This document shows positions 1-59,663 of a stretch of DNA of 59,663 bases, piece after piece (position 1 is the first letter of the stretch; every line of letters begins with the position of its first letter). Source of the stretch: Nitrospinota bacterium (GTDB taxonomy: Bacteria > UBA8248). A model generated the notes under the pieces. The model did no database searches, was not told the origin of the DNA, and saw only the letters and a program-made list of their open reading frames with translations. Location of the stretch: the NCBI GenBank assembly GCA_030754595.1, contig JASLZZ010000096.1, positions 1 to 59,663 of the forward strand. The letters run 5' to 3'. A program made the position numbers and the translations under genes.

Positions 1-83
1 TCCGCACTCCCATAAACCTCGATAGAAAATGATGCGGGGGTAAAAAAGCGGGCGAACTCGAAAAATAATACACGAAATCCCTG

Positions 84-1664
84 TCAGAAAGCGATGACCT
101 CGAACCCCTCGATATGAAGCTCGGGATCGGCCTTGATCACCAGTTGAATATTTAAATGACTCTCTAGTTCCTCAACGTGTGGCCGCTCCTCCTCGAGTAA
201 GCGGTCGGCCACTTCCGGGTGAACGTTCACCAAAATTTTCCGGCTGGTTTGGTGATGGACACAGACTCTCCGAACCTCGCGGAGTGATTCGTAACTCACC
301 GTTGCCGCACTTTTGACCCTTCCCCGGCCTTCGCAGTAAGGACACGGATCGGTAAGAACATGCTCAAGACTTTCCCTGACACGCTTTCGTGTCATCTCCA
401 CCAAACCCAGCTCGCTGATTTTTGAAATTTTCGTTCTGGAACGGTCCTTGGATAATTCCTCCTTGAAGGCGTTGAAGATTTTTTCCCGGCTTTCCTCTCG
501 TTCCATATCAATATAGTCAACGATAATGATGCCGCCGATGTCACGCAGTCTGAGCTGGGCAACAACCTCCCGAACAGCTTCAAGATTGGTTTGGGTAATT
601 GTTTCCTCGGGAGATCGCTTACCGACAAATCGTCCTGTGTTGACATCGATTGTGGTCAATGCCTCGGTTTGATCGATTACTATATATCCCCCGCTTTTTA
701 GCCACACGCGCTGGCCCAGCGCCCGTTCGATTTCCAGTTCAACACCGTAATAATCGAAAATGGGCTCTTTGCGCTTGTAATGTTGCAGTTTAGGAACAAG
801 GTGAGAATAGTATGCGGTCAAAAAGTCACGGCATCGTTCATACTCTATTTCGGAATCGATTATCATTCGTTCGATCGATGAACCGAAGAGGTCTCTCACC
901 ACACGTTGAATGAGCGTTAGATTTGTGTGAACCAATGCCGGCGCGGAGGTGTTGCTGTGGTTGTCGAAAATACCTTCCCATAACGCGTGAAGGAACATCA
1001 TATTCGCTTCGATGTCGTCAACAGCCATGCCTTCGCTTGCTGTCCTGACGATGTATCCTGCGCCTGGCTGCCGGTATTGGTGGACCAGCTTTCGAAGGCG
1101 CTTGCGCTCTGCTTCATCCTCGATTCTTCGGCTGATTCCGATTTGATTGATGGTGGGCATATAAACGACGTATCTGCCCGGAAGGGTGATGTAACTGGTC
1201 AGGCGAGAACCCTTGGTGCCAAGAGGTTCCTTGCTTATTTGAACGAGAACCTCTTGACCGTCCTTGAGAAGTTCTTCAATGCTTTTCGGGTTTTCACCGC
1301 GCCAATTACGCCGGCCCCAGCCATTAGGCCGGGCATACCCGTTTCCTTCGTCTTCATCCGTGGACTGGTCGAAGTCGAGGTCTTCGTCCTCTTCAAATTG
1401 CTCGGATGCGAATTTCCTGTAATTCTCGATAGATTCAATTGTGTCAACGTCGTTGACATGTAGAAATCCCGCTTTCTCCAAGCCAATATCGACGAAGGCC
1501 GCCTGCATGCCAGGCAGTACTTTCGTCACGCGGCCTTTGTAGATATTTCCGACAATACCCTGTTCGCCTTCCCGTTCGGAGTACAACTCCGTGGCTACTC
1601 CGTTTTCATTGAGGGCTATTCGGGTTTCAAATGGTTCCGCGTTTACGATGATTTCAGACGACAT
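84..1664 (-). CDS. rng: Ribonuclease G (Rne/Rng family)
   Basis: VGNIYKGRVTKVLPGMQAAFVDIG S1 region, IDVNTG and LRLRDIGGIIIVD catalytic motifs, CPYC Zn-link; 526 aa with no RNase E scaffold tail. Confidence 0.93.
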   Translation of the reverse strand: MSSEIIVNAEPFETRIALNENGVATELYSEREGEQGIVGNIYKGRVTKVLPGMQAAFVDIGLEKAGFLHVNDVDTIESIENYRKFASEQFEEDEDLDFDQSTDEDEGNGYARPNGWGRRNWRGENPKSIEELLKDGQEVLVQISKEPLGTKGSRLTSYITLPGRYVVYMPTINQIGISRRIEDEAERKRLRKLVHQYRQPGAGYIVRTASEGMAVDDIEANMMFLHALWEGIFDNHSNTSAPALVHTNLTLIQRVVRDLFGSSIERMIIDSEIEYERCRDFLTAYYSHLVPKLQHYKRKEPIFDYYGVELEIERALGQRVWLKSGGYIVIDQTEALTTIDVNTGRFVGKRSPEETITQTNLEAVREVVAQLRLRDIGGIIIVDYIDMEREESREKIFNAFKEELSKDRSRTKISKISELGLVEMTRKRVRESLEHVLTDPCPYCEGRGRVKSAATVSYESLREVRRVCVHHQTSRKILVNVHPEVADRLLEEERPHVEELESHLNIQLVIKADPELHIEGFEVIAF

Positions 1665-4452
1665 TTTCCATCTCTCGAATTTTCCCGGCTTTCCTTTGTA
1701 TTCTGATTTTGCGAATTTGAGCCCTAAGGCAATCTTTGCGAGATAAGCCCAGACAAGCGGTCAGGATATCGAAAACCTTTGGCTTGGTTCCCTCTTTGTC
1801 GCGAAGGGTAAGGTACAGCCGCAAGCCCGAGTCCCCTCCCGATCTCGGCATTATAGTTTTTGCCCACAATTCCGAAATTGTCGGACGGGCGTCGAAATAA
1901 ATAGTTTTTCCTTTTCTGATTCGCTTTATTTCAATAGCGTTGGCCGCCATGGCCCGATCAATAGAGTTTTCGATTTCTTCTTTAAGGTCCGATCTCGAAA
2001 ATTCCCCGGGCAAGTTGATCTCATAGGTAGCCGTGGCGACGGAATTTGCCGCCGAGATGAAACCGGGGCCAAGCCTCCAGGCCGCCCAAGGGCGCAGTCC
2101 TTTCGGGAGGCCTCCCTGAATTTTTCGAAATACTTCAAGAATCCTAGGTTCTCCGGATATCTCGAGCAAGGGAATGTCAACCAGCTCCATGCGGCTTTCC
2201 ACTCCCACTGGAATGGGGGGGGAGAAAACAATCTTGGGGTGAGGATTGAAGCCCCTTGTATGCGCCACACGAAGACCTGCACGCTGAATCGCACGCGAGA
2301 AAGTGCGGAGAACTTCGAGATGGCTTAAAAATCGCATGTCGCCCGATTTTTCGAATATAAACCGGAAACGGCTCACGGGAACATCTGGTTGAGCCGCGGC
2401 GATAGCGGGATTGTCACCGGAGGCGTCATCGAAGCCAATAGGCACCGGACCGATGCTTTGGCGGACGCCTCGGCGGCTCTTTTGACGGATTCGTCCTTGG
2501 GGCTTGCTGTTCGATTTTTGTGATTTCATTATGGTCAATTCGACCGGTTCGTGGCCGGCTCCATAGTCGATTCCCGGGGCGCGGTTTTCGACAAGAGGCA
2601 AGGCCTTTTCGTAATGGTATTTCACCCCCTTGTAATTATCCAAGATTCCGCACTGTCCACAGGACTCATATCGGCAATCGCCCACGGTAATTTCGCGGAG
2701 AGATCGATTCCATTCGGTAGATAGATAATCCTTGGAGACGCCGCAGTCGAGATGATCCCATGGCAAAGGTTCGGTCACGGACATATTCCTGTAGGCATAC
2801 CATTCGGGGTCGAGGTCGTTCGATTCGAAAGCTTCCATCCACTTTTCAAAATCGAAGAATTCGTGCCATCCATCGAATTTGCACCCCAAATCAACGGCCG
2901 TCTCGATAACGCTGGCCAAGCGGCGGTCCCCCTTGGAGAGGATTGCTTCAAAATAGCTATTCTTCGGATCGGACCAGCGAAGATGAATGCGCCGGTCATG
3001 TACATGCTCACGGATGAAATTCAATTTTTCTTTGATGACTTCCTTCCGGTCTTGAGGAAACCACTGGAATGGTGTGTGAGGTTTCGGGACAAATGTTGAA
3101 AGACTGACGTTGATAAAACGGAATTTCTCTCCGGTTTTGCGGCGCTGCATTTTGGCGCATTCTTGAAGCATATTCACCAATTGGCGGAGATCTTCGAAAC
3201 TCTCGGTCGGTAGACCCAGCATGAAGTAAAATTTCACCCCGGGCCAACCAGCATCGAGGATGTCCTGTAAATTCCGTTTTAAATCCGCTTCGGTGAGCAC
3301 CTTGTTGATCACGTTTCGAAGCCGTTCGCTTCCGGCTTCGGGAACAAGGGTAAAGCCGGTTCTGCGAACGCGAGCGATCTCGGCGAGCAATTCCGGGTCC
3401 ATGGCGCCAACACGCAGGGAAGGAAGCGAAATAGAGGTGTTGATCGGGGCGAGGCGCTCCATCATCCGCGGGACAAGGCCTTTAAACGGTTGGTAGTCGG
3501 CGATGCACAACGAGGAAAGGCTGAGTTCCTCGTAGCCGGTGTTCAGAAGCGATTCCTCAGCAAGGGCCATGACATCGGATGGGTCCCGGTCACGGACGGG
3601 CCGGTAGACCATGCCAGCATGACAGAAGCGGCAACCTCGAGTGCATCCGCGCTGGACCTCCAATGTCACACGGTCGTGAACAATCTGGGTGTAGGGAACA
3701 ATAGGTTTTGTCGGGTGGGGCGAGTTGTTGAGGTCCTCGAGAAGGCGCGAGAGAACGCGTTTTTTTGCTCCTGAAACTTGTTTAATTTTAAGGAGTTGCC
3801 CTTTTCCTCCGTACTCGGGCTCGAAGTGGGAGGGAACATATATTCCGGGGATATCACCTAGGCGCTCTAAAAGCGCCAAGCGCGTCTCCCCCGAGGATCG
3901 CCATTTTTCGTGGACATCGACAATTTCCAGAAAAATTTCCTCGCCGTCACCAAGCGCAACGGCGTCGAAAAACGGAGCCATGGGCTCGATGTTGAAAACA
4001 ACCGGGCCGCCGGCGACGACGAGCGTGTCGTTTCGGCTCCGGTGGGCTGAACGCCTGGGAATTCGGGCAAGGTCGAGGAGGCGGACGACGTTACTGGCCG
4101 AGAGTTCGTAGAGTAGCGAAACCCCAAGGATATGAAATTCTCGCACCGGTTTCCGGCTCTCAAGGGAGGCGAGAGGCGCTCCCAATTCCTTGAGTTTGTC
4201 CTCGAAATCCTCCCAGGGCATGAAAACCCGCTCCGCAGCGATATCATCCCGCTCATTCAGCAGATGATAGAGAATCCGGATGCCGTTATGAGACATCCCG
4301 ACTTCGTAGGTGTCCGGAAATGCAAGCGCAACAAGATTCTTCACCCGACTCAGGTCCTTCCGGATGACATTCACCTCGTTGCCCAGATAACGCGAGGGCT
4401 TTTCTATGAACGGAAAAATATCCCTAGAATAATCCACATATTCAGAGGCCAC
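1654..4452 (-). CDS. TIGR03960-type B12-binding radical SAM protein fused to a C-terminal TIGR03936/DUF2344-type domain
   Basis: EKPSRYLGNE N-terminus, FPDTYEVGMS, CxxxCxxC (RGCTRGCRFC); C-terminal RFLSHLE...GFNPHPK domain; GTG start; overlaps the rng start. Confidence 0.88.
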   Translation of the reverse strand: MASEYVDYSRDIFPFIEKPSRYLGNEVNVIRKDLSRVKNLVALAFPDTYEVGMSHNGIRILYHLLNERDDIAAERVFMPWEDFEDKLKELGAPLASLESRKPVREFHILGVSLLYELSASNVVRLLDLARIPRRSAHRSRNDTLVVAGGPVVFNIEPMAPFFDAVALGDGEEIFLEIVDVHEKWRSSGETRLALLERLGDIPGIYVPSHFEPEYGGKGQLLKIKQVSGAKKRVLSRLLEDLNNSPHPTKPIVPYTQIVHDRVTLEVQRGCTRGCRFCHAGMVYRPVRDRDPSDVMALAEESLLNTGYEELSLSSLCIADYQPFKGLVPRMMERLAPINTSISLPSLRVGAMDPELLAEIARVRRTGFTLVPEAGSERLRNVINKVLTEADLKRNLQDILDAGWPGVKFYFMLGLPTESFEDLRQLVNMLQECAKMQRRKTGEKFRFINVSLSTFVPKPHTPFQWFPQDRKEVIKEKLNFIREHVHDRRIHLRWSDPKNSYFEAILSKGDRRLASVIETAVDLGCKFDGWHEFFDFEKWMEAFESNDLDPEWYAYRNMSVTEPLPWDHLDCGVSKDYLSTEWNRSLREITVGDCRYESCGQCGILDNYKGVKYHYEKALPLVENRAPGIDYGAGHEPVELTIMKSQKSNSKPQGRIRQKSRRGVRQSIGPVPIGFDDASGDNPAIAAAQPDVPVSRFRFIFEKSGDMRFLSHLEVLRTFSRAIQRAGLRVAHTRGFNPHPKIVFSPPIPVGVESRMELVDIPLLEISGEPRILEVFRKIQGGLPKGLRPWAAWRLGPGFISAANSVATATYEINLPGEFSRSDLKEEIENSIDRAMAANAIEIKRIRKGKTIYFDARPTISELWAKTIMPRSGGDSGLRLYLTLRDKEGTKPKVFDILTACLGLSRKDCLRAQIRKIRIQRKAGKIREMENVV

Positions 4453-4627
4453 TCAAAAACTCCGTCAAAAAAAGTTTCGGCCGCTCAGCTTCCGAATAAG
4501 GCCGGCCGCCGCAGCTTATGGGTCTGATTCAAGCTTTTTCATATTGGCTGAAACCTTGAATTATTACAACACTGCCGGCGAACTCCGGGGTGGTGATAAT
4601 TAAGGTAAGTCTTTGATTGATAGATAG

Positions 4628-5782
4628 TTAGAAATACTGGTAGAATGGGAGCGAACTCCTCCGCCTGATTCGGACGTTTAGCACCAAACCCACGGCGATA
4701 AACGAGGTCAATGACGCGCTTCCGCCGTAGCTGACAAAGGGCAGGGGTATGCCCACGATGGGAAATATCCCCAGGGTCATCCCAATGTTCAGCATCGTAT
4801 ATAAAAAGAAGGAAGTCCCCACTCCGACGGCGATCAGCGTCCCCTCCTTGTCGGCGGCATTCAGGGCAGTTTGGAAACAGCGTTGGATGAACACCAGAAA
4901 CAAGATCAACAGGACGGCTCCTCCCACGAAACCCAGTTCCTCGCTCAGCACTGAAAATATGAAATCCGTATGCTTTTCAGGGAGGAAATGCAGCCGGCTT
5001 TGCGTCCCCTGGAGCAGTCCCTTCCCCCAAATCTCTCCGCTGCCCACCGCAATCTTACTTTGCATGCTCTGATACCCGGCCCCCAAAATATCGGCATCCG
5101 GATTGAAAACCGTCAGAATTCGTCTTTTTTGGTAATCCTTCAGAAATAACCAACCTACCGGTAAAACGGCGACGCCGGCCGAAGCCAGATAGAGCAGTAC
5201 CCGCCTCTCCATCCCCACGACGAGAACCATCACCACCGCGATCATCAAAATCGTCATCGCGGTTCCGAGGTCCGGCTGCCTGGCCACGAGACCTACGGGA
5301 ATGATGACCAAAATAAAAGGAATAATCAGGTCCCGAAATTTTAGGGGTTCGGTGGATTCCCGTGTTCCAAAGTAGCGGGCTATCACCAGGATGACCGCCA
5401 GTTTCGCCAGTTCGGATGGCTGCACGCGGACAGGGCCCATGACAATCCATCGCTTGGCGCCGTACACAACTCTGCCGATAACGAAAACCAAAACGAGCGA
5501 TGCAACCACAACCGCATAAAATAAATAGGAAAGCTTTGAAATCGTGTGGTAGTCGAAAACGAGGATGGTGGAGAGAAGACAGAGCCCGAGAGCGGACCAC
5601 AGCGCTTGTTTCCAGTGAAGAGCGTTGGCCAGAAAAACGGCGTTGGAATGGATGGCGCTGAAAATCATCAAGACCCCGAATCCGGAGAGCCCGATTATCG
5701 AGATGACCATTAGCCAATCAATCTGCCCGAGGACTCTGCGGAAGGGGGTGAGTGGTGCCAGTGAAGTATCGATGCCCCTCAT
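4628..5782 (-). CDS. rodA: Rod shape-determining SEDS glycosyltransferase RodA
   Basis: GAKRW, QPSELAK, QPDLGT, LPEKHTDFIF and PFVSYGGS motifs; follows mrdA. Confidence 0.95.
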   Translation of the reverse strand: MRGIDTSLAPLTPFRRVLGQIDWLMVISIIGLSGFGVLMIFSAIHSNAVFLANALHWKQALWSALGLCLLSTILVFDYHTISKLSYLFYAVVVASLVLVFVIGRVVYGAKRWIVMGPVRVQPSELAKLAVILVIARYFGTRESTEPLKFRDLIIPFILVIIPVGLVARQPDLGTAMTILMIAVVMVLVVGMERRVLLYLASAGVAVLPVGWLFLKDYQKRRILTVFNPDADILGAGYQSMQSKIAVGSGEIWGKGLLQGTQSRLHFLPEKHTDFIFSVLSEELGFVGGAVLLILFLVFIQRCFQTALNAADKEGTLIAVGVGTSFFLYTMLNIGMTLGIFPIVGIPLPFVSYGGSASLTSFIAVGLVLNVRIRRRSSLPFYQYF

Positions 5783-7686
5783 GGAGCGATTCCTCCAGGT
5801 GTGTTCCGTCTGGAGGTGGCTCGGCTCAGGAAATCACCGGCCGAGGCCAGAACCTTTTTCGATTTTTTTACTTTGAGGTAGGAGGCGATTAGTTTCCGCG
5901 CCACGGGAGAGAAAAAGGAACCGGACCTCCCCGCGTGCTCTCCTAATATGGCAACGGCTATCTGGGGGTTCTCAAACGGTGCGTAGGCGACAAACCAGCC
6001 ATGGTCCCGGAACTTGCGGGGCAGCGATTCGGGTTTCCTCTTTCGTCCGGTGATTGAAAGGCGCACCGTTTGGGCTGTTCCGGTCTTGCCCGCAACCCCG
6101 ATGCCCGGGATAGCCGTTTTCCTAGCGGTTCCTCTTGGGCCGTTGACCACCTCCCATAATCCTTGTTGGACCTTCTTGAAAATTTCCGGCTTGATTGGAA
6201 TTTGGCGAATGGCTGTAGGTTTATGTTCGAAAACGATATTTCCGTTTTCTTCGAACACCCTCCTAACGATAAAAGGCTTCCATAAAGTGCCGCCGTTTGC
6301 GGTTGTCGCTATGAGATTCGCCGCCTGAATCGGAGTGATTAGATTATATCCCTGTCCGATGGATACGCTGATAGTATCGCCAGGATACCATCGCTCCTTG
6401 ACTCGCCTTCTTTTCCACTTGTCGGATGGAACCAATCCTCCTTTTTCTCGAGGGGCGAATCCAGTTGGGGAGCCCAGGCCAAACATCTTGGCAACCGCAG
6501 CGATTCGGCTAATCCCGAGTTTGTTTCCCGCGTTGTAATAATATACGTCGCAACTTTGGGCGAGAGATTGGACCAAGTTGATATGGCCGTGTCCGCCCCT
6601 TTTCCAGTCGTTGAAGATCCTGCCGCCAAAGGGGAAGGTCCCGTTGCAATAGAAGGTTTCTTCGGGAGTAACTACTCCTTCGGATAAGGCCGCAAAGGCC
6701 ATGACAATTTTGAATATCGACCCAGGAGAGTACTGGCCCCGAAGGGCCCTGTTTTGAAGCGGTTTTAAGGGGTCTTTCGTGAGGGCCCGCCAATCATCTC
6801 CGCTCAAAATACCTCCTGCGAATTTGTTGGGATCGAGGGAGGGTTTGCTGACCATGGCCAATATTGCGCCTGAGGAAGGATCGATGGCAACGATGGAGCC
6901 TTCGTATTCCTTGAAAAGCTCTTCGGCTTCGGATTGGAGCTTGTAATCGAGAGTGAGTTGAATGTTAAAACCAGGCTTGTTAATGAAGGGTCGAATGACG
7001 CGAAGTTCTCTTCCGTAAGCGTCTACCTCCACTTGCTTGAATCCGGTTTCTCCCCGCAGGAATTTTTCTTGAGAAAATTCCACGCCAGATTTACCGATTA
7101 AATCGCCTTGCCTGTAATTAAGTTTCTTTAATTTCTTGAGTTTTTGTCCGCCTATTTCGCCAAGATAACCGATGAGGTGGCCTGCGTCATATCCGTTTGG
7201 ATAATGCCGGAGCGGTTCGACCTGAATGAAAACGCCTGGAAGTTCCGGGCGATGTTCCTCAAGAAATCCCACGGAACGGCGATCGGCGTCCGCCTTAATG
7301 AGGTAAGGCCGAAAAGGGCTTGCTCTTCGAATCTTCTTGTGAAGCTCTTCGTAGGATTGGTTTGTTGCCATGGACAACAGTCGGATTTCTTCTTTCAGAT
7401 TATTTGCTTCTTCCTTGATGATGTAAACGTTGAAGGAAGGCCGATTGTCCGCAAGGACATTTCCGCTGTTGTCAAAAATCAAGCCTCGCGGGCTCCTTAC
7501 AATCCGAGAGGCAATCCGGTTATTCTCGGAGAGGGAACGAAATTTTTCCCCTTGAATGACCTGGAGGTTCCAGAGGCGCGCGAAAAGCCCAATAAGAATT
7601 ACGGCGGATATGGCCGCCAGGATCTTGACCCGTTTTCGGAGCGCATCGGGGATATTCGTATTCTTGCGTTGAGGTAAATTATTCAT
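5779..7686 (-). CDS. mrdA: Penicillin-binding protein 2
   Basis: N-terminal TM segment; SxxK (PGSIFK), SCD and KTG (GKTGTAQ) motifs; mre operon context. Confidence 0.95.
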   Translation of the reverse strand: MNNLPQRKNTNIPDALRKRVKILAAISAVILIGLFARLWNLQVIQGEKFRSLSENNRIASRIVRSPRGLIFDNSGNVLADNRPSFNVYIIKEEANNLKEEIRLLSMATNQSYEELHKKIRRASPFRPYLIKADADRRSVGFLEEHRPELPGVFIQVEPLRHYPNGYDAGHLIGYLGEIGGQKLKKLKKLNYRQGDLIGKSGVEFSQEKFLRGETGFKQVEVDAYGRELRVIRPFINKPGFNIQLTLDYKLQSEAEELFKEYEGSIVAIDPSSGAILAMVSKPSLDPNKFAGGILSGDDWRALTKDPLKPLQNRALRGQYSPGSIFKIVMAFAALSEGVVTPEETFYCNGTFPFGGRIFNDWKRGGHGHINLVQSLAQSCDVYYYNAGNKLGISRIAAVAKMFGLGSPTGFAPREKGGLVPSDKWKRRRVKERWYPGDTISVSIGQGYNLITPIQAANLIATTANGGTLWKPFIVRRVFEENGNIVFEHKPTAIRQIPIKPEIFKKVQQGLWEVVNGPRGTARKTAIPGIGVAGKTGTAQTVRLSITGRKRKPESLPRKFRDHGWFVAYAPFENPQIAVAILGEHAGRSGSFFSPVARKLIASYLKVKKSKKVLASAGDFLSRATSRRNTPGGIAP

Positions 7687-7692
7687 AATGTT

Positions 7693-8214
7693 CTATGATC
7701 TGTTGGGATAGGGTATGCCGAGAGATGAAGGAACGATCCGACCTTCGATTATGCTCAATAAATGAATGGCGAATGGCGCCAACACAGTATTCAAGATGAT
7801 CGTTTTGAGCGAATCAAACCAGTAGTTCGTGGAAATTCCAAGTTCGGGTTGAAATAAAAGTGAAAGAAGCGCCCACAAAACAACATCGAACAAGGTGGTG
7901 AGGAATCCGAGAGTGGCCAGAAAAAACCAATTGCGCCTTGCGATATTTCTTACCAATCCACCGGTCAGGTACCCCAAAAGCCCCTTGGATAGCGAATTAG
8001 AGCCAAGCAACCCCCCCGACAGGATGTCCTGGAGCAACCCCAGGAAAAACCCCGTGACAAGTCCGCTTTCCGGACCCCGCCGCACGCCGATATAAAGTGT
8101 GGCTAGCAGCATGGCGTCAGGCCGGGCGGTTGTCCAAACGAAAAAATATTCCGTGAAGGTCGTTTGAAAAACGATGGCTCCCGCCGCGGCGAAGATATAG
8201 AAGAGAACGGTCAT
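7693..8214 (-). CDS. mreD: Rod shape-determining protein MreD
   Basis: Hydrophobic 173 aa, GFFLGLLQD motif, between mreC and mrdA. Confidence 0.9.
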   Translation of the reverse strand: MTVLFYIFAAAGAIVFQTTFTEYFFVWTTARPDAMLLATLYIGVRRGPESGLVTGFFLGLLQDILSGGLLGSNSLSKGLLGYLTGGLVRNIARRNWFFLATLGFLTTLFDVVLWALLSLLFQPELGISTNYWFDSLKTIILNTVLAPFAIHLLSIIEGRIVPSSLGIPYPNRS

Positions 8215-9047
8215 TTCCAGGGGTTATCCTTAAGTGTGGCAAGAACAATCAGAACTTCCTCGAGCTTGTTGAAATTCACGGTGGGTGTTGCCCTAACTTT
8301 TTGGAACAGTTGCTTCCCCTTACCTGAAGCGATTAACACGCGAGCGACCGGAAGACCCTTGGGGAAAATACCACCCAGGCCTGACGAAATAAGAAGATCT
8401 CCTTCTTTGACATCGGCGTCGGCCGGTATGTACCTAACCTCACCTTCGTTCCTGGCGGAAATCGAGAAAACCCCTTGTTCCCTTGTCCTTTGGACGATCA
8501 CATCAACCGAGTTGCGCGAATCTGTTATCAAGAGAACCTGACTAACCGTTTGGCCGGCCCGGAAAATTCTTCCGACAATTCCCTTTTGGTGAAGGACCGG
8601 CATATTCCTGCGAATTCCATTTATTCGCCCTTGATCGATAATCAATATTTTCCCGTATGGGCTTTGGTTGCGCCCAACGATTTGCGCGAGCCGAAATCCA
8701 TCTTTCTTGCCGGGGACGCCTCCCAACAGTTCCTCCAGTCGCTTGACCCGGGATTGAAGCTCCTGGGCTCGAACTGAGATGCCTCTTAGGGAGGCAAGTT
8801 CACTCAATAGCTGGTCATTTTCTTCTCGAAGCCCGCGAAGAGCGATGTAACTGTTCCAGATGTCGCTCATCCATCTTTTCGGGGCCGCCGCCGTTTCAAC
8901 GAGGGGCCCCGATATTCCCAGAGCTATTTCCTCGAAGACCGTTGTGCCTCCGCGCCGGCGGGCACTGAAGGACATGAGGACGAAACAAACGAGGAAGAGA
9001 GCCGTCAGAAGAGTGGCGTTACGCCGTTCTTGGAGAATTTCGAGCAT
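8211..9047 (-). CDS. mreC: Rod shape-determining protein MreC
   Basis: TM segment plus coiled coil, SSGLGGIFPKGLPV motif. Confidence 0.93.
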   Translation of the reverse strand: MLEILQERRNATLLTALFLVCFVLMSFSARRRGGTTVFEEIALGISGPLVETAAAPKRWMSDIWNSYIALRGLREENDQLLSELASLRGISVRAQELQSRVKRLEELLGGVPGKKDGFRLAQIVGRNQSPYGKILIIDQGRINGIRRNMPVLHQKGIVGRIFRAGQTVSQVLLITDSRNSVDVIVQRTREQGVFSISARNEGEVRYIPADADVKEGDLLISSGLGGIFPKGLPVARVLIASGKGKQLFQKVRATPTVNFNKLEEVLIVLATLKDNPWK

Positions 9048-9106
9048 CTATCCGTTTTCCGTCGGTTGACGAGAAAAGCGCGGCATCGAATCTAAAGCGG
9101 TGAAAA

Positions 9107-10417
<1,311 letters not shown>

Positions 10418-10421
10418 TTAA

Positions 10422-12317
10422 ATGCTTCGGTTTTTACGGGAAAAGGGAAATACCTGGTTGCTCAAGGGCCTTTTGGGATTCGTGGCGCTCACCTTCGTCT
10501 CATGGGGGGGGTATTCCATGTCCTCGCGCCAGGCGGTTCCGGGCGGGCGGGTCGCGGCCTGGGTGAATGAGACCCCGATCACTGTGAAGGAGTTCGAGAA
10601 CCGCTACTTCCAGCAGGCCGAACTCATGCGAAGACAGTTAGGCGACAACTTCACGCCCGAGCTCGAGAGGCAGCTGAACCTCCGCCGCGCTACTTTCCAG
10701 CAAGTTGTTTCCGAAAAACTCCAACTCGAGGAGGTCTCGCGTCTGGGCATCAATATCGTGGACGACGAGGTGGCGATCAGCATCCAGGAAGAGCCCTCGT
10801 TTCAGATTGCGGGCCGCTTCGATCAAAACCGCTACCGGCAGATATTGCAGCAGAACCGGCTGAACCCAAGACAGTACGAGGAATTGCAACGGCGCGCTCT
10901 GGCCACCGCGCGCCTTCGCCGTTACCTGGGGCTCGGTGCGACGGTGAGCGAAAACGAAATCCGATCCGCCTTTCGATGGGCAAGCGAGCGGATTCAAGTT
11001 GAAATGCTCCAGATTGATCCTACGGAATTTGCCGACGAGGTTCCCGTCAAGGACGATGATCTCGGCGCCTATTTCGATAAAAACAAGGAAGCCTTCCGGG
11101 CCGGCGAAAAGCGTAGGAGCCGGTGGTGGTATCTTCCCTTTGAAGCCGTCTCGGGGGAGGTCACGCTGACCGAGGGGGAGTTGAAGACCCACTACGAGAA
11201 AACTCGCTCACGCTACAAGGAAAATGAAACGGTGGCGGTTCGCCAAATTCTCAAAAAAGTATCCCCCGATGCCGGCAAAGAAGCGTTGGAAAAAGCAAAG
11301 AGCGAGATCTCCGGCATCCGGAAGGAGATATTGCAGGGCAAGGATTTCGCCGAGATGGCGAAAGCCGATTCTGAGGGTACAAACGCCTTGAAGGGCGGGG
11401 AGTTGGGGACTTTCGAGCGGGGCCAGCTTCTCCCTGAACTTGATAAGGTCGTGTTTTCCTTGGAAGAGGGAAAAATCAGCGAACCTGTCCAGACCTCCTT
11501 TGGGGTCCACCTGTTGAAGGTCTCCCGGCGCAGGGCCGCCCGCGTGGCTCCTTTCGAGGAAGCGCGAAAAAAGGTGGAATCCTCCTTGAGAGTCGAAAAA
11601 GCCCGTGCGCTGGTCAAGAAGAAAATGCGCCTTCTTCGCTACGACGTGGAGGACAAGAAACCCGAGACCGAAATCCCAGGTCTTCAAAAAGGAGAGACCT
11701 CCTATTCTGAAATTAAGACCCGTCCTGTTTCCTTCCCCGATGAAAGAGGCCTTTGGCCCGCCGTTTTCGACTTGAAGAAGAAGAGTGAACTGTCCGGCGA
11801 AAAAAAAGGCGACAAGGGTGTCATGTTTTTCCAATTGTTGGATATTAAGGCCTCCGCCGTGCCTGATTTCAAGGAAGTTAAGAAGGCGGTGCGCAAGAGA
11901 TATGTTTTAGAAAAATCCGGGGAGATTGCCGATCGGAAGTCGAAGGTTTGGCTCTCCGAACTCCAGAAAAAAGAAAGGGCGTTCGAGGATTTGGCGGTTC
12001 GGCTGAAAGTGAAAATCATGAAGCCAAAGGCATTTTCCCGGGGAGACGCTCCCGGGGAAATCAATAAAAATTCCGGTTTTGTCAATGGATTGTTTCGCAT
12101 CAAAAAAGGCGGATTCAACCGTTCCCGCTCTCAGGGGAAGATGTATATCATCCGAATCGCCGAAGAACCTGCCGCCGATATGTCGAAGTACAAGAAGGAA
12201 AAAAGGGAGCTTCGCAAAAACCTTCTTGAGGAAAAAAGAAGATTAATCTTCCTGCAACGAATGGATGATTTGAGAAAAGGGGCGAAAATTCGGATCGAGG
12301 GAGGGTTCTCTTTCTAA
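10422..12317 (+). CDS. ppiD: PpiD/SurA-family periplasmic chaperone, parvulin peptidyl-prolyl isomerase
   Basis: N-terminal TM anchor, SurA_N region, rotamase motif GGELG...SEPVQTSFGVHL; divergent from mreB. Confidence 0.85.
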   Translation: MLRFLREKGNTWLLKGLLGFVALTFVSWGGYSMSSRQAVPGGRVAAWVNETPITVKEFENRYFQQAELMRRQLGDNFTPELERQLNLRRATFQQVVSEKLQLEEVSRLGINIVDDEVAISIQEEPSFQIAGRFDQNRYRQILQQNRLNPRQYEELQRRALATARLRRYLGLGATVSENEIRSAFRWASERIQVEMLQIDPTEFADEVPVKDDDLGAYFDKNKEAFRAGEKRRSRWWYLPFEAVSGEVTLTEGELKTHYEKTRSRYKENETVAVRQILKKVSPDAGKEALEKAKSEISGIRKEILQGKDFAEMAKADSEGTNALKGGELGTFERGQLLPELDKVVFSLEEGKISEPVQTSFGVHLLKVSRRRAARVAPFEEARKKVESSLRVEKARALVKKKMRLLRYDVEDKKPETEIPGLQKGETSYSEIKTRPVSFPDERGLWPAVFDLKKKSELSGEKKGDKGVMFFQLLDIKASAVPDFKEVKKAVRKRYVLEKSGEIADRKSKVWLSELQKKERAFEDLAVRLKVKIMKPKAFSRGDAPGEINKNSGFVNGLFRIKKGGFNRSRSQGKMYIIRIAEEPAADMSKYKKEKRELRKNLLEEKRRLIFLQRMDDLRKGAKIRIEGGFSF

Positions 12318-12356
12318 CGTAGTTAACCTCGCCGGGTTTGCGGCTACCCGCAGGGT

Positions 12357-12671
12357 TTACCGCCAAAAATCCTCCCGGTCCTCGGGCCGCACTTCATGTT
12401 TTTCCTGGATTCGTTTTTCGAATTCGGCTGTTACTTCCTCCTTCCGCGACTTTTGCTGAGCCATCAACTCGTTGAATCCGGGGGTCTTCTTTTTGGCGGC
12501 TTCGGCGAACGGGTCCTTCACATGATGCCGCGCAATGGAAATGAGATCTCCCCTGATTTCGATTTTGAGTTGATTTCCCGGAACCATACCGAGTGCTTTC
12601 ATCACTTCCTTCGGCAAGCGTATCCGTCCTCCGTCTCCAATCTCTTGAATGTAAATGTTTTTGTCTTCCAT
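12357..12671 (-). CDS. AbrB/MazE/SpoVT-family DNA-binding protein
   Basis: GRIRLPKEVMKALGMVPGNQL swapped-hairpin motif followed by a charged helical tail. Confidence 0.75.
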   Translation of the reverse strand: MEDKNIYIQEIGDGGRIRLPKEVMKALGMVPGNQLKIEIRGDLISIARHHVKDPFAEAAKKKTPGFNELMAQQKSRKEEVTAEFEKRIQEKHEVRPEDREDFWR

Positions 12672-12693
12672 GTCGGCATTCTCCCGTGCTTTG

Positions 12694-13098
12694 TTATTCT
12701 CCGGCCAGGCCGTAAGCCCCTTTTTCGCGTAGCGTTACGTTGGGGCCGGGCGGGGAGTAGATGACAACGTACTTTAACGGTTTGTCGCCCGTGCTGCTCA
12801 CTTCGTGCACCATTCCCGGAGGAACGAACACGGCGTCTCCCTCGGTGACCTCGAGGCGCTCATCTTCGATTCGAATGATACCTGTTCCGCTGAGTATGTA
12901 GAATCCGTGTTCCTCGTTGTCGTGCTTGTGGGCCTTGGAGGTTAGTCCCGGATCGAATTCGTTGACAAGCAGCGCGAATTTCTTGGCGCCAACGCTCTCT
13001 TCGTCGAGAAGAATGCGAAAAACACTTCTGCCGCCGGGGACCGGCAAATCACCGGTTGCGGCGTCCTCACGGCGGATTCTGTATGTTTTTTGGGTCAT
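12694..13098 (-). CDS. Cupin domain protein
   Basis: HKH...EH and GDAVFVPPGMVH cupin metal motifs. Confidence 0.85.
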   Translation of the reverse strand: MTQKTYRIRREDAATGDLPVPGGRSVFRILLDEESVGAKKFALLVNEFDPGLTSKAHKHDNEEHGFYILSGTGIIRIEDERLEVTEGDAVFVPPGMVHEVSSTGDKPLKYVVIYSPPGPNVTLREKGAYGLAGE

Positions 13099-13922
13099 GC
13101 GCGTCTCTCCGAAAACTGGCGGTACATGTGGTTGAGGGAGCCGTGTCCGCTTCCCAACTCAAGGGCGTGTTCGATGGCTCCCTGAATGTATTCTTTCGCG
13201 GCAGTCAGGGCGTCCCGGACCGGCTCTCCCTTTGCGAGTCCGGCGGCGATGGCGGATGAAAGGGTGCAACCCGTCCCGTGCGAGTGGGGCGTATCCACGT
13301 AACGGCCTTCAAGAATGAATATGTCATTCCCATCGTAGAATACATCGGTCGCGCCCCTGGTGATATGGCCGCCTTTCAGGAGAACGGATTTGGCGCCGAG
13401 GCTGTGAAGACGTTTGGCGGCATCTTTCATTTCGCCTAGATTCTCGATTCGTTCGATGCCGAGGATGTCCCTTGCCTCCTCGGTGTTGGGCGTGATGATC
13501 TCCGAGAGGGGGAAAAGACGATTGACGAGGGTTTCAACCGCATTTTCGGCCAGCAGGCGGTCCCCGCTTGTTGCCACCATTACGGGGTCGAGGACAAGGA
13601 GATTGATGCCATATTCGGCAATTTTTCTGGAAACGACCTCTATTACCCTAGAATCAGTCACCATCCCCACCTTGGCCGCTGCGACCGGGAGATCCGAGCA
13701 AATCGAATCAAATTGCTTAGCGATGAAGTCGGCCGGAACAGGGTGCACCCCTTGAACGCCAACGGAATTCTGAGAGGTGAGGGCGGTGATGACGGTGGTC
13801 CCGAATACACCGAACGCGGAGAAGGTCTTGAGATCAGCCTGAATACCTGCTCCGCCTCCGGAGTCCGAGCCGGCGATGGTGAGTGCGACGGGAAGCTCTT
13901 TCGAATGGTTTGTGGGGGCCAT
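13095..13922 (-). CDS. thiD: Hydroxymethylpyrimidine/phosphomethylpyrimidine kinase
   Basis: TIAGSDSGGGAGIQADLKT, DPVMVATSG, HGTGCTLSSA. Confidence 0.95.
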   Translation of the reverse strand: MAPTNHSKELPVALTIAGSDSGGGAGIQADLKTFSAFGVFGTTVITALTSQNSVGVQGVHPVPADFIAKQFDSICSDLPVAAAKVGMVTDSRVIEVVSRKIAEYGINLLVLDPVMVATSGDRLLAENAVETLVNRLFPLSEIITPNTEEARDILGIERIENLGEMKDAAKRLHSLGAKSVLLKGGHITRGATDVFYDGNDIFILEGRYVDTPHSHGTGCTLSSAIAAGLAKGEPVRDALTAAKEYIQGAIEHALELGSGHGSLNHMYRQFSERRA

Positions 13923-14111
13923 CGAACATCCCCTTAAAAGTAATTATATGACATAAAATCAAAAGGTTATAGAAGCTAACTTTGGCGTTTGAAAGAGTGC
14001 TCAAAAGCCTTAAGTTGATTTTGAATTTAACACCTTTGATTGGGAGAAACTATCCATTAGGGATTGGAGGGATAGGCAAAATAAGGTGAGTGATTTCATG
14101 CATTTGGAATT

Positions 14112-14144
14112 AATCTTGACAAAATAAATCGGGAATTATAGGGT
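14112..14144 (+). promoter_or_regulatory. sigma70 promoter (TTGACA 14116-14121, 17 bp, TAGGGT 14139-14144) overlapped by an IscR/Rrf2-type imperfect palindrome (14112-14136)
   Basis: AATCTTGAC-AAAATAA-ATCGGGAAT resembles the IscR type-1 consensus ATASYYGAC-TRWWWYA-GTCRRSTAT; an Rrf2 gene closes the downstream operon. Confidence 0.65.
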
Positions 14145-14208
14145 CACACCCTGAAGTTGCGGGTTCACCTGCATGGGGTCGTCCCTGAAGTTGCGGGTTC
14201 GCCTTCAT
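14141..14208 (+). repeat. Two imperfect 34-nt tandem repeats with an identical 18-nt core CCCTGAAGTTGCGGGTTC
   Basis: Core at 14149-14166 and 14183-14200; period 34. Confidence 0.9.
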
Positions 14209-14221
14209 AAGTGAGGGTTTT

Positions 14222-15181
14222 ATGGCTCTGGGGACGCGAGGAAGACCATCTCAGGTGCTGCGAGCGCTTCCGAATGTGCTCGAAAACATCGGAGGCACCC
14301 CCTTGGTCCGCCTGTGCAACCTGCCGGACCCTCATGGGGCCCGGATTTATGCCAAAATCGAGGCGATGAACCCCGGCGGGAGCGTGAAGGATCGCATCGC
14401 CCTCAGCATGGTACTCGACGCTGAGCATCGCGGCCTCCTCAAGCCGGGCTGCACCATTGTCGAGCCCACCAGCGGAAATACCGGCATCGGCCTCGCCATG
14501 GTGGGCGCGGTTCGCGGCTACAAGGTGAAAATTGTCCTATGCGAGAGCATGAGCCATGAGCGTCATGCCCTGCTCACCTCCTACGGCGCCGAGGTTGTAT
14601 TGACCGACTGCGACCAGGGGATGTATGGGTCGGTCCTCAAGGCCGAGGAAATAGTGGCCGAAAACATGGATTATTATATGCCCCAGCAGTTCAAGAACCC
14701 CGCCAATCCGGAGATTCACCGCCGGACGACGGCGCGGGAGATTGTCCGCGACATGGGCGCTCATGCGGTGGACGCTTTTGTCGCCGGGGTGGGCACGGGT
14801 GGGACCATCACCGGGGCGGGCGAGGTGCTCAAGGCCAAGAGTGGTGAGACGATCGTTGTGGGCGTTGAGCCGTCCGCGTCGCCGGTCTTGACCGGCGGGA
14901 AACCGGGTCCGCACCAGATTCAGGGAATCGGAGCCGGATTTATCCCCAATGTTTTGAACCGCGAGATCATTGACCGCATCGAGAAGGTTTCCGATCAGGA
15001 TGCGTATGACATGGCCAAGGCCTTGAGCCGGGAGGAGGGAATCGCCGCCGGGATATCGAGCGGCGCCTCCGTGTGCGCGGCTCTTCGGATTGCCGGGGAA
15101 ATGTCCCCGGACGAAAATGTCGTTGTCGTCCTGCCGGACGGCGCGGAGAGATATTTTAGTTTGGAGCAGTATTTTCGATAA
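14222..15181 (+). CDS. cysK: Cysteine synthase A (O-acetylserine sulfhydrylase)
   Basis: NPGGSVKDR (PLP Lys), EPTSGNTG, GVGTGGT, PHQIQGIGAG. Confidence 0.92.
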   Translation: MALGTRGRPSQVLRALPNVLENIGGTPLVRLCNLPDPHGARIYAKIEAMNPGGSVKDRIALSMVLDAEHRGLLKPGCTIVEPTSGNTGIGLAMVGAVRGYKVKIVLCESMSHERHALLTSYGAEVVLTDCDQGMYGSVLKAEEIVAENMDYYMPQQFKNPANPEIHRRTTAREIVRDMGAHAVDAFVAGVGTGGTITGAGEVLKAKSGETIVVGVEPSASPVLTGGKPGPHQIQGIGAGFIPNVLNREIIDRIEKVSDQDAYDMAKALSREEGIAAGISSGASVCAALRIAGEMSPDENVVVVLPDGAERYFSLEQYFR

Positions 15182-15209
15182 TATTCCACTAATCAGTATG
15201 GAGAGCGAG

Positions 15210-15488
15210 ATGTCAGTGACGGTTCGAATCCCCACACCGCTTCAGGAGTTCACGCAGAACAAGGACGCGGTGGATATCGACGGAAGCACGGTCAAGGAAG
15301 TATTGGGAAATCTTGACGCCCAGTTCGCCGGAATGCGCCAACGGCTGTACGGCGATGACGGCAAGTTGCGCCGGTTCGTTAATATTTATGTCAACCAGGA
15401 AGACATTCGCTTTCTTAAGGGAGAGGACACCGAAGTGAGCGAAGGAGATGAGCTTTCCATCGTTCCCGCGATTGCCGGAGGAAGGTAG
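15210..15488 (+). CDS. MoaD/ThiS/CysO-family ubiquitin-like sulfur carrier, C-terminus ...PAIAGG-R
   Basis: MSVTVRIPTPL, LRRFVNIYVNQEDIRF, ELSIVPAIAGGR; start at ATG 15210, 92 aa. Confidence 0.9.
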   Translation: MSVTVRIPTPLQEFTQNKDAVDIDGSTVKEVLGNLDAQFAGMRQRLYGDDGKLRRFVNIYVNQEDIRFLKGEDTEVSEGDELSIVPAIAGGR

Positions 15489-15494
15489 GAAATT

Positions 15495-16160
15495 TTGACT
15501 CTCGCCGAAAAGCAGGTACAGCGCTACAGCCATCATATCCTACTGCCCCAGGTGGGTGGAAAGGGACAGGAGCGGTTGCTTGCCTCGGCGGTCGCTGTTG
15601 CATTCGGCCCGGGCGGCGCGGGCGCTGCATCGGTGGCGGTGACTTACTTGGCGGCGGCCGGGGTGGGACGAATCGGCTGGTTGTCACTGACGGGCCCGGA
15701 AATGGCTGAATCGGGCTCTCTCGCCGAATTGATAGCGCTATACGCTCCCGGTGGTCCGGGAGAGTCCATTTCCGCGCTGAACCCGGACGCCCGCCTCAAG
15801 GTCATCGAGGGGGGCAAAGAGGAGATGGATGAATATGAGCTCCTCGTCTTGTCGGGTGATATTCGCCCTCTGGCCGTGGTTGCGGCCCGGTTCGAGGCGG
15901 CCGGAAAACCTGTGATCAAGGGGAGCCGAAATGGGTGGACCGGCGAGGTGGCAATGGGCCGGGGTGATTTGAGTAGAGATAGGTTGAAGCCGGACGAGGA
16001 CGAGGAACCGGCTCCGGCCGCTCCTACTGAGGGAGTGCTTGGCTCGGTGATGGCTTCTGCGGCGCTATGCGCTCTTTTGAAAGGAAATAAACCGGTGGGG
16101 TCGACCGTGCAGGCCCGATTTGATCTGTCGCATGGCCTCTTCGAGGAGGCGGTGCGATGA
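15495..16160 (+). CDS. Degenerate MoeB/ThiF-fold protein (pseudo-E1)
   Basis: Keeps RYSHHILLPQVGGKGQERLL, YLAAAGVGRI, LNPD and the GVLGSVMA helix; lacks DxDxV..SNLxRQ and both CxxC pairs; TTG start. Confidence 0.75.
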   Translation: MTLAEKQVQRYSHHILLPQVGGKGQERLLASAVAVAFGPGGAGAASVAVTYLAAAGVGRIGWLSLTGPEMAESGSLAELIALYAPGGPGESISALNPDARLKVIEGGKEEMDEYELLVLSGDIRPLAVVAARFEAAGKPVIKGSRNGWTGEVAMGRGDLSRDRLKPDEDEEPAPAAPTEGVLGSVMASAALCALLKGNKPVGSTVQARFDLSHGLFEEAVR

Positions 16161-16202
16161 AATGGGTCCTGATTACATCGGTAGGCAGGGATAAGGGAAA
16201 TT

Positions 16203-17171
16203 GTGCATCCCACGGGACCCGGTTCAGAGGAACATGGGCTAATTATGGTGGAGATGACTGCGCACGGTATACGGAAAATTGAGGAGTCGCCAATACTGCG
16301 GCAGATAGGGAATACACCGCTCCTGCCGATCAAGTTTCTTGAAAAGGATTTCCCGGAAGTCGAGGTTTACGCCAAGGCGGAGTGGTTCAATCCCGGCGGC
16401 TCCGTGAAGGATCGTCCCGCTCTTTCCATGGTGAGGGACGGGATCGAACGCGGCCTCCTCGGGCCGGGCATCACACTGATCGATTCTACAAGCGGAAACA
16501 CCGGAATCGCATACGCCATGATTGGGGCCGCGCTAGGGATTCCTGTCAAATTGGTCTTGCCCGAAAACGCGAGCGAGGAGCGCAAGGCCACGCTCCGGGC
16601 CTACGGCACCGATATCGTCTACTCGGACGCGCTCGAGGGCTCGGACGGGGCGCAAAGGCTGGCCGCCAAAATCTACGAGAAAGACCCTGAGGCGTATTTT
16701 CTGCCGTGCCAGTATGACAATCCCGCCAACCCGAGAGCGCACGAGGAGACAACGGCGCCCGAAATTCTGGAGCAGACTGATGGCCGCGTTGAGCATTTCG
16801 TCAGCTGCATGGGAACGACGGGAACGCTCGTCGGAACGGGCCGGGGCCTCAAAAAAAGAAAGCCCGGCGTGAAAGTGCATGCCGTGATGCCGTCGGACTC
16901 ATTTCACGGCCTCGAGGGAATGAAGCATATTCCCACGTCGATCCGGCCGAGGATATATGATGAATCCGTTCACGACGAACTTATCCCCGCCTCGACCGAG
17001 GAGAGTTGGGACCTTTCCGAGCAGTTGACGCGGGAGGAGGGTGTTTTCGTGGGCCACTCGGGCGGGGCTGCTCTCGTAGGTGTGAGCGAGGTGGCCCGCA
17101 AGGTGGGCCGTGGCGTGATTGTGACGATTTTTCCGGACGGGGGCGAACGGTATCTCAGTGAAATGAGATAA
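16203..17171 (+). CDS. cysM: Cysteine synthase B / CysM-type PLP sulfhydrylase
   Basis: NPGGSVKDR, STSGNTG, QYDNPAN, GTTGT, LEGMKH; adjacent to a carrier and a JAMM gene as in the mycobacterial mec-cysO-cysM locus; exact start uncertain. Confidence 0.8.
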   Translation: MHPTGPGSEEHGLIMVEMTAHGIRKIEESPILRQIGNTPLLPIKFLEKDFPEVEVYAKAEWFNPGGSVKDRPALSMVRDGIERGLLGPGITLIDSTSGNTGIAYAMIGAALGIPVKLVLPENASEERKATLRAYGTDIVYSDALEGSDGAQRLAAKIYEKDPEAYFLPCQYDNPANPRAHEETTAPEILEQTDGRVEHFVSCMGTTGTLVGTGRGLKKRKPGVKVHAVMPSDSFHGLEGMKHIPTSIRPRIYDESVHDELIPASTEESWDLSEQLTREEGVFVGHSGGAALVGVSEVARKVGRGVIVTIFPDGGERYLSEMR

Positions 17172-17178
17172 GCGGGGG

Positions 17179-17691
17179 GTGGAATTGCGGCTGACCCGGG
17201 AGCAAATCGATGTGATGAGCAGGCACGCCGAGGACGCCTATCCCGAGGAGTGTTGTGGTTTGATACTCGGCCCGCCCGCCGGCCCGCCCTCAAATGAGGC
17301 CGCCCGAAACGGGCGCGAGGAGGTGCGCCTGTTTCCGGTTCGAAATGTCCAGAACGAATATCACGAGCGTGACCCCGAGACCTATACGCGGACGGCCCGC
17401 CGCGCCTACCTGATCGATCCATTCGAGTTTGAACGCATTCTTGGGGAGGCGAAGGAGAGCGGCGAGGTGCTCCGCGGAATTTTTCACAGCCACCCGGATG
17501 AGGACGCCTATTTTTCTCAGGAGGACAAGGACGTGGCGGTGCCCTTCGGCGACATCCCCTCGTTTCCGGATGCCGAGCACGTAGTCATGAGCGTGCGAGA
17601 GCGTCGGGTCAGGGATTTTAAGGTGTTTCGCTGGTCTACGGAGGAGAAGGATTTCGCCGGTGGTGAACTCGCCGTGGATGGAGAGATTTGA
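17179..17691 (+). CDS. Mov34/MPN/JAMM metalloprotease (Mec-like)
   Basis: YPEECCG and HSHPDEDAYFSQED match the E..HxHx7SxxD JAMM motif. Confidence 0.9.
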   Translation: MELRLTREQIDVMSRHAEDAYPEECCGLILGPPAGPPSNEAARNGREEVRLFPVRNVQNEYHERDPETYTRTARRAYLIDPFEFERILGEAKESGEVLRGIFHSHPDEDAYFSQEDKDVAVPFGDIPSFPDAEHVVMSVRERRVRDFKVFRWSTEEKDFAGGELAVDGEI

Positions 17692-18467
17692 TGAGTTCCC
17701 CTGGCCGTCTCGCCGAGGCCTCGGTGCTTGTCCTGGGGGCGGGAGGGCTTGGATCCCCGGCCGCCCTGGCGCTGGCCGCCTCTGGAGTTGGCCGGATTGG
17801 GCTCGTAGATGACGATGTGGTGGATCTTTCGAATCTCGCCCGGCAGATACTTCACCGCTCGGAGGATGTCGGCCGCGCTAAGGTGGTGTCAGGGGCAGAG
17901 CGCCTTTCCCGCCTGGCACCCGGTCTGAGGGTGGAGACTTTTCCTGTCCGCATGACCGCCGGGAACGCCGCTGAATTGCTGTCGGGTTTTGACGTCGTTG
18001 TGGATGGCAGCGACACTATTTCAGCCAAGTTGATGCTCAACGATGCCTGCGTTCAGGATGGGCGTCCCCTCGTGGCAGGCGGGATTCTTCGGTTCTTCGG
18101 TCAAATTTTGACGGTCCTACCGGGAGAGACGGCCTGCTATCGGTGTGTTTTCGGGCGCATCGCTCCGGGCGGCGAAGGTCCTTCCTGCGGGGAGGCAGGG
18201 GTGTTCGGCGCCGTCGCGGGGGTAATCGGTATGGCGCAGGCGGCGGAGGCCGTCCGCCTTCTCTTGGGGCTTCGGCCGGCCTGGGCGGGAAAACTGCTGA
18301 CGGTCGATTTGTGGGACGGAAAATTCGGCGGAATTCGGGTTCAAAAGGACTCTTCGTGTCCCGCGTGCTCGGAAGCGGCTTTGGACTCCTGCGGGGATGA
18401 AGAAATACGCTCCGCGAAAAATACTGAAGCTTTCGGGAAGGAAGCCGTAATCAACGGTTTGAACTGA
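17691..18467 (+). CDS. MoeB/ThiF/HesA-family E1-like adenylyltransferase lacking the N-terminal helix
   Basis: GAGGLG, DDDVVDLSNLARQ, DGSD, CYRC, PSC, CPAC; in-frame TGA at 17664-17666 prevents N-terminal extension; TGATG coupling to the JAMM gene. Confidence 0.9.
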   Translation: MSSPGRLAEASVLVLGAGGLGSPAALALAASGVGRIGLVDDDVVDLSNLARQILHRSEDVGRAKVVSGAERLSRLAPGLRVETFPVRMTAGNAAELLSGFDVVVDGSDTISAKLMLNDACVQDGRPLVAGGILRFFGQILTVLPGETACYRCVFGRIAPGGEGPSCGEAGVFGAVAGVIGMAQAAEAVRLLLGLRPAWAGKLLTVDLWDGKFGGIRVQKDSSCPACSEAALDSCGDEEIRSAKNTEAFGKEAVINGLN

Positions 18468-18508
18468 CGGCCTCGGCGGATTGGGTCAAACGCTGAAGGG
18501 GGGAAGCG

Positions 18509-18964
18509 ATGAAAATATCCACCAAGGGCAGATATGCCGTTATCGCCATGATCGATCTGGCGCGGCATTCCCAGACGCATCCGATTCCTTTACCGCAAAT
18601 CGCGAGCCGGCAGAATGTCAGCCAACACTATCTCGAACAGCTTTTCGTCAAAATGCGGCGGGCCGAACTGGTGAAGAGCACCCGTGGGCCGGGGGGGGGC
18701 TACGTCCTGGCGCTTCCCCCCGTTCAAATTACGATGAAGGATGTTCTCAATGCCGTTGACGAGGAGATCGTGCCTGTGGACTGCGACAGCGATGGTGACT
18801 CCCATCCACCCAACCCGGCCGTAAGCGGCAGCCGCCAGCTTTGGATGAAGCTTGAAAAAGTCATCGAACGGACCCTGACGGAGACCACTCTGGAGGAATT
18901 GATCTCCGGTTTGGGGGATGAAGGTGGCGAAGTCAAGATACCTGACTTCCAGGTCAGCATTTAA
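18509..18964 (+). CDS. Rrf2-family transcriptional regulator (CymR-like; single Cys; C-terminal Ile)
   Basis: MKISTKGRYA, YLEQLF, STRGPGGGY; ends PDFQVSI. Confidence 0.9.
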   Translation: MKISTKGRYAVIAMIDLARHSQTHPIPLPQIASRQNVSQHYLEQLFVKMRRAELVKSTRGPGGGYVLALPPVQITMKDVLNAVDEEIVPVDCDSDGDSHPPNPAVSGSRQLWMKLEKVIERTLTETTLEELISGLGDEGGEVKIPDFQVSI

Positions 18965-18995
18965 GGGTCAACGCCCGGAAGCGCCGCTCGCCGGA

Positions 18996-20140
18996 GTGGC
19001 TGGGCGGCATCGTTGGGGGGCGCGTTTTTTGCGCCGCTTCTCCTTCTACCTATTGTTATTATTTGTTGGCGCTCTCGCCTCTTGCGCGGCCACCGCGGTG
19101 GGCCAGGGAATTCGCCTGGACTGAATTCAACTTCCTCCCGGATTTCAAATCTCCGTTTTGCCCGAAATGTTCCGGGAGCCCGGCCGATGGCACTGTCGCC
19201 GGCGGGCACTTTGTTTGTCGGGATCCGCAGGTCCGGCAGGGTTTATGTCATTCGCGATAAAGATCGGGACGGCAAGGCGGATGAGGTTTCCGTTATCGCG
19301 GAGGGCATGAATTCTCCAAACGGCGTTCCCTTCCGGAATGGTTCGCTTTATGTGGCCGAGATTAACCGCGTTCTGCGCTACGATAATATCGAGAATCGCC
19401 TCGGCAAACCGCCGGCGCCCGTTATCGTGAACGACAAGCTTCCCCGTGACTTGCACCATGGGTGGAAATTCATACGCTTCGGTCCCGATGGCCGGCTCTA
19501 CGTTCCCGTGGGCGCCCCGTGCAATATCTGCGAGCCGGGCGAGCCCTACGCCTCGATACTCCGTTTTCCGGAGACGGGAGACTCTTGGGAGGTGTTCGCG
19601 CGCGGCGTTCGAAACTCGGTGGGCTTTGATTGGCATCCCGAGACAAAGGAGCTTTGGTTCACCGATAATGGCCGCGATCAATTGGGCGATGACTTGCCCC
19701 CCGATGAGCTGAACCATGCTCACCGGAAGGGAATGCATTTCGGCTATCCCTATTGCCACGGGAAATCGATACTCGACCCCGAGTTCGGAAGAAACAAAAA
19801 TTGCCGATCATTCACCCCGCCCGCGGTGGAGTTGGGTCCCCACGTGGCTTCTCTCGGGATGCGGTTCTACGCCGGGAAAATGTTTCCGCCAAAGTACCGA
19901 GGCCGGATTTTCATCGCGGAGCACGGCTCTTGGAACCGGAGCGTGCCCTACGGTTACCGGGTGCGCGTGGTCCGCGTTGAAAAGGGAAGACTCGCCCGCT
20001 ACGAAGATTTCGCAGCGGGTTGGCTAAGGGGCGGAGTCGCCTGGGGCCGGCCGGTGGATATTCAGGTGATGCCTGACGGGGCCATTCTCGTATCAGACGA
20101 TTACGTGGGAGCGATATACCGGATTTCTTATCGGAAATAG
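18996..20140 (+). pseudogene. PQQ-dependent sugar (glucose/sorbosone) dehydrogenase family, disrupted
   Basis: Signal-peptide frame ...GQGIRLD*IQLPPGFQISV has TGA at 19122-19124, then a 1-nt deletion at the T4 run 19156-19159 shifts to FARNVPGAR; downstream HHGWK, RNSVG and HGSWNRS motifs; start uncertain. Confidence 0.8.
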
Positions 20141-20325
20141 CGTGGTTTCGTTATTGGTATTTCTGAATTTCCTTGTCGGTCCGGGGGCTATGGGGTAGGG
20201 TGAAATTCGTGTAGGGGACTAGTTTCGAATCGTTTGTGATGCTCAGCCCTTGTTTGATTCGCACCCTTGAATGTTGAAGCCTGTGGATGAAAGGCCCGGG
20301 TCCATGATCCCGCCCGAAGTGACCA

Positions 20326-23300
20326 ATGCACCGATCGATGCCTCCCCCCCCCGCCGACTCCTCCGGTGCAGAGGAGGCGTCCCTTTACTCGGCCATCAGC
20401 GCTACCGTTAAAAAAATCCTTCAGGAAAAAGATCTGAAACAGGGCCTCAAGGTGATTTGTGAGGAGGCGTGCCGAATCCTCGGGGCGGACCGTTCCCTTG
20501 TCATCCGGAGGATTGACGATTCAAACCAAAGGGAAATTCTGTATGCCAACAACATGCCCGTGGAATATCTCGAAAAGCTTGCCGCCAGCCGGGCCGAAAC
20601 GATGATGGCGGTTGTTTTTCGAAACCAAAAACTCAAGGTATTTTCGGATGTGGGCCGTGACTCGAATATTTTCGATCCGGAAGATATCCGAAAAATCGGG
20701 CTTCGCACCCTGTGTGCCATTCCTCTCGTCGTCGGAGGAGAGTCTTATGCCGCTCTTCTTCTTCACCACCTTAAAGAGCGGAAATACAGTTCCGGGGATC
20801 TTCAGATCGCCTAAGCCTTTGGCGACCTCGCTTCGATGGCAATTGAAAAAACTCTTTTGCTCGCCGAAAACGAAGACCGGGCGGCTCGGATGGAAATTGT
20901 CGGGAGAATCGCGAAAATCGCGGGTTCTTCCCTGGAGCCGGATGAGCTTTTCCGGGCCATCGCCAGGGAGATTCGCCACAGCGTTTGCTGTGATCGGTGC
21001 GTGGTGGGGAGCGTCGATCCAGAAACAGAGGTTATCCGCCAATTCGTTGAAGACGCAGACACTCCGATGGGGCCGCCCGCGAGTAATGAAGATCGAAAGG
21101 GCGGAATTATCACTCGATTCGTCTACGAAACAAGGCGGCCGGTCAACGTCCCGGATATTCCGGGGAGCCAATGGCGGGAGAGCCTGTATGTCAAGGCGGG
21201 GTATCGCAGCGCTCTGGTCATCCCCACCATCCAGGAGGGCCGCTGCGTCGCCCACATGAGCCTCCAGAGCAGACAAGCCAATGCTTTCTCCAAAGAACAC
21301 GAGGACCTGCTCAACTCCATCGCCAGCCACCTGAGCCCCGCTATCCGAAATGCCGGTCTCTACCAGGCTGCCGAAGATCGCGCCTCCCGCCTTGCCGTCC
21401 TGAACGAACTCAGCCAGAAGATCACCGAAAATCTTGACCTCAACGAGGTGCTCGATAATATTGCGCATGCTGCGATGAATCTCCTAAATGGAGACCATTC
21501 ACGGATTTTCCTCTTGGATGAAATCTCCGAGATGATCATTCTGAGGGCTTCGTACGGGGATGAGAGCGACCCTGGAGATACAAAAGATTCCTTCAGGCTT
21601 GGCGAGGGTTTCATCGGAAAGATGGTTCAGTCGGGCGACGAGGTGCTCATCGGAGATGTGCAGGAGGATCCTGCCTGGGTCAACGTCCGTTGGGCGAAGG
21701 AGTGGGACCTCCACTCCTATCTCGGACAACCCCTGCGCCGGGGGGGAAAGATCATCGGCGCGATCGTTTGCCTATCGAAAAATAAAGACGCTTTCGAGCA
21801 GGGGATTCAATCCTTCTAAATGCCCTGGCTTCCCAGGCCGCCATTGCCATCGAGAACGCGCGTCTTCACGAGAAGGCGCATCGCAGCCGGAATTTTCTCG
21901 AGAGCGTTGTTGGCGACTCCGCCGATCCGATTATCATCGTCGATCAAGAACGAAGAATCACCCTATGGAACTCGAGGGCCGAAGCGTTATACGGCTATAC
22001 GGAGGCGGAGGTCATTAGTCGCCATGTGAACCTGATCGTCCCGGAGGAATTAAGAGAGATTACGGATCGATTCAATGAAGAGTTGTTGGCGGAAGGAAAA
22101 CCGATCACCGTCGAATGCGAAAGGATTCGAAAGGACGGGACGGTTGTTTCTATTAGAACGACGCTTTCGCCCGTGAGTCTAGCGGACGGAACGCATATCG
22201 CCAACGCCGGAATCCATCGGGATATCACCGGACGAAAGCGAGCGGAAGAGGAGCTTGTTCGCGCAAAAAACGAGGCCGAATCGGCGAACTCGGCAAAAAG
22301 CGAATTCCTCTCCAATATGAGCCACGAGCTCCGCTCGCCGCTCAATGCCGTAGTCGGTTTCAGCGATATAATCCTGCTCCAGTCCGATCAGGAGAAAATC
22401 CGGGGATTCGCCGAAAAAATCAAGGACTCGGGCCACTATCTGACGCGATTAATCGAGGAGCTTCTTGATCTCGATCGGATTGACGAGGGAAAGGTCCGCC
22501 TCGAGATGGAGAATATTTCCATAAACGATCTTGTATCCGAAGTTGCCGCTGCGTGGCAGCTTCGGCTGCCGGATGAATTTTCTCTTCGATGCGAACTCGA
22601 TTTTAGCGGTGGCCCGGTATTTTGCGATCCGACGTGGATTAGGCAGATACTTACGAATCTTATGGAAAACGCCGTGAAATATTCGCACCGGGGCGGCCTG
22701 CTGACGATTCGGACGGAGGCAAAATCAGAGGAACTATGGGTGAGCGTTCAGGACGAGGGAATGGGAATCGATCCCGTAGATAAGGAAGTGATATTCGACC
22801 GTTTCCGGCAACTGGAGAGCGGTTACAGAAGAAGCGCCGGAGGATTGGGGATTGGGTTGAACCTTGTCCAGAAACTTGTCGAGCTTCACGGTGGCCGCGT
22901 ATGGGTGGAGAGCAAGAAGGACGTGGGAAGCGTGTTTACCTTCTCTTTGCCGTGCCCAGCGGTAAGGCAGGGAGAGCCCGATGTGGGCGGCAAGGAAGGC
23001 GGGAGCGGCGGCGCCGAGCCCTGGACCGGGAAACGCATTCTGCTGATGGACGATGTGGAACACTATCACGAATATCTGAGATTGCTCATGGACTCGGCCG
23101 AGGCGTTCTATTCCGCCTATAACGGCTTAGAAGGCGTGGAGGCGGCGATTCGCCACAAGCCCGATTTGGTATTGATGGACTTGCGTATGCCAGTGCTCGA
23201 CGGATTTGACACCACCGCCCGAATCAAGGCCGCGCACGAAACGCGGAATATCCCTCTCGTAGCCGTAACGGCGCAGGCAACGTACGAGGATAAGGAGAGG

Positions 23301-23387
23301 ATTAGTGCCGCGGGCGCGGACGGTTTCGTAACCAAACCCATCGGTCTCCAGCTCTTTCGGAAGACACTCGAAAATATATTTCGATAG
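20326..23387 (+). pseudogene. GAF-GAF-GAF-PAS-HisKA-HATPase-REC hybrid histidine kinase, disrupted
   Basis: In-frame TAA at 20812-20814 (QIA*AFGDLASMAIE); frameshift at the G4 run 21801-21804 into DSILLNALASQAAIAIENARL, continuous with PAS, SHELRSPL, G-boxes and REC (LMDLRMP, TKP). Confidence 0.85.
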
Positions 23388-23545
23388 CGGGCCACGAAAA
23401 AGATTCTGTCGGTCTCCTGGCGTTCAATCGTTTCGGTATCCATCGTGTTCCGCCCTTTGTTTAGAAATGATAGAGTTCCGGGCTTGGCGATATTTTGTGA
23501 ATCCGATGGCGCTGGTTTTATCTATGTTGGCAATAGGGGAAATTG

Positions 23546-24580
23546 ATGACGTTTGAACCGGTGCGCGTGGCCTCGATGGGGCTCGGGCGGTGGGCCAATG
23601 TATTGGCGGACGCCTCCCTTCGCGGGGGCAAGATTAAAATTGTGTCGTGTTTCAGCAGGACACCCGAGAAGCGGCAGGATTTCATGAACCGCTACGGTTC
23701 CCGCCAGGCGGAGAGTTTCGACGCCCTATTGAGCGACGATGAGGTTGAGGCCGTCATTCTCACCACGCCTAACCATAATCACCTGGAGCATATCGAGGCG
23801 ATCGCCTCGGCCGGCAAGCACGTTTATTGCGAAAAGCCCATCGCTCATAGTCTCGATCATGCCCGGAAAGTCGTGGATGTGGTCGACGCCGCCGGGACGC
23901 GCCTGGCCATCGGCCACAGCGCCCGGCGCCTGACGGTCTCCCGCCGCCTCAAGGAATTGATCGACTCGGGCGGCCTCGGAGATGTGTCCATCAATGAGAG
24001 TAACTTTTGCACGGAGCGTGGCCTCGAGCTGACTCCCGACAAGTGGCGCTCCAGCGCCGAACTCAACCCGACCGGCGTTGTCATTCAACTATCCATTCAC
24101 CACATCGATACTTTCCGTTATCTCCATGGCCCCATCCGGAGCGTCACGGCCCGAATGAAGCGGATGCACGCGACCGCCGATGTCGAAGACTCGGCGATGA
24201 TCATCATGGAGCATGAAAACGGTATTTTGTCCTACACTGGAGGTGGGTGGTCTTGCCCGTGGGCGTTTCACATGAATGTCCATGGGACGAAGGCGGTGGC
24301 CCATTTCCGCATTACCGGCCAGCAGTGGCGGGACCCCTCAAAGGCCCCGGAGCCGATTCGGCTGCACATCGACCGGGAACCCCTGGGCGATAAAACCGTC
24401 CTCGATATGCCGGATGGAGATATGTTTCGAGACGCGCTCGAGGATTTCGCGGATTGTGTGCGCGAGGACCGGAGCCCCGAGGTGGACGGGCGGGTAGCTT
24501 TTGAGGACCTGGCCGTTGTTTATGCCGCCGCCGAGAGTTCCCGGACCCGAAAGACAGTCGAAATGAAGGATTTTCTTTAG
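23546..24580 (+). CDS. Gfo/Idh/MocA-family NAD(P)-dependent oxidoreductase
   Basis: GLGRWA, TPNHNH, GKHVYCEKP, IHHID. Confidence 0.9.
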   Translation: MTFEPVRVASMGLGRWANVLADASLRGGKIKIVSCFSRTPEKRQDFMNRYGSRQAESFDALLSDDEVEAVILTTPNHNHLEHIEAIASAGKHVYCEKPIAHSLDHARKVVDVVDAAGTRLAIGHSARRLTVSRRLKELIDSGGLGDVSINESNFCTERGLELTPDKWRSSAELNPTGVVIQLSIHHIDTFRYLHGPIRSVTARMKRMHATADVEDSAMIIMEHENGILSYTGGGWSCPWAFHMNVHGTKAVAHFRITGQQWRDPSKAPEPIRLHIDREPLGDKTVLDMPDGDMFRDALEDFADCVREDRSPEVDGRVAFEDLAVVYAAAESSRTRKTVEMKDFL

Positions 24581-24651
24581 ACCCGAGGGCCTCGGCGGTA
24601 GGCACGCGGCCCCTGGGCCGGTGGCCCCGGCGGACCGGAAAAAAAATTCAA

Positions 24652-25092
24652 ATGAACCAGACTCTCTCATTAAATGATGGCGAAATCCGGGAGATTATCC
24701 GAGCCTATTTCGAGGTGCTCGAGGACGGCGGCGCGGAATCGTGCTTCGGGCAGGAAAGGGGTTTTCCCTATCCGAAGGAGCTGATCTCAAGGGCGCTTGT
24801 GGCCGCGCTCAGGCGGTGGCCCGATGGTTCCGACTGGGAGCGGTGGCGCGCCGGATTCATCGAGATGGAGCGCTTTCTCGGCGAAGTGGACTGGGATCTC
24901 GTCGAGGAATTCTCGGCCAGGGCCAATGAAGGCCCCGAAGCCATCCTGGCGATGGACATGGCCCGAATGCAGGCGGCGAACAGCATCACGCGTGCGGTCA
25001 GTCTCCGCAAACTCAGGCGCATGGAGGAGATAAATGATCTTTCTCTTCCCGGGATGAACACCGGGTCCGTGAAACGGGACGGCGAGGATTGA
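24652..25092 (+). CDS. Hypothetical protein
   Basis: 146-aa ORF with ATG start filling the gap between two genes; no recognised motif. Confidence 0.55.
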   Translation: MNQTLSLNDGEIREIIRAYFEVLEDGGAESCFGQERGFPYPKELISRALVAALRRWPDGSDWERWRAGFIEMERFLGEVDWDLVEEFSARANEGPEAILAMDMARMQAANSITRAVSLRKLRRMEEINDLSLPGMNTGSVKRDGED

Positions 25093-25108
25093 TTTCCCGA
25101 AAAATTTC

Positions 25109-25777
25109 TCAAACCCCTCCGTGCGCTTTGGACCAGCTTTCCGGGTCGTCCAGGAACTTCTTGATTTCAGCCGATTCGTCCGCGTTGAAGTATCCTTTCG
25201 CCTGACCGACTTCGAGATTTGTCTTCCAGTCGGTTAGCCCGTGAAGGGTGATTTCTGCGTCCGATATGATTTTCTCGGCGGTGGGATATACGCCGTAGAA
25301 AAATACAACGATGGCGTGGTCCACCTCTCCGCCGGCCTCGCGGATTGCGTTGCAGAAATTCACCTTGCTCTTCCCGTCGGTGGCAAGGTCTTCCACAAGG
25401 AGAACCCTCTGGCCTTCCTCGAGGTCCCCTTCGATCTGGTTCTTGCGCCCAAACCCTTTTTTCTCTTTTCGAACGTAGATCATTGGCTCGTAGAAGTATT
25501 CTGAGAGCCATGCGGCAAAGGGGATTCCGGCGGTTTCCCCGCCCGCGATGATATCGAAATTATTCCGGCCGATTTTGGAGTCAACCTCCTCGGCGGCGAT
25601 GTGGATAATCTCCCGGCGCTGGCGGGGCGTGGAGATGATTTTCCGGCAATCCACATAGACCGGGCTTGCCCACCCGGAAGTGAAGATAAAGGGATCATTC
25701 AGGTTGCAGTGAACCGCCTTGATTTCGAACAGGAGTTCCGAGACCCGGGCCCTTCTCTCAATGAGTTGTATGCTCAC
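25109..25777 (-). CDS. pyrE: Orotate phosphoribosyltransferase
   Basis: FTSGWASPVYVDCR, GGETAGIP, VEDLATDG PRPP loop; GTG 25777 with GAGGA RBS. Confidence 0.92.
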   Translation of the reverse strand: MSIQLIERRARVSELLFEIKAVHCNLNDPFIFTSGWASPVYVDCRKIISTPRQRREIIHIAAEEVDSKIGRNNFDIIAGGETAGIPFAAWLSEYFYEPMIYVRKEKKGFGRKNQIEGDLEEGQRVLLVEDLATDGKSKVNFCNAIREAGGEVDHAIVVFFYGVYPTAEKIISDAEITLHGLTDWKTNLEVGQAKGYFNADESAEIKKFLDDPESWSKAHGGV

Positions 25778-25888
25778 GCCATTTGTCCTCTTGTTGAAAA
25801 TGAAAAAAGACTCTTTGCCCCGGAGCAAAATTGGCCGGGCGGTGAAATCCATCCGGGGGAAACGGTATAAGCGCTTTCGGCGCGTGAA

Positions 25889-26659
25889 TTATTTTTCGGT
25901 TTTGCCGTTTAATATTTCGTTGCGGCGGTGCTGATCGTAAATACTTCGTATTAAAGAGTAAAAATCAAGAGAATCGCGCTTGAGTTGATCGAGCGACTCG
26001 ATGTTTCGCGACCGAAAATCCACAGCGTCGGTCCCCCGCATTCCGTAAAGCCAGATATCGGCGTCGTTGGCGGCGGCGATATAGGTCAGCGGGTTGAGGA
26101 AAGTGTCGACGGCCTTGCCCGTGGTGCCCCGCAATGAAGAGGGGCCGAGGACCGGAAGCACCAGGTAGGGTCCCTCTTTGACGCCGTGAACGGCGAGGGT
26201 CTGCCCGAAATCCTCGGAGTGGTATGAGTAACCCATGTCGAAGGCGACATCGAAAAGGCCGCCGACGCCGAGGGTGGAGTTGACCAAAAACCGCGCCAAG
26301 GTGTCGTTTGCCCGTTCTCCCTCGCCTTGTAGTAAATCGTTGGCTAGGATGACGGGTGAATTCAGGTTCCGGATAAAATTTCGAATCGAATCCCGCACGG
26401 GCTCGGGCAATACATTCCTGTATGCCTCGGCCAAGGGTTTGCCAATCGCATCGTCCAGGAAGAGATTGAAATCGAACATCGCCCGGTTGAAGGATTCAAG
26501 GGGGTCGCTTATTTCATTATCGGGTTCAGCGTCTTTCTCCTGAGCCGGGAGGGAGGAGGCGCTGAAGGCGACTAGCATCACAGCTATAACCAGTGTTCCA
26601 AGGCCGCGCACGGAGGGTCGGAGGATTTCCGAAGAAAAAAACGAATTTGAAAATTTCAA
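25889..26659 (-). CDS. mlaA: MlaA/VacJ-family protein
   Basis: DPLESFNR, NSTLGVGGLFD, EDFGQTL, GPYLVLPVLGPS; TTG 26659 with GGAGA RBS (start inferred). Confidence 0.88.
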   Translation of the reverse strand: MKFSNSFFSSEILRPSVRGLGTLVIAVMLVAFSASSLPAQEKDAEPDNEISDPLESFNRAMFDFNLFLDDAIGKPLAEAYRNVLPEPVRDSIRNFIRNLNSPVILANDLLQGEGERANDTLARFLVNSTLGVGGLFDVAFDMGYSYHSEDFGQTLAVHGVKEGPYLVLPVLGPSSLRGTTGKAVDTFLNPLTYIAAANDADIWLYGMRGTDAVDFRSRNIESLDQLKRDSLDFYSLIRSIYDQHRRNEILNGKTEK

Positions 26660-27081
26660 TATAGCATCTCCAGAAGAAATCGGGGCGCCCGGCTGTGAAC
26701 AGCCCCGGAACATTAGCATGAAATAAGTTGTTTTAGCCATTCGGCGGAATATACGGCAAAGGCCGGCGGCCCACCGTGTTTAATGGAGGGAGGGGGGGCG
26801 GCTGAGCAGTTTGGGGCGGATCTTCATGGAGGGGGGATTTTCGATCTTCTTACTTTCTGAAAACCTCATTCTCAAGGTTTCTCGTACTTGCGATCCAAAG
26901 CCCGGAGGTTAATTTATCAATTGGGGTTATATCGAAGTGTCGGCTTCTGGGTTAAAAGTGCTAGAATGGTTCGTGCCGATTCTGGGAGGTTTTTTTCGGG
27001 GACCTCAACCTGTTAAGTTGACTGACAGGCTACAATTGTGTAAATTTAATTATTGTAAGAATTATTGACTATGGAGTCGAG

Positions 27082-27239
27082 ATGGTCGATAGTATTGAAG
27101 CCCCGGCATATTTGCCACCCAGCGCTCCGCCGCCAGAACCTACAGCTTCGGTTGACCACCTCTCGAAGCGGAAGGCAGCAGTGAGCCGCAGCCGTCCTCG
27201 GACCCTGCGAAGGGCGCAGTCGTTGATACTCAAGCATAA
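27082..27239 (+). pseudogene. Small Pro-rich protein with a C-terminal G-x-x-V-D-x-x-A motif (YjfB/motility-type), frameshifted
   Basis: GGAG RBS then MVDSIEAPAYLPPSAPPPEPTASV; the other frame from 27156 reads PPLEAEGSSEPQPSSDPAKGAVVDTQA*. Confidence 0.45.
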
Positions 27240-27275
27240 AAGCCCGTGTTAGTGGATCCAACAGAGGATTAATCC

Positions 27276-28139
27276 ATGAGCCAGGTGAGGGGGAATTTCG
27301 AGCGCGCTCTGGTTGAGGTGGGCGCTCTTCCACCGATTTCAAATGTATTTCAGAAAATTATTGAAATCACCAATGATGAAGGCGGCTCCCGCGATGAATT
27401 AATCCATTGCGTCACGCTCGATTAGGGCATCGCCTCGAAAGTGCTTCAACTCATCAATTCGGCCTACTACGGAATAAAACAGCGGGTATCCAGCCTCGAA
27501 ATTGCGGTGGGTCTTTTGGGGGACAAGCAAATCCGGGACATTGCAATCATCTGCGCTTCCTCGGTCCTCCTCCGCAGCGACATTCGCGGCTATGGAATTC
27601 CAGCCGATCAATTCTGGCAGCATTCGGTGACAACTGCCTTCGCCGGGCGCTTGATCGCCGCGAAATTCAGACCTGAGTTGAGTGAGGCAGCATTTACGGC
27701 GGGATTGCTTCACGACATCGGTAAATTGGTGATCGACCGCCTGATTGAAGAGCATCACAGAGAAATATTCTGGCCGCTCGCCGGGGAGATAGCGCTTGGA
27801 TACCACTCAAGGGAAATCGATTTGTACGGGTTCGATCATTGTACTGTAGGGTTTTTCCTTGCGAGAAAATGGAATTTCCCCGAGGACCTGACCGCGGCGA
27901 TCTCTTTTCACCATTACCCCGATTTCGACGTTGCCCATCAGGACTTTGTTCGCGTTATAGGCTTCGCGGATACGGTGGCCCATTTGATGGCCATGGGAAT
28001 GGACGAACCGGGTATGGTCTCCTCGCTGGCCGAGGAGGGGACGATTCCCTTTGAATTTTCACTGCGGGATATCGAGGAAATATTTTCGGAATTGAAAGTG
28101 GAAATTGGCAACTCTCAGGCGTTCCTGGAAGTTTCGTAA
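27276..28139 (+). pseudogene. HDOD-domain signalling protein with a premature stop
   Basis: MSQVRG...LPPIS...VTLD*GIASKVLQLINSA with TAG at 27423-27425; FWQHS, GLLHDIGK and WNFP motifs downstream. Confidence 0.85.
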
Positions 28140-28177
28140 AATCTACCTTCATATTTTTTGAACAAGGCGGAAAGAAC

Positions 28178-28561
28178 TTGGCGGAAATATTAATCGCTGC
28201 ACACGACGAGGCGTTGCGTCAACTTCTGGGGACCGCTCTCCGGCGCTTTGACCACCACGTCACCATGTCGGTCAACGGGGAACATATTCTATACCTTCTG
28301 CGCCAGGATATTTTCGATCTCGTTATCCTCGACGAGTCGCTTCAGGATACGACGGCATTGAGCATTTTGGAGCGGTTAAACGGTTCGAGAAGCCCCGACT
28401 CGAAAATCATCGTTCTAGGCGCGAACACCTCCGAGGGGTTCATCAAGGAATGTCTCCAGGCCGGAGCCTGTGATTTCATCGTGAAACCCTTGAGCCTGCT
28501 AAAACTGGTCTTGCGGGTGGAAAGTCTTGTGGGCTCGCTGCCGGCCAAAAAGGCGGGATAA
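28178..28561 (+). CDS. Single-domain response regulator (CheY-like)
   Basis: DLVILD phosphoacceptor and GACDFIVKP. Confidence 0.85.
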   Translation: MAEILIAAHDEALRQLLGTALRRFDHHVTMSVNGEHILYLLRQDIFDLVILDESLQDTTALSILERLNGSRSPDSKIIVLGANTSEGFIKECLQAGACDFIVKPLSLLKLVLRVESLVGSLPAKKAG

Positions 28562-28669
28562 TCCGAGGATAGCCCCCGCGAGATCTGAGGCGGCGTTAAC
28601 GTTATCTCCGAGATAGCACGCCGGTTTCCGCTTCTGGCTAGATGATGGGTTCGCATCGCCGGGCCGTGG

Positions 28670-30016
28670 CTATAAGGCTCCCAGTAACCGCCGGGCGGAG
28701 TCCTCAAGCTTCACCTTCAGCCGGGAGATACTCGCCGCAGGATAGTTGAGCGCCGCGGCCTCTTTCACCTTCCGGCCCGCCACGAATACCGTATCCACAT
28801 TCTCTCGTCCCGCGTGGAAAACCACGGCCTGAACCGCGTCGTTGACGGGGAACATGTTAATGTCGCCTGTCCGAATCAGGACGAGATCGGCCTGCTTGCC
28901 CGGAGTGATTGAGCCGATCCTGTCCTCGAGATTGAGGGCATGGGCGTTATTGATCGTGGCCCATTCGAGGGCCCGGCGGGCTGGAAGGATGCTCTTCTCT
29001 CCCGTTTGCCTCGATGCGGCAAAGCGCTGGTTGTCGAAAATGCGCTGACTCTGGAGGGCGAAGCGCATGACGTGGAACATGTCTCCACCGTCATAAATTT
29101 CGATATCGGCGCCGATGGAGGGTCTTCCCCCGAGGGCGAGGACCCTTCCGGTCAAAGACTCGGCGGGATGCTTTTGCATCTCGACCGGGGGGGTGGCCGT
29201 GACCGAGGTGCCCGAGTCCACGATCACCCGCAGCTCGTCCTCCTCGAGGTAGTTTCCGTGGACCACGTTGTGGTCCGGCCCGAGGAGCCCCTCCTTTTCC
29301 AGAAGAAAATAACCCTTCTCCACCAGCCGATCGGGCGTTCCCCAAATATGAGCGCTCGAGAGCAGGCCGTACTCGCGGGCGAGGCGAAAATCGTGAAGCG
29401 TCACTTCGAGCGTTGAATAGTCCGGCCCGAGGATTGCCATCGCCATCGTCACGAGCGCTTCATCGCCCGAGAGCCTCCCCGAGCGGAGCCGTTTGATCTC
29501 TCCGGGGGGATGCGGAATCCGGGAATAGTGGGGCTCGCCTTCCTTGGGGTCGGGCTTGACCGTGCCGTGGCCGAATATGGCGCGCGCACCGGCCTCGAAG
29601 AGGGCGTCTATCGCCGCGTCCGAGTGGGCGGGGGTTGCGTTGTTGTGGCACCAGTCGAATATGGTGGTGGTCCCGGCGTGTAGCTGGCCGAGCGCCCCCA
29701 TCAGGTTGCCCAGGTAAGTGTCCTCGGGTGTGTAAACCGGGGCGAGGCCCGCGTGGACAATCCGGAAGTACTCGCGCCCGGCCCAGTCGCCGCCGATGCC
29801 GCGGAGGGCGGTCTCCCAAGTATGAAGATGTGCATTGACGAGGCCCGGGATGACAATCATCTCCTCGGCGTCGAGGACTTCGGCCACCGGAGCCTCGATC
29901 AGCTTGCCAACCTCGGCGATGAGATCGCCATCGAGGAGGATATCTCCACCCTCAATATCGCCGATTCCGGGGTCCATCGAGATAATGGTCGCGTTTTTGA
30001 TGAGTGTTTTCGCCAT
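28670..30016 (-). CDS. Amidohydrolase family protein (cytosine/adenosine deaminase-like)
   Basis: PGLVNAHLH, VHGN, IGAD, GSITPGKQADL. Confidence 0.88.
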   Translation of the reverse strand: MAKTLIKNATIISMDPGIGDIEGGDILLDGDLIAEVGKLIEAPVAEVLDAEEMIVIPGLVNAHLHTWETALRGIGGDWAGREYFRIVHAGLAPVYTPEDTYLGNLMGALGQLHAGTTTIFDWCHNNATPAHSDAAIDALFEAGARAIFGHGTVKPDPKEGEPHYSRIPHPPGEIKRLRSGRLSGDEALVTMAMAILGPDYSTLEVTLHDFRLAREYGLLSSAHIWGTPDRLVEKGYFLLEKEGLLGPDHNVVHGNYLEEDELRVIVDSGTSVTATPPVEMQKHPAESLTGRVLALGGRPSIGADIEIYDGGDMFHVMRFALQSQRIFDNQRFAASRQTGEKSILPARRALEWATINNAHALNLEDRIGSITPGKQADLVLIRTGDINMFPVNDAVQAVVFHAGRENVDTVFVAGRKVKEAAALNYPAASISRLKVKLEDSARRLLGAL

Positions 30017-30109
30017 GATAAATGTCCGCCTGGAAAATGGAGCGTATATTCTTTATCCGCCACCTCGCCGGAAGATTGTAGCCGGTAGGATTAAAGGGGG
30101 ATGCTCCCG

Positions 30110-30985
30110 TTATTTCGATACGATGACCCATGCGCCCATGACCGACAACAGGCCGCCGAAAACCACCCTCCGGGTGATGGCTTCCTGTTTTCTGAAGAAT
30201 AGCCACGAAAAAAAGATGATCATCAGAACGGAAAGGCGATTGATCGGGAGCACCTCAATCATTTTCCCATTTTTTAATGCGGTCTGGAAAAACACCGCAG
30301 CGGTGGCGTTGCAAAGTCCACCGAGAAGGACGATGAGAACCGGCCGGCGCCGCCAGGAGCGAGGCGTCTCCACGCCGATAAAGGGCATGACGATGAGTGC
30401 AAGAAAAAGGGCGGCAGAGGAGGCAATCCCCATGCCCAGAGCCGCCGAGGGAATCCAAGAGAATCCGAACCTCAGGAAAATATGGGACAGGGCAAGGCAA
30501 AACGCGGTCAACAGCGGGGCCAGATAGTAGCGGGCGGGAATCTCCTTCCGGATCGATGTGTCCTCGGACACCAGGAGAATCGATCCGAGCATGATGGAGA
30601 GTCCTCCAAGCCCTACGCTTAAGGTGATACGCTCTCCGAGAATAAAGACGGCCATAATCGCCGACCAGATGAGGCTGGTCTGTACCACAATGGAGCCTCG
30701 GGCCAGGCCGACGAGCTTGATGGATAAAAAACTGATGTAGCGCGCTCCCATGGTTCCCACGATCCCCACCGCTGCAAACCAGAGGAGGCCCTGAACCGGC
30801 CAATGCTCTACGCCGCCGCTCGCATGGTAGAAAACCCAGGCGACAATGATGGAAACCGAGAGCGATATTAGTGTGGTCGCGGCCGGGCTCATGACGCTCA
30901 GGGCACCCGTATAGAAAGTTCGCGCCGCCGCGACGAAGAAGGCGGCTATCACCGAAGAAAGATTGGGGTCCAGGAAGTCGAGCAA
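30110..30985 (-). CDS. DMT/EamA-family transporter
   Basis: About 10 hydrophobic segments in two repeats (LGERIT, KQEAIT). Confidence 0.8.
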   Translation of the reverse strand: MLDFLDPNLSSVIAAFFVAAARTFYTGALSVMSPAATTLISLSVSIIVAWVFYHASGGVEHWPVQGLLWFAAVGIVGTMGARYISFLSIKLVGLARGSIVVQTSLIWSAIMAVFILGERITLSVGLGGLSIMLGSILLVSEDTSIRKEIPARYYLAPLLTAFCLALSHIFLRFGFSWIPSAALGMGIASSAALFLALIVMPFIGVETPRSWRRRPVLIVLLGGLCNATAAVFFQTALKNGKMIEVLPINRLSVLMIIFFSWLFFRKQEAITRRVVFGGLLSVMGAWVIVSK

Positions 30986-31397
30986 AAAGCCACCCAGGCA
31001 GAGGGAAACGAACGGGCAATTATCACATGGATTCGAGATTTAGGCGATGGAGGCGCGATAACTCGAAATGGGCACCGATGGAATTGTCACCACGCCCATC
31101 GTCATCAAGGCGTTTATTAAAAGAGGCGGGCCGATCCTCCATGAGTCCAAGGAGCGAATTGCGCGGGTGTGTTCTCCCGCGTACATTTTATTTGGTCGAA
31201 ATTCAAGGCATTGAATTTTCCTGTTTGCTGCCGGAAAGTTCACCGGAGAGCCTCTGCTATGGGGCCGGCCGGGCGCGGGCGGATGTCCGGCTCAAGAGCG
31301 GTGTTCCGGTCCCCGTGAATGGGTGATAATTCCCGCGTAACCGAAACCCTTATTTGAATATTGATTGGTAGTCCTAGGCGCTATTCGAGAGGCGGCG

Positions 31398-32177
31398 ATG
31401 GGCAAGAAAAATCGGCGGCGGACGATATCCGATAACCCGGCCCAACCAAACCCGGCCCGCGATTTCCAGTCCTTACTGAAAACGACTTTGAACCACCTCA
31501 AGTCGGGGAAGGTGGTTGAAGCCGAAGAGGCATACAAGGAAATTCTCAGGCTCCTCGAGGATTCCATCGGCGCGGGTAGCGGCTCCGCCTCCATGAAGGA
31601 GGGTTCGGACCCTCCCTCTCTTAAAGCCGCTTTCACCCGCGATCCTGAAATTATCAAAATATTTTCGGAAGTGCACAATAACCTGGGAGTCGCCCTTCAA
31701 TTTCAGGGAAAGACGGGTGAAGCCGCGGAAAATTACCAGCGGACTATCGCTCTCAACCCGGAAAATATCGACGCCCTTAATAATATGGGAGTCGTCATGC
31801 AAGGGCTGGGAAGATGGGGTGATGCGGCCGATTTCTTTCGCCGGACGATTTCCATCGATTCGGATCATCCCGATGCTCATGCTAATCTCGGGACCGCATT
31901 GATGAGCATGGGTGAATTCGAAGAGGCGATCGCTGTCTCCCGGCATGCGTTGAAAATCAATCCTCGAAAGGAAGTGGCGCTCAATACCCTTGGTAATGCA
32001 CAAAAAAATCTGGGCCGGTTCGATGAGGTTATCGAAAACTACGGAAAAACGTTGGATTTAAATCCCGGAAATATCGACGCGCTCGGTAGCCTGGGAACTA
32101 TATTTTTGTCGAAGGGAAATCTGGATTCGGCTCTGGCCTCCTTTCGGCGGGCCGGGCATTCTAGAAAGGCGAATTTT
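31398..32177 (+). CDS. TPR-repeat protein, apparently truncated and running in frame into an OsmC gene
   Basis: MGKKNRRR start; repeated NNLG/ANLG..A...Y..AL.L.P TPR units; no stop before the OsmC ATG. Confidence 0.7.
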
Positions 32178-32594
32178 ATGAACGGAAATACCCTGAAGGT
32201 TAACCTGGAGTGGTTGGAGGGAAAGAAAATTCAGGCATCCGCCCGAGGCAGCCATCTCACGGTTGATCGGATTTATGAAGATGGCCGGGAGGGCATGGGG
32301 TTCCGGCCCACCGAACTTTATTTGTCCGCTCTTGGGGCTTGTACAATGGGGACGCTCCTCAACTTTTGCGAAAACATGAACATCCCCATTGAAAATTTCT
32401 CTGTCGAGGTTGAGGGAAGGCGGGAAAAAAATCCCGAGAGAATCAACGAGGTGGAAATATCCATCTCGTTGACCGGAGAAATTCCCGGTGATCGGGTGGC
32501 GACGCTTGAGCGGGTGGCCAAGGGTTGCCGGGTCCATTACACCATGACCCATCCCCCGAAGATTAGTTTGAATTTAACCGTAACCGATAAGTGA
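32178..32594 (+). CDS. OsmC/Ohr-family protein
   Basis: Own RBS (AGAAAGG) before ATG 32178; GFRPTELYLSALGAC and CRVH Cys pair. Confidence 0.85.
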   Translation: MNGNTLKVNLEWLEGKKIQASARGSHLTVDRIYEDGREGMGFRPTELYLSALGACTMGTLLNFCENMNIPIENFSVEVEGRREKNPERINEVEISISLTGEIPGDRVATLERVAKGCRVHYTMTHPPKISLNLTVTDK

Positions 32595-32772
32595 GTTGAA
32601 AACCGGCGCGCGAAATATCGCGTCGTGCCGTTGAGATTTGCCCGGAGTCCGGTAACGCACACAAACGCCTTGGGGTGATGCTTGCAGGCCGTTGCCCCAT
32701 GGCGCAGACCTCGGGTAGGTTGGTTGCTGAAATTGGCCTTTTTTTAGTTTTTCATCTATTCCAGAGGGTCCC

Positions 32773-33711
32773 GTGCGCCAGGACTTAGAGCTTCTCCAGG
32801 GAGCGATTGACACCCATAGCCATACCTCTCCCAGCCTTTTTCCGCGGGTCTGCGACAACGTGGAGTATGCTCGGGCCGCCGCCGCCGCCGGTATGCGCGC
32901 GGTGGTCTTCAAGTTTCACCATGGCGACACCTCGGGGCGCATCCCGTTCGTCCGCCAGATCGTGGGGGATGAGATCGATGTCTATGGCGGGATTACACTG
33001 AACAACGCCGTGGGCGGGTTCAATCCGTTCGCCGTGGACACCGCCATCCGCCTGGGAGCGAAGATGGTCTGGATGCCGACGCTGAGCGCGAAGAACCACC
33101 TCGACAAACTCGGCGCCCCGCATTTTCCGGGCCAAAAGCAGGTGGGCAAGGTCCGCCTCAAGGAAAAGCCCCTGACCATCTTCGCCGACGAAAAACGGCG
33201 GAAAATCCTCCCCGAGGTCCGCACCATCTGCCGCCTCGTCGCCGGAGCGGGCATCTGTCTCAGCACGGGCCACCTCGACCCCGGCGAGGTCCGCGCCCTC
33301 ATCAAGATGGCCAAAACCGAAGGGGTGAAAAAAATCATCGTCCAGCACCCCGAATACATCGTGGACGCCACCATCGAAGAGCAGGCCGAGTTCGCCCGCA
33401 TGGGAGCACTCATCGAACACCTGGCCATTTTCTGCTTCACCCACTGGGGCGCCTATCCCACGAAGAAGGACGGCCCGCCCAATTCGGTGAAGGAGCAGGT
33501 GAAGATGATTCGGGCGGCCGGGCCGGGGAGGACGATACTGGCCACCGATCTGGGGCAAATTCACAACTCCCCGCCCTGGGAAGGGCTCCGCGTCTTCGTC
33601 CAGCTCCTGCTCGAACACGGCGTCAAGCCCGCCGAAATCGACCAAATGATCCGCCGCAATCCGGCCAAGGTGCTCGGCCTCCGGGCAGCTCCCGGAAAAA
33701 AATCGAAATAA
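32773..33711 (+). CDS. DUF6282-like amidohydrolase-fold protein
   Basis: GAIDTHSH, GITLNNAVGG, WMPT, STGH, QHPE, TDLGQ. Confidence 0.75.
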   Translation: MRQDLELLQGAIDTHSHTSPSLFPRVCDNVEYARAAAAAGMRAVVFKFHHGDTSGRIPFVRQIVGDEIDVYGGITLNNAVGGFNPFAVDTAIRLGAKMVWMPTLSAKNHLDKLGAPHFPGQKQVGKVRLKEKPLTIFADEKRRKILPEVRTICRLVAGAGICLSTGHLDPGEVRALIKMAKTEGVKKIIVQHPEYIVDATIEEQAEFARMGALIEHLAIFCFTHWGAYPTKKDGPPNSVKEQVKMIRAAGPGRTILATDLGQIHNSPPWEGLRVFVQLLLEHGVKPAEIDQMIRRNPAKVLGLRAAPGKKSK

Positions 33712-33714
33712 CCG

Positions 33715-33750
33715 TGCCGGGAGAAGGCGGGGGATTCCCCGCCGCCGGCA
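33715..33750 (+). other. GC-rich stem-loop after the first DUF6282-like gene
   Basis: TGCCGG..GGCGGGG-GATT-CCCCGCC-G-CCGGCA; no U-tract. Confidence 0.5.
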
Positions 33751-34033
33751 GGCTTCGGATACGTCCCTCAAATCTTCCGCCAACCACAAGGCGCTCGGGC
33801 GCCCTCGAACCACATTCTTCTCGACAACGGTCATACTTCCAGAGGATCCGATTTCGCGGAGTGCGGGCGCCCCGGGCAGCGTTCCTTGCAAGGGAAATGG
33901 GCGCAATCTATAAATAAATTGTTTCAAAATTTAATTTGCGAATCGTGGGCGAGGATTGTTGTGCGTTGGTGGAGGCGTATCTGCCGGCGGGAATTTTTCT
34001 GATTCCTCGAAATCATAAGGAGATTTATTCGCC

Positions 34034-35119
34034 GTGGCACAGGGACACGAAGGATTCAATCTTGAAGAGCTGCTGAAAGTCGAAGTTTCGAACGAGCGGA
34101 TCGAAAGGCTAAAGAAATTGACGAGTTTTGACGACCCGGACATAACCCCCGAGGTGGAGGAGTATCTTCTCCGCCAGTTCGCGAAGTTGTGCCACATCCA
34201 ATACGGCCGGTTTCTCTCCGGGGTGACATTCACCGAGGAGGATATAGACGAGTGCATGTGCGGTGCCATAGACATTCATACCCACGGAGGCTCCGATCCC
34301 TTCGACCGGCTCCTGCTCGAGGACGAGATGGCCATCGAGCACACCCAGGCGCGCATGCGGGCGCTGGTCATCAAGACATGGTACACCCCGAGCGCTTCGC
34401 GGGTCGCCATGACCGAAAGGGCGCTGAGGCTATGGCTTGACCGCCAGGAGGACGAAACCCTGGTTCCGGCGAGAGTGTTCGGCGGAATCACCCTGAACGC
34501 CAGCCAGGGGGGGCTCAACCCCGAAGCCGTCAAAAAGTGCCTGGGTTTCAGGGGGATGAAATACGTGTGGATGCCCATGGTGGACAGCTACCATCACCGC
34601 CGCGTGGTGTTCGATGACCGGGACTACGGCCTTCGCATCGTGGACGGTAAGTACAATGTGCTGGAACCTCTGAAGGAGATATGCAAAATCGCGGCGGACA
34701 ACGACCTCACCATCGCCAGCGGACACTATCCCGCGGAGGATACCCGCGCGCTCATGGAATGCGCGAAAAACGCCGGGGTCAAGCACATGGAGATCATCCA
34801 TCCCACCCACATTCACTCGAAACACACGATTGAGGATATGAAGCAGGCGGCCTCCGAGGGCGTGAAGCTGATGTTGATGGGTCTCGGGTCCACTTGTTTC
34901 CCGATCCACGAAACGGGCCCGCTCTACAGCGTCCAGATGATCAAGGAGGTGGGCGCGGAGAACCTGGTCTACGGATCGGACCTGGGGCAGATCCAGAACC
35001 CCTCGCACGTCACCATCACGAGGTGGTTGATGAAGCTGCTGCTCAGCTTCGGGGCGACCAAGGAAGAGGTGAAGACCGTTTTCCAGACCGCACCGGCCGC
35101 GCATCTTGAGCTCGACTGA
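34034..35119 (+). CDS. DUF6282-like amidohydrolase-fold protein with an acidic N-terminal extension
   Basis: GAIDIHTH, GITLNASQGG, WMP, SGH, IHP, SDLGQ. Confidence 0.75.
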   Translation: MAQGHEGFNLEELLKVEVSNERIERLKKLTSFDDPDITPEVEEYLLRQFAKLCHIQYGRFLSGVTFTEEDIDECMCGAIDIHTHGGSDPFDRLLLEDEMAIEHTQARMRALVIKTWYTPSASRVAMTERALRLWLDRQEDETLVPARVFGGITLNASQGGLNPEAVKKCLGFRGMKYVWMPMVDSYHHRRVVFDDRDYGLRIVDGKYNVLEPLKEICKIAADNDLTIASGHYPAEDTRALMECAKNAGVKHMEIIHPTHIHSKHTIEDMKQAASEGVKLMLMGLGSTCFPIHETGPLYSVQMIKEVGAENLVYGSDLGQIQNPSHVTITRWLMKLLLSFGATKEEVKTVFQTAPAAHLELD

Positions 35120-35208
35120 GAGGGGAGAAGCGCCGGGGGTTCCTGAAAAACGGCACGCCGGCGCATGCTCCGATGTTTCAACCGTGAGAAAAAAACGGGA
35201 AACCGGAC

Positions 35209-36552
35209 ATGACGGAGGGGAGCAAGGACGATTTGTCTTCTCATCTCGTTGTTGAGGAGGATGCCCTCTGGCGCACTTTCCTCGAAATCTGTGCATTCGG
35301 AGGCCGGTTTTGCGGTACGGACGGGGAGCGCCGCGCGACGCATTTTCTCGAGGATCGTTTGCGCGCCGCGGGTTTGGCGGAGGTGGAGCGCCGGGAGGTC
35401 GATTATGTGGGCTGGCGGTGCGACGAATGCCGGCTGGAGCTTCCTGAACGGCCCGGGTGGACGGCCCGCGTCCTGCCCCTCGTTTACAGCTCCGCCACGC
35501 CGAAGGATGGTTTGGTTTTGGAAGCCGTCGATCTGGGCCGGGGCGCACCCGAGGATTTTTCCCGCCGGCGAAAGGACATCGCCGGGCGGGCGGTCATCCT
35601 CGATACGGAATATTCCTTCTCGGCCGGGTCCATCCACCGGCGGCAAAAGTTTTTGTCCGCCCTGGAGGCCGGGGCCGCCGCATTGGTCATCGTCAATCCG
35701 AGGGGGGGAGGCGTTCCCGCGACCGGCTCCACTCGTCCCGAGGGTTCGGAAATCCCCGCCGTGGGCATCTCAAAAGAGGACGGCGCCATGGTACGGGAGA
35801 TGGCCGGCCGGCCGGAAGGGCGAATACGGCTGAGTCTTCAAACCGAGACCACCCCCGCCCGGGCGGCGAATCTATTCGGGCGAATTTTCGGCGGGGACGG
35901 CCGGGAGCGGGTGATTTTGTGCGCGCACTATGACGGACACAACTGCGGCGAGTCCGCCATCGACAATGCTTCCGGCACGGCGGTCGCCCTGGAGCTGGCT
36001 CGCCTGTTGTCCGTCCGGACCCGGTCTTTTTCCCGCGATTTTGAAGTGCATTTTTACTCGGTGGAGGAATGGGGCCTTCAGGGTTCCCGCGCCTACGCGG
36101 ATTCCCTGTCCGAGGATGAGGCGGGACGAATCGCTCTTGCGATCAATCTTGATGTCGTCGCGGGGAGCGAACATCTGACGTGGATGTGCAACGGATTTAC
36201 GGACCTGGCCGGGTGGGTCCAAGGGGCTTTGGGTGAGGAGCCGACTCGGTGCGCCGTGAGCGAGCGGGTCGCCATTAATTCCGATCATGCGAATTACGTC
36301 CGGCGGGGAATTCCCGCCCTGCGCCTGTTGGCGGGGATGGATGAGCCGGAGTCGCGTTGCGGGTACCATCTTTCACCGGCGGATACTTCCGATAAGGTTG
36401 ACTTGCCCGAGTTGGCGGCGGCGGCCTCGGTGACCTCCCGGCTTCTTCTAAAGGCCCTGAATCACTCAGGGCCCATCGCGCGGCACAAGACACCGGACGA
36501 AGTATCCCGGCTCCTATCGTTTACTTATGGGTTCGGCCCCGCACCGAGGTAG
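35209..36552 (+). CDS. M28-family peptidase with a PA domain
   Basis: AHYD, DNASG, EEWG, NLD and YH zinc motifs; no signal peptide. Confidence 0.85.
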   Translation: MTEGSKDDLSSHLVVEEDALWRTFLEICAFGGRFCGTDGERRATHFLEDRLRAAGLAEVERREVDYVGWRCDECRLELPERPGWTARVLPLVYSSATPKDGLVLEAVDLGRGAPEDFSRRRKDIAGRAVILDTEYSFSAGSIHRRQKFLSALEAGAAALVIVNPRGGGVPATGSTRPEGSEIPAVGISKEDGAMVREMAGRPEGRIRLSLQTETTPARAANLFGRIFGGDGRERVILCAHYDGHNCGESAIDNASGTAVALELARLLSVRTRSFSRDFEVHFYSVEEWGLQGSRAYADSLSEDEAGRIALAINLDVVAGSEHLTWMCNGFTDLAGWVQGALGEEPTRCAVSERVAINSDHANYVRRGIPALRLLAGMDEPESRCGYHLSPADTSDKVDLPELAAAASVTSRLLLKALNHSGPIARHKTPDEVSRLLSFTYGFGPAPR

Positions 36553-36555
36553 GTT

Positions 36556-38256
36556 TTATTTGGCCGGCGCGGAAGAGGCCTTGGTCTCGACGGAGGCGGG
36601 GATGGGCTCGAACCAGGCTTCGATTCCGGCATCCCCCTTTCGGACGAAGACGTTTCCGAGCCAGTTTTCGTTATCCTCTTTCGGGTAATCTTCCCTGAAA
36701 TGGGCTCCGCGGGATTCTTTTCGAATGAGCGCGGACCGGATGGCCGCCTCGGAAGTGTCCAGCATGTTCAGCAGTTCGTGGTACCGGATGATGTGGTCCG
36801 GCTTCCGAATTTTTCCGCCCTGGAGAAGGTCCCGGATTTTGCCGATCGCACCGAGCCCGGCGAGCAGGTTTTCCTCGGTGCGGATGATGCCGTTTTTTTT
36901 CCAGTTGATTTCTCTCATTTCCCGGCGCAGGTCCGCGATGTCGGGCCCCTCTTCCTGAAACGCGAGGGGAGGGAGCATCGCCGCGATGGATTCCTCTCCA
37001 GCGGAGTGCGGTACCTCGCGTCTCTTGGCATATTCGGCCGCGGCGGCGCCGGAGAGCGCGCCGAACACGACGCATTCGCTGAGGGCGTTGCCGCTCAGGC
37101 GGTTTGCGCCATGCGTTCCGCCGCAGGCCTCCCCCGCCGCGAGAAGGCCGCGCACCCCGCTTTCGAGGTGGCCGTTGACCGAAATGCCGCCCATGTAGTG
37201 GTGCACCACGGGGGTGATAATCACCGGATCCTTCCCGAATTCAAGGCCGAGCCTGCGCATGGCTTCGGTGAGATGGTGGTATTTCACTTCGAGCACCTCC
37301 CGGTCAACGCCCGAAGCGTCGAAGTATACGCCGCCTTCCACGCCCCGCCCGGCCCGCACTTCCCGAAAGATGGCGAGGCTGGTCTGATCGCGTGTCGCCA
37401 TGTCCTTGGCTTCGGGGTAATAGCGCGGCATGAAGCGCTCTTGATCCTTGTTCCGTAAAATCGCGCCATCGCCCATCATGACGCTCGAGATGGTGGAACG
37501 GAACGGGCTGATCCCCCAGTTGGGATAGAACTGGGGAAATTCCAGGTCGCGGAGGGTCGCGCCGGCGTCTAGCGCCAGCGCGTAGCTGTCGCCCGTGATA
37601 TCCGCCGTGTTGTTTGTGTGTGAGAACATCTGTCCGGCGCCGCCGGCGGCGATGATAATCGCCTTGGTGCGAATGAAGAGATAGCGTTCCTTTTCCTCAT
37701 CCATGGTCAGCGCACCTTCGATGGCGCCGTCCCGGCTAACGAGTCTGAGAACGGGTGTGCGATCCAAGAAGGTGACCCCCAGATTTTCCGCGAATTTCAG
37801 AAGGGGCAAAGTGATGGACTGTCCCCGGGCATTTTTAGGCAGGTGATCGGTCTCGGTGCGGAGACTGCGCCTCTTGGTGTGGCCGGGGGGTTGTCCGCGC
37901 AAAAGGTCTCCGCTCTTGTCCCGGCCGAGGACGACGCCGAGTCGGGAGAGGCCGAAGACTTCCTTTTCCGAATTTTCGGCCAAAAGGCGGGTCAGGACCG
38001 GATCGCACAACCCTTTTCCGCTCGTTAGCGTGTCTTCAATATGCTGTTCGATTGAATCGCCGGGGTCCACGTCGGACGAGGAGACGGCGATACCGCCTTC
38101 GGCGACCAGGGTGTTTCCGCTGCGGCCGGCCTTGCGTTTGCATGCCACCATGACGCTGACGCCACCCTCGGCGGCGGCGATGGCCGCGCGGAGCCCCGCG
38201 AGGCCGCCTCCCACGATTAAGACGTCTGTATCGAGTTGATCGACAGTCGGGGTCAT
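36556..38256 (-). CDS. SdhA/FrdA/NadB-family FAD flavoprotein (stand-alone)
   Basis: GGGLAG, TGD, QFYP, TRD, HHYMGG, HGANRLSGN, RKESRGAH. Confidence 0.85.
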   Translation of the reverse strand: MTPTVDQLDTDVLIVGGGLAGLRAAIAAAEGGVSVMVACKRKAGRSGNTLVAEGGIAVSSSDVDPGDSIEQHIEDTLTSGKGLCDPVLTRLLAENSEKEVFGLSRLGVVLGRDKSGDLLRGQPPGHTKRRSLRTETDHLPKNARGQSITLPLLKFAENLGVTFLDRTPVLRLVSRDGAIEGALTMDEEKERYLFIRTKAIIIAAGGAGQMFSHTNNTADITGDSYALALDAGATLRDLEFPQFYPNWGISPFRSTISSVMMGDGAILRNKDQERFMPRYYPEAKDMATRDQTSLAIFREVRAGRGVEGGVYFDASGVDREVLEVKYHHLTEAMRRLGLEFGKDPVIITPVVHHYMGGISVNGHLESGVRGLLAAGEACGGTHGANRLSGNALSECVVFGALSGAAAAEYAKRREVPHSAGEESIAAMLPPLAFQEEGPDIADLRREMREINWKKNGIIRTEENLLAGLGAIGKIRDLLQGGKIRKPDHIIRYHELLNMLDTSEAAIRSALIRKESRGAHFREDYPKEDNENWLGNVFVRKGDAGIEAWFEPIPASVETKASSAPAK

Positions 38257-38259
38257 GTG

Positions 38260-39051
38260 TTACCTGCTGGAGGGGTGAGCCGGCGCGCGCGCAACGCTCT
38301 CGAGCAGGCGGCCCGCCCCCGGGATTGAATCGGCGATACCGGCCGCTCCGAGCGCCGCCCAGAGCAGCGCCCCATTGCTGGTGACGACGGGCTTTCCGAG
38401 TTCGGCCTCGAGCGGCGCGGACGCGGGAAGCGCCCTGATGTCGGTCGCCAGCAGGGCGATGGCGTCCGCGTCGGGGCAGTCGGCCTGGCGCCCGAGATCG
38501 ATGATGCTGGATACGGGAAGGCGGCAAATCTCCTTCTTGTCCGTCACCCGCAAGTTCACGATCCGGACCGCTTCGAGGCCGTAGTATGCGCAGTATGCGT
38601 TCAGGATAGGGTTCATGGACTCGGGATAAGTTACGCCGATGGCGATACGTTTGGCGCCGAGTGAGCGAAGCGCCTCCGCGGTGGCCGTGCTGACGGCGAC
38701 GGCCGGTGCGCCGGTATTTTCTTCCACCTTGTGGACGAATTCCTCCGCCCAGCCGGGTTTGACGGCGATGGCGCTCGCCATGCACGCATATGCGATCAGA
38801 TCGACGAAAGCGACTTCCAGTTGTTCCACGGCGCGGAGATGGCGGCTTTCAATGTTCCGGGCTTCTTGGACGCTGAAGGTGCGACCCGTCGAGATGCGCG
38901 AAAAGTGGGCCGAGACACCGTCCGGAAGATAATGCGCGCACTCGGCCTCGAGAACGGTGTTGTTCGAGGGGATGATAAAGCCGATTCGCGCACGATCACC
39001 GTACAAGACAGGGTCCTTTCTTGAGCCAGCCGAAATACCGGCGGGCATCAT
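38260..39051 (-). CDS. Maleate isomerase / arylmalonate decarboxylase / Asp-Glu racemase family protein
   Basis: IGFIIPSNNTVLE, YACMAS, LLATD, GKPVVTSN. Confidence 0.82.
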   Translation of the reverse strand: MMPAGISAGSRKDPVLYGDRARIGFIIPSNNTVLEAECAHYLPDGVSAHFSRISTGRTFSVQEARNIESRHLRAVEQLEVAFVDLIAYACMASAIAVKPGWAEEFVHKVEENTGAPAVAVSTATAEALRSLGAKRIAIGVTYPESMNPILNAYCAYYGLEAVRIVNLRVTDKKEICRLPVSSIIDLGRQADCPDADAIALLATDIRALPASAPLEAELGKPVVTSNGALLWAALGAAGIADSIPGAGRLLESVARAPAHPSSR

Positions 39052-39068
39052 AGCACCGGAAATTTGAT

Positions 39069-39086
39069 CCTGTACATATGAACAGG
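39069..39086. promoter_or_regulatory. Palindrome CCTGT-ACATATGA-ACAGG in a divergent intergenic region (candidate operator)
   Basis: Dyad symmetry between the divergent starts at 39051 and 39186. Confidence 0.5.
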
Positions 39087-39185
39087 GATGTCGGCATGGA
39101 TGTGTTGCCCGAGGTCTTGTTACATGTTACGGATCAGCGCGTACCATGGAGAGCGTTTTTTCATATCTGTTCCGGAGGAGCTTTC

Positions 39186-40199
39186 ATGCGGCTTGGTCTC
39201 ACCATCGTCGGGGACTCGCTTGAAAACTTTGTCCGCTATGTCCGGCAGGCGGAAGAGGCCGGTGTCGCCGCCGTCGGTTCAGGAGATTCGCAATCCCTCT
39301 ACCATGAAGTATGGTCGCGGTGCACGCTCGCGGGGGTGAATTCCGAAAACGCGTTGGTGGGCCCATGGGCGACCAACCCGGTGACCAGGCATCCGAGCGT
39401 TACGGCGGGCGCCGCCGCGACGCTCGCCGTGCTCACTGGCGGCCGCGCCTATGTCGGCATCGGCCCGGGTGACTCCGCTGTATACAACATCGGCCATAAG
39501 CCCGCGAAGTTGTCTCGTCTGGAAGCGTATATCCTTGCCGTCCGCCGGCTTTTAGAGGAAGGCGAAGCGGATTGGGATGGAAAACCCGCCCGCCTCGACT
39601 ATCCGCACCCTCCCGTCAAAATTGCCATGCCCGCTTCCGGCCCCAAGGCCCTCCGGCTCGCCGGCAAGGTGGCCGATATGGTCTGGGTCTGCACGGGTCT
39701 GACGCCGGAGGTGATCCGCGAGGCCACCTCGATCCTCGCGGAGGGCGCCGAGGAAGGAGGCAGGACGCTTGACGACCTCGATATCTGGTGGGTGGGGCTC
39801 TTGAACATCCGGGAGAGCCGGGAGGCGGCGATCGAGGAACTCAAATTCTCCCTCGCCAGCTATGCGCACATCATTTTCCGCTACACCATGGACGGTAAGG
39901 CCGTTCCGCCGGAGCTCTCCGGAGCCATCCAGCGCTTGGCGGAGGGGTATCAGTCCCGCTTTCACGTCCAGCCGGGCGGCGAAAATCCCAACGCAAAGCT
40001 CGTGGAGGAGTTGGGTCTCAAGGGCTATTTAGCCGACAGGCTCTCCATCACAGGAACCCTGAAAGAATGCCTGGAGCGGTTCCGGCGGCTCAAGGAAATG
40101 GGGGTCGAGCAGGTTTGGTCTCCGGTCCGTTTCGCGGACAAGCAGCCGCTCATGAACGCCATTTGCGATGAATTGATGCCGGAGCTTGGAAAGATTTAG
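39186..40199 (+). CDS. LLM-class flavin/F420-dependent oxidoreductase (Mer-like)
   Basis: GDSQ, ATNPVTRHPSVTA, GIGPGDSA, ASGPKALRLAG; GGAGGAG RBS. Confidence 0.88.
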   Translation: MRLGLTIVGDSLENFVRYVRQAEEAGVAAVGSGDSQSLYHEVWSRCTLAGVNSENALVGPWATNPVTRHPSVTAGAAATLAVLTGGRAYVGIGPGDSAVYNIGHKPAKLSRLEAYILAVRRLLEEGEADWDGKPARLDYPHPPVKIAMPASGPKALRLAGKVADMVWVCTGLTPEVIREATSILAEGAEEGGRTLDDLDIWWVGLLNIRESREAAIEELKFSLASYAHIIFRYTMDGKAVPPELSGAIQRLAEGYQSRFHVQPGGENPNAKLVEELGLKGYLADRLSITGTLKECLERFRRLKEMGVEQVWSPVRFADKQPLMNAICDELMPELGKI

Positions 40200-40254
40200 C
40201 CGGTTGGCGGCCGGTCAATATCTTGTTTTCATCTTCTGATTCGGGAGTTTTGTC

Positions 40255-41244
40255 ATGTCCCTTCATATCGGCATCAACGTCAATACCCGTATTCCGGTAA
40301 TCTATCCCGAACACTACACCGAGGCGGAGTTGCTCGACCTCGCCGTCGAAATCGAAGAGAGCGGATACGATTCCATATGGGTCGGTGACAGCATGTACCA
40401 GAAATCGCGCCTGGAGGCGTTGACCGTCCTGGGAGCCATCGCGGCACGCACCCGGCGGGTGCGGCTCGGCACGGCCGCCATCGTCTCCCCCCTCAGACAC
40501 ACTATCTGGCTTGCGCTGGGTTGGGCCACGTTGGACCGGATTTCCCGGGGCAGGACGATCCTCGGCGTTTGCGTTGGCGCCGAACGCCCCCAGCCCGGTG
40601 TGACCGGAGAGTTCGAGGCCGCCGGTGCGGATATGAAAAAGCGCGGGAAGACGATCCGCGAGCAGATCGAGGTGATTCGAAAAGTGTGGTCAACGGAAAC
40701 GTTTGATTACGACGGAGAGATTCATCAACTCAAGGGCGTTAGCTGTGAACTCGAAACCGTCCAGAAACCCGCCCCCCCCATCTGGATTTCGAGTAATCCG
40801 CACGTCGGGAATCTTTCCGAGAAAATTCTCGATACGATGGCCCGCCGCATAGTGGACCACGCCGATGGGTGGATGACCTGCTCCGCCTCCCCGGAGGAGT
40901 TTGCCCCCTTTTGGGAGCGGGTCCAGGCAGCCGCGAAGGAGGCCGGCCGCGAGGCAGCGTCCATCGAAGGGGCCTATCATCTTTTGTGTCATATCGATAA
41001 CGACCGGAGGAAGGCCATGGCCGAAGGAACCGAAGTGGTCAATAAGTACTATCACGCCAATTATGAATCGTTGATGGACGTGAGGTGGGGGGTGGACAGC
41101 TACGGGACCGCGGAGGACTGCATCCGTCAAATCCAGGGCCTTGCGGATGCGGGCTGCCGAAATTTTGCGGTGCGCTTCGCGGCCAAGAATCAGCGGGAGC
41201 AGTTGCGGCGATTTACAGAGGATGTCCTTCCCGCTTTACATTAA
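40255..41244 (+). CDS. LLM-class flavin-dependent oxidoreductase
   Basis: DSIWVGDS, LGAIAARTRRVRLGT, ATLDRISRGR, ADGW. Confidence 0.88.
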   Translation: MSLHIGINVNTRIPVIYPEHYTEAELLDLAVEIEESGYDSIWVGDSMYQKSRLEALTVLGAIAARTRRVRLGTAAIVSPLRHTIWLALGWATLDRISRGRTILGVCVGAERPQPGVTGEFEAAGADMKKRGKTIREQIEVIRKVWSTETFDYDGEIHQLKGVSCELETVQKPAPPIWISSNPHVGNLSEKILDTMARRIVDHADGWMTCSASPEEFAPFWERVQAAAKEAGREAASIEGAYHLLCHIDNDRRKAMAEGTEVVNKYYHANYESLMDVRWGVDSYGTAEDCIRQIQGLADAGCRNFAVRFAAKNQREQLRRFTEDVLPALH

Positions 41245-41250
41245 TTTGAG

Positions 41251-41274
41251 TACTGTATATATATATACTGTCAA
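41251..41274. promoter_or_regulatory. GTATATATATATAC palindrome, (TA)6, next to TGTCAA
   Basis: Perfect 14-bp dyad at 41255-41268 upstream of the TRAP operon. Confidence 0.4.
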
Positions 41275-41511
41275 CATGGTGAATTCTTTAAGATTTAATG
41301 GCGCTTCCAGTTGCATCTGCATCCCATAATAAGTAGTTTAGGTGGATAATTATTCGGGTTAAAATATCCGAAAGTTACGGATCGGAGGAGAGGGAAGGTT
41401 TTTTCCTATTTTCTGTGCGAACATGTTTCTGGTAATTGAATCGTGGCCGGGGGAAGTTGGTTCTTTGTTTTTTAATCTTGAACAATCGTATTCACAAGTG
41501 GAGGGTTTTTG

Positions 41512-42483
41512 ATGCGAAAAGTTATGACATTTCTTTTGATTGGGGCATTTGCTCTCACGGGTATCCTGTCCGCGCAGAGCGCGGCTTTTGGCGCGACGCG
41601 GAACCTCACTCTCGCCACCGCCTCGACGGGCGGCAGTTGGTATCCCACGGGTGTCCTGCTGGCCCAGCTATGGTCCGAGAAAATTTCCGGGGTCAAGGTA
41701 ACAGCGAATCCCACCAAGGGGTCGGTCCAAAACTGCGACCTTCTCCGCCGGGACCACGTGGATATTGCGTATCAGCAGAACAACATCGCGAGACAGTGTT
41801 ACTTTGGTGTTGGCCGGTTCAAAAAGGCGCAGAAGGAAAATCGCCTTATGGCGGTCATGTTTCCGAGCCATTATCATCTGCTCGTGACAAAGCGTTCGGG
41901 CATCAAGAAACTCACGGACATTAAAGGGAAAAAATTCATCCCGGGCAGAAAGCGCAGCGGGAACATCTCCACCACAAAAGCCATCTTCGGCGTCTTGGGT
42001 TTCGGGTATAAAGACTTCAAGGTGGATTATCTGGGTCAGCGCGAGGCGGTTCAGGCGGTCCGGGACGGAAAGGTGGACGGTACTTTCGTGGTTGGCGGGG
42101 CGCCTATCGGCACCATCGTCGAGGCCCTGACGATTGCCGGTGGCCGTCTCAGTCTCGTTCCTTTCTCCCAAGCGGTAATGGATAAAGTCAACAAGAAACA
42201 CCCCTGGATCGTGAACGGTTTCGTCCGTGCTGGTCTTTACAAAGGATGGGACAAACCCACCAAAACGATGATGCACTCTGCCTTTTTGCTTACTAAAAAA
42301 GGTTTCAGCGCCGATCTCGTCTACAAGGTCGTCAAATCGACCTTTGGGAACCTCGGCCGGCTTCAAAAAGGGCATTCGACCTTCAAGAACATGACCATTA
42401 AGGACTTGAAGGGCGGTATGTCCATCGGGGTTCCGCTGCATGAAGGCGCCAAGAGATATTACAAAGAAGTGGGTGCGCTCTAG
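41512..42483 (+). CDS. TAXI-family TRAP transporter solute-binding subunit
   Basis: Signal peptide, ATASTGGSWY, TKGSVQN, VPLHEGAKRYYKE. Confidence 0.9.
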   Translation: MRKVMTFLLIGAFALTGILSAQSAAFGATRNLTLATASTGGSWYPTGVLLAQLWSEKISGVKVTANPTKGSVQNCDLLRRDHVDIAYQQNNIARQCYFGVGRFKKAQKENRLMAVMFPSHYHLLVTKRSGIKKLTDIKGKKFIPGRKRSGNISTTKAIFGVLGFGYKDFKVDYLGQREAVQAVRDGKVDGTFVVGGAPIGTIVEALTIAGGRLSLVPFSQAVMDKVNKKHPWIVNGFVRAGLYKGWDKPTKTMMHSAFLLTKKGFSADLVYKVVKSTFGNLGRLQKGHSTFKNMTIKDLKGGMSIGVPLHEGAKRYYKEVGAL

Positions 42484-42511
42484 TCAGAGGTCGTCCTAGA
42501 ATATTTCTATA

Positions 42512-42544
42512 AAGCGGGGGTGCCCTTAAGGGGCATCCCCGCTT
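42512..42544 (+). other. 14-bp stem-loop between the binding-protein and permease genes (mRNA stabiliser or partial terminator)
   Basis: AAGCGGGGGTGCCC-TTAAG-GGGCATCCCCGCTT with one G-U pair. Confidence 0.7.
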
Positions 42545-42615
42545 CGACACTTCCTTCCAATGCACGATCCTGCGCCTAGCAGGTGGATATGTGTTTGTTT
42601 TTCGGAGTTTGGTCC

Positions 42616-45114
42616 ATGGTGGATGAGGCCGATAAAAACGAATCCCTCCGCGGTGAAACGACCGATGAAGGCGTAATCATCCGGCGGCTCGAGGGCGGGC
42701 AGTACTATTTTTACGCCTCTATGGCGATTCTTATGTCGGGATTCGTCATATGGGTGAACACTTTCGGTTTCATGGAGTCCATCAACCGCAACGCGATCTA
42801 TCTCGGGTTTACCCTGGCGCTCATTTTTTTTGTGTACCCCGGGCGCAGGGCCGGCCGGCCCGGATCCAAGGCGTATTTATATTCTTTTGCAACGGTAGCG
42901 GTCGGGGTTTTGATTTGGCTCGTTTGGGGCGAGTGGTTCTGGGGATTCATGGTCGCGGCGGGCGGCCTGTATGCCGCGGCCTTGAACACCGAGGCCGTCT
43001 ATCCATCGTCGAGCCGCCTGGGATGGATTGACTGGACCCTTATTGTCATTGGCATCATGGTGGGGCTCTACACTTATATTTTCTGGGAAATCCGACAGGA
43101 TTCGAACGACGATCCGAATATCTTCGACTGGACGTTCGCCATTCTCGCCATTCTCATCATCGTGGAGGCCACGCGGCGCTGTGCGGGGCCGTGGCTCGCG
43201 GTGATATCCGTGTTCTTCTTGATTTATGGCTATTTTGGAAACGTACTTCCCTCATTCCTGGAGTTCGCCTCCCACCGGGGGATGGCGTGGGACCGTCTTC
43301 TGGAGATGATGTATCTCGAAGACAACGGGGTGTACGGAATCACACTGGGAGTCGCGTCAACTTTTATCTTTATATTCGTCCTGATGGGCGCATTTTTGTC
43401 CGTTTGCGGGACGGCGATGTTTTTCAACGAACTCGCGCTCGCCATCAGCGGCCGCTCGGCGGGCGGTCCGGCCAAGGTCGCCGTCATTGCCAGCGGAACC
43501 ATGGGAACCATCAGCGGCAGCGCGGTCGCGAACGTCGCAACCACCGGAACGTTCACCATCCCGCTCATGAAGCGCATCGGCTACAAGCCATATTACGCTG
43601 GCGCCGTGGAGGCGGCGGCGTCCACGGGCGGCCTGATCATGCCTCCCATCATGGGCACCGCGGCTTTCATCATGGTCGAGTACCTTTCCACTTCCTATCT
43701 GCGAATCATGATGGGAGCCGTCATCCCCGCGTTCCTTTATTATTTCGCGATTTTTTTGCAGGTGCATTTCGCGGCGCGCAAGGAGGGCCTGACGGGGCTG
43801 GATGAAAGCGAAATTCCCAAGCTGAGTGATGTGCTCCGCGAGGGGATTCATCTTTTGGTGCCCATCATCATGTTGATTGTCACCCTGTTCGTCAGCGGGC
43901 GGACGGCCCTTTTCGCCGGTGGCGCGGGAATCATGTGGGCGCTGACGATTATTTTCTGCGGAGATAAATACAAGCGCTTCCCGGTTGTTATGATGTTCGC
44001 GGCGATTGCTCTTCACATCATCGTCGCAATCCTGGCTCCCGATGGGTACCGCATGGAAGAAACCGGCGGTTTGGCGGTATTCGGCTGGCTGGTGAACACG
44101 ATGATTTACGATTCAATCTATCTCGTCACCCTCGCCGCGGTTTTCCTCAGCTTTGAATTGTGCGTATGGCGCGGCGGCGTATTAAGGTCGGGTATTATGG
44201 GGAATGTCCTGCTCTTGCTCGCTTTTTATCTGGTGACCATGGAGTCCTGGCTGGTTTGGATGGCGTTTCCCGCCGCTCTGGCCGGTTGGTATGTCCTGCG
44301 CGAGCAAGAATATTTTCAGGGCGTGGTTCTAAAGCTGCTCGATGTGCTTGTGTTGGGCGCGCGCTCCTCGCTGAGTGTCGGCATCGCATGCGCCATTGTC
44401 GGTTTCGTTGTGGGCGTGGCGCAGAGCACCAGCCTGAGCGCGGTTTTCGCCCAGAATATTGTTCACCTCTCGGGCGGGGTTCTTTTCTTCGCGCTTTTCT
44501 TCACCATGATTGCGTCCATCATATCGAGCATGGGGCTGCCGGCGACGGCGGTCTATATCGTCGTAATCACCGTGGTTATCGAGGCACTCATGAAAATGGG
44601 GATTACGGACTTCCCGGCTCACATGTTCGTTTTCTACTTCGGCATCCTCTCCAATGTGACACCGCCGGTTGCGCTGGCGAGCTATACGGCGGCGGGGATC
44701 AGCGGGGGCACCCCATGGGAGGTCGGGTGGACAGCGTTCCGAATCACCATGCCCGGGTTCATCATTCCGTATATGTTCGTTTACGAGCCCGCTCTTCTTC
44801 TGGAAGGCTCTGGGTTCGTTGGTGCGTTTTTCCCGTTCTTGGCCGCGCTGGCCGCTGTTTTCGCCATGAGCATAGCGGGAGAAGGATATTTGTTTAACCG
44901 GATAACGCCGTACGAGAGGATCATCATGTTTATCTCGGCCGGTCTGCTGGCTTTCCCCGGCGTGATAAGTCCGGTGGTGGGCGCCTGGTTGGGAGGAGGG
45001 ATGGCCCTGGCCGCATGGCCAGTCGCCGCGGCCGGGGTGCTTTTGTTGGGGCTGGGGGTCGCCTCCCAATGGATCAGGCGGCGGGATGTGGCCCTTGAAA
45101 TAGGCGGAGCCTAG
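42616..45114 (+). CDS. TRAP transporter fused permease (4TM/12TM)
   Basis: GGPAKVAV, SGSAVANV, EAAASTGG..MPPIMG, MGLP, TPPVA. Confidence 0.92.
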   Translation: MVDEADKNESLRGETTDEGVIIRRLEGGQYYFYASMAILMSGFVIWVNTFGFMESINRNAIYLGFTLALIFFVYPGRRAGRPGSKAYLYSFATVAVGVLIWLVWGEWFWGFMVAAGGLYAAALNTEAVYPSSSRLGWIDWTLIVIGIMVGLYTYIFWEIRQDSNDDPNIFDWTFAILAILIIVEATRRCAGPWLAVISVFFLIYGYFGNVLPSFLEFASHRGMAWDRLLEMMYLEDNGVYGITLGVASTFIFIFVLMGAFLSVCGTAMFFNELALAISGRSAGGPAKVAVIASGTMGTISGSAVANVATTGTFTIPLMKRIGYKPYYAGAVEAAASTGGLIMPPIMGTAAFIMVEYLSTSYLRIMMGAVIPAFLYYFAIFLQVHFAARKEGLTGLDESEIPKLSDVLREGIHLLVPIIMLIVTLFVSGRTALFAGGAGIMWALTIIFCGDKYKRFPVVMMFAAIALHIIVAILAPDGYRMEETGGLAVFGWLVNTMIYDSIYLVTLAAVFLSFELCVWRGGVLRSGIMGNVLLLLAFYLVTMESWLVWMAFPAALAGWYVLREQEYFQGVVLKLLDVLVLGARSSLSVGIACAIVGFVVGVAQSTSLSAVFAQNIVHLSGGVLFFALFFTMIASIISSMGLPATAVYIVVITVVIEALMKMGITDFPAHMFVFYFGILSNVTPPVALASYTAAGISGGTPWEVGWTAFRITMPGFIIPYMFVYEPALLLEGSGFVGAFFPFLAALAAVFAMSIAGEGYLFNRITPYERIIMFISAGLLAFPGVISPVVGAWLGGGMALAAWPVAAAGVLLLGLGVASQWIRRRDVALEIGGA

Positions 45115-45117
45115 GCG

Positions 45118-46020
45118 ATGGGAAATCCCGTTTACGTGTCCTACCTCATCGATTGCAATTGGCATGGTTTTTCTCCGCTCAAGCCCTCCAGCGTTTTTGC
45201 GGATGTCGGCTATACCGTCGGTACGCCTGAGAAAACCCGAATCCTTGAAGATATCAATACAGCTCTCGGGCTCGTTGAGCGTTCCCTGGGAGGAAAATGC
45301 AATTGGTCAATCCTGAGTCATCCCGATCAGCGGTACTTGCTTTATCGAGAGCCGTTTCTCGACTGTTGGCGGGAGGCCGTCCGCCAGGGCGGGGAGTTGA
45401 GTCTCCACCCACACGAGGATATCCCCAGGGAGGGTTCTCGAATTAAGGAAACGGGTTACATGCGTGCGGTCCTTGAGGATCTGAAAAACGTAATGGCCCG
45501 GGAGGGTCTTTCACCCAACTCCTTTCGCTCGGGGTATTTCGGGCGCAACGATGAACTTCCCGCAGTACTCGCGGAACTGGGTCTTGCCGTGGATTTTTCG
45601 TCCGCACCCGGCTACAAGGAACCCAGTGTGGAAGCCGACTGGGTGGGCGCGCCTCCGAGTGGCGGTTTTATCCGGGCGGGCGATGCCGCCTCCTACGGTC
45701 CCGGCGATGTGGACGAAGCCGGGGTTTTTATGATTCCGCTCGGATGGGACGGCGCCGGGGGGACATTCACGGAAAATTACCTGTTCAACGAGGCGGCGGA
45801 GCTCGATACGCTTCTCTCGGTTTATGCCGCGATTCGACGGCGGGCGGAGACCGAGGGGCCGCAGTTCGTTCAGTACCTTTTTCATCTGAGCGCGATGAAC
45901 GAACCTCGCTTTACCGAAAGGGTGGCGGATTTCGTCGGCCATCTGGTGCAAAACGGTGGCGTCATCGTCACCGGCTCGGAGGCCTCCGAGGTATTCCGGA
46001 AAGGGTCCCGGGTGGGCTGA
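45118..46020 (+). CDS. NodB/polysaccharide deacetylase-fold hypothetical hydrolase
   Basis: ELSLHPH and SFRSG motifs, N-terminal IDC acidic residue. Confidence 0.55.
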   Translation: MGNPVYVSYLIDCNWHGFSPLKPSSVFADVGYTVGTPEKTRILEDINTALGLVERSLGGKCNWSILSHPDQRYLLYREPFLDCWREAVRQGGELSLHPHEDIPREGSRIKETGYMRAVLEDLKNVMAREGLSPNSFRSGYFGRNDELPAVLAELGLAVDFSSAPGYKEPSVEADWVGAPPSGGFIRAGDAASYGPGDVDEAGVFMIPLGWDGAGGTFTENYLFNEAAELDTLLSVYAAIRRRAETEGPQFVQYLFHLSAMNEPRFTERVADFVGHLVQNGGVIVTGSEASEVFRKGSRVG

Positions 46021-46095
46021 GCCACCTTTAGCTTTCTGTCTTATTTTCTCTAATCTTCTTATGCTGTGGGGCATATTTAACTAGGGGGTCAAGAA

Positions 46096-48132
46096 GTGGC
46101 ATCGTATCGAATCGGAATTGATGTAGGAGGTACATTCACGGATCTCGTCTTGCTCAACGAGGAGAGCGGCGAAGTCCACCACACCAAAGTCCTCACTTCC
46201 TATCCAAATCCGGCGGAAGGGGTGCTCCGCACGCTGGATCGCGCGCTGGAGGAGACGGGGGTGGCGAGTGAAAATGTCAATATCATTCTTCACGGAACGA
46301 CGATTGCGACAAACTCCCTTCTCCAGCGCCGGGGTGCGCGAACGGCGCTCATTACGACCGAAGGGTTCAGGGATGTTCTCGAGATAGGCCGTCAGATTCG
46401 GCCGAGTCTCTTTGACTGGCGCGCGGAGAAGCCGCCCTCCCTCGCGCCCCGCCGCCGCCGCTTTGAGCTGCACGAGCGTGTTATAGCGGACGGTTCCGTG
46501 ATGGTGGAACCTTCGGACGAAGATTTCGAAAAGGTGGTCGAAAAAACACTCGCCTCCAAGCCCGAGGCGGTGGCGGTATCATTGTTGTTTTCCTTCTTGA
46601 ACCCCGCCTACGAGGAACGGCTGCTTGAAGAGCTTCTCAAGCGGCAACCCGATCTGTCGGTTTCTCTTTCATCGCGCGTTCTGCCTGAATACCGGGAGTT
46701 CGAGAGAACAAGCACCACTGTTGCCAACGCCTTTACTACACCGGTCCTGACGAACTACTCTGCCAAGCTCGAAGGAGCCTTGGGTGAGCGAGGGCTTGCC
46801 GCACAGCTCCGGCTGCTCCAGTCCAACGGCGGCATCGGGACAGTAGACGCCCTCAGCGAGCGTTGCATCAGCACGGCGCTCTCCGGTCCCGCGGGCGGGG
46901 TGACGGCGGCGGCCTACCTCTCTGTCCGCCACGGCCTTGGCGACTGCATCAGCTTCGATATGGGAGGAACTTCGAGCGATATCTGCCTCATTCGCGACGG
47001 CAAGCCGGAGTGGACGGTTGATGCGATGATCGGCGGTTTCCCGGTTCGTATTCCGATGATTGATGTTCATACTGTGGGCGCTGGCGGAGGAAGCGTCATC
47101 TGGGTGGACAGCGGCGGCGGTCTCCGGGTGGGCCCGCGCAGCGCGGGGAGCAACCCCGGCCCGGCCTGCTATGGGTTCGGCGGAGAAGAGCCCACCACCA
47201 CCGACGCACACATGGAGGTGGGCAGCCTCCAGACCGATTTTTTCGAGGGAAAGGACATTCCATTCCGCCCGGAGGCGGGTACGGAGGCGCTGCGAAAAGT
47301 GGGCTCGGAGGTCGGCATGGAGCCGGCCGAAACCGCGGCCGCGGCGCTCCAGGTAGTGAATCACAGCCTTGCCAAGGAGATCCGCGCCGTCTGTCTGACG
47401 CGGGGGTTCGATGCCTCGGATTTCACCCTGATCCCCTTCGGCGGCGCCGGGCAGCTTCATGCATGCGCCGTGGCCGAGGAATTAACGGTGGCGCAGGTTC
47501 ACCTGCCCAATGCGGCGGGTGTTCTATCGGCCCTGGGCGCTTCCCTGGCGGACTACCGCTACGACTTCTCGCGGGCGCTCATCCGGCGAAGCGCCGATGT
47601 GAAGCAGGACGATATCAGCAGCGGCTTCGGTCAGCTCGAAACGCTCGGCCAAGAGCGCTTGGCCGACTTTCCCGCCCGGGACGTGCGTATCGAGCGCTCG
47701 GTGGATCTGCGCTACGTGGGACAATCTTTCGAGATTAACGTTAACGCCACCCGGAACGGAGACCTCCTACCGGTGGCGGAAATCATCGACGACTTCCACC
47801 GGATGCACGAATTCACCTATGGTTTTTGCGACGTGGATGAACCAGTTGAATTTGTCAATTTGCGGATATCGGTTTTCGGCCTCACCTCAAAGCCGGAAGG
47901 GATTCTAAAATCCACAGCGAGCGATGGGGAGGAGGTCCGGGAGGTTTCCGTTCTTTCGTCAAATGGAGAAAAATCAGCCTACCGGCTGATCAATCGGGCC
48001 GGCCTTTCCGCGGGGGATAAGGTCGAAGGCTCTTCCATCATTTACGATGCATTCGCCACGGCGCTCGTTCCTGCCGGCTGGACGGGTGTGACGGACGAGA
48101 GCGGTCATATACTGCTCAAGATTGCGAATTAG
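46096..48132 (+). CDS. Hydantoinase/oxoprolinase subunit A (ATP-binding)
   Basis: GIDVGGTFTD, HGTTIATN, EYREFER, SGPAGG, DMGGTS, GAGGGS, DLRYVGQ. Confidence 0.93.
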   Translation: MASYRIGIDVGGTFTDLVLLNEESGEVHHTKVLTSYPNPAEGVLRTLDRALEETGVASENVNIILHGTTIATNSLLQRRGARTALITTEGFRDVLEIGRQIRPSLFDWRAEKPPSLAPRRRRFELHERVIADGSVMVEPSDEDFEKVVEKTLASKPEAVAVSLLFSFLNPAYEERLLEELLKRQPDLSVSLSSRVLPEYREFERTSTTVANAFTTPVLTNYSAKLEGALGERGLAAQLRLLQSNGGIGTVDALSERCISTALSGPAGGVTAAAYLSVRHGLGDCISFDMGGTSSDICLIRDGKPEWTVDAMIGGFPVRIPMIDVHTVGAGGGSVIWVDSGGGLRVGPRSAGSNPGPACYGFGGEEPTTTDAHMEVGSLQTDFFEGKDIPFRPEAGTEALRKVGSEVGMEPAETAAAALQVVNHSLAKEIRAVCLTRGFDASDFTLIPFGGAGQLHACAVAEELTVAQVHLPNAAGVLSALGASLADYRYDFSRALIRRSADVKQDDISSGFGQLETLGQERLADFPARDVRIERSVDLRYVGQSFEINVNATRNGDLLPVAEIIDDFHRMHEFTYGFCDVDEPVEFVNLRISVFGLTSKPEGILKSTASDGEEVREVSVLSSNGEKSAYRLINRAGLSAGDKVEGSSIIYDAFATALVPAGWTGVTDESGHILLKIAN

Positions 48133-48150
48133 CCAAGGGAGAATTTTGAG

Positions 48151-49848
48151 ATGGTTGCGGAAAACAACCGGGCGGATATCAGCCCGGCAATGATTGAGAT
48201 TATTAAAAATTCGCTGGTCGCCATCACGGATGAGATGGGGGTGTCACTGAAGAAATCCTCTTATTCTCCCAACATCAAGACACGCGAGGATCACACCTGT
48301 TCTCTGTTCAATCTGAAACTCGAGATGCTTTCTCAGACGGCGCATCAAATCGGCCACCTGGGGGCATTTCCCTTCATCATCAAGAAGACGATGGAGGAGC
48401 ACGACATCGACAGTCTTGAGCCCGGGGACGGCATCCTCGTGAACGATCCGTACCGCGGGGGGACGCATTTGCCGGACATCATTCTGATATCGCCTCTCTT
48501 CTATAAAGACAGGCTCTGGGGTTTTGTCGGGAACCTGGCGCACCACAGCGATGTGGGCGGGATGTCTCCGGGAAGCATGAGCGGGACGGCGACGGAGATC
48601 TTTCAAGAGGGAATTCGAATCCCTTCCGTCATGTACATGAGAAAGGGAAAGGTGGTTCCCGATATTCAGAAAATGATCCTAGCGAATGTGCGCACGCCAG
48701 AGGAACGCAAGGGAGACCTCGCCGCGCAAATCGCCGCGAACAACACGGCCATCCTCCGCGTGAACGAACTCATCGGTCATTATGGTTTCGATGACTTTAA
48801 TCGTTATTGCGATGCGCTCGTCGAATACTGCGAGCGGCGCATGCGCGCGGAGATACGGAAAATCCCCGATGGGGTGTACGACGGCGAGGACTTCATGGAT
48901 GACGACGGTTCGACCGACGAACCCATTCGTCTGAAATGCAAGCTCACCAAGAAAGATGACGAGATTACCTTCGACTTCGAGGGGACAAGCGAGCAGCGTC
49001 TGGGACCATGTAACGCGACTTTCTACATGACCATGTCGCTCGTCATGTACACCATGCGCTGCATTACGGATCCCGACATTCCGCAAAATGAGGGGTGTTA
49101 CCGGCCTCTTCATTTGAAAATTCCCAAGGGCGCGGCGCTGAATGCCAATTTTCCGGCAGCCTGCGCCGCGGGCTGGGAAATCTCTCGCCGGGGAATCGAT
49201 GTGGTTTGCCGCGCGCTCAAGGACGCCATGCCGGAAAGTGTCCCCGCCGGAAGCAATGGCGCGATGAACCAATTTTCTTTTGGTGGTCCCAGGCTGGATG
49301 GCGGCCAATACGCTTATTACGAGACCACGGGAGGCGGTTTTGGCGCGCGCTACGACAAGGACGGCATGGACGGTGTGCATTCGGTTTCAAACACGAAAAA
49401 CGCACCGGTCGAGGAGATGGAGCTCAACTATCCGGTCAGGTATCGCTGCTACGCGCTTCGGCCGGACAGCGAAGGCTCGGGTAAATTCCGTGGCGGAATC
49501 GGCATCAGGCGTGAGGTGACTTTTCTCACCGACGTGACGACCACTTCGATTTCCGATCGGGTAAAGTTCAAGCCGTGGGGCATCAAAGAGGGGGGAGGCG
49601 CGATTGGAAATAAATTCTTCATCGACACGCCCGATGGACCGAGGCCGATGAAGAGCAAGGATTTTCAGCGCGCCAAATCGGGCGAGACGCTCTGCATTCA
49701 TACAACGGGCGCCGGGGGCTATGGTCCCGTCGGCGAGCGCGACCCGGAGATGATTCGGATTGACGTTGCCGATGGAAAAATTTCTCCGGAACGGGCCCGC
49801 GAAGTCTATGGGTGGGACGGAAAACCCCCTGAAAACGATAATTTGTAG
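48151..49848 (+). CDS. Hydantoinase B/oxoprolinase subunit, copy 1
   Basis: NDPYRGGTHLPD, HHSDVGG, EIFQEG, GGGFGA, GKFRGG. Confidence 0.93.
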   Translation: MVAENNRADISPAMIEIIKNSLVAITDEMGVSLKKSSYSPNIKTREDHTCSLFNLKLEMLSQTAHQIGHLGAFPFIIKKTMEEHDIDSLEPGDGILVNDPYRGGTHLPDIILISPLFYKDRLWGFVGNLAHHSDVGGMSPGSMSGTATEIFQEGIRIPSVMYMRKGKVVPDIQKMILANVRTPEERKGDLAAQIAANNTAILRVNELIGHYGFDDFNRYCDALVEYCERRMRAEIRKIPDGVYDGEDFMDDDGSTDEPIRLKCKLTKKDDEITFDFEGTSEQRLGPCNATFYMTMSLVMYTMRCITDPDIPQNEGCYRPLHLKIPKGAALNANFPAACAAGWEISRRGIDVVCRALKDAMPESVPAGSNGAMNQFSFGGPRLDGGQYAYYETTGGGFGARYDKDGMDGVHSVSNTKNAPVEEMELNYPVRYRCYALRPDSEGSGKFRGGIGIRREVTFLTDVTTTSISDRVKFKPWGIKEGGGAIGNKFFIDTPDGPRPMKSKDFQRAKSGETLCIHTTGAGGYGPVGERDPEMIRIDVADGKISPERAREVYGWDGKPPENDNL

Positions 49849-49877
49849 CGCTTTTCTTGAATCCAGCGAGATTATCA

Positions 49878-51572
49878 ATGAACGTGACGAATGACGCGCC
49901 GGGCGTCAGTCCGGCGATGATTGAGATCATCAAGAATTCCCTCACCGCCATCACCGACGAAATGGGAATGGCCCTTAAGAAATCCTCTTACTCGCCCAAC
50001 ATCAAAACGCGCGAGGACCATACTTGCTCGCTATTCAACGATCGCCTCGAAATGCTCGCTCAGACGGCTCACCAGATCGGCCACCTGGGGGCTTTTCCCT
50101 TCATCGTCAAGGAGACGATGAAAGAGCACGACGTGAATCGATTGGAGCCCGGCGACACTATCATTTTGAACGATCCCTATCGGGGCGGAACTCATTTGCC
50201 GGACATTATTCTGATTTCACCCATTTTCTTCGAGGGCCGGCTCTGGGGTTTTGTCGGCAATCTGGCGCACCACAGCGATGTGGGCGGGATGTCTCCGGGA
50301 AGCATGAGCGGGACGGCGACGGAGATATTTCAAGAAGGAATTCGTATTCCTTCCGTCATGTATATGAGGAAAGGGAAAGTGATTCCCGACATTCAGAAAA
50401 TGATCCTCGCGAACGTGCGCACGCCCGAGGAGCGCAAGGGGGATCTCTCTGCCCAGGTCGCCGCGAACAACATCGGAATCCGAAGGGTGAATGAACTCAT
50501 CGATCAATATGGCCTCTCGGAGCTGAATCGATATTGCGATTCCCTTATCGAATACTGCGAGCGGCGCATGCGTTCGGAAATCCGGAAGATTCCGGACGGA
50601 ACATATGAGGCCGAGGATTTCATGGATGACGACGGGACAACCGATAAGCCCATCCGCGTGAAGCTTCGCATCGATAAGTGGGATGAGGACATCACTTTCG
50701 ATTTCACGGGGACGGACGAGCAGCGCCTGGGGCCTTGCAACGCGGATTATTATCAGACCATGTCTCTGGTGATGTACACCCTGCGCTGCATCACGGATCC
50801 CGACATCCCCCAGAACGAAGGCTGCTACCGGCCGATTCGCCTGATAGTCCCCAAGGGTACGGCGCTCAACCGCGAATTCCCCGCCGCGAGCGCGGCGGGA
50901 TGGGAGATTACGAGGCGGGTGATCGATGTGTTTTGCAGGGCGCTCAAGGAGGTGATGCGTGAGAGCGTGCCCGCCGGAAGCAACGGGGCGCTCAATCAGT
51001 TCTCTTTTGGCGGCCCGATGCCCGAGGAGGGACGTTACGCCGTTTACGAAACCATGGGCGGCGGTTTCGGCGCACGCTACAACAAGGACGGAATGGACGG
51101 GGTTCACTCCGTCTCCAACACGAAGAATACGCCGGTCGAGGAGATGGAGTTGAACTATCCCGTCCTCTACCGCCGCTACAGCCTCTGGCCGGACAGCGAA
51201 GGGCCGGGAAAATTCCGCGGGGGTGTCGGCATGATGCGGGAGATCACTTTCCTTACGGATGTCACGGTGACTTCGATCACCGATAGGGTGAAATTCAAGC
51301 CGTGGGGGATCGGAAAAGGCGGGGAAGGGTCGGGAAGTGATTTTCTCATTGATTCTATCGATTCTCCCCGCCGAATGAAGAGCAAGGATCTTCAGCGTCT
51401 AAAAGCAGGCGATACGCTGTGTATGCACACGACGGGCGGCGGAGGGTACGGCGATTCGAAAGAACGCGATTCGGAGTTGGTGCGCCTGGATGTGGCGGAT
51501 GAGAAGATATCGCCCGGGCGCGCGCGGGAAAAATATGATTGGGATGGAAATCCGCCCGAGGACGATAGTTAA
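49878..51572 (+). CDS. Hydantoinase B/oxoprolinase subunit, copy 2 (tandem paralogue)
   Basis: Same motifs, colinear with copy 1; start at ATG 49878 inferred. Confidence 0.93.
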   Translation: MNVTNDAPGVSPAMIEIIKNSLTAITDEMGMALKKSSYSPNIKTREDHTCSLFNDRLEMLAQTAHQIGHLGAFPFIVKETMKEHDVNRLEPGDTIILNDPYRGGTHLPDIILISPIFFEGRLWGFVGNLAHHSDVGGMSPGSMSGTATEIFQEGIRIPSVMYMRKGKVIPDIQKMILANVRTPEERKGDLSAQVAANNIGIRRVNELIDQYGLSELNRYCDSLIEYCERRMRSEIRKIPDGTYEAEDFMDDDGTTDKPIRVKLRIDKWDEDITFDFTGTDEQRLGPCNADYYQTMSLVMYTLRCITDPDIPQNEGCYRPIRLIVPKGTALNREFPAASAAGWEITRRVIDVFCRALKEVMRESVPAGSNGALNQFSFGGPMPEEGRYAVYETMGGGFGARYNKDGMDGVHSVSNTKNTPVEEMELNYPVLYRRYSLWPDSEGPGKFRGGVGMMREITFLTDVTVTSITDRVKFKPWGIGKGGEGSGSDFLIDSIDSPRRMKSKDLQRLKAGDTLCMHTTGGGGYGDSKERDSELVRLDVADEKISPGRAREKYDWDGNPPEDDS

Positions 51573-51648
51573 TAGTAGGGCGGAATCGATTTCATCGTTA
51601 TAAATTGAAAGAGGTTTCACCGGAACATCTCTAGGAGGAGGAAGATTC

Positions 51649-52419
51649 ATGGACCTCAAAGACGGACAGTATGGTTCCATTTGCCGCATCGGTCTGGTCG
51701 TTCCTTCTCTGAATGTCGTCATCGAGCCCGAATTCCATCGGATGGCTCCCGAAGGCGTGTCGGTTCATTCGACCCGAATGTTGCTCCAAGGGAAGATGAC
51801 CCGTGAGAGCTATGCCCGCATGGCGCAGGACGCCGCCACGACGGCCGCGCTTTTGAGTACGGCCCGGGTGGATGTCGTCGCCTACGCCTGCACTTCGGGT
51901 TCGTTTGTGGAAGATGGGGACCGGATTGCGGAAACGCTTGAGCGTGAAGGAGGCGTGCCCGCCGTCACGACGGCCCAGGCCGTGGTGGAGGCACTCCATG
52001 CGCTCGCCCTGAAGCGCATCGCCGTGGGAACCCCCTATGTGGACTTCGTCAATGAGGCCGAAAAACAGTTTCTCGAAAGCGCCGGTTTCGAAGTGACCGG
52101 CCTCTATGGATTGGGACTGGGAGATACCCCCGAATCCCGGGTCTCCATCGGACGACAGAAATGGCAAAAGGTAGTGGAAATGGCCCGGCGTCTCGATTCT
52201 CCCGATACCGATGGAGTGTTCATCTCCTGTACGAATCTGGCCACGATCGGTGTGCTGGAGCAGCTTGAACAAGAGCTGGGTAAACCCGTCTTCAGCTCGA
52301 ACGTGGCGACCTTTTGGTCGGTTTTGAGCCGGGGCGGATACTCGGCGTCCGTTCCCGGCTATGGGTCCCTCCTTCGGGATTTTCCGTCCTTGCCGAAGGT
52401 CTCCGCGGCGAAGGATTAG
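51649..52419 (+). CDS. Maleate cis-trans isomerase family protein
   Basis: IGLVVPSLN, YACTSGS, ISCTNL (two catalytic Cys), GKPVFSSN; AGGAGG RBS. Confidence 0.87.
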   Translation: MDLKDGQYGSICRIGLVVPSLNVVIEPEFHRMAPEGVSVHSTRMLLQGKMTRESYARMAQDAATTAALLSTARVDVVAYACTSGSFVEDGDRIAETLEREGGVPAVTTAQAVVEALHALALKRIAVGTPYVDFVNEAEKQFLESAGFEVTGLYGLGLGDTPESRVSIGRQKWQKVVEMARRLDSPDTDGVFISCTNLATIGVLEQLEQELGKPVFSSNVATFWSVLSRGGYSASVPGYGSLLRDFPSLPKVSAAKD

Positions 52420-52456
52420 CCGAATTCTTCCGGCGTGGGCAATCGCGGTTTGATGG

Positions 52457-53773
52457 TCAGGCGTGCGGCGGGCCTGAGGTGGGTGCTCCTGAGGATTTCG
52501 CCCCGTAAAGAAAGAGTGAGATAAGTATCCCGGAGACCATGAGGAGGAGGATAACGGAAAAGGGGATAACGTAGCTTCCCGTGAAATCGAAAATAAACCC
52601 CGCCAGTGGCGGGCCCACAATTCCTCCCCCCGCATAGCATATCGTCAACAGGCCCATCACGGTCCCGAACGATCGGTCCCCGAAGCTGTCGGCCGCCATG
52701 GATGAATGCGAGGTGCTCACCCCTCCCGCTCCGAGGCCGTATAGGACGCTGAACAGAAAGCCCGGCAGAGGCGGATGGCCGAGATACCTGATCGAGAGCA
52801 AAACAACGATGCACAGGACGCCGAGACCACATGAAAAGGCTTGGGCCCTGGGTCTTCCCACCTTGTCGCTGATCCATCCGATGAAGACGCTCCCCACCAC
52901 GTGCAGCAGTCCGGCAAGGCCGATGACCATCGCCCCGGTGGCGGTGCTGTAGCCCACATCCACGAGATAGAGCTGGAGTTGACTTAGGATGGTGTTCGTC
53001 TGGAAACCGATAATGAACCCAAGGAGCGCGAGCGCCCAGAAGCTATTGTCGTTTTTGACCCGGGAAAACACCTGTCCGATGCTTTTGCCCTCTTCAGTCC
53101 CGTCCTTCCGGGGTGCGGCCGCTACCGCCTCAGGCTGGGGAAGGCCGTCCATGTTTTGCCCCATGTTTTCGGGGCGGTCGCGCAAAAAGATGAAATTCAC
53201 CGGCGCCAAGATCCCGAGAACGAAAAAACCGTAGACGAGATAGGCGATGCGCCAGCCGAAGTGTGCGATCAGCCGTTCGATCACGGGCGAAAGGAATAGG
53301 CTTCCGATGCCGATTCCCGAGAGGACGATGCCTGTCGCGATTCCCCGCTTTTTTCTGAACCATCTGGGCAGGATCGCGCTATGGGTGGCGAATCCGCTCA
53401 GCGCCGTTCCGAGACCGATGAACATCCCGAGCAACAGGTATACGTGCCAGAGGGAGGATATGAAAAAGCCGCCGGCCAGGCCAACCCCCACCAATATCGA
53501 TCCCCAGGGGACAACCGCCCGGGGACCGAATTTGTCCAGCAGGGAACCGGCAAAGGGACCAAGCATGGCGTAGAGGCCCATCATCAGGGCGAATGCACTC
53601 CCAAGGGCGCCCCGCGTCCATCCGTATTCCGCGATGAGCGGCACCTGGAAAATGGCGAAAGAAAATCGAGCGGTGAGATGAAACGCCATTGTGAGGAAAG
53701 ACAGCCCGACGATGATCCAGCCGTAGTAAATCGGGAAGATGGATTTCCGAGCCGTTTCGCCGGTGTGCCCCAT
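52457..53773 (-). CDS. MFS transporter
   Basis: YYGWII, GSLLDKFGPR and GWISDKVGR motif A, about 12 TM segments; start at ATG 53773 inferred. Confidence 0.88.
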   Translation of the reverse strand: MGHTGETARKSIFPIYYGWIIVGLSFLTMAFHLTARFSFAIFQVPLIAEYGWTRGALGSAFALMMGLYAMLGPFAGSLLDKFGPRAVVPWGSILVGVGLAGGFFISSLWHVYLLLGMFIGLGTALSGFATHSAILPRWFRKKRGIATGIVLSGIGIGSLFLSPVIERLIAHFGWRIAYLVYGFFVLGILAPVNFIFLRDRPENMGQNMDGLPQPEAVAAAPRKDGTEEGKSIGQVFSRVKNDNSFWALALLGFIIGFQTNTILSQLQLYLVDVGYSTATGAMVIGLAGLLHVVGSVFIGWISDKVGRPRAQAFSCGLGVLCIVVLLSIRYLGHPPLPGFLFSVLYGLGAGGVSTSHSSMAADSFGDRSFGTVMGLLTICYAGGGIVGPPLAGFIFDFTGSYVIPFSVILLLMVSGILISLFLYGAKSSGAPTSGPPHA

Positions 53774-53970
53774 TATGTGAGGATAATCCTTGAAAGAGTT
53801 AATGGAGGGCAAACGAAGGATTAATCTTTGTGGCCGGCGTTCATGTGACCAGAAAGAAATTCGCCGCATGGCTATGCTGCCGCATGGCCATGCTTGTATA
53901 CAGGGCCGGGGGAAATTATATTGCTCTCCGTCTGACAATGTAAACCGACAGATCAGGGAGATGATGAACG

Positions 53971-54939
53971 ATGCATTTTGGAATCAAGCCCCATCAAGGA
54001 GGCGACGATTGGAAAGAAGTCGTCGTGGAAACGAAACTTGCCGAGGAGTTGGGCTTCGACTCCGTTTTCTTTGGTGAACACCATGGGGTGGACTGGCCCC
54101 AGTTTTCCTCTCCCATGCTGGTGCTGGCGGCCTTGGCGGGATGCACTTCCCGGATTCGGCTGGGAACGAGCGTTCTTCTCTTCCCGCTGCACTCCCTCAT
54201 GGGAGTGGCCGAGGATGCCGCCCTCCTGGATGTCGTCTCCGAGGGGCGGCTCATTCTGGGCCTCGGCGCAGGCTACCTGGAGTCGGAGTTCGACGCCTTC
54301 GGGGTCGAGAGAAGCGAGCGGGCGGCCCGGCTCGAGGAAGGAATACCGTTGCTCAGGAGTCTTTGGGCGGGGGAAGAGGTAACCCATCAAAGCGCCCGCC
54401 TGAAGTTGGATCGATTCCGGCTGAACCCGTTGCCCCACCAGGATGGAGGACCGGAAATTTGGTACGGCGGTTGGGAGAAGACGCCGGTTCGACGCGCCGC
54501 TCGCCTGGCGGACTCATATTTTCCGGGGCCCAGCGGAAACCGCGAGAAGCTGAGAATCTGCTACCGCATCTATCATGAGGCGCTGGAGGAGGGGAGGGGG
54601 GAGCCATCGTGCCGTCCTCTCATGCGGGATGTCGTTCTTGTGCGCGATGCTGCCGAGCGGCGGCGTGCGGAGGAGGGCCTTGTTCGTCTATTCAAAGAAG
54701 GCTACAGCGCCTTCGGTCATCAGAACGTCAACATGGATACCTTCCAGGAGGAACTCCGCCGGGGGGATCGATGTTTTCTCGGCGAGGCGGAGGAGGTGAT
54801 CGATCAAATCCACTCCTACCGGGAGGAATTCGGTATTGATTATCTTGTCATTCGTGTGCAGAACGAGATGACCCGGGGCGAACGGGGAAGAGAAATGATC
54901 CGGGAGTTTTCCCAAAAAGTCATGCCGGAATTCGTGTAG
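53971..54939 (+). CDS. LLM-class flavin-dependent oxidoreductase
   Basis: AEELGFDSVFFGEHH, LAGCTSRIRLGT, LGLGAGY..EF. Confidence 0.88.
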   Translation: MHFGIKPHQGGDDWKEVVVETKLAEELGFDSVFFGEHHGVDWPQFSSPMLVLAALAGCTSRIRLGTSVLLFPLHSLMGVAEDAALLDVVSEGRLILGLGAGYLESEFDAFGVERSERAARLEEGIPLLRSLWAGEEVTHQSARLKLDRFRLNPLPHQDGGPEIWYGGWEKTPVRRAARLADSYFPGPSGNREKLRICYRIYHEALEEGRGEPSCRPLMRDVVLVRDAAERRRAEEGLVRLFKEGYSAFGHQNVNMDTFQEELRRGDRCFLGEAEEVIDQIHSYREEFGIDYLVIRVQNEMTRGERGREMIREFSQKVMPEFV

Positions 54940-55074
54940 GCTGTGCTCCGTAATAATTAGATCTCGTCCTGTCCAAATAAATGATCGGTTCTTAATTTCT
55001 TGTATGAATGAGCGCATTGTCCTGGCTCAACAGTATAGAATTTCAGGAGAACTGGATAACTCTCCTCTTGAAGA

Positions 55075-55960
55075 TCATATCCTTTCCGTTCTTATGAGCT
55101 AGCTACGAATTTTGGATCGAAGTTGAGTGGGTGAAAAAGGCTTGGTTATATAATCAGTGGCTCTCGATTTATAACATTCCAGAAGATCTTTTTCTTCTAA
55201 TTTAGCGCCTGTTAAAATGACAATCGGAATACTTTGGATACGAGGCATGGGGTTTTCCCTGAGCGTGCGACAAACCTCCAATCCATCAATACCCGGAAGC
55301 ACCAAATCCAATAAGATGAGAGAAGGTTCTTGCTCTACGGCGATTCGTTCCCCCGATTCTCCATCTTCCGCCGTGAGCACCTTTAACTTTTCTGACTCCA
55401 TAATGGCGGAAAGAGTTCTGACGATGCTGAGGTCATCATCGACGATCAAAACTGTCCTTACGTGATTTTCAACCAACGATGGCATAATGGCGCTGGAATC
55501 GGGTTCGATGGATGGATAGCTCGTGGTCTCTTCGGGAAGATCGATAACCTGTCCTTCGGCGGCTGCGAAAACTTCAGGAATGAAATCACCTTCTTGCGCC
55601 CGCAGGTTTGCGGTTTTCACAAGATCGTCAATTGCGTCACTGTCCCGAAGGGGATCGTGGTGAAAAAGCGCCAGTTGTTTAACGCGGCCCGCAATCGCGT
55701 AATCGACCAACTTTTCAATCGGCGTATGCCCCCATCCTATTTTTTTGTCGTATTCCTCCAGGGTGTATTGGGCGTCATGGATCAGCAGGTCCGCTCCCTC
55801 AAAGAAAGATACGTGGCTTCGATCGCCATGATGAATCGGCCATGTACTTGGAGGTACATCGTTTGGCATGATTGAATTAGGTTCGTGATCCGATATGTAG
55901 ACTACTATCTTGCCGCCGGCTTCAAAGCGATATCCGAGAGTTAAGGAGGGATGGTTCGTA
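55075..55960 (-). pseudogene. 5'-truncated MBL-fold hydrolase-REC fusion
   Basis: TNHPSLTLGYRFE..YISDHE, LIHDAQY, WGHT and FHHDP (MBL C-terminal half) plus REC (LLDLVLP, TKP); N-terminal half absent; TAG at 55099-55101 where W is expected (KIRS*LIRT). Confidence 0.8.
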
Positions 55961-56168
55961 TCTGCTCTGAGACCTCAATGCGCTTGCAGGCCACAGGTAC
56001 GCTTTGTCCTTGAGATAGCAGGATCTCGGCCTCTCTCAGCTTGGATATGATCTGCTCAGGTGTATGTCGCTTCTTGCTCATCTACATCCCCCCAAATTGG
56101 GCGGTCACACCGAAAGAGTATCTAAAATCCTCTCATTCAGCATGGACCGGTTTGGAGGGGGAGGATCA
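55961..56168 (-). mobile_element. IS3-family remnant (left IR plus the first 40 codons of orfA)
   Basis: Minus strand begins TGATCCTCCCCCTCCAAACCGGTCCA (IS3-type TG end); ATG 56081 encodes MSKKRHTPEQIISKLREAEILLSQGQSVPVACKRIEVSEQ, then breaks off. Confidence 0.85.
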
Positions 56169-56262
56169 ACTTTATCATCAGCCACGACATCTCCTTTTCG
56201 ATTAATTCTTAAGAAATTTTATTTTTCTATAAAATCAATCACCATCAACTTGCAAACAACCG

Positions 56263-56294
56263 AAAAAGCGCGGGGGGCTTAGCGCCCCCCGCGC
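56263..56294 (-). terminator. Rho-independent terminator of the solute-binding protein gene
   Basis: 11-bp stem GCGCGGGGGGC/GCCCCCCGCGC followed by T5 on the minus strand. Confidence 0.85.
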
Positions 56295-56319
56295 CGTGAG
56301 TCCGTGTTGCGCTCTGCCT

Positions 56320-57861
56320 TTACTTCATCTCGAAACTCCAAGGGAGCGTCATCTCGTCGTAGCGCATCTTGTAGTCTAAAACTTTCGTGTTGACGCCATA
56401 AACGTCATGGCTCTTGGCAATAGGCTTATGAGTCGCTTTGTTATGCATGAACCAGTTGGCCTTCTCGAGCCGCTTCTGCTGAAGGTCAGTGTCGGCGGTC
56501 CTTAAAGCCTTGTCGATCATCGTTTCATACTCCTTGAAACAATGGGGGCTCCATTTCCCGCCGCAGGACATGACGCCGCGGAAGCTGTTGCCCGGAATGC
56601 CGCCCTGGTTGCCGTAACTGGCTATAAACATCATGTTCCCCTTTAAAGTGCCCTTCGCGTATTTCTTGAACCTCCCTCTCCAGACCCTTTTCGAGGAAGC
56701 TTGACAGTTGGCGTCGATGCCAATTTTTTTGACCATATTCACGACAGCTTCACACATCTGAACATCTGCCGGGATCGTGTTCCGGGGGGAGATCATCGTC
56801 AGTTTAAAACCCTTACCATAACCCGATTCTTTCAAGAGCTTCTTCGCCTTGGCCAGGTTATAGGGGTACCAGGATTTCATCTTGGGATTGTAGCCGGCCG
56901 CCATCCCTTGGTGGATCATCTGGAACCATGGATCGGCGCGGCCCTGCAGGAGCGTCTTGATGATAAGCGGGGTGTTGATGGCGTGGCTGATCGCCTGGCG
57001 GACCTTGACGTTACCCATAGGCCCACCATGCTTGGTCAGGTAGCCAACGTAGTAGATACGGATGCTGGGGGTGGTGAGCACTTTATAGCCCGGCTTGGCG
57101 TTGATCTGATCGATGAACTGGGGCGCCACCCTCATGGCAAAGTCAATTTCACCAGTAGTAAGGGCCTTCACGCGGGTCGTGGGCTCTCTGATAATACGAA
57201 TGATGAGGGTCTTCGGCCGGTTGGGATATTTACTATTTCCCCACCACCGGGGGTTCGCTTCCATCACGAACCTCTGGCCCTTTTTCCATTCCTTGAGGAC
57301 GTAGGCGCCCGAGCCGAAGCTCTTGCGCGCGAACTCGGAGTATTTCTTGCCCTTCATGGCCTTTCTGTTCATGACGTGGCCCCAGGTCCTCATCAGGGCC
57401 GGCAGATCGTTCATCGGGCCTTTCGCGTGGATGACGAAGGTCCTGTCGTTGATGATCTCCACCCTCTTGATGTCCTTGTAGTAGGACTTCACCGTGCTCT
57501 TCAGGTCTTTGTCCTCCCAGACGCGGTGGAGGGAAAACTTGACGTCCGCGGAGGTGACCGGTGTCCCGTCGGCGAACACAGCGCCCTTTCGCAGGGTGAA
57601 CTTAAACGCCGAGGCGCTGATGCGCTCAAAACTCTCGGCCAGCCAGCCGTAGAGCTTGCCCGTTTTCAGGTCCGCCTGAACGAGGGTGTCGTAGGTCCAC
57701 GGCCACAACATGGTGCCCATGAACCCAGGTGTTTTTCCTGGATCCCAGGTTTTCGGTTGTCCATGAACGGCAAGTCTGAGCGTTCCCTTGAAGGCTTCGG
57801 CGCGCTGCGCGGCGAAGCCGGCCAGGGCCAGGATGAGAAAAACGATAATCCACTTTCGCAT
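56320..57861 (-). CDS. ABC transporter family-5 (peptide/nickel) solute-binding protein, orphan
   Basis: AGGAGG RBS, signal peptide MRKWII..AEA, LAES, LRKGAVFADGTPVTSADVKFS, GSGAY, VRQAISHAIN. Confidence 0.9.
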   Translation of the reverse strand: MRKWIIVFLILALAGFAAQRAEAFKGTLRLAVHGQPKTWDPGKTPGFMGTMLWPWTYDTLVQADLKTGKLYGWLAESFERISASAFKFTLRKGAVFADGTPVTSADVKFSLHRVWEDKDLKSTVKSYYKDIKRVEIINDRTFVIHAKGPMNDLPALMRTWGHVMNRKAMKGKKYSEFARKSFGSGAYVLKEWKKGQRFVMEANPRWWGNSKYPNRPKTLIIRIIREPTTRVKALTTGEIDFAMRVAPQFIDQINAKPGYKVLTTPSIRIYYVGYLTKHGGPMGNVKVRQAISHAINTPLIIKTLLQGRADPWFQMIHQGMAAGYNPKMKSWYPYNLAKAKKLLKESGYGKGFKLTMISPRNTIPADVQMCEAVVNMVKKIGIDANCQASSKRVWRGRFKKYAKGTLKGNMMFIASYGNQGGIPGNSFRGVMSCGGKWSPHCFKEYETMIDKALRTADTDLQQKRLEKANWFMHNKATHKPIAKSHDVYGVNTKVLDYKMRYDEMTLPWSFEMK

Positions 57862-58358
57862 AGCAACTTCCTCCTTTGAAAGACGGCTAGTTTGTCGCAA
57901 ACGAGACGTGTTGCACCGCTTTTTGGATCGGTGGAGCAAATAGATGCTAAACAAAAAACCTGTGGTAATCGAACTGAATGGTATGGTTAACAATACATCT
58001 TCCGGATTTTTTCGGGGAAGTCAAGGGAAGGGATTGATAATCGGCATTCCGATATAGCTGATATAAAAAGTACATTGTGGTCCGAATTGGCATTTCCGAG
58101 TGGCGATAATTTCCCGTACGACCAATCCTGAATCCAACTGCCGCTCCATCCTTGGACAACAATTAATTTTTTTCCTCATTCCACATGGTTAAGGAGATGT
58201 CGGGCAAAGAGAAGTTCGCCCGGAAGGTAGGTCAAGATATTTTAAATGACATATTTTCATTTATTTGCGAGGACAAGCTTTTTTCAGATGAATAATTTAC
58301 CATAGTTATCCTCTTCAGGTTTGGGATGGGAAATTCAGGTTTTTCGAAAAGGAAGAAA

Positions 58359-59129
58359 ATGAAGGAATTTATCACGGAAAGCCCGCTCAAAGATCGATCC
58401 GTTCCCTTTTACTATCAAATCGTGAAATTGCTGCGCCGGATGATCGAGCAGGGAGAACTAACCCCGGGCGAAAGGCTACCCGCCGAAATGGAGTTGTCGA
58501 AATCTTTTGGAGTAAGCCGGGTGACGGTCCGCCAGGCTCTTTCCATTCTCAAAGCGGACGGACTCCTGGACCGGAAACACGGAAACGGAACTTTTGTGGC
58601 AAATTCCCACACCGGCCCTGAAAAGATCAAGCTGACCGGAATCATCGAACAGAATCTCTCCGTCGAGCAGGCACACCGGCTGATATCCGTGGAAGATGTC
58701 CCTCCTCCTCCCCACCTGGAGGAATTCTTCCGAATTTCCAGTCATAAACGCCTCACCCGAATCCGGCGCCTCCGGATGGTGGACGAAATACCCTTTTGCT
58801 ACACCATAAGTTTCCTGCTGCCGGAATTGGCCAATAAAGTGAAACGCAGGGATCTCAAGCACCGCAACATGTTGGACATCATTCAAAATCGCCTCCAACT
58901 TCCTCTCGATAAAATTCGCCAGACCTTCGAGGCCAGAACCGCGGACAGCGAAATCGCTGGTCATTTATCGATCGGGATTCTCGATCCAGTATTCTACGTC
59001 GAGGGCTTCGTTTACGGATCCAAGGGGAACCCCATCCTATATACCCAGATGTACCACAAAGGGAATCGGCACAAATACAGTATCGAACTGTTCAGCAACG
59101 GGAAATTCACAAATTCGGCCCACCCTTAG
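58359..59129 (+). CDS. GntR-family regulator with a UTRA domain (HutC subfamily)
   Basis: GERLPAEMELSKSFGVSRVTVRQA, GNGTFV; UTRA C-terminus; an alternative ATG lies at 58326. Confidence 0.9.
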   Translation: MKEFITESPLKDRSVPFYYQIVKLLRRMIEQGELTPGERLPAEMELSKSFGVSRVTVRQALSILKADGLLDRKHGNGTFVANSHTGPEKIKLTGIIEQNLSVEQAHRLISVEDVPPPPHLEEFFRISSHKRLTRIRRLRMVDEIPFCYTISFLLPELANKVKRRDLKHRNMLDIIQNRLQLPLDKIRQTFEARTADSEIAGHLSIGILDPVFYVEGFVYGSKGNPILYTQMYHKGNRHKYSIELFSNGKFTNSAHP

Positions 59130-59148
59130 GCGCCGAATGTTCACTGTA

Positions 59149-59663
59149 CCGGAATTATGCGGCAACGCTCTCCTTTTCGCAAAATACGGCCTTATTTTCC
59201 CTGTCGGCGGTACTTCCCGCCGAGAAGTCCAAAAAGTCCACAAAAAGATACCCTCTTGGGCACCTCTTCCATCCAAATCCACCGTAAATAAAGGGTTTTC
59301 TCCGTTTTGGGGCGCAATGCTCCTTTCTCCTCCTGACTCAACACCGTTTGCACACCACCCGGCGGGGCCTTGTCCAGCTCTTGGACTGATAGGAAAAATC
59401 CACCACCTTGACCTGATGCCCGCTCCTGGGCGGACGGCCGACCGGGCGTGCCATATGGGACGAAACCTCTTCATAGAGCTTCGCGTTGGCGCGAAGCCGG
59501 AGGAAATAGGTGACCCGCTTCTCCTCGCAGTACTCGTAGATGTCCGGGCTTGCGAAGGCGGAGTCGCCCCGAAGCCAGAGAAGCCCGAACCAGGGACGGT
59601 ATCTCTCCACAACAGGGAGGAGGAAGACCAGGGCTCCATCCGCCGAGTGAACGTTGCCCGGCC
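59149..59663 (-). mobile_element. IS1380-family transposase remnant, internally deleted; runs off the window end
   Basis: PGNVHSADG, LRGDSAF, FSYQSKSWTRPRRVV typical of the IS1380 DDE domain; coding breaks off near 59340; candidate terminal IR CCGGAATTATGC at 59149. Confidence 0.78.

Follow-up and report, generated by a model that had tools for sequence, protein, structure and literature searches.

When a 59,663-nucleotide stretch of DNA from a Nitrospinota bacterium (contig JASLZZ010000096.1; hereafter the window) was analyzed, two MoeB/ThiF-family genes with complementary losses were observed. The first, named pseudoE1 (15495..16160, + strand), encodes a degenerate MoeB/ThiF paralogue and putative inactive adenylation domain, as judged from profiles, alignments and a structural model. 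The second, named E1short (17691..18467, + strand), encodes a predicted catalytic MoeB/ThiF adenylyltransferase that lacks the first ~22-24 residues, the Arg-finger segment. As the dead copy keeps only the arm lost by the live copy, the two probably act as an unequal pair. Sequence comparisons make it reasonably likely that they form an asymmetric, IAD/AAD-like heterodimeric E1 of a sulfur-carrier pathway for cysteine synthesis.

The operon and its two MoeB-fold proteins

Both genes lie in a conserved block on the + strand. The block opens with a cysK of the O-acetylserine sulfhydrylase A type (14222..15181; PALP 261.5 bits; TIGR01139 cysK 425 bits, cut-off 351), syntenic in all orthologous loci, and a CysO-like sulfur carrier of the ThiS/MoaD fold (15213..15488; PF02597 ThiS 64.7 bits; NCBIfam SAMP1 60.6 bits, cut-off 60). 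PseudoE1 is followed by a cysM-type PLP cysteine synthase (16203..17171; PALP 223 bits; best model TIGR01138 cysM at 330.8 bits, under the cut-off of 394), a Mec-like JAMM/JAB metallopeptidase (17179..17691; PF14464 Prok-JAB 65 bits), E1short and, last, an IscR/CymR-like regulator of the Rrf2 family (18509..18964; PF02082 128 bits; TIGR00738 129 bits, cut-off 73) with a terminator-like hairpin 3' of it (19019-19035). The order cysK-carrier-pseudoE1-cysM-JAMM-E1short-rrf2 was fixed across all complete loci. One operon holds the CysO-CysM-Mec gene set (Gly-Gly ThiS/MoaD carrier, CysM-type PLP enzyme and JAMM peptidase); Iyer et al. 2006 include this operon type in their survey (PMC1779556, row 4c).

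The carrier ends in ..AIAGG-R, one residue past Gly-Gly, and 1-11 residues follow the GG in all 31 different carrier orthologues. No E2-like gene was found among the seven genes of the block using Pfam and NCBIfam profiles. A rhodanese-MoeB gene sits elsewhere in the genome, and the sulfur donor lies outside the conserved block. An Rfam scan of 13500-19300 gave no match at E <= 0.1 and no sigma-70-like promoter was found in 13800-19300. Contigs from RNA libraries (4 runs, 3 studies) matched pieces of the operon with 0-9 differing letters per piece, touching cysK, the carrier, cysM, the JAMM/E1short junction, E1short and the E1short/rrf2 junction; none fell on 15494-16129 within pseudoE1. Among the pieces, those of at most about 50 bases with loose ends, which fall mostly in cysK, possibly come from other organisms. 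Given this thin cover and the method's own warning, the matches, and their absence from pseudoE1, are uninformative on expression.

The pseudoE1 product is 221 aa long, contains QRYSHHILLPQVGGKGQERLL and starts at a TTG codon. A Shine-Dalgarno-like run seen by sequence inspection, GGAGGAAGG (15477..15485, + strand), is formed by the carrier's Gly-Gly-Arg codons and lies 10-18 nt upstream of this start. The Pfam ThiF profile matched residues 11-61 only (profile positions 1-48 of 238, 33.8 bits), and the NCBIfam MoeB/ThiF/UbaA models were likewise confined to residues 1-64. The protein retains the N-terminal Arg-finger segment (RYSHH in the window), an NPD motif and a conserved helix at 175-195. 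It has no nucleotide, Mg, Zn or Cys motif: [S]NLxRQ and the CxxC pair are absent, a lone Cys is found within AALCALL, and in alignments A1 and A3 none of the nucleotide loop, Asp, NLxRQ, Lys, Asp and Zn Cys pairs is conserved. In spite of the short profile matches, the AlphaFold2 model (pLDDT 76.6, pTM 0.80) shows the MoeB/ThiF fold across 217-229 aligned columns. When this model was compared with 1zud, 1jw9 and 1zfn using Foldseek, E-values of the order of 1e-11 and TM scores of 0.63-0.67 were obtained (1.3e-11 to 1zud and 4.2e-11 to 1jw9, over 223-225 columns). As modelled, pseudoE1 has the complete Rossmann-like E1 adenylation fold along its whole chain.

E1short is 258 aa long and matched PF00899 ThiF from profile position 17 to 238 (234 bits, gathering cut-off 28.1). 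This was the sole domain above the Pfam cut-off; a rhodanese domain is absent, as are the crossover-loop Cys domain and the ubiquitin-fold domain of ubiquitin-type E1s. The NCBIfam equivalogs for MoeB, ThiF, MoeZ and UbaA all stayed under their cut-offs (NF006444, the best, 270.3 vs 449 bits; UbaA 227.6 vs 450; TIGR02356 ThiF 197.5 vs 275). Residues G16/G18/G21, D40, N48-L49-x-R51-Q52, K64 and D108 were invariant in 23 orthologues, as were the CxxC pairs C149/C152 and C223/C226 and the crossover-loop C166. By sequence, E1short thus carries all MoeB/ThiF catalytic motifs. What it misses, by profile, alignment and upstream stop, is the N-terminal Arg-finger helix with the equivalent of MoeB Arg14 and ThiF Arg11. 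In phmmer alignments its residue 6-7 meets residue 25-27 of ThiF and residue 29 of MoeB. Its ATG overlaps the JAMM stop codon as TGATG, and an in-frame TGA 8 codons upstream of the start (17664..17666, + strand) excludes a longer N-terminus. The initial annotation had described a first gene that keeps the MoeB N-terminal segment without the motifs, and a second with all motifs behind a short N-terminus and the stop at 17664; the profile, alignment and orthologue data bear out both descriptions.

Co-occurrence, conservation and selection

The initial annotation had called for a cross-genome survey of the pair. Among 51 genomes of the phylum, 30 contained both genes, one contained pseudoE1 at a contig end, none contained E1short alone and 20 contained neither. 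PseudoE1 was detected at E <= 5e-68 in 30 of the 51, with an N-short E1 on the same contig in 29 of those 30 and a contig end cutting the locus in the other (G022); in G009, from another family, the pair is split over two contig pieces. The profile matches of the N-short E1s start at position 13-21, or at 7 in G034, where the match reads through a TAG. In the remaining 20 genomes, the E1 is either full-length (about 400 aa) or absent. The N-terminal loss of E1short was therefore seen in every genome with pseudoE1 and in none without it. An RYxRQ-like motif in the in-frame stretch upstream of E1short was found in 0 of 33 locus rows, which come to 31 different loci once the duplicates L002 (of L139) and L124 (of L004) are set aside. 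As the complementary pair recurs in the same order at every complete orthologous locus, chance is not a suitable explanation. All N-short E1s cluster together in both trees computed (SH-aLRT 96 and 92), and pseudoE1 and E1short subclades correspond. PseudoE1 may have arisen from the operon's own E1, but long branches blur this part of the trees, and the grouping of all degenerate domains in them may be long-branch attraction.

The median dN/dS of pseudoE1 was 0.357, with regional values of 0.153 (residues 1-62), 0.470 (63-175) and 0.313 (176-221). The six neighbouring genes gave 0.09-0.23, so that pseudoE1 evolves faster than these. The dN/dS check suggested in the initial annotation thus speaks for a conserved, selected gene (0.36) and contradicts neutral evolution; judged from the sequences, purifying selection acts on pseudoE1. 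The loss of every catalytic motif and the highest dN/dS of the block might raise the suspicion that pseudoE1 is a duplicated or displaced moeB in decay, without function. Such a remnant would hardly show an overall ratio of 0.36 with 0.15 in the N-terminal segment, nor would its frame be intact and its length conserved in 28 of the phylum's 30 genomes that carry it (one stop codon falls within the match in the other two, G048 and G042; reading of the fetched loci gave open frames). The family moreover comprises about 63 clusters at 90 % identity, gives a confident MoeB-fold model and has related degenerate domains in other phyla and in fusions. We consider a remnant extremely improbable.

In 23 pseudoE1 orthologues, R10, Y11, S12 and H14 were invariant and R13 was kept in at least 90 %. 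R10 and Y11 were also invariant in 28 degenerate proteins from other lineages, with R13 in at least 90 %, and R10, Y11 and R13 were invariant in 34 fusion proteins (see below). The finger residues are thus, in these alignments, the best-kept part of a domain that lost every catalytic residue. The initial annotation had cautioned that the finger position is His. This is so in the window but not in general, as 29 of 31 orthologues carry Arg and only the near-identical relative G050 shares the His.

These residues bear on an alternative in which E1short is an ordinary finger-less homodimer and pseudoE1 a pathway accessory off the E1 dimer face, which might bind the carrier or serve as a docking site for CysM, for the JAMM peptidase or for a sulfur donor. 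The His of the window copy would fit such a role, and so would the C-terminal ..FD.. strand region, which pseudoE1 retains and which corresponds in the alignment to the last part of MoeB-like proteins. PMC13139853 also reports that catalysis by MoeB and ThiF does not require their Arg fingers (Arg14 and Arg11, respectively) and that TcdA has none; an E1short homodimer could accordingly be active. An accessory leaves unexplained why the finger segment is the most constrained part of pseudoE1, and why the loss of this segment from E1short tracks the presence of pseudoE1 exactly. We regard it as rather unlikely, about one chance in several.

The start codon of pseudoE1 is TTG in 27 of 31 orthologues, so that synthesis may fall below what a 1:1 partner needs. 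Such sub-stoichiometric synthesis from a weak start, together with the relaxed selection on the pseudoE1 body, would suit a brake or regulator that pairs with E1short, competes with homodimerisation and gates carrier activation, for example under Rrf2. A regulatory role towards Tcd2 has been suggested for the Tcd1 subunit (PMC13139853). The conserved finger residues speak against a brake, and covalent 1:1 fusions would be ill-suited to a titratable inhibitor; this explanation is improbable.

Fused and other distant relatives

Fusion proteins of 448-490 aa were found in which a degenerate N-domain precedes a catalytic domain that begins at ThiF profile position 9-14. This Firmicutes family has 34 clusters, including Thermosediminibacter oceani, Clostridium and Syntrophomonas. 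The T. oceani fusion was modelled with AlphaFold2 (pLDDT 85.9, pTM 0.90). Among known structures, BilD was the best match to this model, with both domains superposed (8tz0_A; Z 33.2, rmsd 3.3 A over 384 residues, model residues 8-453). For Uba1 and UBA6, the superposition likewise took in both domains (403-415 residues), at Z about 30. TM scores by query in Foldseek were 0.60-0.64, compared with 0.44-0.45 to single MoeB/ThiF chains, in a model that may lean on solved E1 structures learnt by AlphaFold. Fusions in the IAD-AAD order, modelled as an E1-like pseudo-dimer, are a further observation that an accessory role for pseudoE1 leaves unexplained.

According to the tree, the T. oceani-type fusion is a distant relative of the window's pair and not an orthologue. 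Fused forms of the window's own pseudoE1 were not found among longer proteins at E <= 1e-10, which is weak evidence; the fusions were detected later by profile search. NCBIfam and Pfam contain no model for the degenerate protein or the fusion. An alignment of fusions with split proteins (A5) was dropped for folding, because MAFFT set the degenerate N-terminal motif on the N-domain and the remainder on the C-domain.

Among the 106 best representatives with a length of at least 170 aa, a motif rule classed 59 as degenerate. The relatives include an unsplit form (L017) and an intermediate one (L147), in addition to the fused form. A Myxococcales locus (L028) consists of an N-short E1, TusA, a pseudoE1-like gene and JAB, and metagenome loci (L147, L149 and L194) combine a catalytic E1, ThiS, (CysM) and a pseudoE1-like gene. 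Two degenerate relatives are without a nearby E1, which counts against the heterodimer and would suit an accessory role: no catalytic E1 was found within 5 kb on either side at L168, or in the contig's 6 kb upstream and 0.5 kb downstream at L007.

The proposed enzyme and known E1 systems

E1 enzymes are a textbook case of a shift from a symmetric bacterial homodimer (MoeB, ThiF) to one dead and one live adenylation domain, and in NAE1-UBA3 and SAE1-SAE2 the inactive subunit supplies an Arg. In the two-subunit enzyme that we propose, cysteine would be made via a protein-thiocarboxylate carrier, with O-phosphoserine or O-acetylserine as the candidate substrate, and duplication with complementary loss would have split the activating enzyme into two MoeB-fold subunits. 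E1short would be the active adenylation subunit, binding ATP, Mg and the carrier's C-terminal Gly-Gly and forming the acyl-adenylate. PseudoE1 would be the inactive one, replacing the second protomer of the MoeB dimer, and its conserved N-terminal helix (RYSRH; Arg13 = MoeB Arg14) would cover the sole E1short active site. The site on the pseudoE1 side would be dead and receive no finger, so that one active site per dimer would be hard-wired, as in NAE1-UBA3, SAE1-SAE2, Uba1, BilD and Tcd1-Tcd2. The JAMM peptidase may first trim the residue after Gly-Gly and later free cysteine from the carrier-Cys adduct built by CysM. We infer that the two chains bind each other and that the N-terminus acts in trans, and likewise the reaction order and the sulfur donor.

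In MoeB and ThiF, the active site receives an N-terminal Arg (Arg14 and Arg11, respectively) from the adjacent subunit, according to PMC13139853. As that paper finds these fingers non-essential, the main contribution of pseudoE1 may be that of a scaffold and less that of an Arg donor. Of the obligate two-subunit E1 named in the initial annotation, the two-subunit reading is supported by co-occurrence, dN/dS and fusions, and the word obligate is not. The MoeB-MoaD and ThiF-ThiS enzymes form symmetric homodimers, each with a pair of active sites (PMC12355090). The window's proteins share with the E. coli examples (1jw9, 1zud) the fold of both chains, the nucleotide/Mg/Zn/Cys motifs of E1short and a Gly-Gly carrier; they differ in that the catalytic chain is without the finger segment, which a second, dead chain retains.

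NAE1(APPBP1)-UBA3 and SAE1-SAE2 are pseudo-symmetric dimers of separate inactive and active adenylation subunits (PMC12355090). The window's pair, if it dimerizes, would be alike in having one inactive and one active adenylation-fold chain. The analogy drawn in the initial annotation holds for this architecture and no further: those enzymes have catalytic-Cys and ubiquitin-fold domains and pass the modifier to an E2, whereas E1short is a bare 258 aa with predicted sulfur-transfer chemistry and no E2 in the block. Common descent of the two splits is not indicated. According to PMC13139853, the yeast Tcd1-Tcd2 heterodimer (tRNA ct6A dehydratase) is likewise a pair of ThiF-fold paralogues, one catalytically deficient, in which Arg59 of degenerate Tcd1 completes the Tcd2 site, a finger also found non-essential. 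Tcd1-Tcd2 is unlike the window's pair in being eukaryotic, in its tRNA substrate, in using no carrier protein and in that Tcd1 retains more of the active site.

BilD is a bacterial single-chain E1 in which an inactive and then an active adenylation domain form a pseudo-dimer, and the same preprint states that all bacterial E1-like proteins then known form homodimers (PMC10557695). BilD belongs to Bil antiviral ubiquitination (8tz0, 8tyz); its crossover loop contains a Cys domain, and it acts together with an E2 and a Ubl to defend against phages. The version in the window is divided between two genes of a cysteine-synthesis operon. BilD, of a ubiquitin-like defence system, was the sole bacterial asymmetric E1 found in print (PMC10557695). 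In the literature covered, which excludes Burroughs et al. 2009 on the E1-like superfamily, we found no sulfur-carrier pathway with a heteromeric or pseudo-dimeric E1.

The CysO-CysM-Mec system of M. tuberculosis makes cysteine in a carrier-dependent scheme with MoeZR as E1. Its carrier, CysM-type synthase and JAMM peptidase occur together as in the window. Its E1, a single full-length MoeB with a fused rhodanese, is encoded elsewhere, while the window has a dedicated, rhodanese-less E1 in dead and live subunits and a carrier that needs C-terminal trimming.

If the heterodimer is real, it would offer a small, expressible bacterial system in which to ask why E1s surrender half their sites, with duplication and complementary loss caught at an early, two-gene stage. 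Many "MoeB/ThiF" or "hypothetical" annotations would then be re-read as non-catalytic subunits. That the window's pair belongs to a widespread, as yet unnamed class of asymmetric bacterial sulfur-carrier E1s, two-gene and fused, in which a dedicated non-catalytic MoeB protomer donates the finger in trans, is a more tentative idea, with the odds somewhat against it. Were such a class real, the inactive/active E1 architecture, which counts as a hallmark of ubiquitin-type E1s, would have arisen at least once, perhaps first, in sulfur-transfer enzymes. The pseudo-subunit, once freed, may then have acquired a further function; by docking CysM, the JAMM peptidase or the sulfur donor, for instance, it could channel the carrier.

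Organisation of the operon and anatomy of its two E1-fold proteins

The operon consists of seven genes, all on the forward strand and arranged head to tail with intergenic gaps of 0-42 nt: cysK (14222-15181), a ThiS/MoaD-fold carrier (15213-15488), a degenerate MoeB/ThiF paralogue of 221 aa (pseudoE1, 15495-16160), cysM (16203-17171), a JAB/JAMM peptidase (17179-17691), a catalytic MoeB/ThiF protein of 258 aa (E1short, 17691-18467) and an Rrf2 regulator (18509-18964). Downstream of rrf2 lies a terminator-like hairpin (19019-19035). Carrier-dependent cysteine operons of this kind (ThiS/MoaD, E1-like, JAB and cysteine synthase) are listed in Iyer et al. 2006 (PMC1779556), where the type has one E1-fold gene, whereas two are present here.

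On the reverse strand, divergent from the operon and upstream of it, lie thiD (13095-13922), a cupin gene that overlaps it by 4 nt (12694-13098) and the gene of a MazE/AbrB-like small protein (12357-12671). At 20326-23387 on the forward strand, three successive ORFs carry one GAF domain, two GAF domains and a PAS-HisKA-HATPase-receiver arrangement, and they may be one sensor kinase that is either split up or frameshifted. Contigs of four metatranscriptome libraries from three studies (labelled hydrothermal vent, marine or plain 'metagenome') match parts of the operon (14222-18964) almost identically; one contig runs from JAMM into E1short and another from E1short into rrf2.

PseudoE1 matched the Pfam ThiF profile at positions 1-48 only (33.8 bits), and the NCBIfam MoeB/ThiF/UbaA models over the first 60-odd residues only. 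Both the NLxRQ motif and the CxxC pair are absent from its 221 aa, and its single Cys has no MoeB counterpart. The loss of catalytic motifs described in the initial annotation was therefore confirmed. As modelled by AlphaFold2 from 27 relatives (pLDDT 76.6, pTM 0.80), pseudoE1 is nevertheless predicted to be a complete MoeB-fold domain, with 217-229 columns aligned to ThiF and MoeB chains by Foldseek (E about 1e-11). Its helix 175-195 is conserved.

E1short matched ThiF positions 17-238 (234 bits), its residue 6-7 aligning with ThiF residue 25-27 and MoeB residue 29. No substitution occurs at any nucleotide, Mg, Zn or crossover-Cys position among 23 orthologues. The upstream frame is closed by a TGA at 17664, and TGATG combines the JAMM stop codon with the ATG start, so that this protein is indeed motif-complete and N-short, as first described. 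When the open stretch upstream of E1short was searched in 33 locus rows (31 different loci), an RYxRQ-like motif was found in none; this stretch overlaps or abuts the JAMM gene (3-189 nt from JAMM).

Of 31 pseudoE1 orthologues, 27 start with TTG, three with GTG and one with ATG. In the window, the Shine-Dalgarno-like GGAGGAAGG ahead of the start codon (both within 15477-15497) is made by the Gly-Gly-Arg codons of the carrier. A TTG start and a Shine-Dalgarno-like run within the carrier gene suggest that translation of pseudoE1 is coupled but weak.

Conservation, pairing and selection within the phylum

About 63 pseudoE1 relatives were obtained at 90% clustering (142-232 aa, down to 37% identity), the named ones labelled Nitrospinae/Nitrospinota, Tectomicrobia or plain "bacterium". 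Below them, the match list passes to ordinary MoeBs of 267-283 aa. In the species-level genome collection, six loci had the gene order of the operon.

All 51 genomes available for the phylum were then surveyed using the pseudoE1 family profile and the Pfam ThiF model. The former gave matches at E <= 5e-68 in 30 genomes; in the remainder, matches had E >= 1e-21 and were confined to the N-terminal end of full-length E1s (~400 aa), with no match in two. In 29 of the 30 pseudoE1 genomes, a second E1 with a ThiF profile start at 13-21 lies on the pseudoE1 contig, and in the thirtieth (G022) the contig ends before the expected E1short site. The E1short match of genome G034 starts at profile position 7, reading through a TAG stop. 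Genome G009 belongs to a different family within the order; there, cysK-carrier-pseudoE1 stands at a contig end and cysM-JAMM-E1short-rrf2 on another contig. The tally over the 51 genomes was 30 with both genes, one undecidable, none with E1short alone and 20 with neither, as expected from the pairing that the initial annotation proposed.

One Nitrospinales relative without pseudoE1 (L017:5716-7882) has a carrier (ending in GG-IH), a single full-length E1 (268 aa) and cysM as consecutive genes, with cysK and a ThrC-like gene preceding the carrier and neither pseudoE1 nor JAMM adjacent. Its E1 stands between the carrier gene and cysM, the slot of pseudoE1 in the window, and this arrangement is probably the unsplit state.

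Pairwise dN/dS was calculated by the Nei-Gojobori method from codon alignments (pairs with 0.05 < dS < 1.5; 255-316 pairs per gene or segment). The median for whole pseudoE1 was 0.357, with 0.153 for residues 1-62, 0.470 for residues 63-175 and 0.313 for residues 176-221. The other medians were 0.092 (CysK), 0.091 (carrier), 0.097 (CysM), 0.131 (JAMM), 0.227 (E1short) and 0.128 (Rrf2). Thus, pseudoE1 is not evolving neutrally but is under purifying selection, which is strongest in the segment missing from E1short.

The N-terminal Arg finger reads RYSRH in 29 of 31 different orthologues. The initial annotation noted a His at the position equivalent to MoeB Arg14; this is true of the window (codon 13 of pseudoE1, 15531-15533) but is confined to the window genome and the 96%-identical G050 (L131). 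PseudoE1 of G050 also has Pro18 replaced by Arg, in the helix-loop of the finger position. A paper on yeast Tcd1-Tcd2 (PMC13139853) reports MoeB/ThiF Arg fingers to be non-essential for catalysis, and the main role of pseudoE1 may therefore be structural. The change to His fits a dispensable finger side chain. In addition, a regulatory or accessory role would be compatible with the TTG starts and the faster evolution of the protein body.

Degenerate relatives and natural fusions outside the phylum

A search of 1.84 billion representatives with the pseudoE1 profile gave a core family of eight proteins at E <= 1e-30, followed by a long tail. Among the matches listed, 59 of 106 proteins of at least 170 aa were scored as degenerate on simple motif criteria (NLxRQ absent, RYxRQ/H present in residues 1-60), and 38 of these 59 retain two CxxC pairs. 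When 27 degenerate proteins were aligned with the window pseudoE1, R10 and Y11 were invariant, and S12, R13, NP(D) and the Zn cysteines were kept in at least 90%. Neither Pfam nor NCBIfam has a model that sets pseudoE1-type, N-short or fused proteins apart.

A Myxococcales locus (L028) carries an N-short E1, TusA, a pseudoE1-like protein and JAB. In three loci from metagenomes (L147, L149 and L194), ThiS comes directly after a catalytic E1 and is followed by (CysM and) the degenerate gene; the E1 of L194 is N-short and that of L149 is cut by the contig start. At L147:3807-5693, the catalytic E1 has about 30 residues ahead of the first strand, reading ..RRRFERGIGPEERERL..; this stretch resembles a finger segment that has decayed, a stage between the full-length and the N-short form. 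Roughly 65 of 80 metagenome loci are ordinary full-length MoeBs, matched via the common N-terminal motif.

Two loci stand against the pairing pattern. E1, carrier and CysM are all missing within 5 kb on either side in L168. The Vicinamibacterales locus L007:2708-7125 encodes ThrC-like, ThiS, CysM, NIL-domain, pseudoE1-like and (judged by eye) ATP-sulfurylase-like proteins, with no catalytic E1 across 7 kb of contig; its ThiS ends exactly in GG and its degenerate MoeB retains both CxxC pairs.

Five two-domain proteins were found among the representatives listed, with a degenerate N-domain bearing the finger followed by a catalytic domain (ThiF start 9-14). A search with the N-domain of one fusion gave 34 clusters, all of 465-627 aa except one 350-aa partial protein, named members being Thermosediminibacter oceani, T. 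litoriperuensis, Clostridium sp., Clostridiales and Syntrophomonas. R10, Y11, R13 and the second-domain catalytic motifs are invariant in all 34. Within this Firmicutes fusion family (P0266-P0297), the 627-aa P0297 has an extra NifU/IscU-type domain (PF01592), a hint that the fusions may be connected with persulfide or Fe-S chemistry.

For the T. oceani fusion, AlphaFold2, which has seen E1 structures, gave a model with pLDDT 85.9 and pTM 0.90. Both domains of this model aligned with the solved single-chain E1s BilD (8tz0_A; 384 residues at rmsd 3.3 A, Z 33.2, spanning model residues 8-453) and Uba1 and UBA6 (403-415 residues at rmsd 3.0-3.3 A, Z about 30), whereas single MoeB or ThiF chains covered only the C-domain at similar Z. 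Foldseek TM by query was 0.60-0.64 for two-domain E1s versus 0.44-0.45 for single chains. The fusions are thus predicted to fold as pseudo-dimers whose inactive domain precedes the active one, as in canonical E1s. By the classical gene-fusion argument, inactive and active halves fused in one chain suggest that the split proteins interact. The fusions are distant relatives. In the tree, their N-domains fall among the degenerate proteins on long branches, and their C-domains group next to the N-short E1s rather than inside that group.

Proposed pathway and precedents

The carrier ends in GG plus 1-11 extra residues in 31 of 31 different orthologues (loci L117-L144; window 15480-15488), namely R (13), L (12), LY (2) and otherwise G, C, VG or an 11-residue tail. 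Since it never ends at Gly-Gly, the JAMM peptidase must expose Gly-Gly first, and maturation by this neighbouring enzyme seems built in. QbsD and HcyD are precedents for such trimming.

The results above establish anatomy, conservation and fold; from there we infer that pseudoE1 and E1short form a complex, together with the chemistry that follows. After trimming of the carrier to Gly-Gly by the JAMM peptidase, the pair would adenylate it at a single active site, with the N-terminal helix of pseudoE1 lying over the E1short active site in trans. A persulfide donor would turn the adenylate into a thiocarboxylate, CysM would couple this with activated serine, and the JAMM peptidase would free cysteine. 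The last two steps follow the scheme of the M. tuberculosis CysO/CysM/Mec work. The third and only full-length ThiF-family gene of the genome is on another contig (C34:57703-58908; L081:1108-2313); its 401-aa product is a putative rhodanese-MoeB, the extra part before (not after) the MoeB domain being read as rhodanese by eye.

Asymmetric E1s are described for eukaryotic NAE1-UBA3, SAE1-SAE2 and Uba1 (PMC12355090), for the yeast E1-family heterodimer Tcd1-Tcd2 (PMC13139853) and for bacterial BilD (PMC10557695, a preprint stating that the bacterial E1-like proteins known until then were all homodimers). Literature searches that did not extend to Burroughs et al. 2009 yielded no account of an inactive/active E1, whether split or fused, acting in a sulfur-carrier pathway. 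Such an asymmetric split E1 is probably real, pseudoE1 and E1short would be its two subunits, and the system is within reach of simple biochemistry.
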